From contig OZ245006.1 of NCBI GenBank assembly GCA_965223545.1, forward strand, positions 1,024,001 to 1,088,000: DNA of 64,000 nucleotides, read 5' to 3'. The notes under the pieces were generated by a model. It searched no databases. It saw nothing but the letters and a program-made list of their open reading frames with translations, and was not told where the DNA came from. This document shows, piece after piece, positions 1 through 64,000 of the stretch (position 1 is the first letter of the stretch; each line of letters starts with the position of its first letter). The translations under genes were made by a program, and so were the position numbers. The stretch comes from Planctomycetota bacterium. GTDB taxonomy: Bacteria; Planctomycetota; UBA1135; UBA2386.

Positions 1-75
1 GGCGCGGATGCGCAACGGTGAAGCCTCTCGCATGGGTTTGTCGCCGACCGACCGGGCCTGGCTATAATGGGGCTG

Positions 76-2286
76 ATGCGAGTGTTGTCAAGTGTGACGC
101 TGGTGCTGAGCGCCAGCGCCGTCCCCGTCCCGGCACAGGCTCCGCGCCCAATCCAGCTCGACCTGGTGCCGATCCATACGCAGTCCACGGACCCCGTCTT
201 CGGTCGCTACGGAACGTGGGCGGCCGGGCCAAACTACAAGGTGAGCCTCGGCGCGGAGGTCTCGTTCTTCCCCGTGCTCGGCCGCGACGCTCCCCGCAAC
301 CTCCCAGTGCGCTGGCAGACCGAGGCGATCCGAGTCGGCGGGCGCCCTTGGGCCGACGCGTCGCCGACGGTCTCGACGTGGCACGACGACTGGCGCTTCG
401 AGCTCCGGCGCGGTGCAGTGACCGAGGCGTACGACGTCCGCAAAGAGGGAGTCGAGCAGACGTTCGTGCTGCACGAAGCCCCGGGTCCCGGCGCACTGCG
501 CATCGTCGGCCGTCTGACGACCGACCTGGATGCGCCTCCCCAGGCAGCCCGCCACGGAGCGCTGACCTTTGCCAACGACCTCGGGCAGGCCATCGTCGAT
601 TACGGTGCCGCCATCGCGTTCGACGCCACGGGGCGCTGGACGCCGTTGTCCACGGCCTGGGACGGCGAGCGCGTGACGCTCACACTGAGCGCTGCGTGGC
701 TCGCAGGCGCGACCTACCCCGTGGTCGTGGATCCGCTGCTAGCGTCGAAAGTGATCTCGTCGGGGGCCTACCCTGTCGTCTCCACCGCGACGGTGCGCAA
801 CGCGGCGACAGGCATCTCGCTGGTTGCCTTCAGCCGCGCGGTCTCGAGCCTCGACCACGACCTCTACATTCAGACTGCCGACGACGGCTACACGGGGTCG
901 TACCGGGTGCTCGCCGACCTCAGCTCGTCGTGGTCGTCCGGGTACGCGCAGTGTGCGTTCGCGGGCGGTGCCAACGCTTACGTCGTGGTGCACGAGCGCT
1001 CGTCCAGTACTGGCAGCGCGGTCATCGCCCACGTACTGGCGGAGACCAACCCGCGGGCTTACACTGTGCTTCCGGTGCCGACGCCACCCGGCGCGCGCGA
1101 CCGCGCCCCGTCAGTCGGAGGCAACACGAACTCATCGCGGCGCACCGCGGCACACGCCATCATCTCGTGGTCGCGAACCGACGCCGCTGGCGCCGTGCAG
1201 GTCTGGGCAGCCGGCCTCGATGCCCTGAACGGAACCCTGCGCGCACCCGTCGCGATCCGGCCGTCGCCCGGCGTCCAACTGGAGCCGTGCGTCAACCGGT
1301 GGAGCGACGGCTCCGGGCCTTGGCTCGTGGCCTGGATGGAGCGCAGCAATGCTCAGACTCCGTTCGTGATCTTTGCGCGGCAGGTGGACGGCAACGGCCT
1401 GCTCGGCTCCACCGTGTCGATCGGCGCGACGAGGAACCCCTCCGTACACCGCACCTACCCACTGGTGGCCGGTCAGGCCGGCCGCTACCTGTTCGCGTGG
1501 ACCGAGGCAACCAACGATGGCCCCGGCACTCCCAGCTTCGGCAACCACGTCGCCGTACAGAGAGTCGACTGGCCCGAGACCTTGGGCACGCGCCCGTCGC
1601 TCAAGGCCGAGCGAGGCATCGCGGCGTCGCCGACCGGTGGCACGCTTTGGCTGGGCAGCACGCGCGGAATCGCCTACAATCGTGACACGCAGTCCCACTG
1701 GACGCTCGCCTATCGCGACACCGTCGACGATGTGCGCGTCGTCCGCGTCGGTTACTCGGGCGGCGTGGTCGAGCGCTTTAACCTGGCTAACGCGTATGAC
1801 CCCGCCGTCGAGTACAATTCAACCAATCAAGAGTACCAGCTGGTCGCCGCCGGTACGGGCTACACCAACACGCTTCTGGGGCAGCGCTGGGTCAGGCCCA
1901 ACTCGAACGCGTTCCAGTACGGCACCGGCTGCGTCGGCAGCATCAATGCCAACAACCGCGGGCCAGTGGCGCTGCCCTTCGCCGGTTCGGAGTTCTTCTC
2001 GGTGGAGCTGCGAGGAGGGGCTCCCAACCAGCCTGCCGCGCTCTTCGTTGACAAAACCAGGGGCCGGGCCCGCCCTTGGACACTCAGCCCTGGGTGTACG
2101 GCGAACTTGTCGCTGGAAGGCATGATCCTTGCCGCCGCCGGCAGCGCGGACCCGTCGGGCGACTTCGTGGTCCCGATGCCGCTCCCCGACGCTCCTGTGG
2201 TGACGGGTGGTGTGTCCTGGCAGTTCTTGCAGCTGGTCTCGGGCCAGATTCGCTCGACCAGAGCTCTGTACACGTTCGTGCATTGA
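76..2286 (+). CDS. Large secreted protein of unknown function with shared C-terminal domain
   Basis: Signal peptide (MRVLSSVTLVLSASAVPVPAQ), beta-rich repeats, C-terminal YGTGC...GDFVVPMPLP...SWQ domain; start could be 67 or 76. Confidence 0.7.
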   Translation: MRVLSSVTLVLSASAVPVPAQAPRPIQLDLVPIHTQSTDPVFGRYGTWAAGPNYKVSLGAEVSFFPVLGRDAPRNLPVRWQTEAIRVGGRPWADASPTVSTWHDDWRFELRRGAVTEAYDVRKEGVEQTFVLHEAPGPGALRIVGRLTTDLDAPPQAARHGALTFANDLGQAIVDYGAAIAFDATGRWTPLSTAWDGERVTLTLSAAWLAGATYPVVVDPLLASKVISSGAYPVVSTATVRNAATGISLVAFSRAVSSLDHDLYIQTADDGYTGSYRVLADLSSSWSSGYAQCAFAGGANAYVVVHERSSSTGSAVIAHVLAETNPRAYTVLPVPTPPGARDRAPSVGGNTNSSRRTAAHAIISWSRTDAAGAVQVWAAGLDALNGTLRAPVAIRPSPGVQLEPCVNRWSDGSGPWLVAWMERSNAQTPFVIFARQVDGNGLLGSTVSIGATRNPSVHRTYPLVAGQAGRYLFAWTEATNDGPGTPSFGNHVAVQRVDWPETLGTRPSLKAERGIAASPTGGTLWLGSTRGIAYNRDTQSHWTLAYRDTVDDVRVVRVGYSGGVVERFNLANAYDPAVEYNSTNQEYQLVAAGTGYTNTLLGQRWVRPNSNAFQYGTGCVGSINANNRGPVALPFAGSEFFSVELRGGAPNQPAALFVDKTRGRARPWTLSPGCTANLSLEGMILAAAGSADPSGDFVVPMPLPDAPVVTGGVSWQFLQLVSGQIRSTRALYTFVH

Positions 2287-2310
2287 CAGCGCGGTAGAGT
2301 TTCGGCCCGC

Positions 2311-3471
2311 ATGACCGCCGTCACTCTGCCAAAGGGCTTTCGCACCGCGGCGACCGCCGCCGGCATCAAGGCCGCGGGCCGCAGCCTCGATTTGGGCCTG
2401 TTGGTCGCCGACCACGCCGCGCCCGCCGCCGCGCTGTTCACCCGCAACGCGATGCTCGGCGCCCACATCCCGGTCTGCCGCGACCACCTGGCCCGCAGCG
2501 GCGGCGCGGTGCGCGCGGTGATCGTCAACTCCGGCTGCGCCAACTGCTCGACCGGGCAGCGCGGCCTCGACGACGCGCGGCGCACTGCCGCCGCGGTGGC
2601 CCGCGCTCTCGACTGCCCCGCCGAGCACGTGTTGCCGATCAGCACGGGTGCGATCGGCAGCCATCTGCCGATCGAACGCATCGAGGGCGCCGTGCCCGAG
2701 TTGGTCGCGGCCCTCGGCACGGACAGCATCGCCGCGTTCGCGCGCGCCATGATGACCACCGACACGCACCCCAAGCTGGCCAGCGCTCTGGCCACCGGTG
2801 CCCGCGTCACCGGCATCGCCAAGGGAGCAGGCATGATCCACCCCGACATGGCGACCATGCTCGGCTTCGTGCTCACCGACGCGGTGTTGGGCGACCTGGG
2901 CGACCCGCGCACCCTCGCCGACCAGTCCTTCCACCGGGTCACGATCGACGGAGACACCTCGCCCAACGACACCGTGCTGCTTTGGGGCACGGGGGGCGCC
3001 GGCGCAAGTGATCCCAGCGCGCGGCGCGCCGCGGCCATCGACGTCGCCAAGGATCTGGCCAAGCAGATCGCCGGCGATGGCGAAGGCGCAAGCCGCCTGG
3101 TCACGATCGCGGTGCACGGCGCGCCGAGCGAGGCAGAGGCCGTCCACGTCGGCCGCGTCATCGGCACCAGTCCCCTGACCAAGACCGCAATCGCCGGGCG
3201 CGATCCCAACTGGGGCCGTATCGTGGCCGCGGCCGGCCGGGCCGGCGTGCCGTTCGATCCCGACCGAGCGCGCGTCTGGATCGGCGCGACCACGGTGTTC
3301 GACGCGGGCGCGCCGCGGCCCGAGCGAGAGATCGCGGCAGCGCGCTATCTGCGCGACGAGCGCGAGGTCGAGCTCGGCATCGACCTCGCGGCGGGTGATG
3401 CGAAGGCGGAGGTTTGGACCTGCGACCTGACGGCGGAGTACGTGCGGATCAACGCAGACTACCGCACCTGA
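2311..3471 (+). CDS. argJ: Glutamate N-acetyltransferase / ornithine acetyltransferase ArgJ
   Basis: NSGCANCSTG, MMTTDT, KGAGMIHPDMATML (autocleavage site), DGDTSPND, DGEGA, DPNWGRI, CDLTAEYVRINADYRT. Confidence 0.96.
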   Translation: MTAVTLPKGFRTAATAAGIKAAGRSLDLGLLVADHAAPAAALFTRNAMLGAHIPVCRDHLARSGGAVRAVIVNSGCANCSTGQRGLDDARRTAAAVARALDCPAEHVLPISTGAIGSHLPIERIEGAVPELVAALGTDSIAAFARAMMTTDTHPKLASALATGARVTGIAKGAGMIHPDMATMLGFVLTDAVLGDLGDPRTLADQSFHRVTIDGDTSPNDTVLLWGTGGAGASDPSARRAAAIDVAKDLAKQIAGDGEGASRLVTIAVHGAPSEAEAVHVGRVIGTSPLTKTAIAGRDPNWGRIVAAAGRAGVPFDPDRARVWIGATTVFDAGAPRPEREIAAARYLRDEREVELGIDLAAGDAKAEVWTCDLTAEYVRINADYRT

Positions 3472-3552
3472 GGCTCGTCGCACGCGCCAGCCGATCACCC
3501 AAGTCAGCGGCGGCCGATTCAGTTGTCCCTATCCGTTCCGCGTGCGTCCCGT

Positions 3553-5055
3553 TCATTCTCGGGGAAGGGGCACGAAAAGTTGACGCGAGCTGCGCAAGAC
3601 GGCGAGCACCTCGCGATCGTCGACCGCGGCCGACAACTCCCGCCACAGCCGTAGCTGATGCTCCACCGCAAGCCGAACGCGCGCAGTGCGCAGCGTCTGC
3701 CACGGGCCACGCTCCAACGGTGTGGCGCGCGCGCCGAACAGCTCCGAGGGCAAGCCCTCGGCCCAAGCGGCCACCGCTCGCTCCGCCGCCGCGGGCAACG
3801 CGCCCACGCCTTCGACCATCAGCCGCAGGCGCGCGGTGACCTGCGCGCCGAACTCGGTGCAGCCTCCGGTCTCGACCGGGCTGATGAACGGGCGCCACAA
3901 GAACGCCCCGCCGAACACGTCGACGTCGTAGCCATTCCGACTCGCCGACGTCAGTGCCGCGCGCTGCGGTTGACCGAGCACCGCGAACAGCTCACGAAAA
4001 AACTGTGCTTGCCGTTCGGCCGATCTCTGTAGCCACTCGAGGGCCAGACCCCGGGTATCGCGCTCTTCCGTCCCGATGCCAGCGTGATAGGTGACGATCC
4101 GCTGCACGCTCGCGCGCTGTTCCGCATCGAGCGGTACCCCTGCAACAGTCAACAGGGCACTTGCCAGGTTGACGGCGATCGCGGGCACGGTCATCGCACC
4201 GTTCTCGCCCAATTTCGAGGACCGGGGGAGGACCGGCTGCAACAGACCGATGAGCACGCCCTCGTCCCGGTGCACTGCCGCCAACACCGACACGGTCGGT
4301 TGTTCTCCTGCGAGGACCGTGCGATGCGCCGAGTCGACGGCCGCCAGCATGGCGTGCAGTGTCTCCCCCACTGCTGGCCAATCGACGGCGTGCATGCGGA
4401 CATCGTTGGCCGGTGTCGAGAAGACGGGCACCGGTTCCGGTCGCGCTGCCGCAGGGACGTCGGGAACTTCCACCGAAGCTGTTCGAGTCTCGGAATGCGC
4501 GGGAGCCGCGAACTCGACCAGCGCCGCTTGCCACTCACCCATCGGATCCTCCTCCGGCGGCACACCCCCGGCACCGACGGCGATCAACGCACCACGCTTC
4601 ATCGGCGCTTCCGCATCGCCCGCGCGCAGTGTTCCCCGCACGACTTCCAGGCTCAACGTCGCCGGTTGCAACCAGAGCGGCGTGCGTCGTACGCGCAGTT
4701 CACTCGTCGCCTCCGCCTCGAACTCACTGCGGCCCAGAGAGAACTTGGCCCCCTCGTTGCCGGCCCGCAACCGGTCCCCAGGGGCCAAGCCCACGACCAC
4801 AGCTCCACCGGCGAACACGTACACCTCCTCGGCGATTACCAATCCGCGGTGCACGACAACCTCGACGTCGGCAACCAGAGGCACGGGATCGGTGGTACCG
4901 AGCCGCCAAACAAGCGCCGCTGCCGCGATCACCACCGCTGCGACCGCAACACCAAACAGCACCGGCCGCCGCGTGGCCCGCTTGGCCGGACGCCCTCCTT
5001 TGGCAAGAGCTTCGCTCAGCGCGATCTCCAGCAGCCGCTCGCGATCACCGCTCAA
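3553..5055 (-). CDS. Putative membrane-anchored anti-sigma factor (FecR-like region)
   Basis: TTG start after GGAGG, overlapping the ECF sigma stop; N-terminal ERLLEIALSE helix, single TM segment, FecR-like beta region. Confidence 0.6.
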   Translation of the reverse strand: MSGDRERLLEIALSEALAKGGRPAKRATRRPVLFGVAVAAVVIAAAALVWRLGTTDPVPLVADVEVVVHRGLVIAEEVYVFAGGAVVVGLAPGDRLRAGNEGAKFSLGRSEFEAEATSELRVRRTPLWLQPATLSLEVVRGTLRAGDAEAPMKRGALIAVGAGGVPPEEDPMGEWQAALVEFAAPAHSETRTASVEVPDVPAAARPEPVPVFSTPANDVRMHAVDWPAVGETLHAMLAAVDSAHRTVLAGEQPTVSVLAAVHRDEGVLIGLLQPVLPRSSKLGENGAMTVPAIAVNLASALLTVAGVPLDAEQRASVQRIVTYHAGIGTEERDTRGLALEWLQRSAERQAQFFRELFAVLGQPQRAALTSASRNGYDVDVFGGAFLWRPFISPVETGGCTEFGAQVTARLRLMVEGVGALPAAAERAVAAWAEGLPSELFGARATPLERGPWQTLRTARVRLAVEHQLRLWRELSAAVDDREVLAVLRSSRQLFVPLPRE

Positions 5056-5567
5056 CGGTGCAACCTCCGTTCGACACACGCGCGCAGCGCCATGCGCACA
5101 CGCCGCAAGAGGCTCTTGACGCCATCCTCGGTCATCCCCAACTCGTTGGCCATGGCCTGACGCGAAAGCCCCTCCACGTAGCGCAACTCGACCGCGCGGC
5201 GACTGCGTTCTTTGAGCTGGGCGACGCAGAGGCGCACAGCCGCCACGTAGGCTTCGCCGCCATCCGCTCCGCATTCTTCGACCCACACCCGCTCTGCCGC
5301 CTCGAGCTGCTCCGGCGTGCGGTCGCGCAACGCGTTGCGATACGCGTTGCGGGCGATCGTGCGCAGCCAAGCCCGACGAGCGCGGACGCCCGCGTCGCGG
5401 AAGCGCGCCCGCATCGCCCGCAGCAGCACGTCGTGGGTCAGGTCTTCGGCGCGTTGGGGGTCACAACCGAGAAACCGCAAGTAGCGCCAGACCTCCTGCC
5501 GGTGCGCGCAGACCCAACCCGATCGGATCACCGGAGCGTCGGGAGGCGAGATCGTGCGCGCAAACAT
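5052..5567 (-). CDS. ECF RNA polymerase sigma factor
   Basis: Region 2 (VWRYLRFLGCD..AEDLTHDV; WLRTIARN) and region 4 (ELRYVEGLS..MANELGMTEDGVKSLLRRVR). Confidence 0.9.
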   Translation of the reverse strand: MFARTISPPDAPVIRSGWVCAHRQEVWRYLRFLGCDPQRAEDLTHDVLLRAMRARFRDAGVRARRAWLRTIARNAYRNALRDRTPEQLEAAERVWVEECGADGGEAYVAAVRLCVAQLKERSRRAVELRYVEGLSRQAMANELGMTEDGVKSLLRRVRMALRACVERRLHR

Positions 5568-5632
5568 GTGCAAGGACGGGTCGGGCCGTGAACACTGTCG
5601 CCGTCCGATTTCCAATTCTGTCGACCGACCCC

Positions 5633-7630
5633 TCATCGCACCGCGGCGCGCGCCGCCTCGGCCATCTCCGTCCAGGACACGACCCGCAGTTCCGACGGCG
5701 CGAGGCGAAGGCTGCGCTCCAAAATCGCCTTGTGGCCACTGCCGACGATCACAAGGACACGCCCTCCCGGATGCTCCGCCGCAGCCTCGGCGATGCTCGC
5801 CGCCATGCGCAGGTTGCGCGCGCGCCAGAGACTCAGCCGCGCTAGGTCCAGGCCCGACGGCAATCGAGTGCGCAAGAAGAGGTCCCACTGCAGCCTCTCG
5901 TCTTCGGCCGCGTGGCCCTGTGCGTTGACACGCCTGTAGAACGGCAGCAAGTCGTCGCGCTCCACCGCCGACTCCAGCGCAGCCTTGGCATCGTCGAAGA
6001 ACGAGCTGCGCCGCATTTCCGCGAGCGCCGGGTGCCCCTCGATCTGCTGCATCAATGGCCCTGCGATCGCGGCCAAGGAGAGCGAGCTGCGGTGTTCGTC
6101 GATCGGCCACAACCGAGACAACTGCAGGCGGCGCGCCAGCTCTACGCCCAGGCGAACGGTTTCGTTCGAGGAGCCGAGATAGGCGTTCAGCACTTCGACG
6201 GCGCGCTCCGGAAGAAGACGGTCGGCGACGCGGTCGGCGGCGGCGAGTCGGGACCACTCCAGAACGGCGGTCTCCAGCTCGTAGGCCGCCAGCAACAACC
6301 CCACCCTGGCGCGCCGTTCCCCGGTGGTGGCACCGTCCGCAAGCCGCGGCGATTGCTGCAACGAAGAGGACGCACTCGCCCACGTCTGCTCTCCCCGCTC
6401 TTGCGCCAGCCTCCCGACCTCCCGTTGGGTGGCCGCGAACGCGTCGACGACGGGCTGGCCGGACTCGCCCATCGCGATCAAGCTGGCGATCTCGTGGCTC
6501 GGCAGCGCTTCGACGCAGATCGCAGTCGGCGCCCACGCCTCGAGCAAGGCCAGCGTCGTGTCGAGATCGCCGGGCTCCAGGCGGTCGCGCAAGTAGCCGA
6601 GGTGCTGTGTGCCCATCACCAAGATCTCCGCTGGCACCGTCTCCTGCGACGACAGGTCGCCTCCCGTTCGGGTGCCACGGCGGAGCGCCGCGGCCAGCAG
6701 CCTGCGCGTCGCCTGCGGTCGGTCGATCCAAGGACAGTGGCCCGCGTGCGCAAGCACGGTGAAGTGAGCGCGCTCGAGCGCGCCGTAGGTGGCGCGCAAA
6801 CGCTCCGCTCCGAGGTCGACGAAGTCGTGGTCCCCGACAAGCACGGTGCAGCGGTCTTCGAGTGCGGCCAACGCCGGCCGGAAGTCGTAGTCCTCGGGCA
6901 TCGTGTCGCCAGCGGCCTTGCCTGCCGCAGCGTCGTAGAACACCTGACCACCACCGAGGCGGCGCCAACCCCGCACATCGGCGAGGTTGACTCCGGCAAA
7001 CCGCACTCGCCACGCGATGGTCCGTTGCCGCGCGGTCAGCCCGTCGCCATCCAGCCCGAGGCGCCGCAGCTCTTCATGCACGGCTTCGCGATCGGACAAC
7101 GCCCGTGCGCGACGTTGCATATCCTCTTCGGCAGCACCCTCGGCCGCGTTCTGCGGGGAGCACGGCAGAACCGGCGCGAGTAGAGTGAGGCTCCTGACCC
7201 GGTCCGGGTGGGCCTCCAGGTAGCACATCGCCAGCATCGAGCCCATCGAGTGCGCAAACAGGTCGAGCTGCTCCAGGCCGAGAGCGACGCGCAGTTGCTC
7301 CAGGTCGGCGACATGTTGCTCGACCGAGATCGATGCAACGGGGGCCGGCGACCGCAGCGAGCCTCGCTGGTCGTAGTGAACGAAGCGGAACTGGCCTTCG
7401 AGGCCGGCAACCGCGTCGACGAGGTAGCTGTGCTCGGCTCCCCAACCACCGTGCAGCACGACTACGGGGGGGCCTAGACCCTTCTCGCACACGAACAGCC
7501 GCGCCGCTCCGTCGGTCGTCGGCAGATACCAGACCAGGGCATCGCCCACAGCCGCCGTCGGTATCGGTTGCGATGCGGCACTACCCAGCGTCAACGCTGC
7601 CGCCAGCACACGGCACATCGGAGTGTTCAT
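5633..7630 (-). CDS. Secreted alpha/beta hydrolase (proline iminopeptidase-like) fused to DUF5694-like domain
   Basis: LHGGWG, YDQRG, AHSMGS nucleophile elbow, GDHD, AGH; second domain ILVMGTQHL...WRARNLRM...RVLVIVGSGHK. Confidence 0.75.
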   Translation of the reverse strand: MNTPMCRVLAAALTLGSAASQPIPTAAVGDALVWYLPTTDGAARLFVCEKGLGPPVVVLHGGWGAEHSYLVDAVAGLEGQFRFVHYDQRGSLRSPAPVASISVEQHVADLEQLRVALGLEQLDLFAHSMGSMLAMCYLEAHPDRVRSLTLLAPVLPCSPQNAAEGAAEEDMQRRARALSDREAVHEELRRLGLDGDGLTARQRTIAWRVRFAGVNLADVRGWRRLGGGQVFYDAAAGKAAGDTMPEDYDFRPALAALEDRCTVLVGDHDFVDLGAERLRATYGALERAHFTVLAHAGHCPWIDRPQATRRLLAAALRRGTRTGGDLSSQETVPAEILVMGTQHLGYLRDRLEPGDLDTTLALLEAWAPTAICVEALPSHEIASLIAMGESGQPVVDAFAATQREVGRLAQERGEQTWASASSSLQQSPRLADGATTGERRARVGLLLAAYELETAVLEWSRLAAADRVADRLLPERAVEVLNAYLGSSNETVRLGVELARRLQLSRLWPIDEHRSSLSLAAIAGPLMQQIEGHPALAEMRRSSFFDDAKAALESAVERDDLLPFYRRVNAQGHAAEDERLQWDLFLRTRLPSGLDLARLSLWRARNLRMAASIAEAAAEHPGGRVLVIVGSGHKAILERSLRLAPSELRVVSWTEMAEAARAAVR

Positions 7631-7810
7631 GACAGGTTGAACACCTGGGGTGGGCGCGGGGGGTGCGCCAAAAACGAGTTCTTCGGCCGGGACGGCTCGG
7701 TCGGTGCTTGCAACGGGGCGGAAACGCCGGCACATCCGCCCCCGCGGGTGGATGACACCCGAGTCGAACGTGTAGCCTCTGCCGCCGGCCCGACGCCCCA
7801 TTCACTCTCC

Positions 7811-9049
7811 ATGCAGCGCGAATCCTTCCTGTCCGACAACTGCCCCCCGATGGGCATCTACGAGACCCTCTACGCCTTCCGCGACAGCTTCGGGCAGTTC
7901 ATGGGAACCGAGGGTACGCACCCCTGGTCACAGGGTTTCCCGCTGACCACCCAGCTCGAGAACGGGCCGCCACTGCCGAGCAGCGTCGAGGTGACGTGGG
8001 AGGACCGTTTCTACCCCAAGGCCTGGGGCCACCCGCGTCTGACCGAGGCAATCGCCACGCACTACAACAACTTTTACGGCTCCAAGATCACGCCCGAGAA
8101 CGTGATGGTGTTCGCCGGCGGGCGACCCGGAATCTTCGCGGTGCTCGCGTTCTTGAAGCGTCACGTCGAGGTCCGGATCGGCAACGCCGAGTGGCCGGCC
8201 TACCTCGACATCATGACGCAGACCGACACGAGTTGGCGCGTGGTGCCGTTCACCGAAGAGAACGGCTTCCACCCGCCGAACGCGGCCTACTTCGACCGCG
8301 GTGGGCTCAACGACAAGACGCACGTGATGCCGATCATCTCCAACCCGGGCAACCCCACGGGCCATACGCGCGCGGGAGCGGAACTCGAGGAGCTGATCGC
8401 GATGGCCGAGCAGCCGAAGTGCGGCATCCTGCTCGACGAGGCCTACGAGATGTACCACCACTCGAAGGGGGTGAGTGGCATCCGCTACGTCAAAGACCTC
8501 GACAACAGCAACGTGTTCTTGGCGGGTGCGTGCACCAAGGGGTTGCAGTGTCCCGGCATTCGCATCGGCTGGATCATCGCTTCGAAGAAGAACGTCGAGA
8601 CGCTGGCCAACTTCTCTAGCTTCGGCATGGGCGGCGTGAGCCACCCCTCCCAGCTCTATGCGGTCGAGCTCCTCGAGCCGTCGCGCGTCGCGCAGGCGCG
8701 CGAGGCGGTGGACGCGCACTACGGCATGCAGCGCGCGCGCTACGGCGAGGCTTTCGCGAAGATGGGTCTCGGCGTCTACACCGGCGACGGCGGCTTCTAC
8801 CACTGGATGAAGCTGCCCGAGGGACTCAACGCCAGCGAGCTCAACCGCCGGCTGTTCCGACACGGCGCCGCCATCCTCGAGGGCATCGATTGCGACATGG
8901 CGCGACCGCATGCCAAGGACCCGGAATACGTTTCGCCCTACGAGTCCTGGTTCCGCTTCTCCTTCGGCCCCTTGCTCCCGGAGACGTTCGAGTCCGACGT
9001 CGCGCTCCTGGGTCGGGTGCTGGACGAGTACCGCGCCGACGTGGGGTAG
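7811..9049 (+). CDS. PLP-dependent aminotransferase, class I/II
   Basis: SNPGNPTG, LLDEAY, TKGLQCPGIRIGW (PLP lysine), RFSF. Confidence 0.9.
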   Translation: MQRESFLSDNCPPMGIYETLYAFRDSFGQFMGTEGTHPWSQGFPLTTQLENGPPLPSSVEVTWEDRFYPKAWGHPRLTEAIATHYNNFYGSKITPENVMVFAGGRPGIFAVLAFLKRHVEVRIGNAEWPAYLDIMTQTDTSWRVVPFTEENGFHPPNAAYFDRGGLNDKTHVMPIISNPGNPTGHTRAGAELEELIAMAEQPKCGILLDEAYEMYHHSKGVSGIRYVKDLDNSNVFLAGACTKGLQCPGIRIGWIIASKKNVETLANFSSFGMGGVSHPSQLYAVELLEPSRVAQAREAVDAHYGMQRARYGEAFAKMGLGVYTGDGGFYHWMKLPEGLNASELNRRLFRHGAAILEGIDCDMARPHAKDPEYVSPYESWFRFSFGPLLPETFESDVALLGRVLDEYRADVG

Positions 9050-11218
9050 CTACACGCCCAGCCGAACCTCCAGCGTGCTGGTGGTGTCGAAGCGGACCGG
9101 GCCCGGCAATACCGACACACCCTGCACGTACAGCGAGGCGCCCAGTAGCGCCGAGGTCGACGGAACGGCAAGCGGAACCGAAACGAACCCGGTCGGCGTT
9201 TGTCGTGCCAGCACCAACGGCGTCGCCGGCAACAACGGAATCCGCACGGTGCAACTCCCGAGCGCAGTCGCCGCGAGAGAGTCACCCAGCAACACGGCGC
9301 TGAGACCGCCGGCCAAGGCTCCCGGCGATGCCGGCACGAAGTCGAGGCGGAAGGAATCGCTGCCGAGGACGGGAACCCCGACCGGGACGAGTTCAGTGGC
9401 GAGCCCGACCTGGGGACAGGGCAGCAGCACCTTGGTCGCTGCAGCCGCGGTCGTGCGCCCGTAGAGCCACGTCTCGGAAATCGACGACGACGCCTGCTGA
9501 TCCCAGAAGAGGTACGAGACGGCGACGTTGCGCGCACTGTCAAAGGCCATCGCCGACGAGTGCCCCGCCGCAGGCCCCACGACGGGCACCTGGACCCAAT
9601 CCCGTCCATCCCACTCCCAGACCTGCTGTCCGGTGTGGAGCACGGTCCGGGCGCGCACAGAGTCGAACACCATGCCGACGCCCCGACTCGGAGGCGGAGT
9701 GTTGGCTGGCGACGCCTCTCGCCAAGTCACACCGTCCCACTCCCACACATCGTTCATGTCCGCGCCGGTCGCCGCCCTGCCCCCGAACATCACGACCACG
9801 CGCCGGGCAGAGTCGTAGACCATCGACGGTTCGCCCCGCGCGGGCGGTGTCTCTGCCGGATTCCGCTGCACCCAGACTGCGCCATCCCACTCCCAAGTTT
9901 CGGCCAACGGAAACCCACCATAGCCACCGAAGAGCACGAGCCGGCCTCTCGCCGCGTCGTACGCCAACCCCGACCCGGACCGGAACATCGGCGCGCCCGT
10001 CGACGACCGCTGCGTCCAGGTCGCGCCGTCCCACGCGCGCACCGTCCCGAACCAACCATCGTAGAGCAGCATCTCGTCGTTGCGCGCATCGTGCACCAGT
10101 CGCGCGGATCCGCTCCCACTCGGGGCGGCGCCGCCCTGTGCCATCAGCTCCCAACGCAGACCATCCCACTCGTACAGATCGCTGGAGTATTGAGCGCCGA
10201 AGATGCTGCCACCGGTCGCACCAGCGAACAGGACGACGCGCTGCCGGCTGGCGTCGTACGCCACCGTCGGTGCAACCCGACTCCCGGGCCACCGCTCTGG
10301 TTCGAGCTCCGACCACACCGCGCCGTTCCAAGCAAATGTCCCCATGCTCGCGCCCTCCTGCGTCCGGCGACCCAACGCCACGCACTTGCCGATGCTGGGG
10401 TCGAACGCCAGCGCGTGCACGGCGTACATCGGTCCTCTGGGGCCTTGCTGCCACGTCGATCCGTCCCACTCCCAAACGGTGTTGGTGGCCGAGCGAACGC
10501 TCGTCATCACGACCCGTGCCCGCACCGTGTCGAAGGCGACGGCGAGGTTGGGGGCCGGCACAGGCACCAGTGACTGCGGCACCGCGGTCCACGTCGTCCC
10601 ATCCCAGTCCCACAACCGCGTGCCACCAGTCGATTCTCGGCCAGCCAGCAGCGTCTGTTGGCGCACCGAATCGTACGTCATCGAGAACTCCTGAACCGCC
10701 GGGCTGCCGGGAGCAAACCGCTGCGCCCAGGTTGCACCATCCCATTCCCAAGTACCGATGCTGCTGCCGAACAGGACCGCCAGTCCCCGTGCGTTGTCCC
10801 ATTGCATATCGATCGCGGCCCCGCTGAATGGTGCCCCGACCGTGGACAGTAGACGCCAAGTGTTGCCGTCGTACGTCCAGGTGTCGTTCGTGTACACGGT
10901 CATCGCCCCAGGCAATCGCCCCCCGAACTGAAGGACGACTTGCCGCACCGGGTCGTAGGTCATCGCGCCGACCGCCCTCGGTTGTGCCCCAGCCGATCGA
11001 TCCACCCAACGGTTGGTCCGCTCCCACGTCGAGTTCGATCCCGGCACGGAGTTCAAACCTGTGCCGAACAAGACCAACCGCTGCCGATGGTCATCCCACA
11101 CCATGCGGCCGACTCCCTCCGCCAGGCCGGACTGCTGCACCCAAGTGGGCGGCAGCTGCGCAGGCAGCGAACCCACGAACAAACCGAGCAACGCGACCGC
11201 GACGAGGTTTCGCATCAT
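9050..11218 (-). CDS. Secreted Kelch-like (WxWDG) beta-propeller repeat protein with shared C-terminal domain
   Basis: Signal peptide; many M.YD..R..VVLFGG / TWEWDG..W repeats; C-terminal VPLAVP..ALLGASLYVQ. Confidence 0.85.
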   Translation of the reverse strand: MMRNLVAVALLGLFVGSLPAQLPPTWVQQSGLAEGVGRMVWDDHRQRLVLFGTGLNSVPGSNSTWERTNRWVDRSAGAQPRAVGAMTYDPVRQVVLQFGGRLPGAMTVYTNDTWTYDGNTWRLLSTVGAPFSGAAIDMQWDNARGLAVLFGSSIGTWEWDGATWAQRFAPGSPAVQEFSMTYDSVRQQTLLAGRESTGGTRLWDWDGTTWTAVPQSLVPVPAPNLAVAFDTVRARVVMTSVRSATNTVWEWDGSTWQQGPRGPMYAVHALAFDPSIGKCVALGRRTQEGASMGTFAWNGAVWSELEPERWPGSRVAPTVAYDASRQRVVLFAGATGGSIFGAQYSSDLYEWDGLRWELMAQGGAAPSGSGSARLVHDARNDEMLLYDGWFGTVRAWDGATWTQRSSTGAPMFRSGSGLAYDAARGRLVLFGGYGGFPLAETWEWDGAVWVQRNPAETPPARGEPSMVYDSARRVVVMFGGRAATGADMNDVWEWDGVTWREASPANTPPPSRGVGMVFDSVRARTVLHTGQQVWEWDGRDWVQVPVVGPAAGHSSAMAFDSARNVAVSYLFWDQQASSSISETWLYGRTTAAAATKVLLPCPQVGLATELVPVGVPVLGSDSFRLDFVPASPGALAGGLSAVLLGDSLAATALGSCTVRIPLLPATPLVLARQTPTGFVSVPLAVPSTSALLGASLYVQGVSVLPGPVRFDTTSTLEVRLGV

Positions 11219-11334
11219 GCCTCCTACCTACCCCGATTCTCGAACACCTAGGCTCCGGGGTCAATCCGCCGGACCTGCCCTGCCGTGAGGACGCCGCCGG
11301 TCACAACGCTTCTTCGTTCATCTATGCTGCGCCG

Positions 11335-12252
<918 letters not shown>

Positions 12253-12294
12253 CCCGCGGCGGCGCCCGCACCGGCTCCGGCCAACCACTCCGTC

Positions 12295-13269
12295 ATGTCT
12301 CGCCGCGCCTCGATCTCGTTCGCCGTCCTGCTGTGCCTGTGCTTGGCGCAGGTCGGGTGGTGGGTGTACTTCCAGCGGCAGCAGACGCTGACGCTGCACG
12401 CGGTCGACACGGCCCTGGCCCGCGGCGACGCCACTGCCGCCGCCACCCTGCTCGGCGAAGGCGAGCCGGTCGCCACGCGCGCCGACCGTCGCTGGCGGAT
12501 GATCGCGAGCGAAGGCGCCGCCCTGAGCCTGGCAGTGGTGATCGCCGCCGTCCTGTTCTACTTGGCACTGGCGCGCGAGCGGCGCACGCGGGCGGCGCAC
12601 GCGCGCTTCCTCGCCGGCGCCACGCACGAGCTGAAGACTCCGCTGGCAACCCTTCGGCTCGGCCTGGACTCCCTGCGCAGCGGGCGGCTCGACGCCGCGC
12701 GGAGCGTCCAATACGCGAACAGCATGGCCGTTGAAGTCGACCGCCTGCAGCGCGACGTCGAGGACCTGCTGGCGGCCGCCGAGCTGCGCACCACCGAGCA
12801 GCACCTGTGCCTGGAACCCGGTGATCTCGCCGACGACGCCGACGCAGTGCTCGCCGCCTTCGGGCCGCGACTGCAGCGCGAGGGCATCGAGTTGCACCGC
12901 GAGCTGCAGCCGGGCGTCCGCATTCGACGCGACGCGCGCGCGATGGCCACGGTGATCCGCAACCTGCTCGACAACGCGTGCAAATACGGCGGCGGCGGCC
13001 CGGTCTCGATCGCGGTGCGGCGCGAGGGCGATCACGCGGCGTTGTCGGTGCGCGACACCGGGCCGGGGATTCCCGCTGAAGAACGCGGCCAGGTGTTCGA
13101 GCCGCTGTTCCGCGGCAGCCGCGCGCCGCACGTCGGCGGCACCGGTCTGGGCCTGTTCCTCACCGCCCAGCTGGTCCGCCGTCACGGTGGAACCGTGCGC
13201 GCCGGCACCAACCCGGCGGGACGCGGCACCGAGCTACACGTCACTCTCCCACTGGAGAACTCCGCGTGA
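12295..13269 (+). CDS. Two-component sensor histidine kinase
   Basis: Two TM segments, H-box THELKTPL, N-box NLLDNACKY, DTGPGI, GTGLGL. Confidence 0.92.
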   Translation: MSRRASISFAVLLCLCLAQVGWWVYFQRQQTLTLHAVDTALARGDATAAATLLGEGEPVATRADRRWRMIASEGAALSLAVVIAAVLFYLALARERRTRAAHARFLAGATHELKTPLATLRLGLDSLRSGRLDAARSVQYANSMAVEVDRLQRDVEDLLAAAELRTTEQHLCLEPGDLADDADAVLAAFGPRLQREGIELHRELQPGVRIRRDARAMATVIRNLLDNACKYGGGGPVSIAVRREGDHAALSVRDTGPGIPAEERGQVFEPLFRGSRAPHVGGTGLGLFLTAQLVRRHGGTVRAGTNPAGRGTELHVTLPLENSA

Positions 13270-13967
13270 CGCGCTGGATCTTGGTGGTCGAGGACGAGGC
13301 GCCGCTGGCGACGATGCTGTGCGACAACTTGCAGCTCGACGGCCACGGCACGCAGTGGGCCGCCGACGGTGAGCTGGCGCTCGCCGAGCTGGCCGCGCGC
13401 CGGTTCGATCTGGTGATCCTCGACGTGATGTTGCCCGGGCGCAACGGCCTCGCCGTGTTGCGCACCATGCGCGGCCGGGGCGACGACACCCCGGTCTTGA
13501 TGCTGTCGGCCAAGGGCACCGACGACGACCGCATCCGCGGACTCGAGCTCGCGGCCGACGACTACCTGGCCAAGCCTTTCCACCTGCGCGAACTGCTTCT
13601 GCGGGTGAGCGCGCTGCTGCGGCGCGCGGCGGTGCCGGCTCCGGCCACCGACCGCCTCCGGATCGGCGGCAACTCGATCGATTTTCGCGGCCAACGACTG
13701 TCGTCGTGGCGCGGGGAGGAGCACGCGCTCAGCGCGACCCAGACGCGGCTGCTGCGTCTGCTCGCCAGCCACTGCGGCGGCGTGGTCGCGCGCCGCGAAG
13801 TCGTCGAACGCCTGTTCGGCCCGGCCACTCCGGTCACTGCGCGCACGGTCGACAACTTGGTTGCCGAGCTGCGGCGCCGCCTCGAGCCCGACCGGACCGC
13901 GCCGCGCTACCTGCAAACCGTGCGCGGCATCGGCTGGCGCCTGCGGCTCGACGACGACAGCGGATGA
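13266..13967 (+). CDS. OmpR-family response regulator
   Basis: LVVEDE, ILDVMLP, ADDYLAKPF, winged helix ending TVRGIGWRL; GTGA overlap with the kinase. Confidence 0.93.
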   Translation: MTRWILVVEDEAPLATMLCDNLQLDGHGTQWAADGELALAELAARRFDLVILDVMLPGRNGLAVLRTMRGRGDDTPVLMLSAKGTDDDRIRGLELAADDYLAKPFHLRELLLRVSALLRRAAVPAPATDRLRIGGNSIDFRGQRLSSWRGEEHALSATQTRLLRLLASHCGGVVARREVVERLFGPATPVTARTVDNLVAELRRRLEPDRTAPRYLQTVRGIGWRLRLDDDSG

Positions 13968-14012
13968 CAGTCGCGTGACATTGCGGGGGGCGCTCGCCGC
14001 TCCGTTGTCGGC

Positions 14013-15113
14013 ATGTCGAAAGCCAGCTTCACTGCCGCCCTCGTGGCACTCTCCGCGCCCCTGATGGCGCAGACCACCGTCGACCTGCCGGCCGGCTTCA
14101 GCCCCACCAACGCCGAGCTGTCAGGCTTCACGCTGGTGCCGCTGATGCAGAGCAACGCGCGGGTGCAGATGTTCTACCGCGGCGCACAAGCGCCGGCGGC
14201 GCCGCTGACCGCAACCGCCCTCGAGCTGCGCTTCGACGGTCCGATCCCGGCGGTCGGCAGCCCCGGGCCGTTCCAAGTCCAGCGGCTCCAGCTGCGCGTG
14301 GGCACGACCGCCATCGCCCAGCCCGGCGCGGTGTTCGCCAACAACCTGACCACGCCGCTGGCCACCGTCTTCGACGGACCGGCGACCTACTGGCCGGACC
14401 AGGGCAGCCAAGTGCCCGCGCCGTGGGGCGGCCTGAACGGCGGCCTGCACTTTGCGTTCTCGGCGCCGCTTCCCGTCACCGTCGCGGCCGGTGAGTGGTT
14501 GGTCGTCGAGATGATCGTCGAGAGCAACAACATCCTCGGCGGGGCGCACGCGATCCTCGACGGCGAGACCGGTCCCGGCGGCCCCGCCGACGGCGGCGCC
14601 ACCAACTCGGGCCAAGGCTGCGCCATCTCCGCCGGCGCGCCGACGGCGACCGCCAGCTCGACCGGAACGCGCGCCCCCGGCGCCGCCCACACGCTCACCG
14701 CGCAGGGCCTACAGCCGACCGCCCCGGCGCTGGCGGCGATCGGCCTCAGCGACTCGACCAGCAGCTTCGGCCCGCTGCCGCTGCCGCTGCCCGGCAGCAA
14801 CTGCACCATCCTCGGCAGCGCCGACTTGGTTCTGCCGGCCTTCACCGATCTCGGCGGCAGCCTCATCGTGCCGTTGCCAGTGCCCGCCAACCCCGCGCTC
14901 AACGGCGTCGTACTCCACGAGCAGGCGTTTGCCGTCGCACCCGGCGCCAACCCGTGGAACCTGGTCGCCACCGATCTGCACAGCGTGCAGCTGGGCGCGT
15001 TCACGCCGCCGGCCAGCGACTTCTACACCGTTTGCCACGACAGCGATGCCGCCGCCCCGGTGGCGCAGTTCGCCAGCGAGTTCGGCTACGCCCTGCGCCT
15101 GATCGGGCAGTGA
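14013..15113 (+). CDS. Secreted protein of unknown function containing the shared domain
   Basis: Signal peptide (MSKASFTAALVALSAPLMAQ); GQGC...GSNC...VPLPVPANPALNGVVLHEQ. Confidence 0.75.
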   Translation: MSKASFTAALVALSAPLMAQTTVDLPAGFSPTNAELSGFTLVPLMQSNARVQMFYRGAQAPAAPLTATALELRFDGPIPAVGSPGPFQVQRLQLRVGTTAIAQPGAVFANNLTTPLATVFDGPATYWPDQGSQVPAPWGGLNGGLHFAFSAPLPVTVAAGEWLVVEMIVESNNILGGAHAILDGETGPGGPADGGATNSGQGCAISAGAPTATASSTGTRAPGAAHTLTAQGLQPTAPALAAIGLSDSTSSFGPLPLPLPGSNCTILGSADLVLPAFTDLGGSLIVPLPVPANPALNGVVLHEQAFAVAPGANPWNLVATDLHSVQLGAFTPPASDFYTVCHDSDAAAPVAQFASEFGYALRLIGQ

Positions 15114-15128
15114 CGCCCACGGCGGCGG

Positions 15129-16226
15129 TCAACCGTTTGTCGCGGCCTCGCCGGCGGCGAGCGGCGCCGCCACCTCGACCCGGTCGCGGCCGTTTGCCTT
15201 GGCCGCGTACAACGCGGCGTCGGCCGCCGAGAGCAGCACGTGCCGCGCGACCCGGCGCTCGCCCTGCACCGTGGCCACACCGACGCTCGCCGTCACCGGC
15301 CGGCGCAGATCGGCCGCGCTCTCGTGCAGCTCGTGCACGGCCTTGCGAGCGGCCTCGGCGATGCGCCGCGCGCCCGCCGCGTCAGTGCGCGGCAACAACA
15401 CCGCGAACTCCTCGCCACCCCACCGAGCGACGACGTCGGTCTTGCGCTGCAAGACCGACGCCACGCACCGGCCGACGCGGCGCAGGCAGGCGTCGCCCGC
15501 CAGGTGGCCGAACTCGTCGTTGTAGCTCTTGAACCGGTCGACATCGATCATCAGCACCGACAGCGGCTCGCGCTGGCGCGCGGCGCGCGCCAGCTCGCGG
15601 TCTAGGTCGCGCTCGAACAACCGGCGATTGCCGACCTCGGTCAACGGGTCGTAGAGCAGCTTCTCTTGCAGGTCCTGGTTGACGTCGTGCAACAACGTGG
15701 TCGAGGCCAGCAGCTCGTGCAGATCGTCCGCCAGCACGACGCCGCGCAGGATGCCGTCTTTGTCGCGAATCGGCGACAGCGTGGTGCGCGCGGCGGTCAG
15801 CACCAAATCCGGCGCCTCGTCGCCCCCCGTCTCCAGCCAAAACCGCGCGACATCGCGCACCGTCTCGCCACCGCGACAGCGCTGCAACAGACCGTCGAAC
15901 TCCGCGCGACCGGCCGCCGGCACGAGCGTGCGCAGCGGCCGCCCGAGCACCGCGCGCCGCTGACAGCCGTAACGCTCCTCCGCGGCGGGGTTGATATCGG
16001 TGACCGTGCCGTCCGCATCCGCGACGACGATCGGCACCGCCGCCTTGGTGAACAACAGGGAGAGCTTGGCCAGCGCCGCCTGGGTCTGCTCGAGCTCCAA
16101 CTGCGCCAACTCGAGCCGCTCCCGCGTGTGGGCGAGCTCGGCGCGCAAGCCCGCGACGGTCGCGGCGGCACCAGCCGCGCGGCCCTGCGTCTCGGGAGGC
16201 AGTGAGGATGGCGGGAGAGAAGCCAC
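15129..16226 (-). CDS. PAS-domain diguanylate cyclase
   Basis: Coiled coil, PAS, DPLTEVGNRR, IDVDRFKSYND, I-site RKTD, RWGGEEF; GTG start estimated. Confidence 0.9.
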   Translation of the reverse strand: MASLPPSSLPPETQGRAAGAAATVAGLRAELAHTRERLELAQLELEQTQAALAKLSLLFTKAAVPIVVADADGTVTDINPAAEERYGCQRRAVLGRPLRTLVPAAGRAEFDGLLQRCRGGETVRDVARFWLETGGDEAPDLVLTAARTTLSPIRDKDGILRGVVLADDLHELLASTTLLHDVNQDLQEKLLYDPLTEVGNRRLFERDLDRELARAARQREPLSVLMIDVDRFKSYNDEFGHLAGDACLRRVGRCVASVLQRKTDVVARWGGEEFAVLLPRTDAAGARRIAEAARKAVHELHESAADLRRPVTASVGVATVQGERRVARHVLLSAADAALYAAKANGRDRVEVAAPLAAGEAATNG

Positions 16227-16382
16227 GCGGGCGGTATCGCACCGCCACGCCCGCGGGACAACCGATTTCTCGTGTGACGTCTGCGGATTGGCGAGGCCAA
16301 AGCTCATCGCCAGATGTGCTCGGAGCCGGCGCAAGGGTGGTCCGCGTCTTCGTTGGTATACTCCGGCCAGGAGGTGCGCCCC

Positions 16383-19112
16383 ATGCAGCTCGTCACGGGA
16401 ACCCGACCACCAGCAATCGGCTGGCGTGCACTCGACGTCGTACTCACCGCGGCGATCCTCGCCGCGCTCGCCGCAACCACTGCCGCGCAGCAGCAGTTCG
16501 ACGAGCTGCGCAAGCGGGGCTTGCCACCGGATCGCTGGGACACCCAATCCGTGGCGATGGGTGATCTCGACGGCGACGGCGACCTCGACCTGGTCTGCGC
16601 CAACGGCTCCGAGGCGAGCTGGAAGTACTGGTACGTCTTCGGCCAGCAGAACCAGCTGTTCCTCGGCGACGGCCACAACGGGTCGTTCACCGAGGCCACG
16701 GGCACCCGCATGCCCGTCGACCAGGACTATTCGCGGGCCGTGGCGCTCGGAGACCTGGACAACGACGGCGACCTCGACATCGTGTTCGGCAACGTCTATG
16801 CGAAGCTCAAGCTGTACCTGAACGACGGCACCGGTGTGTTCTCCGACGGCCCGTCGCGCGTACCAACGGTTTTCGACGCCACGGCGGTCGCGCTCGACGA
16901 CGTCGACGGGGATGGTGACCTCGACATCGTCTGCGGCACCAACCGGCTCTTCACGTACACCCCGCAGGATCGCCTCCTTCTGAACGACGGCACGGGCGTC
17001 TTTCGAGACGTGACCGCGACACACTTGCCTCCCGGCTACTACGCCACCGCCGACATCGCCTTCGGCGATGTCGACGGCGACGGCGACCTGGACCTGCTCC
17101 TCGCGACGACCCTATACCCCAAGCGGAGCAGCCGGCTCTACCTGAATGACGGCACCGGCATCTTCACCGACGCAACCGCTGCGCGGCTGCCGAGTGTCCC
17201 GGAGTCGGTGCTGTCCGTGGCGCTCGGTGACGTCGATGGGGACGGCGACCTAGACCTGGTCTGGGGGATCACGCGCTGGGGAAACCCGACACCCCAGAAC
17301 CGGCTCCTCCTCAACGACGGCTCCGGTCGATTCGCCGATGCCACGGCAGCGCAGATGCCCGTCGACACCGACGACACCACCGCCCTGGTGTTGGCCGACT
17401 TGGACGGCGACAGCGATCTCGACCTGGTTCTCGGCAACGACTGGCAGCCCAATCGCCTCTACCGCAACGACGGCACCGGGACCTTCGCCTCGGCAACCTC
17501 TGGCTGGCTGCCGACGCGCTACTTTACGCCGTCCATCGCCCTCGGCGATATTGATCTCGACGGCGATCTCGACGTCCTGTTCGGCAACTCTGGTGTTCAA
17601 TTCGACCCGGCCCCGCCGAACGAACTCTACCTCAACGACGGCACTGGCACGTTCGACGATGCCGAGCCCTCGGGCCTCCCCGAGGACGTCGACGGCGGCC
17701 GCGATGTCGCGCTGGCAGACGTCGACAGCGACGGCGATCTGGACCTCGTAGTGGCCAACGCATACGGCCCCCAGGGGCAACAGAACCGCCTGTACTTGAA
17801 CGATGGTATCGGGGCCTACGGCGACGCGACGGCGGCGCACCTGCCCGCTCGACAGGATTACAGCGCCGCGATCGCGCTTGGCGACGTCGACGCCGATGGC
17901 GACCTCGACCTCGTCTTCGGCAACTTCTATTCCCCACCCTACGTCGGGGAGCAGAACCGCCTCTACCTCAACAATGGCTCAGGCATCTTCACCGACGTCA
18001 CCGCCGCGCAGCTGCCGTTCGACAACGACGGAACCGAGGACCTGGCGTTGGGTGACGTCGACGGTGACGGCGACCTCGACCTCGCGCTCGCAAACAGTAA
18101 TGGCCAGGATCGACTGTACCTGAACGACGGATCCGGCACGTTCGTCGACGTCACCGCGGCGCACATGCCGCAGGATGCGGACTTCACGAACGCGGTCGTG
18201 TTCGGTGACGTCGACGGCGATGGCGACCTCGACCTCGTCTTTGGAGGCTCTCTTTGGCGCACGACGAGCCGGCTCTACCTGAACGACGGATCCGGCAGGT
18301 TCGCCGACGTCACCGGCACCCACATCGGGCCGCGCTCCAGTAGCACCTCTGGAACGCTGGGACTCATCCTCGTGGACATCGACGGAGACTCGGATCTGGA
18401 CCTCGTCGAAGCCAACTGCAGCCAGAACGCTTTGTACCTCAACGACGGCACCGGCAAGTTCACCGACGCGACCGCAACGCACATGCCGGTCGACTGGTCG
18501 TGCGGTCGGGCCGTGGCCGCGGGCGACGTCGATCTCGACGGCGATCTCGATCTGGTGTTCGGCAACGCGCGCGACGTGTTCCTCCAGGACAGCCTCTATC
18601 TCAACGACGGCACCGGCAGGTTTGCCGACGTGACCGCGGCGCGCATGCTCAAGAACAACACCGACACCTCGGCAATCGCGCTCGGCGACGTTGACGACGA
18701 TGGCGACCTCGACCTCGTGTTCGCCAACTTCGGAGAGCCCAACGAGCTCCAGCTCAACCTGCTGCGTCAGCTCGACACGCCTCACCCATTGCGCGCCGGC
18801 CGCACGTATACGCTGGACGCGTACGCGCGCTGCGGCCCGTTCCGCCCCGCCGACCTCGCCCTGCCCTTCGCCGCCACCGGCCGCGCCGCGGTCCCGGTGC
18901 CACCGCTGGGCATCGTCGGCCTGGACCCGACGCAGACCGTGGCGCTGCCACCGTTTCTCGTGCCTCACCCCGCGGGCGTCGCTTCGATCTCGCTGCCCGT
19001 GCCCAACCTGCCCTCGCTGGTCGGCACGACGCTCTCCGCGCAGGCCGTGCTGGTCCCGTTCCCCTACCCGGCACGACTCACCGGCGTTGTCTCCGACGTG
19101 CTGACCCGATAG
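16383..19112 (+). CDS. Secreted FG-GAP/VCBS repeat protein (14 repeats) with shared C-terminal domain
   Basis: GGAGG RBS; 14 xD[VLI]DxD[GS]DLD repeats, most followed by LYLNDG; C-terminal SLPVPNLPSLVGTTLSAQ. Confidence 0.9.
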   Translation: MQLVTGTRPPAIGWRALDVVLTAAILAALAATTAAQQQFDELRKRGLPPDRWDTQSVAMGDLDGDGDLDLVCANGSEASWKYWYVFGQQNQLFLGDGHNGSFTEATGTRMPVDQDYSRAVALGDLDNDGDLDIVFGNVYAKLKLYLNDGTGVFSDGPSRVPTVFDATAVALDDVDGDGDLDIVCGTNRLFTYTPQDRLLLNDGTGVFRDVTATHLPPGYYATADIAFGDVDGDGDLDLLLATTLYPKRSSRLYLNDGTGIFTDATAARLPSVPESVLSVALGDVDGDGDLDLVWGITRWGNPTPQNRLLLNDGSGRFADATAAQMPVDTDDTTALVLADLDGDSDLDLVLGNDWQPNRLYRNDGTGTFASATSGWLPTRYFTPSIALGDIDLDGDLDVLFGNSGVQFDPAPPNELYLNDGTGTFDDAEPSGLPEDVDGGRDVALADVDSDGDLDLVVANAYGPQGQQNRLYLNDGIGAYGDATAAHLPARQDYSAAIALGDVDADGDLDLVFGNFYSPPYVGEQNRLYLNNGSGIFTDVTAAQLPFDNDGTEDLALGDVDGDGDLDLALANSNGQDRLYLNDGSGTFVDVTAAHMPQDADFTNAVVFGDVDGDGDLDLVFGGSLWRTTSRLYLNDGSGRFADVTGTHIGPRSSSTSGTLGLILVDIDGDSDLDLVEANCSQNALYLNDGTGKFTDATATHMPVDWSCGRAVAAGDVDLDGDLDLVFGNARDVFLQDSLYLNDGTGRFADVTAARMLKNNTDTSAIALGDVDDDGDLDLVFANFGEPNELQLNLLRQLDTPHPLRAGRTYTLDAYARCGPFRPADLALPFAATGRAAVPVPPLGIVGLDPTQTVALPPFLVPHPAGVASISLPVPNLPSLVGTTLSAQAVLVPFPYPARLTGVVSDVLTR

Positions 19113-19182
19113 GTCGGGCCGGGGTTGCGCTTCTCCGCGCGGCAAACTGGCAACCGCCGCCGGGCGCGCTACCCTTCGAGGC

Positions 19183-19878
19183 ATGGTGCGCCGAACCCCC
19201 CATGCCATCGAGCCCCCCACCCGTGTGTATCTGGTCGGCGCGCACTCCACCGGCAAGACCACGCTGGCGCGCTGGATCCGCGACCGCTACGGCCTGCCGA
19301 TGATCTCCGAGGTCGCGCGCGGCGTGCTGGCGGAGATGGAGGCCCAGCTCGCCGCCCTGCGCAGCGACGTCGACCTCGTCAACCGCTACCAGAGCGAGGT
19401 GTTTGCCCGGCAGATCGACGCCGAGCAGCAGCAGGCGAGCGGCTTCGTCTCGGACCGCGCGTTCTGCAACCTCGCCTACGCGGCGCAGCACTCGACGGTG
19501 CTCGCGGACATCGCTGGCGACCCTCGCCTGCGGACGTACATGGAGCACGTGCGCAGTGGGCTGGTGTTCTACGTCCGGCCACACCGCGTGCTGCTGGCGG
19601 AGGACGGCGTGCGCGAGAGCCCCGACTGGGAGGAGTGCCTGCGCATCGACGGCATGGTGAAGCTGATGCTCGAGATGTTCGCCATCCCCTACGTGCCGGT
19701 CGCTTCGCTGTCGATGCAAGAGCGGGTGCGCCTGATCCAGCGCGTGCTCGACCTCGCCGGTCTCACGCCCGTCGAGCCGCGCCCGCCGGCACGCCCGACC
19801 GAGCACCCGGCCGCGGCCGACGGTGGCCGCGCCGCGACCAACGGCGTCAAGCCGACGCCGGCGACGGGCCGCGGCTGA
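19183..19878 (+). CDS. AAA_28 / NadR-kinase-like P-loop NTPase
   Basis: Walker A GAHSTGKTT, ISEVAR, FVSDR, EDGVR. Confidence 0.75.
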   Translation: MVRRTPHAIEPPTRVYLVGAHSTGKTTLARWIRDRYGLPMISEVARGVLAEMEAQLAALRSDVDLVNRYQSEVFARQIDAEQQQASGFVSDRAFCNLAYAAQHSTVLADIAGDPRLRTYMEHVRSGLVFYVRPHRVLLAEDGVRESPDWEECLRIDGMVKLMLEMFAIPYVPVASLSMQERVRLIQRVLDLAGLTPVEPRPPARPTEHPAAADGGRAATNGVKPTPATGRG

Positions 19879-19893
19879 CTCCGCCTTGGCGCG

Positions 19894-22038
19894 CTACTTC
19901 ACCGCGTCCCACTCGAAGAAGCGGTCGAGGCCGTTCGCCGACGTCGGCGGCCGGCGCCAGCTCTGCAGCTGCTGATAGACGTAGGTGCCGCGCGCCAAGA
20001 GGTCGGCGTCGCCGTACATCTGCCCGTAGCGCATGGCCAGCTTGACCGCCGGAATCGACCACTCGTTGAACCCGGTGCCGAACGCCCAGAGGATGTACGC
20101 CGGATTCGCGTACTGCTGCGCGGTGAGCGACCTGCCGCCCTCTTGCCACGCGACCGCGGTGCCGACGATCAGCTGGCTGGGAGTGATCAGCCACCCCCAG
20201 GTCATCAAGCTCTTGGTCGCCATGACGGCGACGAGGTGGGCGTCGAAGTCGCCGAGCACGCGGTACACGGCCTCGAGCCCCAGAATCGCCTGCGCATCCT
20301 CCCACGGTGACCAATAGGTCTCGTTCAGGTTGCGCGGGTTGGGCGCGTACAGCGTCACCGGCCGCACCGGCCCCTTCACCTTCAGGCCGACCGCGTTGGC
20401 GCGGATCACCTCGTGCACGCGCCGGCCGATGTGCTGCGCCAGCTCGTCATTGCCGGTGCACAAGTAGTTCCACGCCATGCTCATCAGCGTGCGGCCGATC
20501 GAACGCGAAGCGGCCATGCCATTCGTCGAGGTGTTTGGCCGCTGGCTGGGAACGGTGTGCTGGGCGATGTAGAGCTGCGCCTCGTTCTCCATCTCGTGCC
20601 GCAGGGAGTGACTGCCGGTGAGCAGATAGGTGGCGGACAGCGTGAGGCTGGACCAGTGCTGGCCGTCGCGCCCCTGCCAGCCGTTCGCCTGCACGGTCGC
20701 CGGCGGAAACGGCTTGCCGAGGCGATCCGGGCTGGTCTGTCGACTGAAGTGCGTGCGGCCATCCCACGTCACCCAGCGCGGGTGGTCGACGACGCGCACC
20801 GGCCGGCCGTCGCGCTCGCGATGGTGCACGGGCCGATTGGCCTCTTCGCTCATGTTGAAGCGCCCCTCGGCGATCCCGTCGGGTAGGCCCGAGGCGAACA
20901 CGGCCAACAGCTTGGCAGTGCCGAAGTCGGGCTGCCAGCCGGTCGACCACGGCGCCGGGAAGAGGCCGAGCGGATAGTCCTCCCATTGGCGACCGGGTTG
21001 CGCGACCCAACTCTCGAACGCGACGCGCTGCGCGGTCACCGCCGCACGGCCGCCGTCCTTGATCCACGGCGGAAAGTCGGGGACATGCCCGAACGGCCCG
21101 AACGCACCCGACGCCTTCCAGTCGGTGCTGACGCCGACCAGGTCGGCTTGCACGACGGCCGCCAGGGTCGCCGCGCGCTTGGCTTCACTCGCCGCGCCGG
21201 TCGGGTGATAGAACAACAGGTCACCGAACCACTCCTGCGCCTGCCCGTCGAAAAAGGTCGTCCGCCCCAGCAGTCGCACGGCGTTGGGACCCGTCGTGCT
21301 CGGCGACGACATCCGGACGCCACGACGAATCGCACCGTGGACGCTGGGAATCGCGCCGTGGACGATCAAATCGAGCCCCTCGATCGTCGTCAGCCACTGT
21401 GCCGACTCGGTGCTGCTGCTGGTGACCCGCAGCTCGAACGGGACGTGGTCTTGGCCGGAGTAGACACTCAGCCACAGGTCGTAGACGAGATCGGTGCGCG
21501 GAAGGCGCGCGCGAAAGTGGAGCACCTGGCGAAACCGACTGTTCTCGACCACGCGCAACAGTGACATCGGCGCCGTCTGCGTGCCGATCTCCTTGCCGGT
21601 CACCACCAGCTGCATGTTGAACACGGGCAAGCCGGTGCGCACCCAGGACGACAGGGCGAACGGCGGGCTCGCACTCTGACCCTGCACCACGTTGACGACG
21701 GTCTCGGCACCGGCCGCCAGGTCGAGCGGGACCACCAGCTGGGCGTAGCGCACACTGCCGTCGGGCCAGCGCGCCCCGAACGGCAGGAGCTCCGCTGGCA
21801 GCCCCGGCACCGTGAAGCTCTTGCCGGCCGTCCACACACCGGCCGGGAACGGCACCGTCGCCACGCCCCATTGGGTGCGCGGGGTGTTGGCGAAGTTGAC
21901 GAACCGAACGCTCGTGCTGAAGCCCTGTGCAGCCAATGGCATCAGGGTCACGAGCAACGCCGCGGCGGCGGCGCGGGTCAGGCAGGTCAGGTGGGTGGAG
22001 AGGGGGCGGAGGGGAAGGACTCGTCGGCTGTGGGGCAT
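19894..22038 (-). CDS. Secreted protein, YetA/PcRGLX-like (rhamnogalacturonan lyase-like fold) candidate
   Basis: Signal peptide; VPFPAG...RWPDGSVRYAQL N-terminal motif; aromatic-rich helical C-terminal half. Confidence 0.5.
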   Translation of the reverse strand: MPHSRRVLPLRPLSTHLTCLTRAAAAALLVTLMPLAAQGFSTSVRFVNFANTPRTQWGVATVPFPAGVWTAGKSFTVPGLPAELLPFGARWPDGSVRYAQLVVPLDLAAGAETVVNVVQGQSASPPFALSSWVRTGLPVFNMQLVVTGKEIGTQTAPMSLLRVVENSRFRQVLHFRARLPRTDLVYDLWLSVYSGQDHVPFELRVTSSSTESAQWLTTIEGLDLIVHGAIPSVHGAIRRGVRMSSPSTTGPNAVRLLGRTTFFDGQAQEWFGDLLFYHPTGAASEAKRAATLAAVVQADLVGVSTDWKASGAFGPFGHVPDFPPWIKDGGRAAVTAQRVAFESWVAQPGRQWEDYPLGLFPAPWSTGWQPDFGTAKLLAVFASGLPDGIAEGRFNMSEEANRPVHHRERDGRPVRVVDHPRWVTWDGRTHFSRQTSPDRLGKPFPPATVQANGWQGRDGQHWSSLTLSATYLLTGSHSLRHEMENEAQLYIAQHTVPSQRPNTSTNGMAASRSIGRTLMSMAWNYLCTGNDELAQHIGRRVHEVIRANAVGLKVKGPVRPVTLYAPNPRNLNETYWSPWEDAQAILGLEAVYRVLGDFDAHLVAVMATKSLMTWGWLITPSQLIVGTAVAWQEGGRSLTAQQYANPAYILWAFGTGFNEWSIPAVKLAMRYGQMYGDADLLARGTYVYQQLQSWRRPPTSANGLDRFFEWDAVK

Positions 22039-22393
22039 CGGTGCGATGTCATGGGAGTCGGAGGGGTCCTCCGGACGGCTGCGTGGCCCGGATGCTAACG
22101 GCCGTTTTGGAAGACCCGGAGTGCGCCGCGCGCGCCGACCTTGACCGATCTGACTGCCACTTCGTATCTCGTTGCAGCCGGCGGAGTTCGCGCCTGAATC
22201 GTTTTCCACAGGCGAGTTCCGCCCGGGCCGGGCCTCGGCGTTGCGGCGGAGGGGGCGGACGGCGGCACCCCATCGTTGTCTCCTGTTCGCAGCATCGGCG
22301 TTTGCGGCTCGCAAAGGGCAACCCGCCGGCGTATGCCGGCAGGTCGCCGCCCCGCCCCCGACTCCTCTCTTCAACCCCGTCCCCCGAGCCCAG

Positions 22394-24220
22394 ATGCGCC
22401 CGATCACGTTCCGCGTCCCGATCCTCATGTCCTGTCTCGGCCTGGCGACCGCGGCCGCCGCGCAAGACACGACCGCGCCCGCCGCACCCGCTGCGACCGG
22501 CGCCGCCACCGCCGCCGCGCTGGTTCCCGCCGACGTCGTCGACCGCATCATCGAAGAGGGCATCGACAACAGCCACGCGATGCACTACCTCGACGCGTTG
22601 ACCAACGGCATCGGGCATCGCCTGACGGGGTCGCACAACTACGACGCCGCCTGCCGGTGGGCGTTGGCCGAGTTTCGCGCGCTCGGTCTCGAGGCCGAGC
22701 TCGAGCCCTGGGCGACGTGGAAGACCGGTTGGGACCGCGGCCAGTGGTCGGGGCGGGTCACCCACCCGGTCGCGATGGAGCTGCAGGTCGCCACCCCGGC
22801 GTGGACCGCGGGCACGCGGGGGGCCACCCGGGGGCGACTGCTGGTGTTGCCCGAATCGCTCGATGCATTCACGGCCATGGGTGAGCAGGTGCGCGGCGCC
22901 TTCCTGTTCGACCTGGCGAGCATCCCCGACTACGACGACCCGGACCGCGAGCGCTACGGCGGCGTGCCGGAGTGGGTGCGCGAGCACGCCGTGGCTGCCG
23001 GCGTCGCCGGCATCGTCACCAGCTCCATCGGAACGCCGGAGTACCCCAACCGAATCCGCGTGTTCGCCGATCGCCGTTCGGTGCCCTGGCTGTCCGAAGA
23101 CCGCGGCCAGCTGCCGGAGGTCGTCGTCCGCTACGACCAAGCGGAGAGGCTGCGCTGGCTGCTCACCCACAACGAGCGGGTCGACGTCGAGTTCGACATC
23201 CGCAACCGCTACCGGAAGGGCCCGATCGAGCTGCACAACGTGGTCGCCGAGTTGCGCGGCACCGAGAAGCCCGACGAGGTGGTCTACGTCTGCGGGCACC
23301 TCGACTCGTGGCACCAGGCGACCGGCACGACCGACAACGGCACCGGCACGACGTCGACCATGGAAGCCGCGCGCATCCTGACCGCCGCCGGAGCGCAGCC
23401 CAAACGGACGATCCGGTTCGCGCTGTGGGGCGGCGAGGAGCAGGGCCTGTTGGGCTCGGCCGAGCACGTCAAGCGCCGCCGCACCGAGATGGACAAGGTC
23501 TCGTGCGTGCTCAACCACGACACCGGCACCAACTGGGCCTACCGGCTGTCGGTGACGGAAGCGATGCTGCCGCTGTTCGAGCGCGTAATGGCGCCGGTGA
23601 TGCAGCTGACGCCGCCGGACGCCGATCACGAAGGCCCGGTGTTCTCCCTGCGCGCGGTCCGCCAGCTGCGCGGAGGTGGCGGGAGCGACCACGCCTCGTT
23701 CACCGCCGCCGGCGTGCCCGGGCTCGCCTGGGGCCTCACCGGCCGCAGCGATTACTTCGGCTACACCTGGCACACGCAGTGGGACAGCTACGATGTGGCA
23801 ATCCCCGAGTACCAGCGCCACACCGCCACGGTGATCGCGCTGACCGCCCTCGGCGTCGCCAACCTGGAAGAGCTGTTGCCGCGCGAGGGCGTCGTGCGCG
23901 GCCGCGGCCGCGGTCGTGGCGACGCGACCCAGATGTTCGCCGATCGCCTCGACGCCACCATCGAAGGTCTGGCCTTCACCGCCGTCCGCGACGGCGGCAT
24001 GGCGGCAACGGCGGGCATTCGCACCGGCGACACCGTGGTCAGCGCCAACGGCAAGCCGGTGAAGAGCGCCGCCGACATCTTCACGATTCTGCGCGAGGGC
24101 GGCAGCTTCACCGACCCGATCGCCCTGGTCTTGCGCCGCGGCGACGAGGAGGTCGAGGTCTCGGTCGCGCCGTTCGCCGACTTCGGCCGCCGTCGCGGGG
24201 GCACGCGACGCGAACGCTGA
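22394..24220 (+). CDS. M28-family metallopeptidase (carboxypeptidase Q-like) with C-terminal PDZ domain
   Basis: IGHRLTGS, GHLDSW, GTTDNGTG, WGGEEQGLLGS, GSDHASF, WHTQWD; PDZ-like AGIRTGDTVVSANG. Confidence 0.88.
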   Translation: MRPITFRVPILMSCLGLATAAAAQDTTAPAAPAATGAATAAALVPADVVDRIIEEGIDNSHAMHYLDALTNGIGHRLTGSHNYDAACRWALAEFRALGLEAELEPWATWKTGWDRGQWSGRVTHPVAMELQVATPAWTAGTRGATRGRLLVLPESLDAFTAMGEQVRGAFLFDLASIPDYDDPDRERYGGVPEWVREHAVAAGVAGIVTSSIGTPEYPNRIRVFADRRSVPWLSEDRGQLPEVVVRYDQAERLRWLLTHNERVDVEFDIRNRYRKGPIELHNVVAELRGTEKPDEVVYVCGHLDSWHQATGTTDNGTGTTSTMEAARILTAAGAQPKRTIRFALWGGEEQGLLGSAEHVKRRRTEMDKVSCVLNHDTGTNWAYRLSVTEAMLPLFERVMAPVMQLTPPDADHEGPVFSLRAVRQLRGGGGSDHASFTAAGVPGLAWGLTGRSDYFGYTWHTQWDSYDVAIPEYQRHTATVIALTALGVANLEELLPREGVVRGRGRGRGDATQMFADRLDATIEGLAFTAVRDGGMAATAGIRTGDTVVSANGKPVKSAADIFTILREGGSFTDPIALVLRRGDEEVEVSVAPFADFGRRRGGTRRER

Positions 24221-24242
24221 ACACCGCGCGGCGCGCCGCGCT

Positions 24243-25124
24243 ATGCTTCGCGCCGTGGCAGCCACCAGCGGACCCCGCCTCGGCCTGATCGCCGGCGGCG
24301 GCAGCTTTCCGGTCGAGGTCGCGCGCGCGGCGCGCGCGCGGGGCTACTCCGTGGTCTGCGCCGGCATTCGCTTGGAGGTCGAGGACGCGCTGCGGGCCGA
24401 GGTCGACGTGTTCCGCCGCTTCGGCCTGCTCAGCTTCAACCGCTACCTGCGCTACTTCCGCCGCCACGGCGTGCGGCGGCTCGTGTTCGCCGGCTGGGTC
24501 CGCAAGGAGCGTTTGCTCAGCTGGCGCGGACTGCTCCACCACCTGCCCGACCTGCGCGCGGTGCGCTTCATCAGCCGGACGCTGCGCGGCCGAGACCGCC
24601 AGAGCCAGACGCTGCTGGCGGCGCTGTGCGAGGAGTTCGACCGCGAGGGCATGCAGGTCGAGCACTCGACCAGCGTCTGTCCGGAGCTGTTGGTCGGCGC
24701 CGGCGTGCTGGGCAAGCACCGGCCGCCCCAGCGACAGTGCGCCGACATCGCCTTTGGCTGGCGGGTCGCCAAGCGGATGGCGGATCTCGACGTCGGCCAG
24801 AGTGTGTGCGTCTGTGATCAGGCGACGGTCGCCGTCGAGGGCATCGAGGGAACCGACCGCAACATCCTGCGCGCGGGCGAGCTCTGCCGGCGCCCCTTCA
24901 CGGTGGTCAAGGTCGCGATGGAGGGCCACGACATGCGGTTCGACGTGCCGACCATCGGACCGAAGACGATCCAGACCCTGGCCCGCGCCGGCGGTGTCGC
25001 GCTGGCGGTCGAGGCCGGCAAGACCATCGTCCTCGACCGCGACGACGTAATCGCGTTGGCCGATCGGCACGGCATCGCAGTGATCGCACTGACCTCGCCG
25101 GCGGACTTGGAGCTCGATGACTGA
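24243..25124 (+). CDS. lpxI: UDP-2,3-diacylglucosamine diphosphatase LpxI (DUF1009)
   Basis: LGLIAGGGSFP, DVGQSV, AVEGIEGTD, DMRFDVPTIG, LAVEAGKT; start may be GTG at 24255. Confidence 0.9.
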   Translation: MLRAVAATSGPRLGLIAGGGSFPVEVARAARARGYSVVCAGIRLEVEDALRAEVDVFRRFGLLSFNRYLRYFRRHGVRRLVFAGWVRKERLLSWRGLLHHLPDLRAVRFISRTLRGRDRQSQTLLAALCEEFDREGMQVEHSTSVCPELLVGAGVLGKHRPPQRQCADIAFGWRVAKRMADLDVGQSVCVCDQATVAVEGIEGTDRNILRAGELCRRPFTVVKVAMEGHDMRFDVPTIGPKTIQTLARAGGVALAVEAGKTIVLDRDDVIALADRHGIAVIALTSPADLELDD

Positions 25125-25145
25125 GCCCGACGCAGCGAGGCGGCG

Positions 25146-26588
25146 ATGAGCAAGCAAGCCGTCGCCGGCAACTTCCTCGTCACCGGCGCCGGTCGAGGGC
25201 TGGGCATCTTCATCGGCATCGTCACGCTCGGTGTCCTGACCCGCTACCTCGGCGAGGTGCGCTACGGGTCGTACATGTTGGCGTTCGTGTTCCTCACCAC
25301 GGTGATCACGATCTCCAACTTCGGCTTCTCGACCGCGCAGCTGCACATGATGGCGCGCGCCGATCACCCGGAGGAACGCGTCGTCGGCGGCATCTTGGGG
25401 CTGCGCATCGGCGTCGGCGCCCTCTGCCTCATGCTGTCACCGCTGCTGTTGCCGCTGTTCGACTACGACGAAGCGGTGCATCGGTTGGTGCAGCTCGGCC
25501 TGCTGCCCTTCTTCTTCACCTACTTGTCGGGCGCGCTGGGACCGGTGTTCCAGAAGCACTTGATCATGACCCGAGCCGCGGTGGCCGCGCTGATCAATCG
25601 GCTGGTGTTCCTCGCGCTGATCCTGGCGTGCCGCGCCGCCGACCTCGGCGTCGAGTGGGTGATGGGCGCGCTGGCCGTCTCATCGGCGAGCAGCTTGGCT
25701 GCTCAGCTTTGGTTCCTGCGCGGAGTGGTGCGCATTCGACCACGGTGGGAGCCGGCGATCTGGCAGCAGGCCTGGGGCACCGGTTGGCCGGTGGCGATCC
25801 TGACCGGTCTCGGTCTGCTCTGCACCCAGGGCGACCTCTTGCTGGTGGGCAGCTACCACGGCCAGGCGGTGGCCGGCATCTACGGCCTGCCGTTCCGCAT
25901 CCTGTTGCTGATCATCAGCGTGGTGCCGACGCTGTTCATGGGCCTGATGCTGCCGCAGCTGACGCGGACCTGGCACCAGGGCGACCGCGCCGGGTTCCAC
26001 TCGTACTTGCAGGTGGCCTTCGACTTCCTCGTCCTCGCGCTGCTGCCGGTGCTGGTCGCCACCCTGATGCGCGCCGAGTCGATCGTCACCGCGCTCGCCG
26101 ATGCTCGGTTCGAGCCGGCGGCGGACGTCTTGCGCGTCCACGTGTTCGCGCTGGCGGCGATGTTCTTCGGCCTCCTCTACCGCCACGCCGGCATCGCCAT
26201 CGAGCACCAACGCCACCTGCTGCTGCCCAGCGCCATGGTCACCGCGGCGACCCTGGGTTTCTACTTCTGGGCAATCCCCGCGCACGGCATGGCCGGCGCC
26301 GCCTGGGGCCGGGCGCTGCACGCGACGCTCGGCAGCACGGCGACGTTCGCCCTGGTCTACCCGATGGTCCGCCACCTGCCGCACTTGCGGATCGCCGGCC
26401 GGGCGGCGGTCGCCGCCGCCGCCATGGCCGGCACGTTGCAGCTGCTGCCAGCGGTCCATGCCATCGTCGACATCGCCGCCGGTTGCGCGGTGTACGCGGG
26501 GGTCTTGCTGGCGACCGGCGCGGTGCGGTTTTCGCAGCTGCGGGACTCGCTCGCCACCCTGGGCAGCAACTCGTCGCGAAACCGTTGA
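25146..26588 (+). CDS. Wzx-like polysaccharide flippase
   Basis: Many TM segments; LTRYLG..YG.Y, AGIYGLPFR, IPAHGMAGAAW. Confidence 0.85.
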   Translation: MSKQAVAGNFLVTGAGRGLGIFIGIVTLGVLTRYLGEVRYGSYMLAFVFLTTVITISNFGFSTAQLHMMARADHPEERVVGGILGLRIGVGALCLMLSPLLLPLFDYDEAVHRLVQLGLLPFFFTYLSGALGPVFQKHLIMTRAAVAALINRLVFLALILACRAADLGVEWVMGALAVSSASSLAAQLWFLRGVVRIRPRWEPAIWQQAWGTGWPVAILTGLGLLCTQGDLLLVGSYHGQAVAGIYGLPFRILLLIISVVPTLFMGLMLPQLTRTWHQGDRAGFHSYLQVAFDFLVLALLPVLVATLMRAESIVTALADARFEPAADVLRVHVFALAAMFFGLLYRHAGIAIEHQRHLLLPSAMVTAATLGFYFWAIPAHGMAGAAWGRALHATLGSTATFALVYPMVRHLPHLRIAGRAAVAAAAMAGTLQLLPAVHAIVDIAAGCAVYAGVLLATGAVRFSQLRDSLATLGSNSSRNR

Positions 26589-26732
26589 CCGCGGCCTCGC
26601 TGACGGCGCGCCGTTACGTCGCACCGGGTCGACGCACGACGCCCCGGGCGACGGCGCCGCACCGACCCTCCCGCGCGCGGAACTTTGCGCACCACCTGCG
26701 ATTCTGACTCCGCTCCAGTCATAATCCCCCGG

Positions 26733-27485
26733 GTGAAGCCAGCAGCACGCAAGCTGATGATGGGCGGCCTCGTCGCAGCATTCGCCACGCAGACCACGCT
26801 GGTCTACACCGACGACACCGCCGACCGCACTCCCCGCCTCAGCGCCGAGGCGATGGTCGGCCGCGCTGTGTGGCACCGCGAGAACTGCCAGACTTGCCAC
26901 CAGATCTACGGCTTCGGCGGCTTTCTCGGACCCGACCTGACCAACGCCGCATCGCGACTGCCGCGCACCCGGATCGACGCCATGCTGACCGAGGGGTCCG
27001 GCCAGATGCCGGCGTTCCACCTCGAGCAGGCCGAGATCGAAGCGGTCTGGGCGTTCTTGCAGGCGATCGACGCCACCGGTGTCGGGCAGGCCCGCAACAC
27101 GCCGAAGCTCGACCGGACCGACGTCCAGCGCGCCATCGACGCGACGGTTCTGCAGCACCCGATGGATGCCGAGGCCAAGTCCGGGCGCATCCTGTTCGAG
27201 AACCTGTGTACCACCTGCCACTGCCCGTTGCAGGCGACCCCCAGCGGGGCGTTCTTGGCGCCGGATCTGAGCGACGTGACGCACCGGTTGTCGCGCGAGG
27301 AGTTGGTCGAGGTGCTCATCAACGGGCGCCCCGACCGCGGCATGCAGCCGACCGCCCTGTCGGAGAAGCACCGCGACGCGGTGATCGCATTCTTCACTTG
27401 GATGGCGGAGCACCGCGGTGCTCTGTGCCAGGCCGCCGGCGTGTCATCGGACCAGCAGTCGATCCCCTGGTGGGAATACCGCTGA
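26733..27485 (+). CDS. Di-heme NorC-like cytochrome c
   Basis: N-terminal anchor; NCQTCHQIYGFGGFLGPDLTN...MP (NorC-like); second CTTCH...APDL...GM domain. Confidence 0.85.
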   Translation: MKPAARKLMMGGLVAAFATQTTLVYTDDTADRTPRLSAEAMVGRAVWHRENCQTCHQIYGFGGFLGPDLTNAASRLPRTRIDAMLTEGSGQMPAFHLEQAEIEAVWAFLQAIDATGVGQARNTPKLDRTDVQRAIDATVLQHPMDAEAKSGRILFENLCTTCHCPLQATPSGAFLAPDLSDVTHRLSREELVEVLINGRPDRGMQPTALSEKHRDAVIAFFTWMAEHRGALCQAAGVSSDQQSIPWWEYR

Positions 27486-27528
27486 CCCGCGCCACCTCGC
27501 TCCGCTGGCGCACACCCGAAACCCTCTG

Positions 27529-28968
27529 ATGTCCGCAACCCCTACCCCCCAAACCGAGACGATCGACGCGGCCGCGACCGCGCGCGCTGATCGACTGGTC
27601 GCAGTGCAGCTGCGCATGGCGCTCGCCTGCATCGTGATCGCGGTCCTCGGCGGCGTCGTCGGCGCCCTGCACTACATCCCGTCGCTGTCGCCGGCACTGC
27701 ACGAGGCCGGCTTCGGCCTGACCAAGCTGCGCCCGCTGCACACCACGTTTGCCACGCTGTGGATCTACGGCGGGGCGATCGCCGTGATCTACCACTACCT
27801 GGGCAACCTCGGTCCCGGGTTGAGCACCGGCGACGCGCGGCGCTTCTGGCTGCACACGGCGTGCTGGATCACCGCCGGGATCGGCGTCATCGTCACGCTC
27901 GCGCTCGACATCTACAGCGGCCGCGAGTACCTCGGCTTCCACCCGGCGGTCTCGGCCGTGCTGCTCTTCGGCTGGCTGCTGTTCGCCTACAACTTCCTGC
28001 GCCGCGCCTGCCGCGACTTCTGGCGCCAACCGGTCTACATCTACTTCTGGACCGTCGGCATCCTGTACTTCGTCTACACCTTCGTCGAAGGCCACGCCTA
28101 CCTGCTGCCGTTCGTGCAGGAGCAGCCGGTCTACGACATCGCCTTGCACTGGAAGGCGTGCGGGACGCTGGTCGGCTCGTTCAACTTCCTGGTCTACGGC
28201 GCGCTGGTGTACGTGTCGGAGAAGCTCAGCGGAGACAAGCGCTACGGACAATCCTCGCTGGCGTTCGCCCTGTTCGGCGTCGGCTGCTTGAACTCGTTCA
28301 CCAACTTCGCGCACCACACCTACCACCTGCCGCAGGACGAGCTGGTCAAGTGGATCGCATTCATCGTCAGCATGACCGAGATCGTCATCCTGGCGCGACT
28401 GCTGTTCGACGTCGCCAACATGGTGCGCAAGCGCAGCGGGGAGAAGCCCTGCTACAACGCCGCTGCGGGCTACCTGGTGTCGGCCAAGTGGTGGACGACG
28501 GTGATGCTGACCCTCTCGATCCTCATCTCGGTGCCGTCGTTCAACAGCCTGATGCACGGCACCCACATGGTCACCGGCCACGCGATGGGCACCGAGCTCG
28601 GCATCGACACCATGGTGCTGTTCGGCGCCGTCTCGTTCCTGTTGTGCGAGATCTACAGCCACGCGCCGCGCGCTGTGTCCCACGTGGACGCTCCCCACAT
28701 GCGGGCGCACACCGCCCTGCTCAACGTCGCCATGGCGGTCTTGGTCGGCTGGCTGAGCCTGTCCGGCTTGGTGCACGGCATCTATCGCTACTACCAGGAG
28801 CCCTCGCCGGACTGGATCGGCTGGGGCACGTACTTGTTCCCGGTGACCGGCTCGGTGCTGGCGATTTGCCTGCTCTACCTCGTTTGGCGGTGGGCGCCGA
28901 TGTTGCTGCCGAGCGCCGGTGCCGCGCCCGCGGGCCGCACCGACACGTCGGGCGAACCGGCGATCTGA
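27529..28968 (+). CDS. Divergent NorB-like heme-copper oxidoreductase catalytic subunit
   Basis: About 12 TM; LRPLHT, GREYLG, FAHHTYH, HGTHMVTGHAM; canonical VHLWVEG replaced by KACGTLVG. Confidence 0.8.
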   Translation: MSATPTPQTETIDAAATARADRLVAVQLRMALACIVIAVLGGVVGALHYIPSLSPALHEAGFGLTKLRPLHTTFATLWIYGGAIAVIYHYLGNLGPGLSTGDARRFWLHTACWITAGIGVIVTLALDIYSGREYLGFHPAVSAVLLFGWLLFAYNFLRRACRDFWRQPVYIYFWTVGILYFVYTFVEGHAYLLPFVQEQPVYDIALHWKACGTLVGSFNFLVYGALVYVSEKLSGDKRYGQSSLAFALFGVGCLNSFTNFAHHTYHLPQDELVKWIAFIVSMTEIVILARLLFDVANMVRKRSGEKPCYNAAAGYLVSAKWWTTVMLTLSILISVPSFNSLMHGTHMVTGHAMGTELGIDTMVLFGAVSFLLCEIYSHAPRAVSHVDAPHMRAHTALLNVAMAVLVGWLSLSGLVHGIYRYYQEPSPDWIGWGTYLFPVTGSVLAICLLYLVWRWAPMLLPSAGAAPAGRTDTSGEPAI

Positions 28969-29257
28969 CCGCGGCCACGAGGCGGAGCGAGCGCACGCCC
29001 GCGACAGCGACCAGCCCACCGACCGCGAGAATCTCTCGCGCTCTCCGGACCCGTCGCCGAACAAGGGTTTTTGCGCCGTATCGGCGCCAGGCAGTATCCT
29101 GGCAAACACCGATCGTGGTCCCAACCATTCGCAGCCGACCCCGTCGTAGCTCGGCTCCGCCCGCGCACCGAGCCCAAAGGCCCGCGTTCTCGCGGCCGCC
29201 GGCCGCGCTTCGACCCGGGCGCCGGCGCCACCACCATCCGAGAGAGGTGGGCGCGGC

Positions 29258-30358
29258 ATGATCGGCCCCAACCCCCTCGAGTCCCGCCATCTGCTCCAGC
29301 TCGTCCTGGACAGCGTCGGCGAGGGCATCGTGGTGGCCGACCGCGCCGGCAAGTTCCTGCTCTGGAACCCACCCGCCCGACACCTGATTCCGGCCGGTCC
29401 GTCCGACGTCCCACCGGAAGAGTGGTCTCGGTTCTATTCGCTCCTGGACCCGGAGACGCGCGAACAGATCGCCACCGAGCAGCTGCCGCTCGTGCGCGCG
29501 CTGCACGGAGAGTCGGTCGACGACTTCGAGATGATCACGGTGGACCACACCGACCACAGCGAGCGCCGCATCAGCGTCACCGCGCGGCCCATGTTCGGCG
29601 AGGACGGCGAGCTGTGCGGCGCGGTCGCGGTGTTCCGCGACGTCGGCGACCGGCACCGGCTGCTCGAGCAGCTGCACCGCTCCAATGATGCACTGCGCGC
29701 CTACGCGCAGTCGGTGTCGCACGACCTCAAGTCGCCGCTGACCGCGATCACCGGCTTTGCCGAAGCGCTGCGGGAAGACTGCCAGGCGATCCTGCCGCAC
29801 GCGGCACGCGGCCACCTCAAGGAGATCGAGAACGCGGCCACGCGCATGGCGCGCTTGATCGACGACCTGCTGGAGCACGCCCGCCTCGGCGACGGCTGGG
29901 ACGGCATGGTCGACGTCGATCTCGACCCGTTGTTGGACAACGTGCTGCACAATCTGGCGGCCGACCTGCAGGGCCGCGACGCCGCGGTGGCGGTCGAGCG
30001 GCCGTTGGGCACGGTGGTCGGCCACGCGATCGGACTGCAGCAACTGCTGCAGAACCTGCTGTCCAACGCGGTCAAGTTCGTCCCGCCCGACCGACAACCC
30101 CAACTGCACGTGGCGTCTATCGCCGACGACAGCTGGTTCGAGCTGCAGGTGCGCGACAACGGCGTCGGCATCGATCCGAAGTACCACCAGCACGTCTTCG
30201 ACCTGTTCCGGCGCCTGCACCCCAATCGCGAATGGCAGGGCACCGGCATCGGCCTCGCGTTGGTCAAGAAGACGGTCGAGCTGCACGGCGGCGAAGTGCT
30301 GATCGACAGCGAGCTGGGCCGGGGCAGCACCTTTCGGGTGCGCCTACCGCGGCGCTGA
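29258..30358 (+). CDS. Cytoplasmic PAS-domain histidine kinase
   Basis: [37 protein letters not shown]; no adjacent response regulator. Confidence 0.9.
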
Positions 30359-31561
30359 TCCCGACCTCTTGCTCGGCGGCGCCGCCAGCCACTGCGCGAG
30401 GCGCGCGGCCGCACAGCCCTCGTCCTCGATCACGCCCGCCGCCGCGGCGAGACGCGCGACGCGCAGGTAGTGCGCGGGGTCTCGCTGCCGCTCGAGCTGT
30501 CCCGCGAGCAGGGCGTTGTCCTGCCAACCCGCCAACCAAGCGGTGAAGGCAAGACCCGCCTTGTAGGCAGCGACCGGCACCTCGAACACCGCCCGGCCAA
30601 ACGACTCCACCGGTCCCATCCACGCCTCGTAGCCGGCCCGATCGCCGCGCGCCAGGCAGGCGAGTGCGGCACCGGCCGGGGCAAAGGTCGCATCGAACAC
30701 GCCGAGCAACGCGTGGCTGAAGTCGCCCAGCGCGATGCGCCGGCCGCCGCGCTCCACAAATCCGGCAGGCGCCTGCGGTGCTGCCGCATCGCCGGCAATC
30801 AGCTGCGCGAAGTGCCAGTCGTCACCGGTCAGCACGATCTGCTCGTCGCGCAGCAACCGGCGCCGCAGACGGCGCTCGCGCGAGGGGTCCAACAGCGAGA
30901 GCTTGGCGCCCGCCACCCGCGACGGATCCGACGCCATGACCCGTTCGAAGCTGTCAGCCGGGAAGTAGCCGGCGAGCGCCGGCGCGAACGCCTCCCCGAG
31001 CCAGTGGACGAAGACCGGGCCGTCGAGCTGTCCCGCGATCGCCCCGTAGACCTCGACGTAGGTCGCCGGGGAAGCGGACCGCGCCGCCAACGCCGGCAGC
31101 GGCAACAGAATGACCTCGCCGCCGACCGCGCGGATGTGGGCCGCCTGCGCGACCACGGCGTCGATGTGCGCGGCCCACGGCGCGTCGAGCGGCACGCCGT
31201 CGGCGCCGGCTCCGGCGATGAAGCCGTGCGGCAGCCGCTGGGCGGCGCAGGCATCGATCAGCGCCCGCGCCACTTCCGGCCCCAGCTCGAACCGCTGCGC
31301 GGTGTCCATCGCCTCGGCCACCGCGAAGCCGTGCTCCGCCAGCCGCCGCCGGTGCGCCGCCGTCGCCTGCCAATCGATGTGCTCACCGGCACGACGCGCA
31401 GGCGCGGACGCCACCCCGGCGTCGAAGGCGACGTGCGCGGCCGCGTATGCGAGCCGCACCGGTGGCGCTCCCGCCCCATCACCAGGGCGGCGCGGCGGTG
31501 CGAACGAGCGCGCGTCGAAGGTGATGGGCTCCTCGCCCGGCACTGGCACTCGTACCGCCAC
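30344..31561 (-). CDS. DUF993 family protein (DHDPS-like TIM barrel)
   Basis: AYAAAHV, IDWQAT, VAEAMDTAQR, HWLGEAF.PAL.GYF, KLSLLD, TGDD, SHALLGVFD. Confidence 0.85.
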   Translation of the reverse strand: MAVRVPVPGEEPITFDARSFAPPRRPGDGAGAPPVRLAYAAAHVAFDAGVASAPARRAGEHIDWQATAAHRRRLAEHGFAVAEAMDTAQRFELGPEVARALIDACAAQRLPHGFIAGAGADGVPLDAPWAAHIDAVVAQAAHIRAVGGEVILLPLPALAARSASPATYVEVYGAIAGQLDGPVFVHWLGEAFAPALAGYFPADSFERVMASDPSRVAGAKLSLLDPSRERRLRRRLLRDEQIVLTGDDWHFAQLIAGDAAAPQAPAGFVERGGRRIALGDFSHALLGVFDATFAPAGAALACLARGDRAGYEAWMGPVESFGRAVFEVPVAAYKAGLAFTAWLAGWQDNALLAGQLERQRDPAHYLRVARLAAAAGVIEDEGCAAARLAQWLAAPPSKRSGSAPR

Positions 31562-31567
31562 CGCCGC

Positions 31568-32395
31568 TCAGCTGGACCGTGGCGGCACGCCGACGGCGCC
31601 GAGCACGTCGGGCGCGTCGTTGTGCGAGTGCGTGAAGCCGCGGCGGCGCTCCTCGGCCACCGCCGACGCCGCGCGGAAGGCGACCACGTAGCCGCGCCGC
31701 CAGCCGTCGCTGTGATTGCCGCCCGAGCCGTGCAGCACGCGCTCGTGGTGCACGGTGACGTCGCCGCGGCGGATCGGCACCGGCCGCACGACGTCGACGT
31801 CCGCATCGACCTCGGCGACCAGAGCATGCGAGCGCTGCCGGTCGCCACACACAGGGCGATGCCGGCGCAACCGCGGCTCGCGATGCGATCCCGGCACGAA
31901 GCGCAGACAGCCGTTCGCCTCGGTAGTGTCGTCGAGCGCCAACCAGGCGGTCGCAGTCCGCGTATCGTCGCCGACGATCCAGTACGCCAGATCCTGGTGC
32001 CAGGGAAACTCACCGCCGGCGCGCCGCGGTGGCTTCGCCAAGAGCTGGTCGTAGTCGAGCACCATGCCGGCACCGCACAGCTGCGCCGCGATCGAGGCGA
32101 CTCTCCGCTCGTACACGTTGTCGCGCCACGCCGGGTAGTAGCGCCGCGGCAACATCACGTTGACGATCGCGTACTCCTCCCGCGGGCGACCGTAGTCGCC
32201 CGACATGTCGCAGTAGTCGCGCCCCTCGACCTCGATCTCGCCGCGGAGAAACCGCTCGTAGACGACCTCGATCGCGCGCAGCTCGTCTTCGGCGAGGACG
32301 CCGGAGAGGTGCACGTAGCCGTCCCGGGCGAACGCCGCCCGCTCGGCGTCAGTGATCCGGTACTGCGCGCCCTCGCGCCGCGATTCATCGGACAT
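31568..32395 (-). CDS. Phytanoyl-CoA dioxygenase (PhyH) family Fe(II)/2OG oxygenase
   Basis: KPP...PWHQD, WLALDD...NGCLRFVPGSH, LHGSGGN...RR. Confidence 0.9.
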   Translation of the reverse strand: MSDESRREGAQYRITDAERAAFARDGYVHLSGVLAEDELRAIEVVYERFLRGEIEVEGRDYCDMSGDYGRPREEYAIVNVMLPRRYYPAWRDNVYERRVASIAAQLCGAGMVLDYDQLLAKPPRRAGGEFPWHQDLAYWIVGDDTRTATAWLALDDTTEANGCLRFVPGSHREPRLRRHRPVCGDRQRSHALVAEVDADVDVVRPVPIRRGDVTVHHERVLHGSGGNHSDGWRRGYVVAFRAASAVAEERRRGFTHSHNDAPDVLGAVGVPPRSS

Positions 32396-32445
32396 GATCG
32401 CGACGAATTGTACGCGCTCAGCGCGAGGCCGCAGCTCGCAAGAGC

Positions 32446-34056
32446 TCAGCGCGAAGCAAAGAACTCGAGCTCGAGTCCCGCGCTGCCCGAAGCGCCCATC
32501 GGCGCACCCGGATCGAGCGACAGCGCCTGCAGGTAGAGCGACATCCCCGCCATCGAGGGCGTCGCCGGCACCTTTAGCGGCGCCGACCATGTCCCGCCGC
32601 CGGCACCGGCACCTGCCAGCGGACCGATCGGCACGACCACCAAGGCGGGCGAACGCCCGACCTGCAGCGGCACGCCCAAGAACGGGAAGCCGATGCCCTG
32701 GAAGGTGTCCATCGCGAGCGCGGTCTGCGCGCCGCCGAGGCCGTCGGCGATCGTCAGCGTCATGTTGGGGTTGCCGAGCATCGGCGGCTCGATGCCGATC
32801 AGCCGCGGCTCGATGCCGCCACTGCCGGGCCCGCCCTGCCCGAACACCACCGGCTCGCGACCGGCCTGGGTGTACAGCGTGGGCGGATCGAACGGCGACA
32901 GCTTGCCGGCGACGCGCGGGTCGGTCAGCCCGTTCTCGAGGAAGTCGAGCAGCGCGACCTTCTCGGTCACGGTCAAGCCGAGCGGCCGCATCTCCGGATC
33001 GAGGTTGTCGAAGAAGTCCCCGCCGCGGTCGTAGAAGTCGATGACCTCGGCCAGCGACTTGTGGCCGCCGTTGTGCATGAACGCGGTCCGCAAGCCGACG
33101 TTGCGCAGACCCGGGGTCTTGAACGCGCCCTTGTCGGCGGTGATGCCGGTGATCACGAAGCGCCCCAGATCCTCTGATGAGGGTCGCAGACCGATGTTGT
33201 GGTACTGATCGTCACGGAACAGCACGCCTTCGTGGCACTGGGTGCAGCGCCCCTTGTTCTCGAACACGTCCTTGCCGATCTGCTGCAGCGGCGTGAGCGT
33301 GTTCGTGTCGAAGGGAGTCTGATCCGAGATCAGCGTGCGCTCGTAGGCGGCGATCGCCATCACGATCCGCGCGGGCGTGATGCTGGGATCGCCGTACACC
33401 AGGTTGAACAGGTTGGCGTAGCTCTGGTTGCCGATCCACGTGCTGAGCGCCGGCGGCAGTGCGCTCGCCAACGCCAGCGGCTTTGAGGCGGCAACCCGCG
33501 CGGCGATGTCGCTCCAGGTGCGTCCCTGATGCGCCATCTCGGCGTCACTGGTCGGCGGCCCCTTGGCCTGGTTCTCGAGCGACGCGTCTTTCGGCAGCAG
33601 CACCTGTCCGGTCAACGGATCGGTGAAGGCACCGTCCTCGCGACCGTCCCAGAACTGCTCCGGGTTGTACGCCGCGTTGATCATGCTCGGCGCGGCGCGG
33701 CCGGTGACCTGGACGTCGAAGCCAAACTGCGCGTGGCCCAGATAGACGCCGCTGGCATCGTTGAGCGGCACGCCTGGCGAGCCGTTGATGTCGTCGCCGG
33801 TGCCGAACTGGCCGTCCGGCCCCGGGTTGACCGCGAACGCGGTCCGTGGATCGGCGCCACCGGCGTCCGGCCGGTGGCAGGTGCCGCAGGCGACCGTTCT
33901 CGTCGACGACAGCTGTTCGTCCCAGAACAGCACCTTGCCGAGGTTGGCCTTGTCTTGCGTCGTGGGATTGCCCGCCGGCGTCGGCACTGGCGGCAGCTGA
34001 GCGACCGCGCAGGGAGCGACGCCGAACAGGCACAGGGCAGCTGCGCTGAACTTCAT
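32446..34056 (-). CDS. Secreted di-heme cytochrome c peroxidase/MauG-family protein with shared C-terminal domain
   Basis: LGKVLFWD, ACGTCH, QFWDGR, CTQCH, FKTPGLRNV, FMHNG, VIDFYDRGG; C-terminal PLKVPATPSMAGMSLYLQ. Confidence 0.9.
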   Translation of the reverse strand: MKFSAAALCLFGVAPCAVAQLPPVPTPAGNPTTQDKANLGKVLFWDEQLSSTRTVACGTCHRPDAGGADPRTAFAVNPGPDGQFGTGDDINGSPGVPLNDASGVYLGHAQFGFDVQVTGRAAPSMINAAYNPEQFWDGREDGAFTDPLTGQVLLPKDASLENQAKGPPTSDAEMAHQGRTWSDIAARVAASKPLALASALPPALSTWIGNQSYANLFNLVYGDPSITPARIVMAIAAYERTLISDQTPFDTNTLTPLQQIGKDVFENKGRCTQCHEGVLFRDDQYHNIGLRPSSEDLGRFVITGITADKGAFKTPGLRNVGLRTAFMHNGGHKSLAEVIDFYDRGGDFFDNLDPEMRPLGLTVTEKVALLDFLENGLTDPRVAGKLSPFDPPTLYTQAGREPVVFGQGGPGSGGIEPRLIGIEPPMLGNPNMTLTIADGLGGAQTALAMDTFQGIGFPFLGVPLQVGRSPALVVVPIGPLAGAGAGGGTWSAPLKVPATPSMAGMSLYLQALSLDPGAPMGASGSAGLELEFFASR

Positions 34057-34099
34057 CGCGATGGGTTCCAATTGAGAGGTGAGGCGAGGGGCGGTCGGG

Positions 34100-35374
34100 T
34101 CAGCGGATGTGCAGCCAGGCCGTGTTGCTGAGGGTGTTGCTGAGGGTGCTGCTGTTGGTGAGCACCGCCTGCAGCGCCAAGCTGGCACCCGCGAGGGCGC
34201 CGTTGTTGGGGATCGGGAAGGAGAGACTGCTCGTGCCATCGGCGCTGGTCGTCGCCGACTGGCCGATCTGCAGCAGGACGCTCGGATCCAAGCCCAAGGC
34301 GCCTCCGATGCCGAACAGAGTGAACGGCGGCGCCACCCCGACCGACAAGAAGTAGGTCGCGATCAGCGCACTCGGCGCGTTGGGGTTGACGCCCGACGCC
34401 TGCAGGTCGGCCGTGCCGCCGACCACCTCGTCGTCACCGACCAGAATGGCGGCCTCGGAGTGCATCAGGTGCCAGGCCGGCGAGATGTCGTGCGAAAAGT
34501 AGACGTAGCCGCCGGCGAAGCTGCCGCAGCACTGGTAGTCGGTCCGGTTAACCTGCACCACGGCCGGCGTGCTCGGGTCGAGGTCGCTGGCGATGACCGG
34601 ATCGGAATCGCCGACGAACGGCTGCGTGCGCGGCGAGACTTCGTCCGCCATCCACAGCATTTCGACGTCGCCATCGGCGCCGATGATCGGCGTCGGCGAG
34701 ATCGGCATCGCGCCGGCTTGCGCCGGGTTGGAGACGATCACCGGCGAGCCGGTCAGCGCCGCGGCGCCGAGGTCGATCGGCTGGCGGACGATGTTGGTGC
34801 CGTCGGTGTAGAAGACGTTCATCACCCCGCCGATCGGTCCGAGCGCCGGGTAGTAGCGGTTGCCGGCGGTGAAACCAGTCACCTGCACGGGGGCACCGAA
34901 CTGCGTGCCGACCGCGGCGCGGCTCGACAGGAAGACGCCGGTGGGACGCTCGAAGATCGCCCACAGACCGTCGGGACTGAGGTTGATGTGGCGCTCGTCG
35001 CTGGCCGAGTTCAGCGCCGCGGCCTCGTCGGTCACGCAGAAGGTGCCGAACGCGGGATCGAACTTGCCGATCACCACCCCCACCGAGCTGCCGGTGCCGC
35101 CGATCGTGCTCACCACGCCGGCGCAGCTGATCGCCAGGTTGGGCAGATCGTTGACCACCAGCGCGGTGGTCCACTCGCCGGGGAAGTTGTTCGACAGCTT
35201 GACGTGGAACACCTGCCGGATGTCGGCGCCGGGCACCGACGACGCGGAGCTGATGATGATCCAGCTCGGCGATGGCTTGAGGGTGAAACCGAGTCCGGTC
35301 TGGGCGGGCCCGAAAGTGCCCAGACATAGAGCGGCAGCGAGCCCGAGGAGGGCCCGAGGGGATGAATGCGTCAT
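34100..35374 (-). CDS. Secreted protein of unknown function with shared C-terminal domain
   Basis: Signal peptide; LNSASDERHINLSPDGLWAIFER resembles a PD40/TolB repeat; C-terminal SFPIPNNGALAGASLALQ. Confidence 0.75.
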   Translation of the reverse strand: MTHSSPRALLGLAAALCLGTFGPAQTGLGFTLKPSPSWIIISSASSVPGADIRQVFHVKLSNNFPGEWTTALVVNDLPNLAISCAGVVSTIGGTGSSVGVVIGKFDPAFGTFCVTDEAAALNSASDERHINLSPDGLWAIFERPTGVFLSSRAAVGTQFGAPVQVTGFTAGNRYYPALGPIGGVMNVFYTDGTNIVRQPIDLGAAALTGSPVIVSNPAQAGAMPISPTPIIGADGDVEMLWMADEVSPRTQPFVGDSDPVIASDLDPSTPAVVQVNRTDYQCCGSFAGGYVYFSHDISPAWHLMHSEAAILVGDDEVVGGTADLQASGVNPNAPSALIATYFLSVGVAPPFTLFGIGGALGLDPSVLLQIGQSATTSADGTSSLSFPIPNNGALAGASLALQAVLTNSSTLSNTLSNTAWLHIR

Positions 35375-35619
35375 GGTTTCCTGAGGTTGGTGTGTGGTGG
35401 CGAAAAGGCCGCCGCCTTGCGCCGTAACCGACAACGCGGCAGACAGCCCGGTTCTTTCGCCGTGGCCCATTCGAGTCTATCCCACTCAGCGCGAGCGGCA
35501 AGCCGCCCTCGCAACGGACGCTCGGTCGCCGGTGGACATCCGCCGAAGCCCGCGGCCCGAATCTGGCCGGTTCTTCCCACGCCTCCGGGATGTTGCCGAG
35601 TCGCGCCGCGGAGATCGCC

Positions 35620-37068
35620 CTACCGCCCGGTGGCCCCGCCGCGCTTGGCCGCGCGCAGCCGCGCCGCCTCGGGGGCGCGCTTGTAGGCCTCATCCAGCGG
35701 GTAGCAGCCACTCGGGAGCCCCAGCCGAGCCGCCGTGGTGCAGTCACTGAGCGTGCGGCAGATCGCCCGGCGATCGAGCGGTCGGCCGGCGAGGACGTCG
35801 GCCGGCAGCCGCGGGTAGCTGAGCACCATGCGGCCGAGGCCGACGACGTCGACGTGGCCGCCGCCGACTTCGGCCTCGGCGACGTGCGGCAACCATTCCT
35901 GGAGGTAGCTGTAGCCGCTGCCGACGAACACCAGCTCCGGATGCGCGGCCTTGGCGGCGCGGACCGCACGGAGCTGGGCGGCGACTCCACGCAAAGGGTC
36001 TTCCGGCGGCGGGTAGCCGTCGTTGGGCGGATAGGCCGCCGGCCGCTGCAAGTGCGGACAGTAGTACGGCGAGCCGGCCGTGGCGTTGATCATCGTCACA
36101 CCGGCGTCGGCCAGCAACGCCAGCAGCCGCAGCGGCTCGCCGAGGTCGGTGCGCCGCGGATCGCCGGCGTCCACGCCAAAACCATGGCCATACGGGACGT
36201 GGTCCTGCCAGCCGACCGGCTCGCCCGTCCCGCTGGCCCCGACCGCGTGCGGAAACACGTCGATCAGCGAGAGCCGGACCGCCACCTCCAGTCCCGGACA
36301 CTCGCGCTGGATCGCGGCGATCAGATCCAGCACGAACCGGCTGCGTCGGGCAAACGAACCGCCGTATCGCCCTGGCCTGCCGCGCGCGCCGAGCAGCTCG
36401 TGCAGGAGATAGCCGTGGCAGCACTTGACGTCGACGAAGGCGAAGCCCGCGCGCTGCGCGGCGCGCGCCGCGGCCACGTAGGCGAGCGCGATGTCCTCGA
36501 GCTCGGCATCGGTCAACACCGCGGCGTCATCCGCGACGACGCGCGCGTCGAGCACCGGGTGGCGGTGGGCGATGCGCGGCGCGCGCATGCCGGGCTCCGG
36601 CTGTGACCAGCGCCCGGAGTGGGTCAGCTGCAGGCCGATCACCGGTGGTGCACCGCCGTGGCCGGCTTCGCGGTGCGCGTCGGCGGCCGCCGCGCGCAGC
36701 GCGGCGAGATCGGTGGCGGCGTCGCGCCCCGGCCACAGGCACAGCTGTGCTGGGTTGGCGCGGCCCGCGGCGCAGACGGCAAACGCCTCCCCACCCCAGA
36801 TCAACTTGGCACCGCTTTCGCCGAAGCGACGCCACCGGCGCAGAGTGCGGTCGGTTGGCCGCCCGTCCACGGTCGCGTCCCACCCCTCCATCGGATGGAT
36901 GGCGAACCGGTTGTCGAGCCGGCCGGCCGGCAGCGTCAGCGGCTCACCCAAAGGGCCATCCTTGCCCGACGGCTGCAACACACAGTCGAGATCGGGCGCC
37001 ACCGCGCGCCACTGGGCGCGAAACGCCGCCGCATCGCGGCAACGCCCCGGCGGCACGAACCGCGTCAC
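35620..37068 (-). CDS. NADH:flavin oxidoreductase (Old Yellow Enzyme family)
   Basis: NRFAIHPMEGWD, LQLTHSGR, KCCHGYLLHE, YGGSF, VGLGR; GTGA overlap with the upstream gene. Confidence 0.9.
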   Translation of the reverse strand: MTRFVPPGRCRDAAAFRAQWRAVAPDLDCVLQPSGKDGPLGEPLTLPAGRLDNRFAIHPMEGWDATVDGRPTDRTLRRWRRFGESGAKLIWGGEAFAVCAAGRANPAQLCLWPGRDAATDLAALRAAAADAHREAGHGGAPPVIGLQLTHSGRWSQPEPGMRAPRIAHRHPVLDARVVADDAAVLTDAELEDIALAYVAAARAAQRAGFAFVDVKCCHGYLLHELLGARGRPGRYGGSFARRSRFVLDLIAAIQRECPGLEVAVRLSLIDVFPHAVGASGTGEPVGWQDHVPYGHGFGVDAGDPRRTDLGEPLRLLALLADAGVTMINATAGSPYYCPHLQRPAAYPPNDGYPPPEDPLRGVAAQLRAVRAAKAAHPELVFVGSGYSYLQEWLPHVAEAEVGGGHVDVVGLGRMVLSYPRLPADVLAGRPLDRRAICRTLSDCTTAARLGLPSGCYPLDEAYKRAPEAARLRAAKRGGATGR

Positions 37069-38252
37069 AGCTCGACGCGACGGCCTTCGGCGGCGGCCAC
37101 GTAGGCGGCGTAGACCACCCGGGTGACGTCGCGGCCCAGCGCGCCATCCGACCGCGTGCCGCGCCCCTCGGCCACCGCGCGGGCGAACTCCTCGCACATC
37201 GCGAGCTGACCCGAGGTCCAGTCCTCGTCCGGCATCGGCGTCGACCAACCGGCCGCGGTCGAGCTCTTCTCCATCAGGTAGGCATCGCCGAACACGGCCT
37301 CGGACGGCGCGTAGGCGCGCAGCATGTCGGTCGGGCTGAGGTTGCACTTCAGCTGGCAGTTGGAGGCGAACAGCTCGAGCTTGCTCTCCATGCCCCCCAA
37401 CAGCACGTCGCCGCCATAGGCGACGCCCCGCGAGCCGTCCTCGAACGAGAGGATCGCGCAGCCCCAGTTCTCCACGTCCTGCCAACCACCGGCGACGAAC
37501 ACCTCGTGGTCCTCGAGCGAGGCGATGCGACTCAGGTCGGAGACCTCGGCGGTCACCGCGACCGGGCGAATGGGAGCCCCACCGCGCGCCTCGCCCTCGG
37601 CGCGCTTGAGATCGAGCATCGCGCCGATCGGGTGCGCCGCCAAGCGCAACAAGGCGCCGCCGCCGGTGTAGCGCCAGATCTTCGAGTACGGCGAGTGCGA
37701 GCCGTTGTGGCCCTCCCAGCCGCGCATCTCGAGCAGCGTGCCGCCGCTCTTCTGCAGCAGCGCGCGGGCGCGTTGGATGGCCGGCGCGTACACCCAGTTC
37801 TCGCCGTACATCAGCTGCACGCCGTTCTGCGCTGCGGCATCGACCATCGCCTGAGCGTCGTCGACCGCGACCGCGAGCATCGTGCGGCGATCGCGCGCCG
37901 CGACCGCGGCGTCGTCGGCATCGGCCGGCAGATCCTGCCCCACGTAGGCGGACAGCGGCTTGGTGCAGATGACGTGCTTGCCGGCGGCGGCGCTGCGCTC
38001 GGCGAGCGGCCGGTGCAGCAAGTTGGGGACGCACAGATCGACGACGTCGACCTCGGGCAACGCCAGCAGCTCGTCGACGGCGGTGAACCAGCGCGGCACC
38101 GCGTGGCGCTCGGCGAAGCCGCGCGCGCTGTCCTCGCTGCGCGCCGCGACCGCCACCAACCGCGCCTCGACACCGCTGACCTTGGCGTAACAGCGCGCGC
38201 GCGTCTCGGCGAGAAACCCGGCGCCCACCAGCCCGATGCCGACCGTTCGCAT
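37065..38252 (-). CDS. Gfo/Idh/MocA family oxidoreductase
   Basis: IGLVGAG, DLCVPN..H, GKHVICTKP, GGGALL..AAHPI, VENWG. Confidence 0.9.
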   Translation of the reverse strand: MRTVGIGLVGAGFLAETRARCYAKVSGVEARLVAVAARSEDSARGFAERHAVPRWFTAVDELLALPEVDVVDLCVPNLLHRPLAERSAAAGKHVICTKPLSAYVGQDLPADADDAAVAARDRRTMLAVAVDDAQAMVDAAAQNGVQLMYGENWVYAPAIQRARALLQKSGGTLLEMRGWEGHNGSHSPYSKIWRYTGGGALLRLAAHPIGAMLDLKRAEGEARGGAPIRPVAVTAEVSDLSRIASLEDHEVFVAGGWQDVENWGCAILSFEDGSRGVAYGGDVLLGGMESKLELFASNCQLKCNLSPTDMLRAYAPSEAVFGDAYLMEKSSTAAGWSTPMPDEDWTSGQLAMCEEFARAVAEGRGTRSDGALGRDVTRVVYAAYVAAAEGRRVEL

Positions 38253-38296
38253 GCGCGGAACGATACCGCCGGCGACCATCGAGGCGAGCCTCGGCC

Positions 38297-38566
38297 GTGA
38301 ACGCTATGATGCACGTCGTGGCTCTGAGCGAGTGCCCTCACTGCGGCGCCAGCTTTCGCAGCGGCCGCCTGGCGTGCCCCGAGTGCGGCAGCGATGCGCG
38401 CACCGGCTGGCGGGATGCCGAGGACATCGACTACCTGTCGACCGACATCCCCGACCTGCTCCCCGACGTCGACACGCCCCCGCCGGCGGTCCCCACCCTG
38501 CGGATCGCGCTGGTCGTCGCCCTGCTCATCGGGTTCGTGCTGGTGTTCGTGCTGCGATGGCGATGA
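38297..38566 (+). CDS. Small zinc-ribbon membrane protein
   Basis: CPHCG...CPECGSD..TGW and a C-terminal TM helix; exact start uncertain. Confidence 0.65.
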   Translation: MNAMMHVVALSECPHCGASFRSGRLACPECGSDARTGWRDAEDIDYLSTDIPDLLPDVDTPPPAVPTLRIALVVALLIGFVLVFVLRWR

Positions 38567-38828
38567 GCCCGCGAACACGACGCGCACGAGCCCCGTCGGT
38601 ACCCGCCGGCGACGGCCCCACCGCACCGCCGAATGCGCGACCGGCGGCGCGATGTGAGACCGGCGCGCGCGACCCGCCACGCGCGGTGTCGCACTTTCGG
38701 CCACAGCGCGCCTGATCCTCGTTGCCCCGTTCGACCGAAAGAGCTACGGGGACTGATGGCGGCCGGCAGCGTTCCGCCGCCGTGGCAGAGCCAGCGTCCC
38801 GACTTCCAAGCGCAGATCCGACTCCATC

Positions 38829-41306
38829 ATGTTCGACTCCATCCACGGCGCGATCTCACTCGGCCCGCTCGCGACTCTGGTCACCACTCTGCTCCTGGTC
38901 AGCGCACTCGGCTTTGCCGGCGCTCCACTGTTGGTCTGGAGCATCGGCCTGCTCGGCTGGCTCTGGCTGCTGGGCACGCCCGCGATCCTCGTCGCACTGC
39001 TCGCGATCCCCACCGTGCTGCTCAACCTGCCTCCGCTGCGGCGCATGCTGGTCACCGGGCCGGTGCTCCGCTTCATGAAGGCCAAGGGCTTCCTGCCGGC
39101 GATCTCCGACACCGAGCGGACCGCGATCGAGGCCGGCACGGTGTGGGTCGACAAAGAGCTGTTCAGCGGCAAGCCGGACTTCCGCCGGCTGATGCAGGAG
39201 CCGTACCCCGACCTCGACGCGAAGGCGCAGGCGTTCTTGGACGGACCGGTCGAGGAGGTCTGCCGGATGACCGACGACTGGCAGGCGTGGGTGCAGCGCG
39301 ACCTGCCGACCGAGGTCTGGGACTATCTCAAGGAGAACCGCTTCTTCGGCGTGATGATCCCCGAGGAGTACGGCGGCTTGGGGTTCTCGGCGTCGGCCAA
39401 CAGCGCGATCGTGCAGAAACTGTCGTCGCGCTCCTCGCCGCTCGGGATCAGCGTCATGGTGCCCAACTCGCTCGGCCCCGCCGAGCTGCTCATGCACTAC
39501 GGCACCGACGAGCAGAAGAAGCACTACCTGCCGCGACTCGCGCGCGGTGAGGAGATGCCGTGCTTCGCGCTGACCGAGCCCAACGCCGGCTCGGACGCGA
39601 CCTCGATCGAGAGCCGCGCGGTCGTGTTCCGCGGCGAAGACGGCCAGCTCTACCTCCGGCTCAACTGGAACAAGCGCTACATCAGCCTGGCGGCGATCGC
39701 CACGGTGATCGGCCTCGCGGTCCAGCTCGACGACCCGGACGAGCTGCTGGGCAAGGGCAAGTCGGTGGGCATCACCTGCGTGCTGGTGCCGCACGACACC
39801 GCGGGCGTCGAGCTCGGCATGCGCCACGATCCACTCGGCGTGCCGTTCTACAACTGCCCGACGGTGGGCCGCGACGTCGTCGTACCGCTCAGCTGCATCA
39901 TCGGCGGCGAGGCGGGCGCCGGCCGCGGCTGGCAGATGCTGACCGAGTGCCTGTCGGCCGGGCGTGGTATCTCGCTGCCGGCGAGCGCCACCGCCGGCGT
40001 CAAGGGCGTCGCCCGCGTCGCCTCGGCGCACGCGGCGGTGCGCAAGCAGTTCGGCTTGCCGATCGGCAAGTTCGAGGGCATCGAGGAGCCGCTGGCGCGG
40101 GTCGGCGGCTTCGCCTACTTGCTCGAGGCGGCCCGGCGCTACACCAACGGCGCGCTCGACGCCGGCGCCAAGCCGGCGGTGGTCACCGCGATCGCCAAGT
40201 ACAACACCACCGAGCTGGCGCGCATCGCGATCAACGACGGCATGGACGTGCTCGGCGGCAACGCGATCTCGCGCGGACCGCGCAACCTGCTGGCGCACGG
40301 CTACATCTCGATGCCGATCAGCATCACGGTCGAGGGCGCCAACATCCTCACCCGCACGCTGATGGTCTTCGGTCAGGGCGCGATCCGCTGCCACCCGTAC
40401 GCATACGCCGAGATCGACGCGCTCTCGCGCGGCGACGTGACCGCGTTCGACAAGGCGTTCACCAAGCACATCGGGCACGTGGTGCGCAACGGCTTCCGCT
40501 GCGTCCTCTTGGGTCTATCGCGCGGTTACCTGCAGCCCGCCGCGCTGACCGGCCCGGCGGCCGACGCGGTGCGCAAGCTCAACTGGGCGTCGGCACAGTT
40601 CGCCTTCTTGGCCGATCTGGCGATGGGCGGCCTCGGCGGCGACCTCAAGCGCAAGGAGAAGGTCACCGGCCGCTTCGCCGACGTGTTCTCCTGGCTCTAC
40701 CTGGGCACGGCGACCGTGCGCCGCTTCGAGGCGGAGGGGCGCCGCCCCGAGGACCTGCCGTTCTTCCAGTGGTCGATGGCCTACGCGCTGTCGCGCATCC
40801 AAGAGGCGTTCGACGGCCTGTACCAGAACCTCAACCTGCCGGGCGCGGGCTGGCTGCTGCGCGGCCCGGTCGCCCTGTGGTCACGGCTCAACCCGATCGG
40901 CATCGCACCGCCGGACTGGCTCGGCCACAAGGTCGCCGCGGCGATGCAGGTGCCGGGCGAGCTGCGCAACCGCCTCACCGCCGGCATCCACGTGCCCACC
41001 GACGCCGACGAGCCGCTCGGGCGGCTGGAGCAGGCCTTCCGCATGTGCGTCGAAGCCGATGCCGTGGTGCGCAAGATCAAGGACGCCATCAAGCAGAAGC
41101 AGCTGCCGAAGGCGCGCCCCGAGAGCTTGCTCGAGCAGGCGCAGACCGCCGGCATCATCACCGAGGCGGATGCCGTGCTGGTGCGCGACGCCGACGCGGC
41201 GCGGGCCGACGCCCTGGCGGTCGACTCGTTCACCCTCGACGACTACCTCCGGCTGGCGGGGGTGGAGCGCGACACCGAGCCCGCCCTCCACGCCGGGCAG
41301 GGCTGA
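38829..41306 (+). CDS. fadE: Long-form acyl-CoA dehydrogenase FadE
   Basis: ISDTER.AIEAG, MVPNSLGPAELL, CFALTEP.AGSDA, WNKRYI, GRGISLP, ITVEGANILTR. Confidence 0.93.
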   Translation: MFDSIHGAISLGPLATLVTTLLLVSALGFAGAPLLVWSIGLLGWLWLLGTPAILVALLAIPTVLLNLPPLRRMLVTGPVLRFMKAKGFLPAISDTERTAIEAGTVWVDKELFSGKPDFRRLMQEPYPDLDAKAQAFLDGPVEEVCRMTDDWQAWVQRDLPTEVWDYLKENRFFGVMIPEEYGGLGFSASANSAIVQKLSSRSSPLGISVMVPNSLGPAELLMHYGTDEQKKHYLPRLARGEEMPCFALTEPNAGSDATSIESRAVVFRGEDGQLYLRLNWNKRYISLAAIATVIGLAVQLDDPDELLGKGKSVGITCVLVPHDTAGVELGMRHDPLGVPFYNCPTVGRDVVVPLSCIIGGEAGAGRGWQMLTECLSAGRGISLPASATAGVKGVARVASAHAAVRKQFGLPIGKFEGIEEPLARVGGFAYLLEAARRYTNGALDAGAKPAVVTAIAKYNTTELARIAINDGMDVLGGNAISRGPRNLLAHGYISMPISITVEGANILTRTLMVFGQGAIRCHPYAYAEIDALSRGDVTAFDKAFTKHIGHVVRNGFRCVLLGLSRGYLQPAALTGPAADAVRKLNWASAQFAFLADLAMGGLGGDLKRKEKVTGRFADVFSWLYLGTATVRRFEAEGRRPEDLPFFQWSMAYALSRIQEAFDGLYQNLNLPGAGWLLRGPVALWSRLNPIGIAPPDWLGHKVAAAMQVPGELRNRLTAGIHVPTDADEPLGRLEQAFRMCVEADAVVRKIKDAIKQKQLPKARPESLLEQAQTAGIITEADAVLVRDADAARADALAVDSFTLDDYLRLAGVERDTEPALHAGQG

Positions 41307-41368
41307 CGGCGGCGACCCGGGCAATGCCGGAGCCGCGACCGGCCTCCGCGGCGGGCTCTCGATTGGAT

Positions 41369-41395
41369 GAATCCAAGCGCCGCGCTCGAGCCGTA
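41369..41395 (+). promoter_or_regulatory. Candidate ECF autoregulatory promoter (GAATCC-N17-CGTA)
   Basis: GAATCC at 41369-41374 and CGTA at 41392-41395, upstream of the ECF sigma; resembles ATCC/CGTA-type ECF promoters. Confidence 0.4.
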
Positions 41396-41457
41396 TAGTC
41401 GGTGAGCGAGGCGCGCGTCTCGCCGCCTTTCCACGAAGCCCCATTGCCGAGGCCCCC

Positions 41458-42051
41458 GTGAGCTGTCCCGCCCGTCATAGCCAGCCGCCCCCGGACGCAC
41501 TGGGCGACTTGCTGCGCCGCGTAACGGCCGGCGACGAGCCCGCGCTCGCGACGCTCTACGACGCGACGGCGCGCTACGTGTACGGGCTGGCGCTGCGCGT
41601 CTTGGACGACGCCGGCGCCGCCGAAGAGGTCACCCTCGATGTCTACCAGCACATTTGGACCCGCGCCGACCAGTTCGATCGGCAGCGGGGCTCGGCGCAC
41701 GGCTGGATCCTGGCGATCGCGCGCAACCGCGCCATCGATCGGCGGCGGGCCCGCGCCGCGGCCGACCGGCGCGATGCCCAGCTCACCGAGCAGGGCAGCG
41801 ATCCCATGGACCCCCGACCGGACCCTCACACGCGCGCCATGTTGGCCGACCGCGGCGAACGCGTGCTCCGCGCGATGGACAGCCTGAGCGCGGAACAACG
41901 CGCGGTGATCGAGCTGGCGTTCTTCGCGGGCGAGAGCCACGGTCAGATCGCCACCCGCCTCCGCCTGCCGCTCGGCACCGTCAAGACCCGCATCCGTTGC
42001 GGCATCCGCCACCTGGCGCGGCTGCTGGCGCCGTTGGAGGACGACCGATGA
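41458..42051 (+). CDS. ECF RNA polymerase sigma factor (SigK/RpoE-like)
   Basis: LYD....VYGLALRVL, AEEVTLDVY, WILAIARNRAID, ELAFFAG.SH.QIA..L.LPLGTVKTRIR. Confidence 0.92.
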   Translation: MSCPARHSQPPPDALGDLLRRVTAGDEPALATLYDATARYVYGLALRVLDDAGAAEEVTLDVYQHIWTRADQFDRQRGSAHGWILAIARNRAIDRRRARAAADRRDAQLTEQGSDPMDPRPDPHTRAMLADRGERVLRAMDSLSAEQRAVIELAFFAGESHGQIATRLRLPLGTVKTRIRCGIRHLARLLAPLEDDR

Positions 42052-42719
42052 ACGCCCCGATGGATCCCCGTGAGCATCGCCGCCAAGCGCTCGAGCACGT
42101 CGCTCTCGACGCGATCGGCGCGCTCTCCAGCACCGACGACGGCGTCTGGGTCCGCAGCCACCTCGAGGCCGGCTGCGACATCTGCGCCGCGGCCGCGAAC
42201 CGCGTCGAGACCGTCTTCGACGAGCTGTTGCTGGCCGCACCCGCTGTCGAGCCGCCCGCCCGATTGCGCCACCGCCTGCTCGCCGGACTGGAAGCGCGAG
42301 ACCAAACCGAGGAAGCCCCGCAGCCCGAGCATCGGCCCGACGACAGCCCCACGCAGATCTGGAATCGCTGGATCGCCAGCGAGCCGAAGTTCTACACCCT
42401 ACCGGCCTCCGAACACGGCTGGCAGGAGATCGATGTCCCCGGCATCTCGGTGCGCCAGCTGCACGTCGACGAGCTGCGCGACCAAGTCACGATGCTGATC
42501 CGCATGGCGGCGGGCACGTCCTATCCCGCCCACCGCCACGGCGGCGACGAGCAGTGCTACGTGCTGGCCGGTGACCTGCGCGTCGAAGACGAGGTGCTCG
42601 GCGCAGGCGACTACCAGTTCGCCCCCGAGGGCAGCCTGCACGGGGTGCAGCGCACCGACGGCGGCTGCACCTTGCTCATCGTGTCGTCTCGAAACGACCA
42701 GTTGTTGACTCCCGACTGA
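42048..42719 (+). CDS. ChrR-like anti-sigma factor (zinc-binding domain plus cupin)
   Basis: HLEAGCDIC zinc motif; cupin YPAHRHGGDEQCYVL.G...H; ATGA overlap with the sigma gene. Confidence 0.85.
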   Translation: MNAPMDPREHRRQALEHVALDAIGALSSTDDGVWVRSHLEAGCDICAAAANRVETVFDELLLAAPAVEPPARLRHRLLAGLEARDQTEEAPQPEHRPDDSPTQIWNRWIASEPKFYTLPASEHGWQEIDVPGISVRQLHVDELRDQVTMLIRMAAGTSYPAHRHGGDEQCYVLAGDLRVEDEVLGAGDYQFAPEGSLHGVQRTDGGCTLLIVSSRNDQLLTPD

Positions 42720-42799
42720 CCAGCCCCACACACCGCTGGTCGGCACTCGAAACCGCGCCTCCACAGGGTGCGGTCCGTACCCACCGCCGACGAAAAGCC

Positions 42800-44092
42800 A
42801 TGACTCCGATGCGTTCCCTCTCCCTGTTCACCACGCTGGCGCTCGCCGCCTGCACTGCCGAGGTGCCCGCTCCCGCCGCGAACGCCGCCGCGTCTCTCAA
42901 CCCCGATCCGTGGCGGATCGTCCTCGCCCCGCAAGGCGGCGACAGCGAAGTCGACGTGCGCATCGCGCGCTGTCAAACCGAGGTCGAGCGCGCCACCGAT
43001 CCGGTCCCCCACCTCGAACGGCTCGGCTTCCTGTTCGTCAACAAGGCGCGCACGACCTTCGACGCCGGCTACTACAAGCTCGCCGAACAGTGTGCCGACT
43101 GCATCGAGGAGCGCCAGCCGGACGCACCCGCGGCGCTGCTCCTGCGGGGCCACGTGCTACAGAGCCTGCACCACTTCGAACGCGCCGAGGGCATCGCGCG
43201 CCAGCTGGTCGCGGCGCGTGGCAACTTCCTCGATCACGGCTTGCTCGGTGACGTGCTGCTCGACCGCGGCGACCTCGAGGGCGCGCTCGACAGCTATCAG
43301 GCGATGCTCGACCTCAAGCCCTGCTTGCAGTCGTACTCGCGCGCGGCGCGCGCCCGTTGGCTGCGCGGCGACGTGGACGGAGCCATCGTACTCATGCGCC
43401 TGGCGGTCGGCGCCGGCAGCCACCGCGATCCCGAGCCGTTGGCCTGGAGCTACGCCTGGCTGTCGACGATCGAGCTGCAGAACGGCGAGCTCGACGCGGC
43501 GGCCCGCTCGGTACGGCGGGCCCTCGAGCTCCTCCCCGACTACGCCCCCGCACTCCTCGCCGACGCACGCGTGCGACAGCACCGCGGTGACCGACAGGGC
43601 GCGTTGCAGCAGCTGCGCCAAGCTGCCGGCCAGCGCCCGGAGCCAGAGTACCTGTGGGCACTCGCGGACGCGCTGCGCGCGCACGGCGATGCTCCGGAGG
43701 CGGCGCGCGTCGAGGCCGAGCTCGAAGCGACCGGCGCCAGCGCCGATCCGCGCACCTACGCGCTCTACCTCGCCACCCGCCGGCGCCTGCCCGAGCAGGC
43801 CCTGCGGCTGGTCGGCGGCGAGCTCGACCAGCGGCACGACGTGCACACGCACGACGCACACGCGTGGGCGCTGCACGCCGCCGGCCAAACCAGCGCCGCC
43901 CGCGCCGCTGCGCGCAAAGCACTGGCGGCCGGCACCGAAGACGCGCGGCTGTTCTACCACGCCGGGGTGATCGCGGCCGCCGCCGGCGACGGCGAACAGG
44001 CCCGCGCACTGCTGGCGCGCGCCGACGCCCTGCGCGCCCTGCTGCTGCCATCCGAGCAGAGCGAGGTCGACCAGCACCTCGCGCGCCTCTAG
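42800..44092 (+). CDS. Tetratricopeptide-repeat lipoprotein
   Basis: Lipobox LAAC followed by helical TPR-like repeats. Confidence 0.8.
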   Translation: MTPMRSLSLFTTLALAACTAEVPAPAANAAASLNPDPWRIVLAPQGGDSEVDVRIARCQTEVERATDPVPHLERLGFLFVNKARTTFDAGYYKLAEQCADCIEERQPDAPAALLLRGHVLQSLHHFERAEGIARQLVAARGNFLDHGLLGDVLLDRGDLEGALDSYQAMLDLKPCLQSYSRAARARWLRGDVDGAIVLMRLAVGAGSHRDPEPLAWSYAWLSTIELQNGELDAAARSVRRALELLPDYAPALLADARVRQHRGDRQGALQQLRQAAGQRPEPEYLWALADALRAHGDAPEAARVEAELEATGASADPRTYALYLATRRRLPEQALRLVGGELDQRHDVHTHDAHAWALHAAGQTSAARAAARKALAAGTEDARLFYHAGVIAAAAGDGEQARALLARADALRALLLPSEQSEVDQHLARL

Positions 44093-44217
44093 CTGAACCA
44101 CCCCAGCGCCCCGCACTCGGCGCGGAGACGACCACCGACCCAACGTCGGGCGGTGGCGGTCCGCGTCGTGTTCTTCAAACCACCCCCAACTCCATACACA
44201 CATCTGGAGACCCATTC

Positions 44218-45669
44218 ATGCAACGCAATCGCTCCCCGCTCCTCTGTCTCGCTGCCGGCCTGGCCGCAGCCGCCTTGCCGAGCAACGCGGCAGCTTCCAG
44301 CCACATGGACGCACCGCTGATCACCCTGGATGACGCCGCGAACACCACCGACGTGTACGCGTTCGTCAGCGTGGACCCGGTCGGCAACAAGTACCTCACC
44401 ACCGCGCTCTCGGTCTACCCGTTCGAAGAGCCGGGCATCGGCCCCAACAAGTACAACTTCGACGACGACGTGCTCTACGGCATCCATCTGGCGGCCGGTC
44501 CGGACTTGGGGCAGGGCAAGCCGACGTTCAGCTACTACCTGCAGTTCGACACGTCATACAAGAACACCAAGACCATCTTGCAGTCGTACACCGGCGTGGT
44601 GAACGACGTCGACGACGCTGCGCAGAACCTGACGCAGCGCTACACGGTGACGGCGATCGACCTGCGCGCGGGTGGCCGCGGCACCCGCGTGCTCGGCGCC
44701 GGCGTGGTGCCACCCAACAATCAGGGCAACGCCACTCCGGAGTACAACGTCGGCGGCGGCGAAGGCGTCGCCAAGGACGGCGTCGCCAGCGTTCAGCAGC
44801 TCGACAAGTACACCGCGCAGAGCATCGCCGCCCTCGGCGAGGGACACCACAGCTTCGCCGGCCAGCGCGACGACGGCTTCTACGGCGACATCCAGGCGGT
44901 GTTCGACCTGCTGTCGCTGCGCAACCCCGGCGTCGACTCCCAGCACGGCTTCAACGTGCACACCATCGTGCTGCAGATCCCGATGGCGGCGATCGGCGGT
45001 GATCAACAGATGGTCGGCGTCTGGGGCACCACCGCCCGGCGGCAGGTCAACGTCCGCGCCGCCGACCGCCAGCGCATCCAGCTCGGCCGCTTCGTGCAGG
45101 TCGGACGCCAGGGCAACCCGCTGTTCTGCGAGGGCTTCGTCGCGATCGAGGACAAGGACCGCTACAATCGCACCGGACCCGACGTCGACAGCACACTGTT
45201 CCGGAAGTACGCCGAGACCCCGGAGCTCGCGGCGCTGCTCAACGCGATCGTGTTCAAGGGCGCGCCGATCTCCGGGATCGAGACCAACCGCACCGACCTC
45301 GCCGGGATCTTCATTCCCGATGTGATCAAGGTCGACCTCTCGACCGGCCCGGTGCCGCTCGCCGGCGGCGGCCCGAACCATCCGACCAACCCGGACGATC
45401 CCGGCTTCTCGCGGCTGAGCGTGTTCGGCGGCGACACGATCTTCAGCCCGCTGCAACAGCAGATGGTGCCCAGCGGCTGGCCGAACGGCCGCCGCTTCGG
45501 TGACGACGTGGTCGACATCGGGGTCTCCGCCGTGATCAGCGATCTGCGCGGCACCAACCCCGTGATCCGTACCGCCGGCGACAACGTCGACGGCAACGAA
45601 ATCGCCTACAGCAAGGTGATGCCGTACGCGGCCACGCCGCTCAACGGCCGCAACCACAGCCACCACTGA
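44218..45669 (+). CDS. DUF4331 family secreted protein
   Basis: SSHMDAP, NTTDVYAF, FAGQRDDGF, R.GNP, GWPNGRRFGDDVVD; ends NHSHH. Confidence 0.9.
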   Translation: MQRNRSPLLCLAAGLAAAALPSNAAASSHMDAPLITLDDAANTTDVYAFVSVDPVGNKYLTTALSVYPFEEPGIGPNKYNFDDDVLYGIHLAAGPDLGQGKPTFSYYLQFDTSYKNTKTILQSYTGVVNDVDDAAQNLTQRYTVTAIDLRAGGRGTRVLGAGVVPPNNQGNATPEYNVGGGEGVAKDGVASVQQLDKYTAQSIAALGEGHHSFAGQRDDGFYGDIQAVFDLLSLRNPGVDSQHGFNVHTIVLQIPMAAIGGDQQMVGVWGTTARRQVNVRAADRQRIQLGRFVQVGRQGNPLFCEGFVAIEDKDRYNRTGPDVDSTLFRKYAETPELAALLNAIVFKGAPISGIETNRTDLAGIFIPDVIKVDLSTGPVPLAGGGPNHPTNPDDPGFSRLSVFGGDTIFSPLQQQMVPSGWPNGRRFGDDVVDIGVSAVISDLRGTNPVIRTAGDNVDGNEIAYSKVMPYAATPLNGRNHSHH

Positions 45670-45757
45670 CCCCGACCGCGCGGGCACGGGAACGCCGTGC
45701 CCGCGCCAACCACCCCACACACCTTCGCTTCCCCACACACCTTCCGAGACCTCCGTC

Positions 45758-46825
45758 ATGCGCCTGCCCGTTTCGTTGCTGGCTGCTTCCCTGCTCGCCG
45801 CTCCCGTCCTCTCCCACGACCCCGGCCTCAGCGCGGCGTCGGTCCGCGCCGGCGCCACCGCGATCGAGGTCGACGTCTCGCTCAGCAACGCCGACGCGGC
45901 CGGCGCCCTGCCCGCCGACCTGGACGGGGACGGCGCGATCTCGGCTGCCGAGCTGCACCGTGCGCGCGGGGAGTTGCAGGCGTACTTCGCGGCCCACCCC
46001 GTTCTGACCATCGGCGACGCCATCCCGGAGCTGGTCTCCGCCGCCTTCGCCATCGGCGACGAGCGCGACGTCGTCTGCCGGCTGCGCTACGCGCGAGCCG
46101 AAGACGGGGCGCTGACCTACTCGGCGCCGCTGCTCGAAACGCTGCCGCGCGGCCACCGGCAGTACGCGGCAATCTACGATGGCGCCGGCGGGCGCCGCGC
46201 CGAAGCGGTGCTACACCGCGGTCATCCGGGCCTGCGCGCATCGTTGGACGGCGGCACCGATGCCAGCCGCAACGCCGGAGCCTTTGCCTTCGCGGTGCTC
46301 GGCGTCGAGCACATCCTGATCGGTTACGACCACATCCTGTTCCTGCTGGCCTTGCTGCTCGCGACGCCGTCGCTGCGCTCCGCGCTGTTGGTCATCACGA
46401 CCTTCACGGTGGCGCATTCGGCGACGCTCGCGGTGGCGACCCTGGACCTCGTTCGTCTACCAGGTTCGCTGGTCGAAGCGGTGATCGCCGCCTCGATCCT
46501 CTGGGTGGCCGCCGACAACCTGCGCCGCCGTGGCTCGGGCGCGCGCCTCGGAGTGACCTTCGGCTTCGGCCTGGTGCACGGCTTCGGCTTTGCCTCGGTG
46601 CTGCGGGACCTCGGCATCGCCGAGGCCGGTGGCGTGGTGCTGCCGCTGTTGTCGTTCAACGCCGGGGTCGAGCTCGGCCAGCTGGCGATCGCCGCCCTGG
46701 CACTGCCGATCCTGCACCGCTTGGCCCGCCGCCCGACGTTCCGGTCGCGGATCCTGCCGGCCGCGTCCTGCACCGTGGGCGCGATCGGTGCGTGGTGGCT
46801 GCTCGAACGGACCCTGCTCGGTTAG
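45758..46825 (+). CDS. HupE/UreJ family protein
   Basis: Mature N-terminal His; GVEHILIGYDHILFL, FTVAHS, EAVIAASI, FGLVHGFGFA, FNAGVELGQ. Confidence 0.9.
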   Translation: MRLPVSLLAASLLAAPVLSHDPGLSAASVRAGATAIEVDVSLSNADAAGALPADLDGDGAISAAELHRARGELQAYFAAHPVLTIGDAIPELVSAAFAIGDERDVVCRLRYARAEDGALTYSAPLLETLPRGHRQYAAIYDGAGGRRAEAVLHRGHPGLRASLDGGTDASRNAGAFAFAVLGVEHILIGYDHILFLLALLLATPSLRSALLVITTFTVAHSATLAVATLDLVRLPGSLVEAVIAASILWVAADNLRRRGSGARLGVTFGFGLVHGFGFASVLRDLGIAEAGGVVLPLLSFNAGVELGQLAIAALALPILHRLARRPTFRSRILPAASCTVGAIGAWWLLERTLLG

Positions 46826-46838
46826 GGAGACGGCCGCC

Positions 46839-48050
46839 ATGCGCACATCGATCTGCACGCCGCCCGCGGGCGGAGCTGCTACCCGAACCCCAACTCTCGG
46901 CGCGGCATTCGCCGCGCTCGCCGTCGCCGCGGGAGCCACCGCGCGCACACAGGAACCCGGGACCAAAGCCCTGCTCACCGAGCCGGCCACCGCGACGCTC
47001 GACGCGCGGCGCTACGGCTTCGAACTCGAAGCGGATCTCACCAGTGAGCTGACGCGCACGAGCTCGCCCGCTTCGGGGAGCCGGGGATCTGGACGCGGCC
47101 TGCTCTCGGTTCGCCTGTCCGCCGACCTCGAACGCACGCTGCGCTTGCCCGGCCTGCACGCGTTCGCCGACTACCGCAGCACGCGCGGCCGACCGACGGA
47201 CACCGGCGACCTGCAGGGCCTGTCCGGCATCGAGGCCGAAGACTCCGATCAGCTCGCCGAGCTGTGGCTCGAACAGCGCGTGGCCGGCGACTCCACCACA
47301 GTCCGCTGGGGCGTGCTGGACGCGAACCGCGAGTTCGCGGCCGTCGACGCCGCGGGCAACTTCGCGACCGCCAGCATCGGCACATCGCCGACCCTCCTCG
47401 GTATGCCCAGCTGGCCCGCCACCGCGCCGGGCATCGAGCTGCACATCGAGACCGCGGCGGGGCTGAGCATCGGCGCCGGCTTCTACGACACCCGCCACGC
47501 GGCACCGCTGAGCGCGGCCTCCCACGGGGCCGCCCTGCCGGCGGACTGGTTCGCCGTGCTGCAGACCGGCCTCGTGTGGCGGAGTGGCCGGCTGGCCGTC
47601 GGCGGCTGGCGCTCCGAGGCGCGCTCCCCGCGCTTCGCTGGCAGCACCCGTGCGGGCGCCGGCGGCGTCTACGTGCTCGGTGAACAACAGCTGTGGCGCG
47701 AGCACCGCGGTTGGCCCGAATCGGCCGAGGGACTGCGCGCATTCGGCCTGGTTGCGGCGACGGATGGCGCGATCGCTCCAGCGGCGCGCCACGCGATGGC
47801 GGGACTGACCTACGTCGGGGCATTGCCCGGTCGGCCGGCCGACGAGATCGGCCTGGCACTCAGCCACGTCGTGCCCGGCACGCCGGCCGAAGCAGCACCC
47901 CTGCGCGACGAGAGGGTGGCGGAGCTCTACTACCGCGTCGCGCTCGGCGAGCGCACGGCACTGCAAGTCGGCGTGCAACACATCGCGCACGCCGGCGGTG
48001 GCGCTGCCGACGCGTGGGCGCTGGGCGTTCGCTGCGAATTGGCGTTCTGA
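46839..48050 (+). CDS. OprB-like carbohydrate-selective porin
   Basis: DLQGLSGIE, LAELWLEQ, G.LDAN.EF, GRPADEIGL, ELYYR, C-terminal Phe. Confidence 0.8.
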   Translation: MRTSICTPPAGGAATRTPTLGAAFAALAVAAGATARTQEPGTKALLTEPATATLDARRYGFELEADLTSELTRTSSPASGSRGSGRGLLSVRLSADLERTLRLPGLHAFADYRSTRGRPTDTGDLQGLSGIEAEDSDQLAELWLEQRVAGDSTTVRWGVLDANREFAAVDAAGNFATASIGTSPTLLGMPSWPATAPGIELHIETAAGLSIGAGFYDTRHAAPLSAASHGAALPADWFAVLQTGLVWRSGRLAVGGWRSEARSPRFAGSTRAGAGGVYVLGEQQLWREHRGWPESAEGLRAFGLVAATDGAIAPAARHAMAGLTYVGALPGRPADEIGLALSHVVPGTPAEAAPLRDERVAELYYRVALGERTALQVGVQHIAHAGGGAADAWALGVRCELAF

Positions 48051-48094
48051 CGGCCTTGGGAAGTGTTGTCGCCGCGCGAAGACTTGCGGACCCT

Positions 48095-48491
48095 GAGGCT
48101 CAGCGCGGCCACGTCCGCAACCAACTCGGATGCCGCTTTTGCCGGAGCGGCTTAGTAGGTCCGACCCATCCGCCGCCGCGCTGAGCCAGGAGGCACTGTC
48201 TCTCCGAGCCTCCGGCGCGGCGGCGACGTTGCCATGTCGGCGGCGTCGCCTCGAAAATGTTGTCGAAGCTCGAAGAGTCGAGGCGCCGGAGGCTCAGCGC
48301 GGCCACGTCCGCAACCAACTCGGATGCCGCTTTTGCCGGAGCGGCTTGGTAGGTCCGACCCATCCGCCGCCGCGCTGAGCCAGGAGGCACTGTCTCTCCG
48401 AGCCTCCGGCGCGGCGGCGACGTTGCCATGTCGGCGGCGTCGCCTCGAGAATGTTGTCGAAGCTCGAAGGTTCGAGGCGCCGGAGGCTCAG
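48095..48491. repeat. 194-bp tandem direct repeat (2 full copies plus ends) with internal inverted repeats
   Basis: Units begin GAGGCTCAG at 48095, 48289 and 48483; about 4 mismatches between copies; two 13-bp inverted repeat pairs per unit. Confidence 0.92.
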
Positions 48492-49624
48492 GACAGCGGC
48501 CACCCCGCCGCGCACCACTCGCGCAGGCGCCGCCGCAGCGCGTCGCGCACCCGGCGAAACGCCGCCAACCGGGCCTCGTCGTCGGCGGCGGCCGGGTCCT
48601 CGTGCGGCCAGTGCAGCCGCGCGACCCCGGCCCCGGGCACGGCGGGACAGACCTCCTCCGCGCAGAGGGTGATCACCACGTCGAACGACGCTACGTCCAC
48701 CGCGGCCACCGACGACGAGCTCGCCTGAGAGATGTCGATGCCGATCTCGCGGAGCGCGCGCACGGCGAGCGGATGGACTCCCTTGGGCTGCGACCCGGCG
48801 CTGGCGACGACGCTGCCGGCGGGCAGCGTGGCGCGCGCCAGACCCTCCGCCATCTGACTGCGGGCCGAGTTGCCGACGCAGAGGAACAGTGTCCGCGGCG
48901 CAACCTCGGCGTTTCTCCCGTTCTCGGACAGCCGAGTACCCGTGGATGTCCTGATGCTCGCGGCAATGCGGTCAGGGTTCATGCCCATATGATACGCGAC
49001 GAGGGCGGTCGCGTTGCGCGCGGTCTCCGACAGGACGCCGCGCCGCTGCCAAGCGCGCGCCGAGACCAGCACCGCCTCTGCCACGGTGCGCACCGCCCCG
49101 AACCTCCGCGCGCGGCGCACCAAGTCGAGGTCCTCCATCGCGCGGAGTGGCGCGAATCCGCCGAGCTGCCGGTAGGTTTCGGCGCGCAGAAACAAGCCCT
49201 GATCGCCGAACGGCAAGGCCAGCCAACGGCAGCGTTGCCGCACGCCCCACTCGACCAGCCGAAGTGCCGGCCGCGGATCGTCGATGCGCAGCGAGAACGC
49301 CCCGAGCGCGACCCGCGGATCGCGCAGCACGCGCTCGACCGCGCCGGTGAAGCCCGCGGGCAGCCGGGCGTCCGCATGCAGGAACAGCAGACTCGGTGCG
49401 CGGGCGGCGCGGGCGCCGGCGGCGAGCTGCGGGCCGCGGCCGGCCGGCGCCCGGACCACGCGCGCTCCGTGCGCCCGCGCCACGTCGGCCGTGCGGTCGA
49501 GGCTGCCGCCGTCGGCGACGATGCACTCGACCCCGGGCGCCCGCGCCGACGCCAACGCGAAGGGCAGCACCGCGGCCTCGTCGATGGCCGGAATGACGAC
49601 GCTGAGGCCAGGCAACACCGGCAC
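48488..49624 (-). CDS. Fusion of TIGR04283-like GT2 glycosyltransferase and thioredoxin-dependent arsenate reductase ArsC
   Basis: SVVIPAIDE, ADGGS.D, LFLHAD, PFGDQGLF, MEDL, SARAW; then LFLCVGNSARSQMAEG, SAGS.P, ITLCAEEVCP, LHWPHEDP, FRRVRD. Confidence 0.85.
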   Translation of the reverse strand: MPVLPGLSVVIPAIDEAAVLPFALASARAPGVECIVADGGSLDRTADVARAHGARVVRAPAGRGPQLAAGARAARAPSLLFLHADARLPAGFTGAVERVLRDPRVALGAFSLRIDDPRPALRLVEWGVRQRCRWLALPFGDQGLFLRAETYRQLGGFAPLRAMEDLDLVRRARRFGAVRTVAEAVLVSARAWQRRGVLSETARNATALVAYHMGMNPDRIAASIRTSTGTRLSENGRNAEVAPRTLFLCVGNSARSQMAEGLARATLPAGSVVASAGSQPKGVHPLAVRALREIGIDISQASSSSVAAVDVASFDVVITLCAEEVCPAVPGAGVARLHWPHEDPAAADDEARLAAFRRVRDALRRRLREWCAAGWPLS

Positions 49625-49719
49625 TGTTACCTCGCGATCGACTTCGAGTTCCGCCGCCGCGCGCCAAGAGCCGACCACAACGCTCGCGGAGGGAGACCGA
49701 CACCGTACGCTTGCCCCTC

Positions 49720-50532
49720 ATGGCATCGCTCGCCACACCCACTGTGCGGCCGAGACCGCACGCGCGCGGCCCGGCGGCAGCTCTCCTCCTGCTGGCCTCC
49801 GCGGGCTGCGATTCGATCGACCCCCTGCAGCTCAACTCGGCCTCCGCGCCGGTCCGGCCGGGGGCCCGGGTCGATCACGCGCCGTACGACGCCCTGTTGC
49901 GCACCTTCGTCGCCGCCGACGGAGACGTCGACTACCGCGGCCTCGCCAGCCAACAAGCGGCGCTGCTCTCCTACCTCGAGCAGTACGCCGAAGCCGATCC
50001 CGCACCGCTCTCTCGAGCAGACCGGCTCGCCTATTGGATCAACGCGTACAACGCGATCACCTTGGCCGGCATCGTCCACCACTATCCGACGGCGAGCATC
50101 CGCGACCTGTCGGGCTTCTGGACCCGCATCCTCACCAACTGCGGCGGCCGACTGGTCTCCCTCGACGACATCGAGCACCGCATCCTGCGGCCGATGGGCG
50201 AACCGCGCATCCACGTCGCCATCAACTGCGCCAGTCGCAGCTGTCCGAAGCTCCTCGACCGGGCCTACACGGGAGCCGCGCTGGAGAGCCAGCTGGACCT
50301 GGCGGCGCGCGCGTTCCTCGCCGACCCGGAACGCAACCGCTTCGACAGCGCGACGCGGACCGCGCACCTGTCGAAGATCTTCTCGTGGTTCGGCGAGGAC
50401 CTCGAGGGCGCCCCCTACGGCTCGGTGCGCGGTTTCGTGCGTCGCTACGGCCCGGCACTGCCGTGGTTGGCCGACGATTTCGCGGTTCGCCACCTGGCCT
50501 ACGACTGGAGCCTCAACGAGCAGCGCCAGTAG
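49720..50532 (+). CDS. DUF547 domain lipoprotein
   Basis: Lipobox SAGC; VDY, LAYWINAYNA, SLDDIEH.ILR, EPRIH.AINCASRSCP, LSKIFSWFGED, YDWSLN. Confidence 0.9.
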   Translation: MASLATPTVRPRPHARGPAAALLLLASAGCDSIDPLQLNSASAPVRPGARVDHAPYDALLRTFVAADGDVDYRGLASQQAALLSYLEQYAEADPAPLSRADRLAYWINAYNAITLAGIVHHYPTASIRDLSGFWTRILTNCGGRLVSLDDIEHRILRPMGEPRIHVAINCASRSCPKLLDRAYTGAALESQLDLAARAFLADPERNRFDSATRTAHLSKIFSWFGEDLEGAPYGSVRGFVRRYGPALPWLADDFAVRHLAYDWSLNEQRQ

Positions 50533-50569
50533 CCGAAAGAGCGCGGACGCCTTGGCCCCTCTCCGCTCC

Positions 50570-51766
50570 ATGCGCCGCCTCGTATCCGTCTATCGCGACG
50601 CCTACTCCGGGCTGCCGCCCCGCGTCTGGCTGCTGGCGACCGCGATGTTCGTCAACCGCGCCGGCACCATGGTGGCGGCGTTTCTCACGCTCTACCTGAC
50701 GGGACGCCTGGGACTGAGCGCCCTCGAGGCGGCACCGCTGGTCACCTTGTTCGGCGTCGGCTCGCTGGCCGGCGCCTACGCCGGCGGCTGGGCGACGGAC
50801 CGGTTTGGCCCGCGGGTGGTGCAGGGGACCAGCCTGGCGGTGACCGGCGTCGGTTTCCTCGTGCTGGCAGAGCTCCACACGCCCGCCGGCATCGGCGCCG
50901 CCCTGTGCGTGGTCGGCGCCGCCGGCAACGCGTTTCGGCCGGCGCTGTCGGCCAGCCTCGTCGCGCACTGCCCCGCCGACAAGCTGACCCGCGGCTTCGC
51001 CCTGCTCCGGCTGGCGATCAACCTCGGGCAAGTCGGCGGTCCCGCCCTCGGCGGTCTCCTGGCGGCGGTCAGCTACCGGTGGCTGTTCGTCGCGGACGGC
51101 GCCAGCTGCTTGCTGACGGCCGCTCTCCTGCTGTGGTGGACCCGGGGCTGGCACACGCGAGCCGAGGAGCCGGCCGTGGCGCACGGGTCCGCGGCGTCGC
51201 CGTGGCGCGACTCCCGCTTCTTGGGCGCGATGCTGTGCGCGACCCCGGTGGCGTTCGTCTTCATGCAGTTCCTCCACACGCTGCCGCTGTACTGGCGGGA
51301 CTCGTACGGGCTGGACGAGCAGTCGATCGGCCTGTTGCTCGCCGCCAACCCGACGTTGATCGTCGCCGTCGAAATGGTGCTGGTACACCGGCTGCAGCAC
51401 CGGCGCACCCTGTCGATCGTCGCCTCCGGGGTCGCCGTTCTGGGCGCCGGCTTCGCCCTCTGGCCGCTGGGCAGCGGCTTCGCGTTCGCGCTCGCGGTCG
51501 TGCTGGTCTGCACCGTCGGCGAGATGCTCGAGTCGCCGTTCTTGGGCAGCTACGTCGCCCACCGAGCACCAGCGGCCGCCCGCGGGCGCTACATGGCGGT
51601 CTACACGCTGCCGTTCTCGACCGCCCTGATCGCCGCGCCCGCCGCCGGCCTGCCGCTATACCAGACGCTGGGGCCGACCGCGCTGTGGCTGTTGTGCGCC
51701 GGCCTGTGCGCGGCGGCGGCGATCGGCTACGCCGTCCTCGCCCGCGCCGCGGAGGTCAATCGATGA
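50570..51766 (+). CDS. MFS transporter
   Basis: About 12 TM; GGWATDRFGPR (motif A), AINLG, APAAARGRYM. Confidence 0.9.
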   Translation: MRRLVSVYRDAYSGLPPRVWLLATAMFVNRAGTMVAAFLTLYLTGRLGLSALEAAPLVTLFGVGSLAGAYAGGWATDRFGPRVVQGTSLAVTGVGFLVLAELHTPAGIGAALCVVGAAGNAFRPALSASLVAHCPADKLTRGFALLRLAINLGQVGGPALGGLLAAVSYRWLFVADGASCLLTAALLLWWTRGWHTRAEEPAVAHGSAASPWRDSRFLGAMLCATPVAFVFMQFLHTLPLYWRDSYGLDEQSIGLLLAANPTLIVAVEMVLVHRLQHRRTLSIVASGVAVLGAGFALWPLGSGFAFALAVVLVCTVGEMLESPFLGSYVAHRAPAAARGRYMAVYTLPFSTALIAAPAAGLPLYQTLGPTALWLLCAGLCAAAAIGYAVLARAAEVNR

Positions 51767-51947
51767 ACAGCCACTCCAGCGCGAACATCACGACCACGCC
51801 GACGGCGGTCCACAGCAGCAGCCGCACGGTCGACCGGCCGGCGGCGCGCAGCGTGCCGGCCGCGGTGGTGTGCTTCTGCCCGGTGTAGACCACGCACACC
51901 ATGAACAAGCAGACGGTGTAGAGCAGGATGCGGAGCAGCAGCGTCAT
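51756..51947 (-). CDS. Small two-TM membrane protein
   Basis: 63 aa, two hydrophobic helices, GGAGG RBS, ATGA-coupled to the upstream gene. Confidence 0.6.
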   Translation of the reverse strand: MTLLLRILLYTVCLFMVCVVYTGQKHTTAAGTLRAAGRSTVRLLLWTAVGVVVMFALEWLFID

Positions 51948-52759
51948 CGCGACGCCTCCGTGCGCTCTTCTGCAATCGTGTAGGCGTCGATCATGACGAT
52001 CAGATTCATGAAGCCCGCCACCGTGCAGATCGCCACGCCGTGGTCCAGATAGAGGCCGGGCGGCCCCTCCTCCCACGGTGCCGTCACCAGCGTCGCGAAC
52101 AGGGTTCCGCCGCCGAACAACACCTCACCGATCCACCAGGCCGAGCGCAGGGGACGATCGATGCCGTGCCCCTGCGACAACCAGAGGCCCAGCCCCACCA
52201 TCAGCAGCGTCGCTGCACCGACCAGGATCCCCTTGTCGCGCTGGCCGAGCATCACGTGGCCGCTGCCCGGCAAGAGCCAGCTGACGGCGGCCGCCCACGC
52301 CGGCTCCGGACCCGGCGCGACGCGCCGGCGCGGTTGCGCCAACCAGTGGGCGTCCGCGGCCCACAGCGCGCAGACGATCCCCGAGGCACCGGTCAGAAAC
52401 AGGCCGAGGTGCTCGTGCGCGACCGGCAGCCGGATGCTGCGCAACCAGTCGTGCATGCCCTGTGGATCGCTGGTGACCGGCAGATCGCGCAGCAGGCCGG
52501 CGACGATGGTGCAGCCGAGATTGAGCGAGTCGGGCAGCATCTGCACCGGCACGCGTTCCAGCACGGGCTGCAAGAACGAGAAGGGCTCGAACAGCTGGAA
52601 GTACCACATGCGGTCGCCGACCAGCGCCCAGCCGGCGAAGAACATCGCCACTGTCGTGACCAGGGCCGCCGCACCGCGCAACGGATGGCCGAGCCGGAGG
52701 TGCGCCAGCCCCGGAACGAGAACGGTCCACAGGATGGCGGCTCCAGGGGTCGGCTTCAT
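51944..52759 (-). CDS. DUF6677-like membrane protein with internal duplication
   Basis: Two W..PG.[A/G]H..LG repeats (LVPGLAHLRLG; LLPGSGHVMLG); VAGFMNLIVMIDAY. Confidence 0.65.
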   Translation of the reverse strand: MKPTPGAAILWTVLVPGLAHLRLGHPLRGAAALVTTVAMFFAGWALVGDRMWYFQLFEPFSFLQPVLERVPVQMLPDSLNLGCTIVAGLLRDLPVTSDPQGMHDWLRSIRLPVAHEHLGLFLTGASGIVCALWAADAHWLAQPRRRVAPGPEPAWAAAVSWLLPGSGHVMLGQRDKGILVGAATLLMVGLGLWLSQGHGIDRPLRSAWWIGEVLFGGGTLFATLVTAPWEEGPPGLYLDHGVAICTVAGFMNLIVMIDAYTIAEERTEASR

Positions 52760-52841
52760 GCGGGCGCGAAGGTAGCGGATAAGGGCCCAGATTCGAGACA
52801 CGCCTTTGCGCGCCAGGCCTCGTCGACGGACAGTCGCGCCA

Positions 52842-53201
52842 ATGACTCCGCAGACCTTGGCTCGCTGTGCCGCGCTGACCGGCGCGCTCGCCGTCGTCGC
52901 CGGCGCCCTGGGCTCGCACGGCCTCGCCGAACGCCTCGCCCTCAACGGGCACGTTGCGACGTGGGACACGGCGGTGCGCTACCACCTCGCCCACGCCGTC
53001 GCCCTGCTGGCCCTGGCCGGGCTGGCTGCCCGCGGCAAGCGCGCCACCTTCGCGGCGACCGGCATGTTGCTCGGCACCGCCATCTTCTCGGGCACTCTGT
53101 ACGCGATCGCGCTCGGCGGGCCGAGTTGGCTCGGCATGATCACTCCCGTCGGTGGCGTGCTGCTCGTCTGCGGCTGGCTGGCGACCGCGCTGCCCCGATG
53201 A
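52842..53201 (+). CDS. DUF423 (YgdD/TMEM256) membrane protein
   Basis: GALGSHGL, TAVRYHLAHA, FSGTLY, LGMITPVGG. Confidence 0.9.
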   Translation: MTPQTLARCAALTGALAVVAGALGSHGLAERLALNGHVATWDTAVRYHLAHAVALLALAGLAARGKRATFAATGMLLGTAIFSGTLYAIALGGPSWLGMITPVGGVLLVCGWLATALPR

Positions 53202-53374
53202 ACGCGGCCACCCGGCCCCAACCGCCGGGACGCGGTTTTCGGCCGACGGACAACCGAGTATGATGGCGCGCAGACGATCGACGACCGAGCCGACCGGCAC
53301 GGCTTCGCCTGCGCCCGGCCGGCCGAGACGAAAGCCCCATCCCAACGAGGCCCGACCGTGACCGAGGCCCCACC

Positions 53375-54184
53375 GTGACCCGCGAGGTCCACGAGATTCC
53401 CCCCGCCCGACGCAGCGTGCGCTGGGGGTCGCTGGCTGCCGTACGCTGGCCGCTCGGCTTGGCGGGCGGGGTGCTGGCGGTGGCCGGCGGATTGGTGGCG
53501 TGGATGCTGCTGCTGTCGCGCGGCGTGCTCGCCGACGAGGCCGACCTCGACCGCGGCGCCGTGCGCGGCCACGCGACGGTGACCGGCGTGCAGGCCACCG
53601 ACGCGCGCATCGACGGCGTCCCCGCCGAGCGCGTGACCTACTCCTTCGAGACCGACGACGGCATCGCGATCGCCGACCAGCTCTGCTGGGCGCGGCGCGA
53701 TCAGTTTGCCGCCGGCAGCGTCCAGCCAGTCGAGTACTTGGCGACGCGGCCGGAGGTCAACCGACTGATCGGCGCCCGCCTGTGTCTCTTGACCGACCGC
53801 GCCGGCGCGGTGTTCCGCTGGGTGTGCGCCCCCGGGCTGTTGCTCCTGCTGCTGTGGGCCGCCGGTGTCTGGCGTCAACAACGGATGCTCGCCGCCGGCG
53901 ACGTCACCGTCGCTCTGCCGACCCGCATCGAACGCGTCGCCGGCATCGTGCCGGTCACCCTGCGGGTGCACTACCGCTTCCGCGACCACAACGCGCGCTG
54001 GTGCGAGGGATGGCACTGGGTGCGGGCGCGCTCGGAGCTCGGCGGCCGGCTGACCGCGATGCGCCGCGAGCTGGTCCTGGTCCACGACCGGCGCCGCCCG
54101 GAGCTCAATCGGCTGGTCATCGCCAGCGACTTCCACGCGCACCGCCGCCAGCGCGCCGAGGGGGAACCAGCGCAGAGGGTATGA
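53375..54184 (+). CDS. Hypothetical membrane protein (DUF3592-like)
   Basis: Two TM segments each followed by a V.Y.F beta domain. Confidence 0.6.
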   Translation: MTREVHEIPPARRSVRWGSLAAVRWPLGLAGGVLAVAGGLVAWMLLLSRGVLADEADLDRGAVRGHATVTGVQATDARIDGVPAERVTYSFETDDGIAIADQLCWARRDQFAAGSVQPVEYLATRPEVNRLIGARLCLLTDRAGAVFRWVCAPGLLLLLLWAAGVWRQQRMLAAGDVTVALPTRIERVAGIVPVTLRVHYRFRDHNARWCEGWHWVRARSELGGRLTAMRRELVLVHDRRRPELNRLVIASDFHAHRRQRAEGEPAQRV

Positions 54185-54774
54185 CCGCCGCGCGGCTCTT
54201 CCGGACCACTCCGATACGCATGGCAACCGAGGTCGGTGGGCGTGAGGCCGCGATGAGCGGCAGAGGCGTCGAGGTGGCGAACGCCAGCGATCGCCCGCCC
54301 ACCGAGGCCAGCGCCGCGTGGGGTGCGGGGGTCACCTGGCTGCACGCGGCCGTCGTGCTGATCTCCGCCGGCGTGGGCTGGTCGCTGTGGACGGGCGCGC
54401 CGGTGCTCGAAGCCCTGCGCAGTGGACGCGGCCCCGGCGCACTGCCGCTCGGACTCTTGATCGCGCCCGGGATCGCCTGCTCCGGCGTCGGCGTGCGCGC
54501 TGTGTGGCGCGCACGCACCATTGTGCAGCACGGCGCGCTGCGACCGGTGACCGTCGAGTTCATCGCCCGCGGGCCGGGTTCGAGCCGCTGGCTCTGGGTA
54601 CACTACCGCTACCGCGACGACCGCGGCGGACAGCACCGCGCCCGCAACCGCGTGCGCCGCGACTCTCCGCTAGCCGAAGCCGTCATGTACCGAGATCGGC
54701 TGTGCGCGGCACAGCTCGAGCCACCCGACGGCCCAACCCAGCTCCTGCGCGGCCGCGCGCCCGGCCAAGCATGA
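54181..54774 (+). CDS. Hypothetical membrane protein, related to the C-terminal half of the upstream gene
   Basis: Two TM segments plus VHYRYRD; ATGA overlaps at both ends; start may be 54253. Confidence 0.55.
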   Translation: MTAARLFRTTPIRMATEVGGREAAMSGRGVEVANASDRPPTEASAAWGAGVTWLHAAVVLISAGVGWSLWTGAPVLEALRSGRGPGALPLGLLIAPGIACSGVGVRAVWRARTIVQHGALRPVTVEFIARGPGSSRWLWVHYRYRDDRGGQHRARNRVRRDSPLAEAVMYRDRLCAAQLEPPDGPTQLLRGRAPGQA

Positions 54775-56714
54775 CCACAAGCTCGGTCGACGACCTGCTG
54801 GGGGCCGACGGTCCTGTCGCCCGACGGCTGCCGGCCTACGAAGAACGCGCCGAGCAGCGCGCGCTCGCGCGCGCCGTCGAGCAGGCGCTGCAGACGCGCC
54901 GCCACCTGCTGGCGGAAGCCGGCACCGGCGTCGGCAAGTCGTTCGCCTACCTGCTGCCGGCCATCGCGCATGCCTGCGCACACCACGGCAGTGGGCCCAT
55001 CGTCATCTCGACCCGCACCATCGCGCTACAACAGCAGCTGGAGCACAAGGACCTGCCGTTCTTGCAACAGGTCCTGCCGCTCGAGTTTTCCAGCGTCACC
55101 GCCGTCGGCCGCAACAACTACCTGTGCCTGCGCCGGCTGCACGGGGCGCACCGCGAGCGCGCGCTGCTGTTCGCCGACGCCGGCCACGAAGAGCAGCTGG
55201 CACATCTCATGGAGTGGTCGCTGTCGACGCGCGAGGGGACCGCGATGGAGCTCGGCACCCAGGTGGCCAAGGACGTGTGGGCCGAAGTCCGCGCCGAGCA
55301 CGGCAACTGCCTGCACCGCGCCTGCCCGCACTACGACCCCTGCCACTACCAGCGCGCCCGCCGCCGGATGGGCGGCGCGCAGGTCCTGATCGTCAACCAC
55401 TCGCTGTACATGGCGGACGTGGCGCTGCGCATGGCCGGCGCCAGCTACCTGCCCGCGCACAGCGTGGTGGTCTTCGACGAGGCGCACCACCTCGAGCGCG
55501 TCGCGCGCGAGAACCTGGGCCTGCGCCTGACCGAGGCGACCGTGCAGTGGCACCTCCGGCGGCTGCACTCGCGGCGGACGGCGCGCTCCCTACTCGCCGA
55601 GTTCGGCACGGCGCGGGCGCGCGCGCTCTGGGACGCGATCGACGGCGCCGGCGCGGCGTGGTTTGCCGAGCTCGACGCGATGTTGGCGGCGGCGGACCGC
55701 GCCGCGATCCCGCTCGGTGACCGCGAGCTCGACGGCGCGCTGGCGCAGCTGCTCGGCGAGCTGGGCTCCGAGCTCACCGGCATCGCGGCTGGCATCGACA
55801 GCGTCGACCGCAAGATGGAGCTGACCGCCCGCGCGCAGGGCCTGCTCGGCTTGCAAGCCGTGGTCGACCGGCTGCGCCGCGACGGCGAGACCGGCATGGT
55901 CCGCTGGGTGGAGAAGGCCCGCCAGGGCGCCGTCCTGCGCGCGGCACCGCTGTCGGTGCGCGAGCCGCTCGCCGCGCACGTGTTCGACGAGAGCCGCACC
56001 GCGGTCTTGGTCAGCGCGACCCTCGGCGCCGGCCGCGACCGCCAGTTCCGCTGGCTGCGGCGCCAGCTGCGCATCGAGAACGCCGACTGCCTGGCCTTGG
56101 GCTCGCCGTTCGACTACCGCCGCCACGTGCGCCTCACCGTCGAAGAGGCGCTGCCCGACCCCGCCGGCGAGCCCCGCGCGTTCGCCGCCGAGTCCAAGAC
56201 GCGGGTGCGCGACCACCTCGTCGACAACGGCGGCCGCGCCCTGGTCCTGTGCACGTCCTGGCGCACGGTGGCCGAGATCGCCGACTTCGTCCGCCCCACG
56301 CTCCTGGCTCTCGGCATCCCGCTGTTGGTGCAGGGCGCAGCACCCCTGCAACAGCTGCTCGCCGCCAAGCGCGAGCAACCGACGTCGGTGCTGGTCGGCA
56401 CCGACAGTCTCTGGGAGGGCATCGACGTACCGGGCGACGCGCTCACGCTGGTGTTGATCACCCGCCTGCCGTTCCAGCCGCCGGACCACCCGCTCACCGT
56501 GGCCCGCATGCGTGCGATCGAGCACTCCGGCGGGAACGCCTTCGCCGACCTCTCGCTGCCCGAGGCCGTGCTCAGATTCCGCCAGGGGTTCGGCCGCCTG
56601 GTGCGCCGCGCCACCGACCACGGCCGGGTGGTGATCCTCGACCCCCGCGTCCGGACCAAGCGTTACGGTCGAGAGTTCTTGGACGCGCTCCCGGACGGCG
56701 TCAGCGCGGACTGA
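54771..56714 (+). CDS. DinG/YoaA-family ATP-dependent helicase
   Basis: EAGTGVGKS, GRNNYLC, FeS cysteines, VNH, DEAH, SAT, WEGIDVPG, QGFGRLVR. Confidence 0.93.
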   Translation: MTTSSVDDLLGADGPVARRLPAYEERAEQRALARAVEQALQTRRHLLAEAGTGVGKSFAYLLPAIAHACAHHGSGPIVISTRTIALQQQLEHKDLPFLQQVLPLEFSSVTAVGRNNYLCLRRLHGAHRERALLFADAGHEEQLAHLMEWSLSTREGTAMELGTQVAKDVWAEVRAEHGNCLHRACPHYDPCHYQRARRRMGGAQVLIVNHSLYMADVALRMAGASYLPAHSVVVFDEAHHLERVARENLGLRLTEATVQWHLRRLHSRRTARSLLAEFGTARARALWDAIDGAGAAWFAELDAMLAAADRAAIPLGDRELDGALAQLLGELGSELTGIAAGIDSVDRKMELTARAQGLLGLQAVVDRLRRDGETGMVRWVEKARQGAVLRAAPLSVREPLAAHVFDESRTAVLVSATLGAGRDRQFRWLRRQLRIENADCLALGSPFDYRRHVRLTVEEALPDPAGEPRAFAAESKTRVRDHLVDNGGRALVLCTSWRTVAEIADFVRPTLLALGIPLLVQGAAPLQQLLAAKREQPTSVLVGTDSLWEGIDVPGDALTLVLITRLPFQPPDHPLTVARMRAIEHSGGNAFADLSLPEAVLRFRQGFGRLVRRATDHGRVVILDPRVRTKRYGREFLDALPDGVSAD

Positions 56715-56766
56715 GCGCTGGTAAGGCGGGTTTGGAGATCTTGTGGATTCTTGTCGAGCGCGGATT

Positions 56767-56780
56767 GAATGATATCATTC
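56767..56780. promoter_or_regulatory. Perfect 14-bp palindrome GAATGATATCATTC, candidate operator
   Basis: AT-rich dyad about 21 nt upstream of the SPFH start, in an operon encoding an Arc-like regulator. Confidence 0.6.
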
Positions 56781-56801
56781 CGATCTCGTAGAGAGATCAT
56801 C

Positions 56802-57704
56802 ATGACCGCAAACCGATCGCGTGAGACCATTGCCCGGACGCTGCCGGGCCTCCCCATGCTCGTCTTGGGCATCGCCCTGGCCCTGGCCAACATCGGCTGG
56901 ATCGTGCTCGCGGCGTTGGCCGACGACCGCGGCGATGGCCAGCAGGCGATGACCTTCGGCCTGCTGCTGATCCCGACCATCATCCTGACGGTCCTCGTGC
57001 TGCGCGGCCTGACGCTGGTCAACCCCAACCAAGCCAAGGTGGTGCTCCTGTTCGGCAGCTACGTCGGCTCGATCCGCGACGCCGGCCTGTTCTGGGTCAA
57101 CCCGTTCACCGTCCGCCGTCACATCTCGCGGCGCGTGCACAACTTCAACAGCGACACGCTGAAGGTGAACGACCTGCGCGGCAACCCGGTCGAGATCGGC
57201 GCCGTCGTCGTCTGGCGCGTGCACGACACCGCGCAGGCGATGTTCGACGTCGAGAACCACCAGTCCTATGTCGCCGTGCAGAGCGAGTCCGCGCTGCGCG
57301 CCCTCGCCGCCCGCCACCCCTACGACACGCCCGAGGAGGGCCAGACCTCGCTGCGCGGTGGCACCGACGACGTCAGCGAAGAAGTGCAAGTCGAGCTCAC
57401 CGACCGGCTCGCGCTGGCCGGCATCGAGGTCCTCGAAGTGCGCCTCAGCCACCTGGCCTACGCCCCCGAGATCGCCGGCGCGATGCTGCGCCGCCAGCAG
57501 GCCGAGGCGATCATCGACGCCCGCACCCGCATCGTCGACGGCGCCGTCGGCATGGTGCAGATGGCGCTCGACCACCTCAAGGAGCGCGACGTCATCGAGC
57601 TCGACGAAGAGCGCAAGGCGGCGATGGTCAGCAACCTCCTGGTCGTGCTCTGCTCGGAGCACGACGCCGCCCCGGTGGTCAACGCCGGCTCGCTCTACAA
57701 CTGA
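56802..57704 (+). CDS. SPFH (band 7) domain membrane protein
   Basis: [56 protein letters not shown]. Confidence 0.92.
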
Positions 57705-57708
57705 GCCG

Positions 57709-57891
57709 GTGGCCGAGCGCAAGCCCTTTCTCCTGCGCGTCTCGCCCGAGCTGCTCGACGAGCTCCGCCGCTGGGCCAACGACGAGATGCGCAGTCTCAA
57801 CGGTCAGATCGAGTATCTGCTGCGCGACGCGCTGCGCCGGCGCCGGCGGCTGCGGGACGATGAGGAGCGTCCGAAGGGCTCCGGGCGGTGA
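57709..57891 (+). CDS. Arc-family ribbon-helix-helix DNA-binding protein
   Basis: [35 protein letters not shown]. Confidence 0.85.
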
Positions 57892-58160
57892 GGGCGTCCA
57901 GCGATCCCGACTCTGGCCCACCCATCTCAAGGCGCCGAGCTCCCCGGGTCCTTTCGAAATCCGCACCCAAGCCGGTTCAACACAACTCACGGCGCCGCCC
58001 ACACCGTGACCTGGCTCAACGTTCCAAACGTTCGATAGTCCAACGTTCTGAACGTTGACCTGGTGAACCTCAGGCGCGGGCGCGTCGAACTGCGCGTTGC
58101 CGAACTGTTCCCGCGGCCCGCGGTGCCCCGTTGACCGCGATACCGCGCAGGGCGCACCTC

Positions 58161-58661
58161 TTACCGCAAGTGGCGTCGCAGGATGGTCACCGCCCGCGAC
58201 CACATGCGCCGAGCCGTGGACCCCGGAATGCCGAGCTCACGGCCCACGTGGGTCGGCGTCTCTCCGGTGTCGAGCACCCGTTCGACGAACGCGGCGAGCG
58301 AAGGCGACGTGCCGGCCAGCACCTCCAGCGCATCGTGAAGCTCGACCGCGCCAGCCGTAGTCTCTCCTCCCGCGAGCGCTTCAGGCAAACCAAGCGTCGG
58401 ACGTCGACCCGCAACCCGGCGACGGTCCTTGCCGACCGATTGAATCGCCAGCTTGATCCGCGCGAGAGCGTGGGACACATCCGCCAATGGCGTCGACGCG
58501 CACGCCTGTCTGCGAATCGCTTCATGCAAAACATCGCGGGGGTCCGCTCCAATCGTCGTGGCGCCCCCGACAGATCCAACGAATCGGCGTGCGTATGCGA
58601 CGAGCTCCCAGTAGTTGGCGAGTACGGCAAGCCACAGGAGTCTTCGGTCTCTCCGCTCCAT
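58161..58661 (-). CDS. Divergent ECF sigma-like protein
   Basis: YWELVAYARR, DVLHEA, C-terminal HTH (VGRELGIPGSTARRMWSRA..ILR). Confidence 0.5.
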   Translation of the reverse strand: MERRDRRLLWLAVLANYWELVAYARRFVGSVGGATTIGADPRDVLHEAIRRQACASTPLADVSHALARIKLAIQSVGKDRRRVAGRRPTLGLPEALAGGETTAGAVELHDALEVLAGTSPSLAAFVERVLDTGETPTHVGRELGIPGSTARRMWSRAVTILRRHLR

Positions 58662-58832
58662 GGTTGTTCCGACTCGATTGATTGGAGGGCGAAAACAGCA
58701 TCTGTCGACCGCCAAAAAAAAGACAGCGAGCGCCACGCCCACCTCGAACGGTTTACAGGTAGCTCGATGCGATCGAATCAGCATCGCGCCGCCTCAGCCC
58801 TCATCTCTCCCGTTTCTGCACGGAGGTGCCAA

Positions 58833-59174
58833 GTGAAGACGCTCGTAAGAGTTGCCGCGTTCCTGCTCTCGCTCGCCCTGGTGACACCACCGGTTCTCGC
58901 ACAAGAAGAGGAGTGCGGCGCGTGCACTGGCACGCACTCCGAGTCGGCTCCCGTTCAAGGGGAGTGCTACAAGGTCGTCGTCGACAGCTCGAGCAACGCG
59001 AACGGCGGCTGCACCAAACCAGGTGACACCTGCCGCCAGACCAAATCATGGGCCGAGGCGACCGGCTGCGGCACCGCCAGCGAGTACGTGCGCCGACTCA
59101 ATTCACCAAGACGAGAGGACCCGCACCCGCGAAGCGCTCGAGCAGAAGCTGCTCGAGGTTCTCGTTGGCAATGA
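58833..59174 (+). pseudogene. Cys-rich secreted peptide apparently fused by deletion to a ParD remnant
   Basis: GGAGG RBS, signal peptide, five Cys in about 40 aa, then an abrupt switch to ATGCGTASEYVRRL. Confidence 0.45.
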
Positions 59175-59310
59175 CGTGGAGATGACGTTGGAAGATTGGG
59201 CTCATTTCGCCGCGAGGTCCTGGAGAGCATCGAGCGACGCAAGCGTGACGAGTAGGAAGGGAGGCATGGCTGGAAGGGTCGTTCGCAGACGCCGCGCAAG
59301 GTCAATGACT
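59050..59310 (+). pseudogene. Degenerate parD/parE toxin-antitoxin remnant
   Basis: GTASEYVRRL, +1 frameshift near 59100, IHQDER..EALEQKLLE...EMTLEDW; then GGAGG-ATG MAGRVVRRRRAR (ParE-like start), truncated. Confidence 0.6.
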
Positions 59311-59360
59311 CAGTGTTCAGCAGGAATCCGCGGCTACGAGCATCAGGGCTGACGTCTCCC

Positions 59361-60193
59361 GTGCGCGCACAACTCCCGACTGCTCTGATTGTTTCCTATT
59401 GGGGACGATGACCGTTGTACTGTCGATCCAACGGTTCGGCCCGCCCCGCACAGAACTGACGGTGCATTCAAATCAGCCGGCGACGAACTCCCTCCCTCTC
59501 TCAGGCCCAAGCTCGCCTTCTGCACTCGACTCGCCGATGCGGAGCCGTGTACCGACCACGACGGAGCGCGAACCAGACGCAGAGCAAGAGGAAGTTGAGT
59601 CCCAATCTCGTCCGGACCCCTTCGACGTCAGCCACATCAGAGATGGTGGCACCGCCGTCTTGACTGAGCAGATGATGCGCGCGGAGTCGGATCCCGAGTT
59701 CTTCGAAGCAGAGTTCTTGAAACGAAGCAGAACAACGGCGAAGGGCGCTCTGAAACGACCCGATTACAACCCGGCATCAATCGAATTGTCTGACGCTGAA
59801 CGCGAGCAGCTCCAGGAGCTTGCCCGAGCCAAATCGCTTGCAGTGGCGCAAGCCAAGCAGTTTGCCTACTTGGCGCGGTACGCCGCCACGCTGGATCTGG
59901 TACGCCGTGATCACTGCATCTATCACCCCAACGAACAAGTGAACGGGACTCCGCTCATCGATGAGTGGCTCCGAAAACACAACCTCGAACGCGGACCCGA
60001 CATCTTGATTTCGTTCGTGCCTGGCCCCGACCGCAATAGCGGTCGCATTCTCGTGATCTCTCGCGCCGAGTACCCTGCTCCATTCGCCGCACTGGAAGCG
60101 GAGACCGAAGTCAAGAGGCACCACAACTTGGCAATGAAGCAGTTCTTCGCCGGCGCGTACTCGAGGCGGGGGATGCGGTACTCATCGTGGTGA
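59361..60193 (+). CDS. Hypothetical protein with probable N-terminal frameshift
   Basis: 264-aa ORF at 59399-60193; restoring one T at 59392-59394 gives signal anchor VRAQLPTALIVFLLGTMTVVL. Confidence 0.5.
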
Positions 60194-60245
60194 GGGGATC
60201 TGGGCAACACTGCGGCCTACCCACTCCGACCTCCTGACGCCGGCC

Positions 60246-61247
60246 TCAGCCGCCGGCCTCATCCCGCGGCGCACGCTCCATCAGCGCGCGCACCGCGGCC
60301 TCCGGACTCGCGCCGCCGAACAACACGCCACAGACCGCGTCCGTGATCGGCATCTCGACCGCCAGCTCGACCGCGCGGTCCCGCACCACGCGCGAGGTCC
60401 AAACCCCTTCGGCCACCTTGGAGGTCGACGCCAAGATCTGCTCGACCGTCTCGCCGCGGCCGATGCGCTCGCCGAAGGCGCGGTTGCGGCCGTGGCGGCT
60501 GAACGCGGTCACGGCGAGATCACCCAGGCCGGCGACGCCGTTGAAGGTGCGGCGGTCGGCGCCTTCGGCGACGCCGTAGCGCGCCATCTCCACCAGCCCG
60601 CGGGCGAGGATCGCGGCCTTGGCGTTGTCGCCGAAGCCGAGGCCATCGGCGATGCCGGCGGCGATTGCCATCACGTTCTTGAGCGCGCCGCACAGCTCGA
60701 CGCCGAGCAGGTCGCGCTGCAGGTACACGCGCAGGCGCGGTGAGCCCAGCGCGCGCTGCAGCGCGCGCGCGCCGGCGCCCGACGCACCGGCCAGGACGAC
60801 GGCCGCCGGCAGGCCCAGCGCGAGCTCCTCGGCGTGGCTCGGCCCGCTCAGCGCCAGCACCGGGTGGCCGGCGCCGCACACTTCGCGGAGCACCTCGCTG
60901 GGCCGCATGCCGGTGCTCTGCTCGAGCCCCTTGGCCAACGAGACCAGTGTCACGCCCGCCGGCACCGCGCCGGCCATCGAGCCCAGCACCGCGCGCAAAT
61001 GCTGGGTCGGCACCGCCACCAGCACGGCCTCGGCATCCGCCAGCGCCGCGCCGGCGTCGCCGGTCACCGCGATCGCCGCCGGCAACACCACCTCCTCGGG
61101 CAGATACCGGGGGTTGCGGCGGGTGTCGCGGATCGTCTCGGTGTAGGCCGCATCGTGGCCCCACAGCCGCACCGCGTGGTCCGCTTCGTGGCACGACAGC
61201 GCCATCGCCGTGCCGAAGCCGCCGTTGCCGAGCACGGTGACGTTCAT
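60246..61247 (-). CDS. gpsA: NAD(P)H-dependent glycerol-3-phosphate dehydrogenase
   Basis: VLGNGGFGTA, AKGLE, LSGPSHAEE, GALKNV.AIAAG, GLGDL, RNR.FG, VAEG. Confidence 0.96.
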   Translation of the reverse strand: MNVTVLGNGGFGTAMALSCHEADHAVRLWGHDAAYTETIRDTRRNPRYLPEEVVLPAAIAVTGDAGAALADAEAVLVAVPTQHLRAVLGSMAGAVPAGVTLVSLAKGLEQSTGMRPSEVLREVCGAGHPVLALSGPSHAEELALGLPAAVVLAGASGAGARALQRALGSPRLRVYLQRDLLGVELCGALKNVMAIAAGIADGLGFGDNAKAAILARGLVEMARYGVAEGADRRTFNGVAGLGDLAVTAFSRHGRNRAFGERIGRGETVEQILASTSKVAEGVWTSRVVRDRAVELAVEMPITDAVCGVLFGGASPEAAVRALMERAPRDEAGG

Positions 61248-61843
61248 GCCGCTTTGAACATCGCCGCCAGGTTGCTGCGATGGGTGAAGAACAAGAAAAC
61301 GGCGATCAACAGGACGAACACCGTGGTCGCGACCCGCGGGCCAAACGCGGTCTCCGGCTCGCGCAGCACGACGGTGGCCGCCAGCGCGACCCCCAACGCC
61401 AGGCTGCCGAGGAACACCCGGCGCGTCGCCGCGAACACGGCGAAGAACACGCCGAGCCCCACCGCCAAGGCGATCGGGTCGAGCGCCGCCATCACGCCGG
61501 TCGTGGTGGCCACCCCCTTGCCGCCGCGGAAGCGCAGGAACGGCGATGCGCAGTGGCCGGCGATGGCACAGGCGCCAAACAGCACACCGCGCGCTTCCGG
61601 CCCGGCGAACCACTGCGGCAGGAGATACGCCGGCACGAAGCCCTTGGCGAAGTCGAGCACGTAGATCAGCAGGAACATCGCCAGCTTGCCGCGGCCGGCG
61701 AACGCGCGCGACGCGTTGGTGGCGCCGACGTTGCCCGACCCCAACGCGCGGATGTCCTGTCCTTTGATCCACCGCACCAGCAGCAGCGCGAACGGCACCG
61801 CGCCGAGCAGGTAGGACAGGAGACAACCGACGACCGTGGCCAC
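61244..61843 (-). CDS. plsY: Glycerol-3-phosphate acyltransferase PlsY
   Basis: YLLGAVPF, DIR..GSGNVGATN, D..KG, GH..SPFL.FRGGKGVAT, HRSN. Confidence 0.95.
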   Translation of the reverse strand: MATVVGCLLSYLLGAVPFALLLVRWIKGQDIRALGSGNVGATNASRAFAGRGKLAMFLLIYVLDFAKGFVPAYLLPQWFAGPEARGVLFGACAIAGHCASPFLRFRGGKGVATTTGVMAALDPIALAVGLGVFFAVFAATRRVFLGSLALGVALAATVVLREPETAFGPRVATTVFVLLIAVFLFFTHRSNLAAMFKAA

Positions 61844-61979
61844 GTGCCCAAGGATTGTGTCCGCAGCGAGCCTGCGCGCCAGCGTTATCCCGCCGCGCTC
61901 GACGCCGTGGTTTTCTCCCCCCGCGGCTTTTTGCGCGCGGGCGGTGGCCCGCGGTGCGCCTGGCGTGCATCGTGCCTCC

Positions 61980-63938
61980 GTGCCCCCAACCCCCAGACCG
62001 CTGCGCATCGGCGTCGACACCGGCGGCACGTTCACCGACGTCGCCGTGCTGCGCGGTGGCACCTTGTCGGTGCACAAGCTGCCGTCGACGCCGGACGATC
62101 CGGCGCGGGCGGTGCTCGACGGCATCGCCGCGGTCCGCGGCCGCGCCCGCGCCGTGGACGTCGTGCACGGCACCACGGTCGGCCTCAACGCGATCCTCAC
62201 CGGTCGCGTCGCGCGCACAGCTCTGGTGACCAACCGCGGCTTCGAGGACCTGATCGAGATCGGCCGCCAAACGCGCACGCAGGTCTACGATCTGCACGCC
62301 GACAAACCGGTGCTGCCGGTGCCGCGCAATTTGCGATTCGGCGTCGAAACGCGGCGCGACGCCGGCGGCGCCCTGCTGCGGCGCGCCACCCGCGAAGAGC
62401 TGACGCGCTTGCGCGATCGGCTGAGCCGCGCCCGCGTCGACGCCATCGCCATCGGCCTGCTGCACAGCTACGCCCACCCCGAAGACGAGCGCGCGATCGC
62501 GCGCGCGCTGGCGCCGCTGGGCGTGCCGATCACCTGCAGTGCCGAGCTCCTGGCGGTCTCCGGCGAGTACGAGCGCTACGCCGCGGCGGTGCTCAACGCG
62601 GCGATCACGCCGGTGGTCGGCAGCTATCTGCAGCGGCTGGCGGCGGGGCTGGACGACGGCGCACTGCGCCTGATGCGCAGCAGCGGTGGCATCATGTCGA
62701 GCGCCGAGGCGACGCGCTTTCCGGCGCGCGCGGTGCTCTCCGGCCCGGCGGGCGGAGTGCTCGCCACTCGCCACTGCGCCCGCGCCTTCGGCCACGAGGT
62801 CGTCGCCGGCTTCGACATGGGCGGCACCTCGACCGACGTGTCGTTGATCGGCACGGGCCCCGGCGCCAGCGACGGCACCGTGCTGGGCGGGCTGCCGTTG
62901 GCGGTGCCGGCGGTCGAAGTCCACACCATTGGCTGCGGCGGCGGCAGCATCGCGATGGTCGACCCGGGCGGTGCGCTGCGCGTCGGCCCGGACAGCGCCG
63001 GCGCGATCCCCGGGCCCGCGTGCTACGGCCACGGCGACCAACCGACGGTCACCGATGCGCACATGGTCTTGGGCCACATGGGCGCCGAGACGCTGCTCGG
63101 CGGCGCGTTTCCGGTCGACCCCGATCTGTCGGCGCGCGCCGTCGAGCGCCTCGGCCGCCGCCTCGGCCTGACCCTGGCGCAGACCGCGCGCGGCATCCTC
63201 GAGGTCGCCGAGGTCGCGATGCGCCGCGCGCTGATGGTGATCACCGTCGAGCGCGCGATCGACCCAATGGGCGTCCCGCTGGTGGCGTTCGGCGGCGCCG
63301 GCGGCCTGCACGCGGCCTCGCTGGCGCGACAGCTCGGCATGCCGTTCGCGTTGGTCCCGGCCCACCCCGGCGCGCTGTCCGCCGTCGGCCTGGCGTTGGC
63401 CGCGGAGAGCCACGAGGTCGTCGTCTCGGTGCTACAGCCCTTGTCGGAGATCGCCGGCCCGAGCCTGCGACAGCGCGCGCGCGCCGCCGCCGCCGGCGCG
63501 GTCGAGGCACTCGGCCCCGGCCCGCGCCCGCGCGCGGTGGTCGGCGTGCGGCTGCGCTACGCCGGGCAGGGCGACGGCCTGACGCTCGCGCTCGGTGGCA
63601 ATCTCGAGGATCGGTTTTCGAAAGCGCACGAACAGCGCTTCGGCTTCGCCGCCCGCGGCACGCCGATCGAGGTCGTCGAGCTCCGCGCGCGGGCCGAGCG
63701 TCGCGAGCGCCGCCTACCCGCCGCGGCAGCGCCCAAGGGCAACCCTCCCGCGAGCGGCACCTCCCGCCGGCGCCGCCCGCCCGCCGGCGGTCCGGCGTGG
63801 CAAGTCGTCGACCGCGCCGACCTCGGCGTCGGCAGCCGACTGCGAGGCCCGTGCCTGATCGAGGAGCGCACCGGGGTCACGGTCGTTCCCACCCGGGTCG
63901 AGTGCCTGGTCCGCGACGCCGGTCTGCAACTCCGCTGA
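61980..63938 (+). CDS. Hydantoinase A / 5-oxoprolinase family protein
   Basis: IGVDTGGTFTD, HGTT, SGPAGG, FDMGGTSTD, GGGSI, SAGA.PGPACYG, FGGAG.LHA; start estimated. Confidence 0.92.
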   Translation: MPPTPRPLRIGVDTGGTFTDVAVLRGGTLSVHKLPSTPDDPARAVLDGIAAVRGRARAVDVVHGTTVGLNAILTGRVARTALVTNRGFEDLIEIGRQTRTQVYDLHADKPVLPVPRNLRFGVETRRDAGGALLRRATREELTRLRDRLSRARVDAIAIGLLHSYAHPEDERAIARALAPLGVPITCSAELLAVSGEYERYAAAVLNAAITPVVGSYLQRLAAGLDDGALRLMRSSGGIMSSAEATRFPARAVLSGPAGGVLATRHCARAFGHEVVAGFDMGGTSTDVSLIGTGPGASDGTVLGGLPLAVPAVEVHTIGCGGGSIAMVDPGGALRVGPDSAGAIPGPACYGHGDQPTVTDAHMVLGHMGAETLLGGAFPVDPDLSARAVERLGRRLGLTLAQTARGILEVAEVAMRRALMVITVERAIDPMGVPLVAFGGAGGLHAASLARQLGMPFALVPAHPGALSAVGLALAAESHEVVVSVLQPLSEIAGPSLRQRARAAAAGAVEALGPGPRPRAVVGVRLRYAGQGDGLTLALGGNLEDRFSKAHEQRFGFAARGTPIEVVELRARAERRERRLPAAAAPKGNPPASGTSRRRRPPAGGPAWQVVDRADLGVGSRLRGPCLIEERTGVTVVPTRVECLVRDAGLQLR

Positions 63939-63957
63939 GCGCCACGAAGGCCGCGGA

Positions 63958-63987
63958 TTGACAGGGGCGCCGTGGCGTCCTATTGAT
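63958..63987 (+). promoter_or_regulatory. Possible sigma70 promoter for a gene beyond the window
   Basis: TTGACA at 63958, 17-nt spacer, then TATTGA (weak -10). Confidence 0.3.
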
Positions 63988-64000
63988 GGTTGACAGAATT

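Follow-up and report, generated by a model that had tools for sequence, protein, structure and literature searches.

The NorCB-like gene pair at positions 26733-28968 of the window (the whole stretch of 64,000 nucleotides analysed here) very probably belongs to the haem-copper oxidoreductase family named 'N2O red', as judged from the oxidase counts of individual genomes and from a tree. According to the parts of Murali et al. (PNAS 2024, PMC11214002) used here, this is a cNOR-related, Tyr-less family with 293 GTDB entries which, as a proposal, 'might serve' as an N2O reductase insensitive to sulfide and acetylene. Judged from the sequences, the loss of the helix-VI ligand and the exchange of a haem-binding His for Met are family traits under selection, and decay is excluded. 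A possibility that we hold tentatively, at somewhat less than an even chance, is that the pair reduces or scavenges NO at this rebuilt haem site. What is new here is that the helix-VI register is corrected and Cys excluded as a ligand, that the family lacks an active-site His and does not exclude nosZ, and that cultured carriers without nosZ exist.

The gene pair and its surroundings

Both genes are intact, lie on the + strand and are spaced 43 bases apart, with GC3 values (0.90 and 0.95) like those of neighbouring genes. Their features are as follows.

26733..27485, + strand: NorC-like small subunit of 250 aa, with a GTG start, an N-terminal membrane anchor and two c-haem domains
26886..26900, + strand: haem c1 motif CQTCH, likely axial Met92 at 27006; C52, C55, H56 and M92 invariant in a 57-row alignment
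27207..27221, + strand: haem c2 motif CTTCH, likely axial Met204 at 27342; C159, C162, H163 and M204 invariant in the 57-row alignment
27529..28968, + strand: large subunit of 479 aa, haem-copper oxidase fold, very probably of the 'N2O red' family
27730..27741, + strand: Arg68 and His71 (27739) in LRPLHT, the helix-II low-spin haem ligand region; R in 303/303, H in 304/304; aligns with RPLH of cbb3
27919, + strand: GREYL motif
27925..27927, + strand: Glu133, 304/305, aligned in the profile alignments
28087..28089, + strand: Glu187, acidic, at the end of helix V, 305/305
28144, + strand: helix-VI motif LHWKACGTLVGSFN (His207 at 28147, Cys211 at 28159, Gly212 at 28162)
28150..28185, + strand: rebuilt helix VI, W208-K209-x-x211-G212-x-x-V215-G216-x-x-N219, with no His and no Glu
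28291..28317, + strand: Asn255 and the putative metal pair His262-His263 of helix VII (HH at 28312-28317), with no C-family cross-link Tyr
28369..28380, + strand: Ser281-Met-x-Glu284, matching S-A-L-E of cNOR helix VIII; S in 305/305, E in 304/305
28555..28587, + strand: helix X with His343, His351 (high-spin haem position) and Met353 (HGTH at 28555, H-A-M at 28579-28587)

The motif coordinates given in a preliminary description of this DNA were all confirmed. The same description had stated that no norQ/norD or nitrite reductase gene lies nearby, and this is borne out: a Pfam scan covering 28 ORFs around the pair detected no norQ, norD, nirK or nirS inside the window, and tblastn placed norQ, norD and nirK 5.7 Mb from the pair. 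The adjoining genes, encoding LpxI, a flippase and a histidine kinase, are unrelated to the pair, and the region upstream of it showed no sigma-70 promoter, terminator or Fnr-like box.

Fold and conservation of the large subunit

PF00115 is the sole Pfam match of the large subunit (E 8.4e-19), and no NCBIfam model, TIGR00780 included, matches it. A single-sequence search of the PDB gave no match, a plasmid search returned three weak haloarchaeal ones, and among the matches listed the closest homologs are from Planctomycetota, to which the host therefore probably belongs as well. In Foldseek, the AlphaFold2 model (pLDDT 91) reached TM 0.74-0.80 to cbb3 and cNOR, and 0.59-0.72 to ba3. VIA aligned 424 residues to the cNOR chain 4xyd_A (Z 36.2, rmsd 2.7), tied with cbb3 3mk7_G (Z 35.6), and scored 3o0r_B at Z 34.2 and the best qNOR at Z 28.7. 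By this model the large subunit is about equally close to CcoN of cbb3 and NorB of cNOR.

Homologs were collected by a first search, of which the best 120 of 392 were used, and by a second search from a distant member, which gave 51; pooled with sequences from the scans of at least 80 genome loci and at least 80 metagenome loci, the 329 family sequences yielded 306 distinct cores for the conservation counts. H262 is present in 303/304, H263 in 304/304 and H351 in 304/306 of the cores, while N255 and H343 are invariant where aligned. Helix X aligns without gaps to the HGT...HGH of the host genome's own NorB, and in the family Met353 (303/306) stands in place of the second low-spin haem His, leaving His/Met instead of His/His, exactly as the preliminary description had proposed. 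Glu133 presumably stands where cNOR and cbb3 have the ligand for the Ca2+ between their haems, and Glu187 has no clear counterpart in the alignments to either enzyme, which are poor over this stretch.

Thirty polar or aromatic positions, pocket residues among them, are at least 95% conserved in the 306 cores, which reach down to about 27% identity. It is because altered and retained residues alike are conserved across these cores that decay is excluded. The counter-case named in the preliminary description, in which homologs would all retain the canonical ligands, does not hold, as the altered residues are the conserved ones. That the pair relays electrons or senses gas without catalysis, or is a norCB in decay, would agree with the loss of metal ligands and with the absence of linked chaperone genes, but appears highly improbable in view of the thirty conserved positions and of the retention of the pair in 104/105 loci; on these same grounds, the decaying norCB was rejected.

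Helix VI and the lost histidine

In the preliminary description, the Cys at 28159 was taken to replace the His of the non-heme metal, a claim that the family alignments do not sustain. Specifically, in a PDB profile search the cbb3 stretch D-A-M-V-Q-W-W-Y-G-H-N-A-V-G aligns gap-free to D-L-Q-V-Q-W-K-S-C-G-T-L-V-G, bringing the CuB His opposite Gly212, and profile alignments to cNOR and to cbb3 also put the His there; one of the four profile alignments (cNOR plus qNOR) has a five-residue gap in helix VI. Counting from the conserved Trp, moreover, the His is found at +4 and a Val at +7 in cNOR and cbb3, and here these places are taken by Gly212 and Val215. W208, K209 (305/305), G212 and N219 are invariant where aligned, and position 211 is variable: Cys in 138 of the 306 cores, Tyr in 105, Thr in 38, Ala in 11, Asn in 10 and Ser in 4. 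Cys211 was rejected as a conserved metal ligand on this count. According to the sequence profiles on which the register rests, the lost helix-VI His aligns best to the invariant Gly212 and not to Cys211; since helix VI is one residue shorter than that of cNOR somewhere past the Trp, a register with Cys211 opposite the His is conceivable.

Whatever the register, no conserved His or Glu occurs at matching positions within residues 203-231 of the 306 cores. The first helix-VI Glu of cNOR maps to V215 or G216, and the earlier statement that both helix-VI Glu are lost stands in any register. His207 (28147), which might have been the true helix-VI ligand and whose canonical placement would have spoken against the preliminary description, was looked at and rejected, being Gln in 298/305. 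The helical conservation moment of helix VI, with a magnitude of 0.67 vs 6-7 for helices VII and VIII, is too weak to tell its inward face. Lys209, Asn219, Asn255, Glu187 and the retained Glu284, which may face the site, are candidate residues for new chemistry.

The position of the C-family cross-link Tyr is occupied by Ser, Leu or Thr in the family, and that of the A/B-family Tyr by Gly or Ala. As four-electron O2 reduction is unlikely with no Tyr, we give very little credit to an O2 reductase or O2 scavenger working without the cross-linked residue. In its favor are the fold, as near to cbb3 as to cNOR, the name 'cbb3-type subunit I' that NCBI gives to the homologs, the cbb3-like Q-W and V-G retained in helix VI and the Tyr found at position 211 in 105/306 cores; but this Tyr is not conserved, the partner His is gone, and the host genome already possesses caa3- and cbb3-type oxidases. 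With both the canonical ligands and the cross-link Tyr absent, the view that the enzyme is neither a canonical cNOR nor an O2 reductase is supported.

Probable assignment to a named family

The family was assigned by matching the number of oxidases per genome to rows of Dataset S6, in the part of it used here (PMC11214002). SZUA-318, entered there as A1, C1, eNOR1 and N2Ored1, was found to have four oxidases, one of them of the family, and DRLC01 (A2, N2Ored1) two A-type oxidases and one of the family. The Palauibacter genome VXMQ01, with two strong COX1 matches and two family copies, has counts that resemble the row JAAXHJ01 sp009841015 (A2, N2Ored2), to which it would correspond, and two UBA genomes fit, and probably correspond to, rows of the genus UBA1138. 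In addition, the distant homolog KXK43292.1 (P0164) is from OLB11, all four rows of which carry N2Ored1. None of the 11 N2Ored reference accessions of Murali et al. was among the 20 clusters looked up.

A tree, suggested as a check by the preliminary description, was built as a quick IQ-TREE of 55 rows, with long branches flagged and with no B-family rows. In it the family is one group (SH-aLRT 99), grouped with cNOR and qNOR (SH-aLRT 96) and with cbb3 outside, and the Cys211 members nest within the Tyr211 members. Both 'N2O red' traits tested, namely a place in the C-family arm close to cNOR and no cross-link Tyr, fit, and within the family the query sits in a derived sub-branch with Cys and a di-haem partner. 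The suggestion of an uncharacterised cNOR-related family is right, this family having a conserved rebuilt site, and has to be amended in that the family already had a name (PMC11214002). Outside subscription journals, no biochemical test of the N2Ored family was found in the literature.

The partner subunit

The best PDB sequence match of the small subunit is NorC of P. aeruginosa (3o0r_C, E 5.6e-8), and its best solved relatives are NorC chains. Two CxxCH motifs with a distal Met are present in 76/81 own-branch partners, the query counted, and four of the five remaining partners are short or cut by the locus edge; in the distant branch, 72/73 partners have one haem. The di-haem partner noticed previously is thus real (motifs at 26886 and 27207) but no family trait. 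Since the canonical NorC of the host genome is likewise di-haem, the second haem is not what makes this enzyme special. A complex model of the pair gave an ipSAE of 0.90, the best control 0.01 (the ipSAE mark is reached by 116/157 solved pairs vs 2/215 mismatched pairs), with at least 96% of contacts in agreement between runs and a partner pLDDT of at least 85; as NorBC is a solved complex, the model speaks for likeness only and not for binding.

Gene neighbourhoods

At least 80 genome loci and at least 80 metagenome loci were scanned. Apart from the two-gene unit itself nothing is conserved in the query's own branch, where 13 marker queries (Rrf2, RIC, nir, nor, nos and others), 8 of which were matched by control loci, match none of at least 80 loci. 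The distant branch is low in GC and Bacteroidota-like by similarity, and consists of relatives about 27-30% identical to the query, many of them close kin of one another. Here an Rrf2 regulator is near the pair in 42 of at least 80 metagenome loci, and in 33 it lies at most 1 kb downstream on the same strand; all 47 Rrf2 ORFs of these loci have the three-Cys motif. RIC/ScdA is near in 15 of at least 80 loci and haemerythrin and DUF2249 genes in 7-8. In the same set tblastn finds norB-type genes in 5 loci (clustering gives 9); nirK occurs in 4 loci and nosZ in 3. Rrf2, RIC and haemerythrin are markers of regulons for NO stress and low oxygen, and Rrf2 proteins sense more than NO. Because the own-branch loci matched no marker, the NO-stress context comes only from the relatives of about 27-30% identity.

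Nitrogen genes of the host and of other carriers

The host genome, 91% complete, contains napA and, in a separate cluster, nirK, canonical norCB, norQ/norD-like genes and an Rrf2 gene; its own NorB has the full cNOR helix-VI motif. Neither narG nor nrfA nor nosZ was found in it. For nosZ the result is that of TIGR04246, found in 16/301 phylum genomes, and of tblastn, a PF18764 search having matched no control. The nir/nos survey of the genome proposed at the outset thus gave nirK present and nosZ not found.

With napA, nirK and cNOR found without nosZ, an N2O role would suit this host. N2O reduction is the sole missing step in its chain, which counts against the NO reading, as do the five Chryseobacterium species and Flavobacterium antarcticum, which resemble the host in having nirK and NOR without nosZ. 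A NosZ-independent reduction of N2O to N2, as Murali et al. proposed, would complete the chain, with a haem, a two-His metal site and an active-site Lys as its putative site, and the raised-potential His/Met haem would suit such a high-potential acceptor. Solitalea canadensis, which we take to be the later name of Flexibacter canadensis, carries the family. According to reports of 1990 and 1992, cited in PMC11214002, Flexibacter canadensis has a membrane-bound N2O reductase that is insensitive to sulfide and acetylene, and the six cultured carriers named above have nirK and NOR, and no nosZ or nosD, in the part of Dataset S8 used here (PMC11214002). Environmental carriers without nosZ in these datasets include Chryseobacterium daecheongense, C. 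hispalense, C. limigenitum and Flavobacterium antarcticum. However, the same dataset gives S. canadensis both nosZ and nosD, which may explain the old phenotype, and four of the five reference N2Ored genomes looked up there have nosZ (F. croceum, C. normanense, J022 sp008363215 and JACNIZ01), the fifth, Flavobacterium antarcticum, having none. Nor is nosZ excluded by the family in the phylum. Of 301 genomes sampled, incomplete and related so that the counts are tendencies, 27 (about 9%) carry the family; nosZ is present in 3/27 carriers, one of them under the cut-off, vs 13/274 others (Fisher p 0.16, kin not independent). It is present as well in 13/50 locus genomes, 11 over the cut-off, these being 50 of at least 80 loci in partial overlap with the phylum sample. 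N2O is a weak metal ligand, and the N2O reductases known to us use copper-sulfide clusters. On balance we regard an N2O reductase as unlikely.

Among the 27 carriers nirK was found over the cut-off in 2, a cd1-type match in 2 and cNOR or qNOR in 5. Since in 23/27 no nirK or nirS was found, most carriers make no NO by denitrification, which again counts against the NO reading, and in 17/27 none of nirK, nirS, cNOR/qNOR and nosZ was found. This last count would suit another small oxidant or anion, that is, a two-electron reduction of peroxide/peroxynitrite or nitrite, or, in the opposite direction, an oxidation of NO to nitrite that hands its electrons to cytochrome c. The anion would be bound by Lys209, whose invariance (305/305) in a membrane-buried pocket that it may face suits an anionic substrate or product. 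Furthermore, an O2 reductase of A- or C-type accompanies the family in each of the 53 carriers that part 1 of Dataset S6 lists, and J022 sp008363215, SZUA-318 and JACNIZ01 have nap, NOR and nos with no nir in the part of Dataset S8 used here (PMC11214002). Yet other carriers, such as the host and Chryseobacterium, do have nirK, and Solitalea longa is without nir in these datasets and nevertheless without the family; we consider a reaction of this kind rather doubtful. As the co-occurrence of nosZ and of nir/nor varies among carriers, the family is no consistent substitute for NosZ and follows no single denitrification step.

A possible mechanism

Our tentative preference is for the reduction or scavenging of NO, and its likely role is to remove NO or related nitrogen oxides as an independent sink when oxygen is low, not to serve as a fixed denitrification step. 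Electrons would pass from a periplasmic cytochrome c to haem c2, to haem c1, to the His/Met low-spin haem b and from there to the high-spin haem on His351. His/Met ligation would raise the potential of the low-spin haem, in line with a remark on nNOR in PMC11214002 that puts a His/Met haem about 150 mV higher. His262 and His263 would hold the non-haem metal, Gly212 would open the space vacated by the lost His, and Lys209 (one turn earlier), Glu284 or solvent could complete the site or deliver protons. Because there is no redox Tyr, only a one- or two-electron reaction is expected; 2 NO to N2O would be the default two-electron reaction of this scaffold, and it is this default of the branch, together with the Rrf2/RIC context, that favors NO. 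Section 7 of PMC11214002 states that several site structures suit NO reduction. Support comes also from the fact that the family does not exclude nosZ. In the ligand numbering that we assume, two of the four FeB ligands of cNOR are gone in the family. The main objection to the NO reading is that cNOR without FeB is inactive, as stated in the part of PMC9976466 used here; for the cNOR of T. thermophilus, tolerance of FeB-ligand changes with low activity is reported in the part of PMC12067857 used here. In the host, moreover, a second NO reductase would be redundant, as a full nirK-norCB-norQD cluster is present.

The family is widespread and has a site unlike those of characterised members: it retains two His, has lost the helix-VI ligand and combines an invariant Lys with a His/Met haem. 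The database labels cbb3 or norB given to it distort the calling of N2O sources and sinks. If N2O reduction were true, NosZ would not be the sole biological sink, denitrification would be closed in genomes scored as N2O emitters, the host included, and about 9% of the sampled phylum genomes would harbor an unrecognised N2O sink. If NO reduction were true, an iron site of three His and one Glu would not be required for it.

Comparison with known systems

The closest system is 'N2O red' itself, with which the query shares the cNOR-related branch, the lack of an active-site Tyr and a range of hosts from Bacteroidota, Planctomycetota and Gemmatimonadota, as far as described in the parts of PMC11214002 used here; the query differs in its Cys at 211 and its di-haem partner, the distant branch showing Tyr and a single haem.

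With cNOR (P. aeruginosa 3O0R, Roseobacter 4XYD) the query has in common the fold (Z 34.2 and 36.2), a NorC-like partner gene upstream, the helix-II His, the helix-VII HH, the helix-VIII S-x-x-E, HGT and the high-spin His of helix X. In contrast to cNOR, the family is without the helix-VI His and Glu pair (H-L-W-V-E-G-x-x-E), so that FeB with three His and one Glu is not matched, has H-x-M and not the bis-His H-x-H at the low-spin haem b, and displays an invariant Lys, two Asn and a Glu not seen in cNOR; in the query, norQD is not linked and there is one residue fewer from helix VI to the HH pair. With CcoN of cbb3 the query shares the fold (TM 0.74-0.79), RPLH, the helix-VI Q-W and V-G and a cytochrome c partner, but it lacks the helix-VI CuB His, the cross-link Tyr and ccoO/ccoP/ccoG. 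Unlike qNOR and NOD, which are one fused polypeptide of about 750 aa with no haem c motif, the query is made of two genes, the partner having two CxxCH.

The His/Met low-spin haem recalls nNOR and the loss of one active-site His recalls gNOR, both of them only predicted in section 7 of PMC11214002; the main text of that paper presents gNOR as the first family with an active-site His replaced, and the query's family is without one too. However, nNOR and gNOR are B-family derived and, like eNOR and sNOR, have a CuA-type (cupredoxin) second subunit where the query has a cytochrome c. Specifically, gNOR replaces the His by Asp and nNOR retains the three His and the Glu; the query's family does neither. 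The likeness of the family to nNOR and gNOR is convergent.

Genes surrounding the operon and its relatives

Apart from the operon, the genome that carries the window harbours a canonical denitrification cluster:
L114:2057-11540 (G000:C1:6728056-6737539), nirK-norCB cluster.
In particular, this locus combines a canonical nirK fused to cytochrome c with norB and a di-haem norC, and also includes norQ/norD-like, SCO-like and formylglycine-enzyme-like genes as well as one for an Rrf2 regulator. In the window itself, two other features were observed, the first lying 3.5 kb downstream of the operon:
32446-34056 (-), gene resembling MauG/CCP-type di-haem cytochrome c peroxidases.
41509-46825 (+), single gene run encoding an ECF sigma factor, a ChrR-cupin anti-sigma factor, a TPR protein, DUF4331 and HupE/UreJ.

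NosZ-like genes were also found, in one case 6 kb from a distant family operon:
L116:2581-11995 (G040:C18), distant family operon and divergent NosZ-like gene.
Here the partner subunit has one haem and the large subunit carries the motif W-K-S-Y-G. The NosZ-like gene scores 487 bits against TIGR04246, below the cut-off; ahead of it lie two SCO genes and the genes for a di-haem cytochrome c and a cupredoxin. Comparable NosZ-like genes, likewise below the TIGR04246 cut-off, occur in two further genomes (G307 and G321).

Two other genes recur in the distant branch. A 6-pyruvoyl-tetrahydropterin synthase (QueD-like) gene adjoins the large subunit in 35 of the 80 loci listed, mostly placed between it and the Rrf2 gene, and a tryptophanase-type beta-eliminating lyase lies close to the operon in 11 of these 80, plus L116:
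L208:9364-9843, and kin, QueD-like gene.
L175, L184, L188, L116 and others, loci with the lyase.

Comparison with NorC of cNOR

In the NorC subunit of cNOR, the Glu and Tyr of the G-E-G-A-Y motif are a proton-entry residue and a Ca2+ ligand. The small subunit of the window, by contrast, reads G-F-G-G-F at 26913-26927. As both residues are replaced, the sequence suggests that proton entry in this enzyme may differ from that of cNOR.
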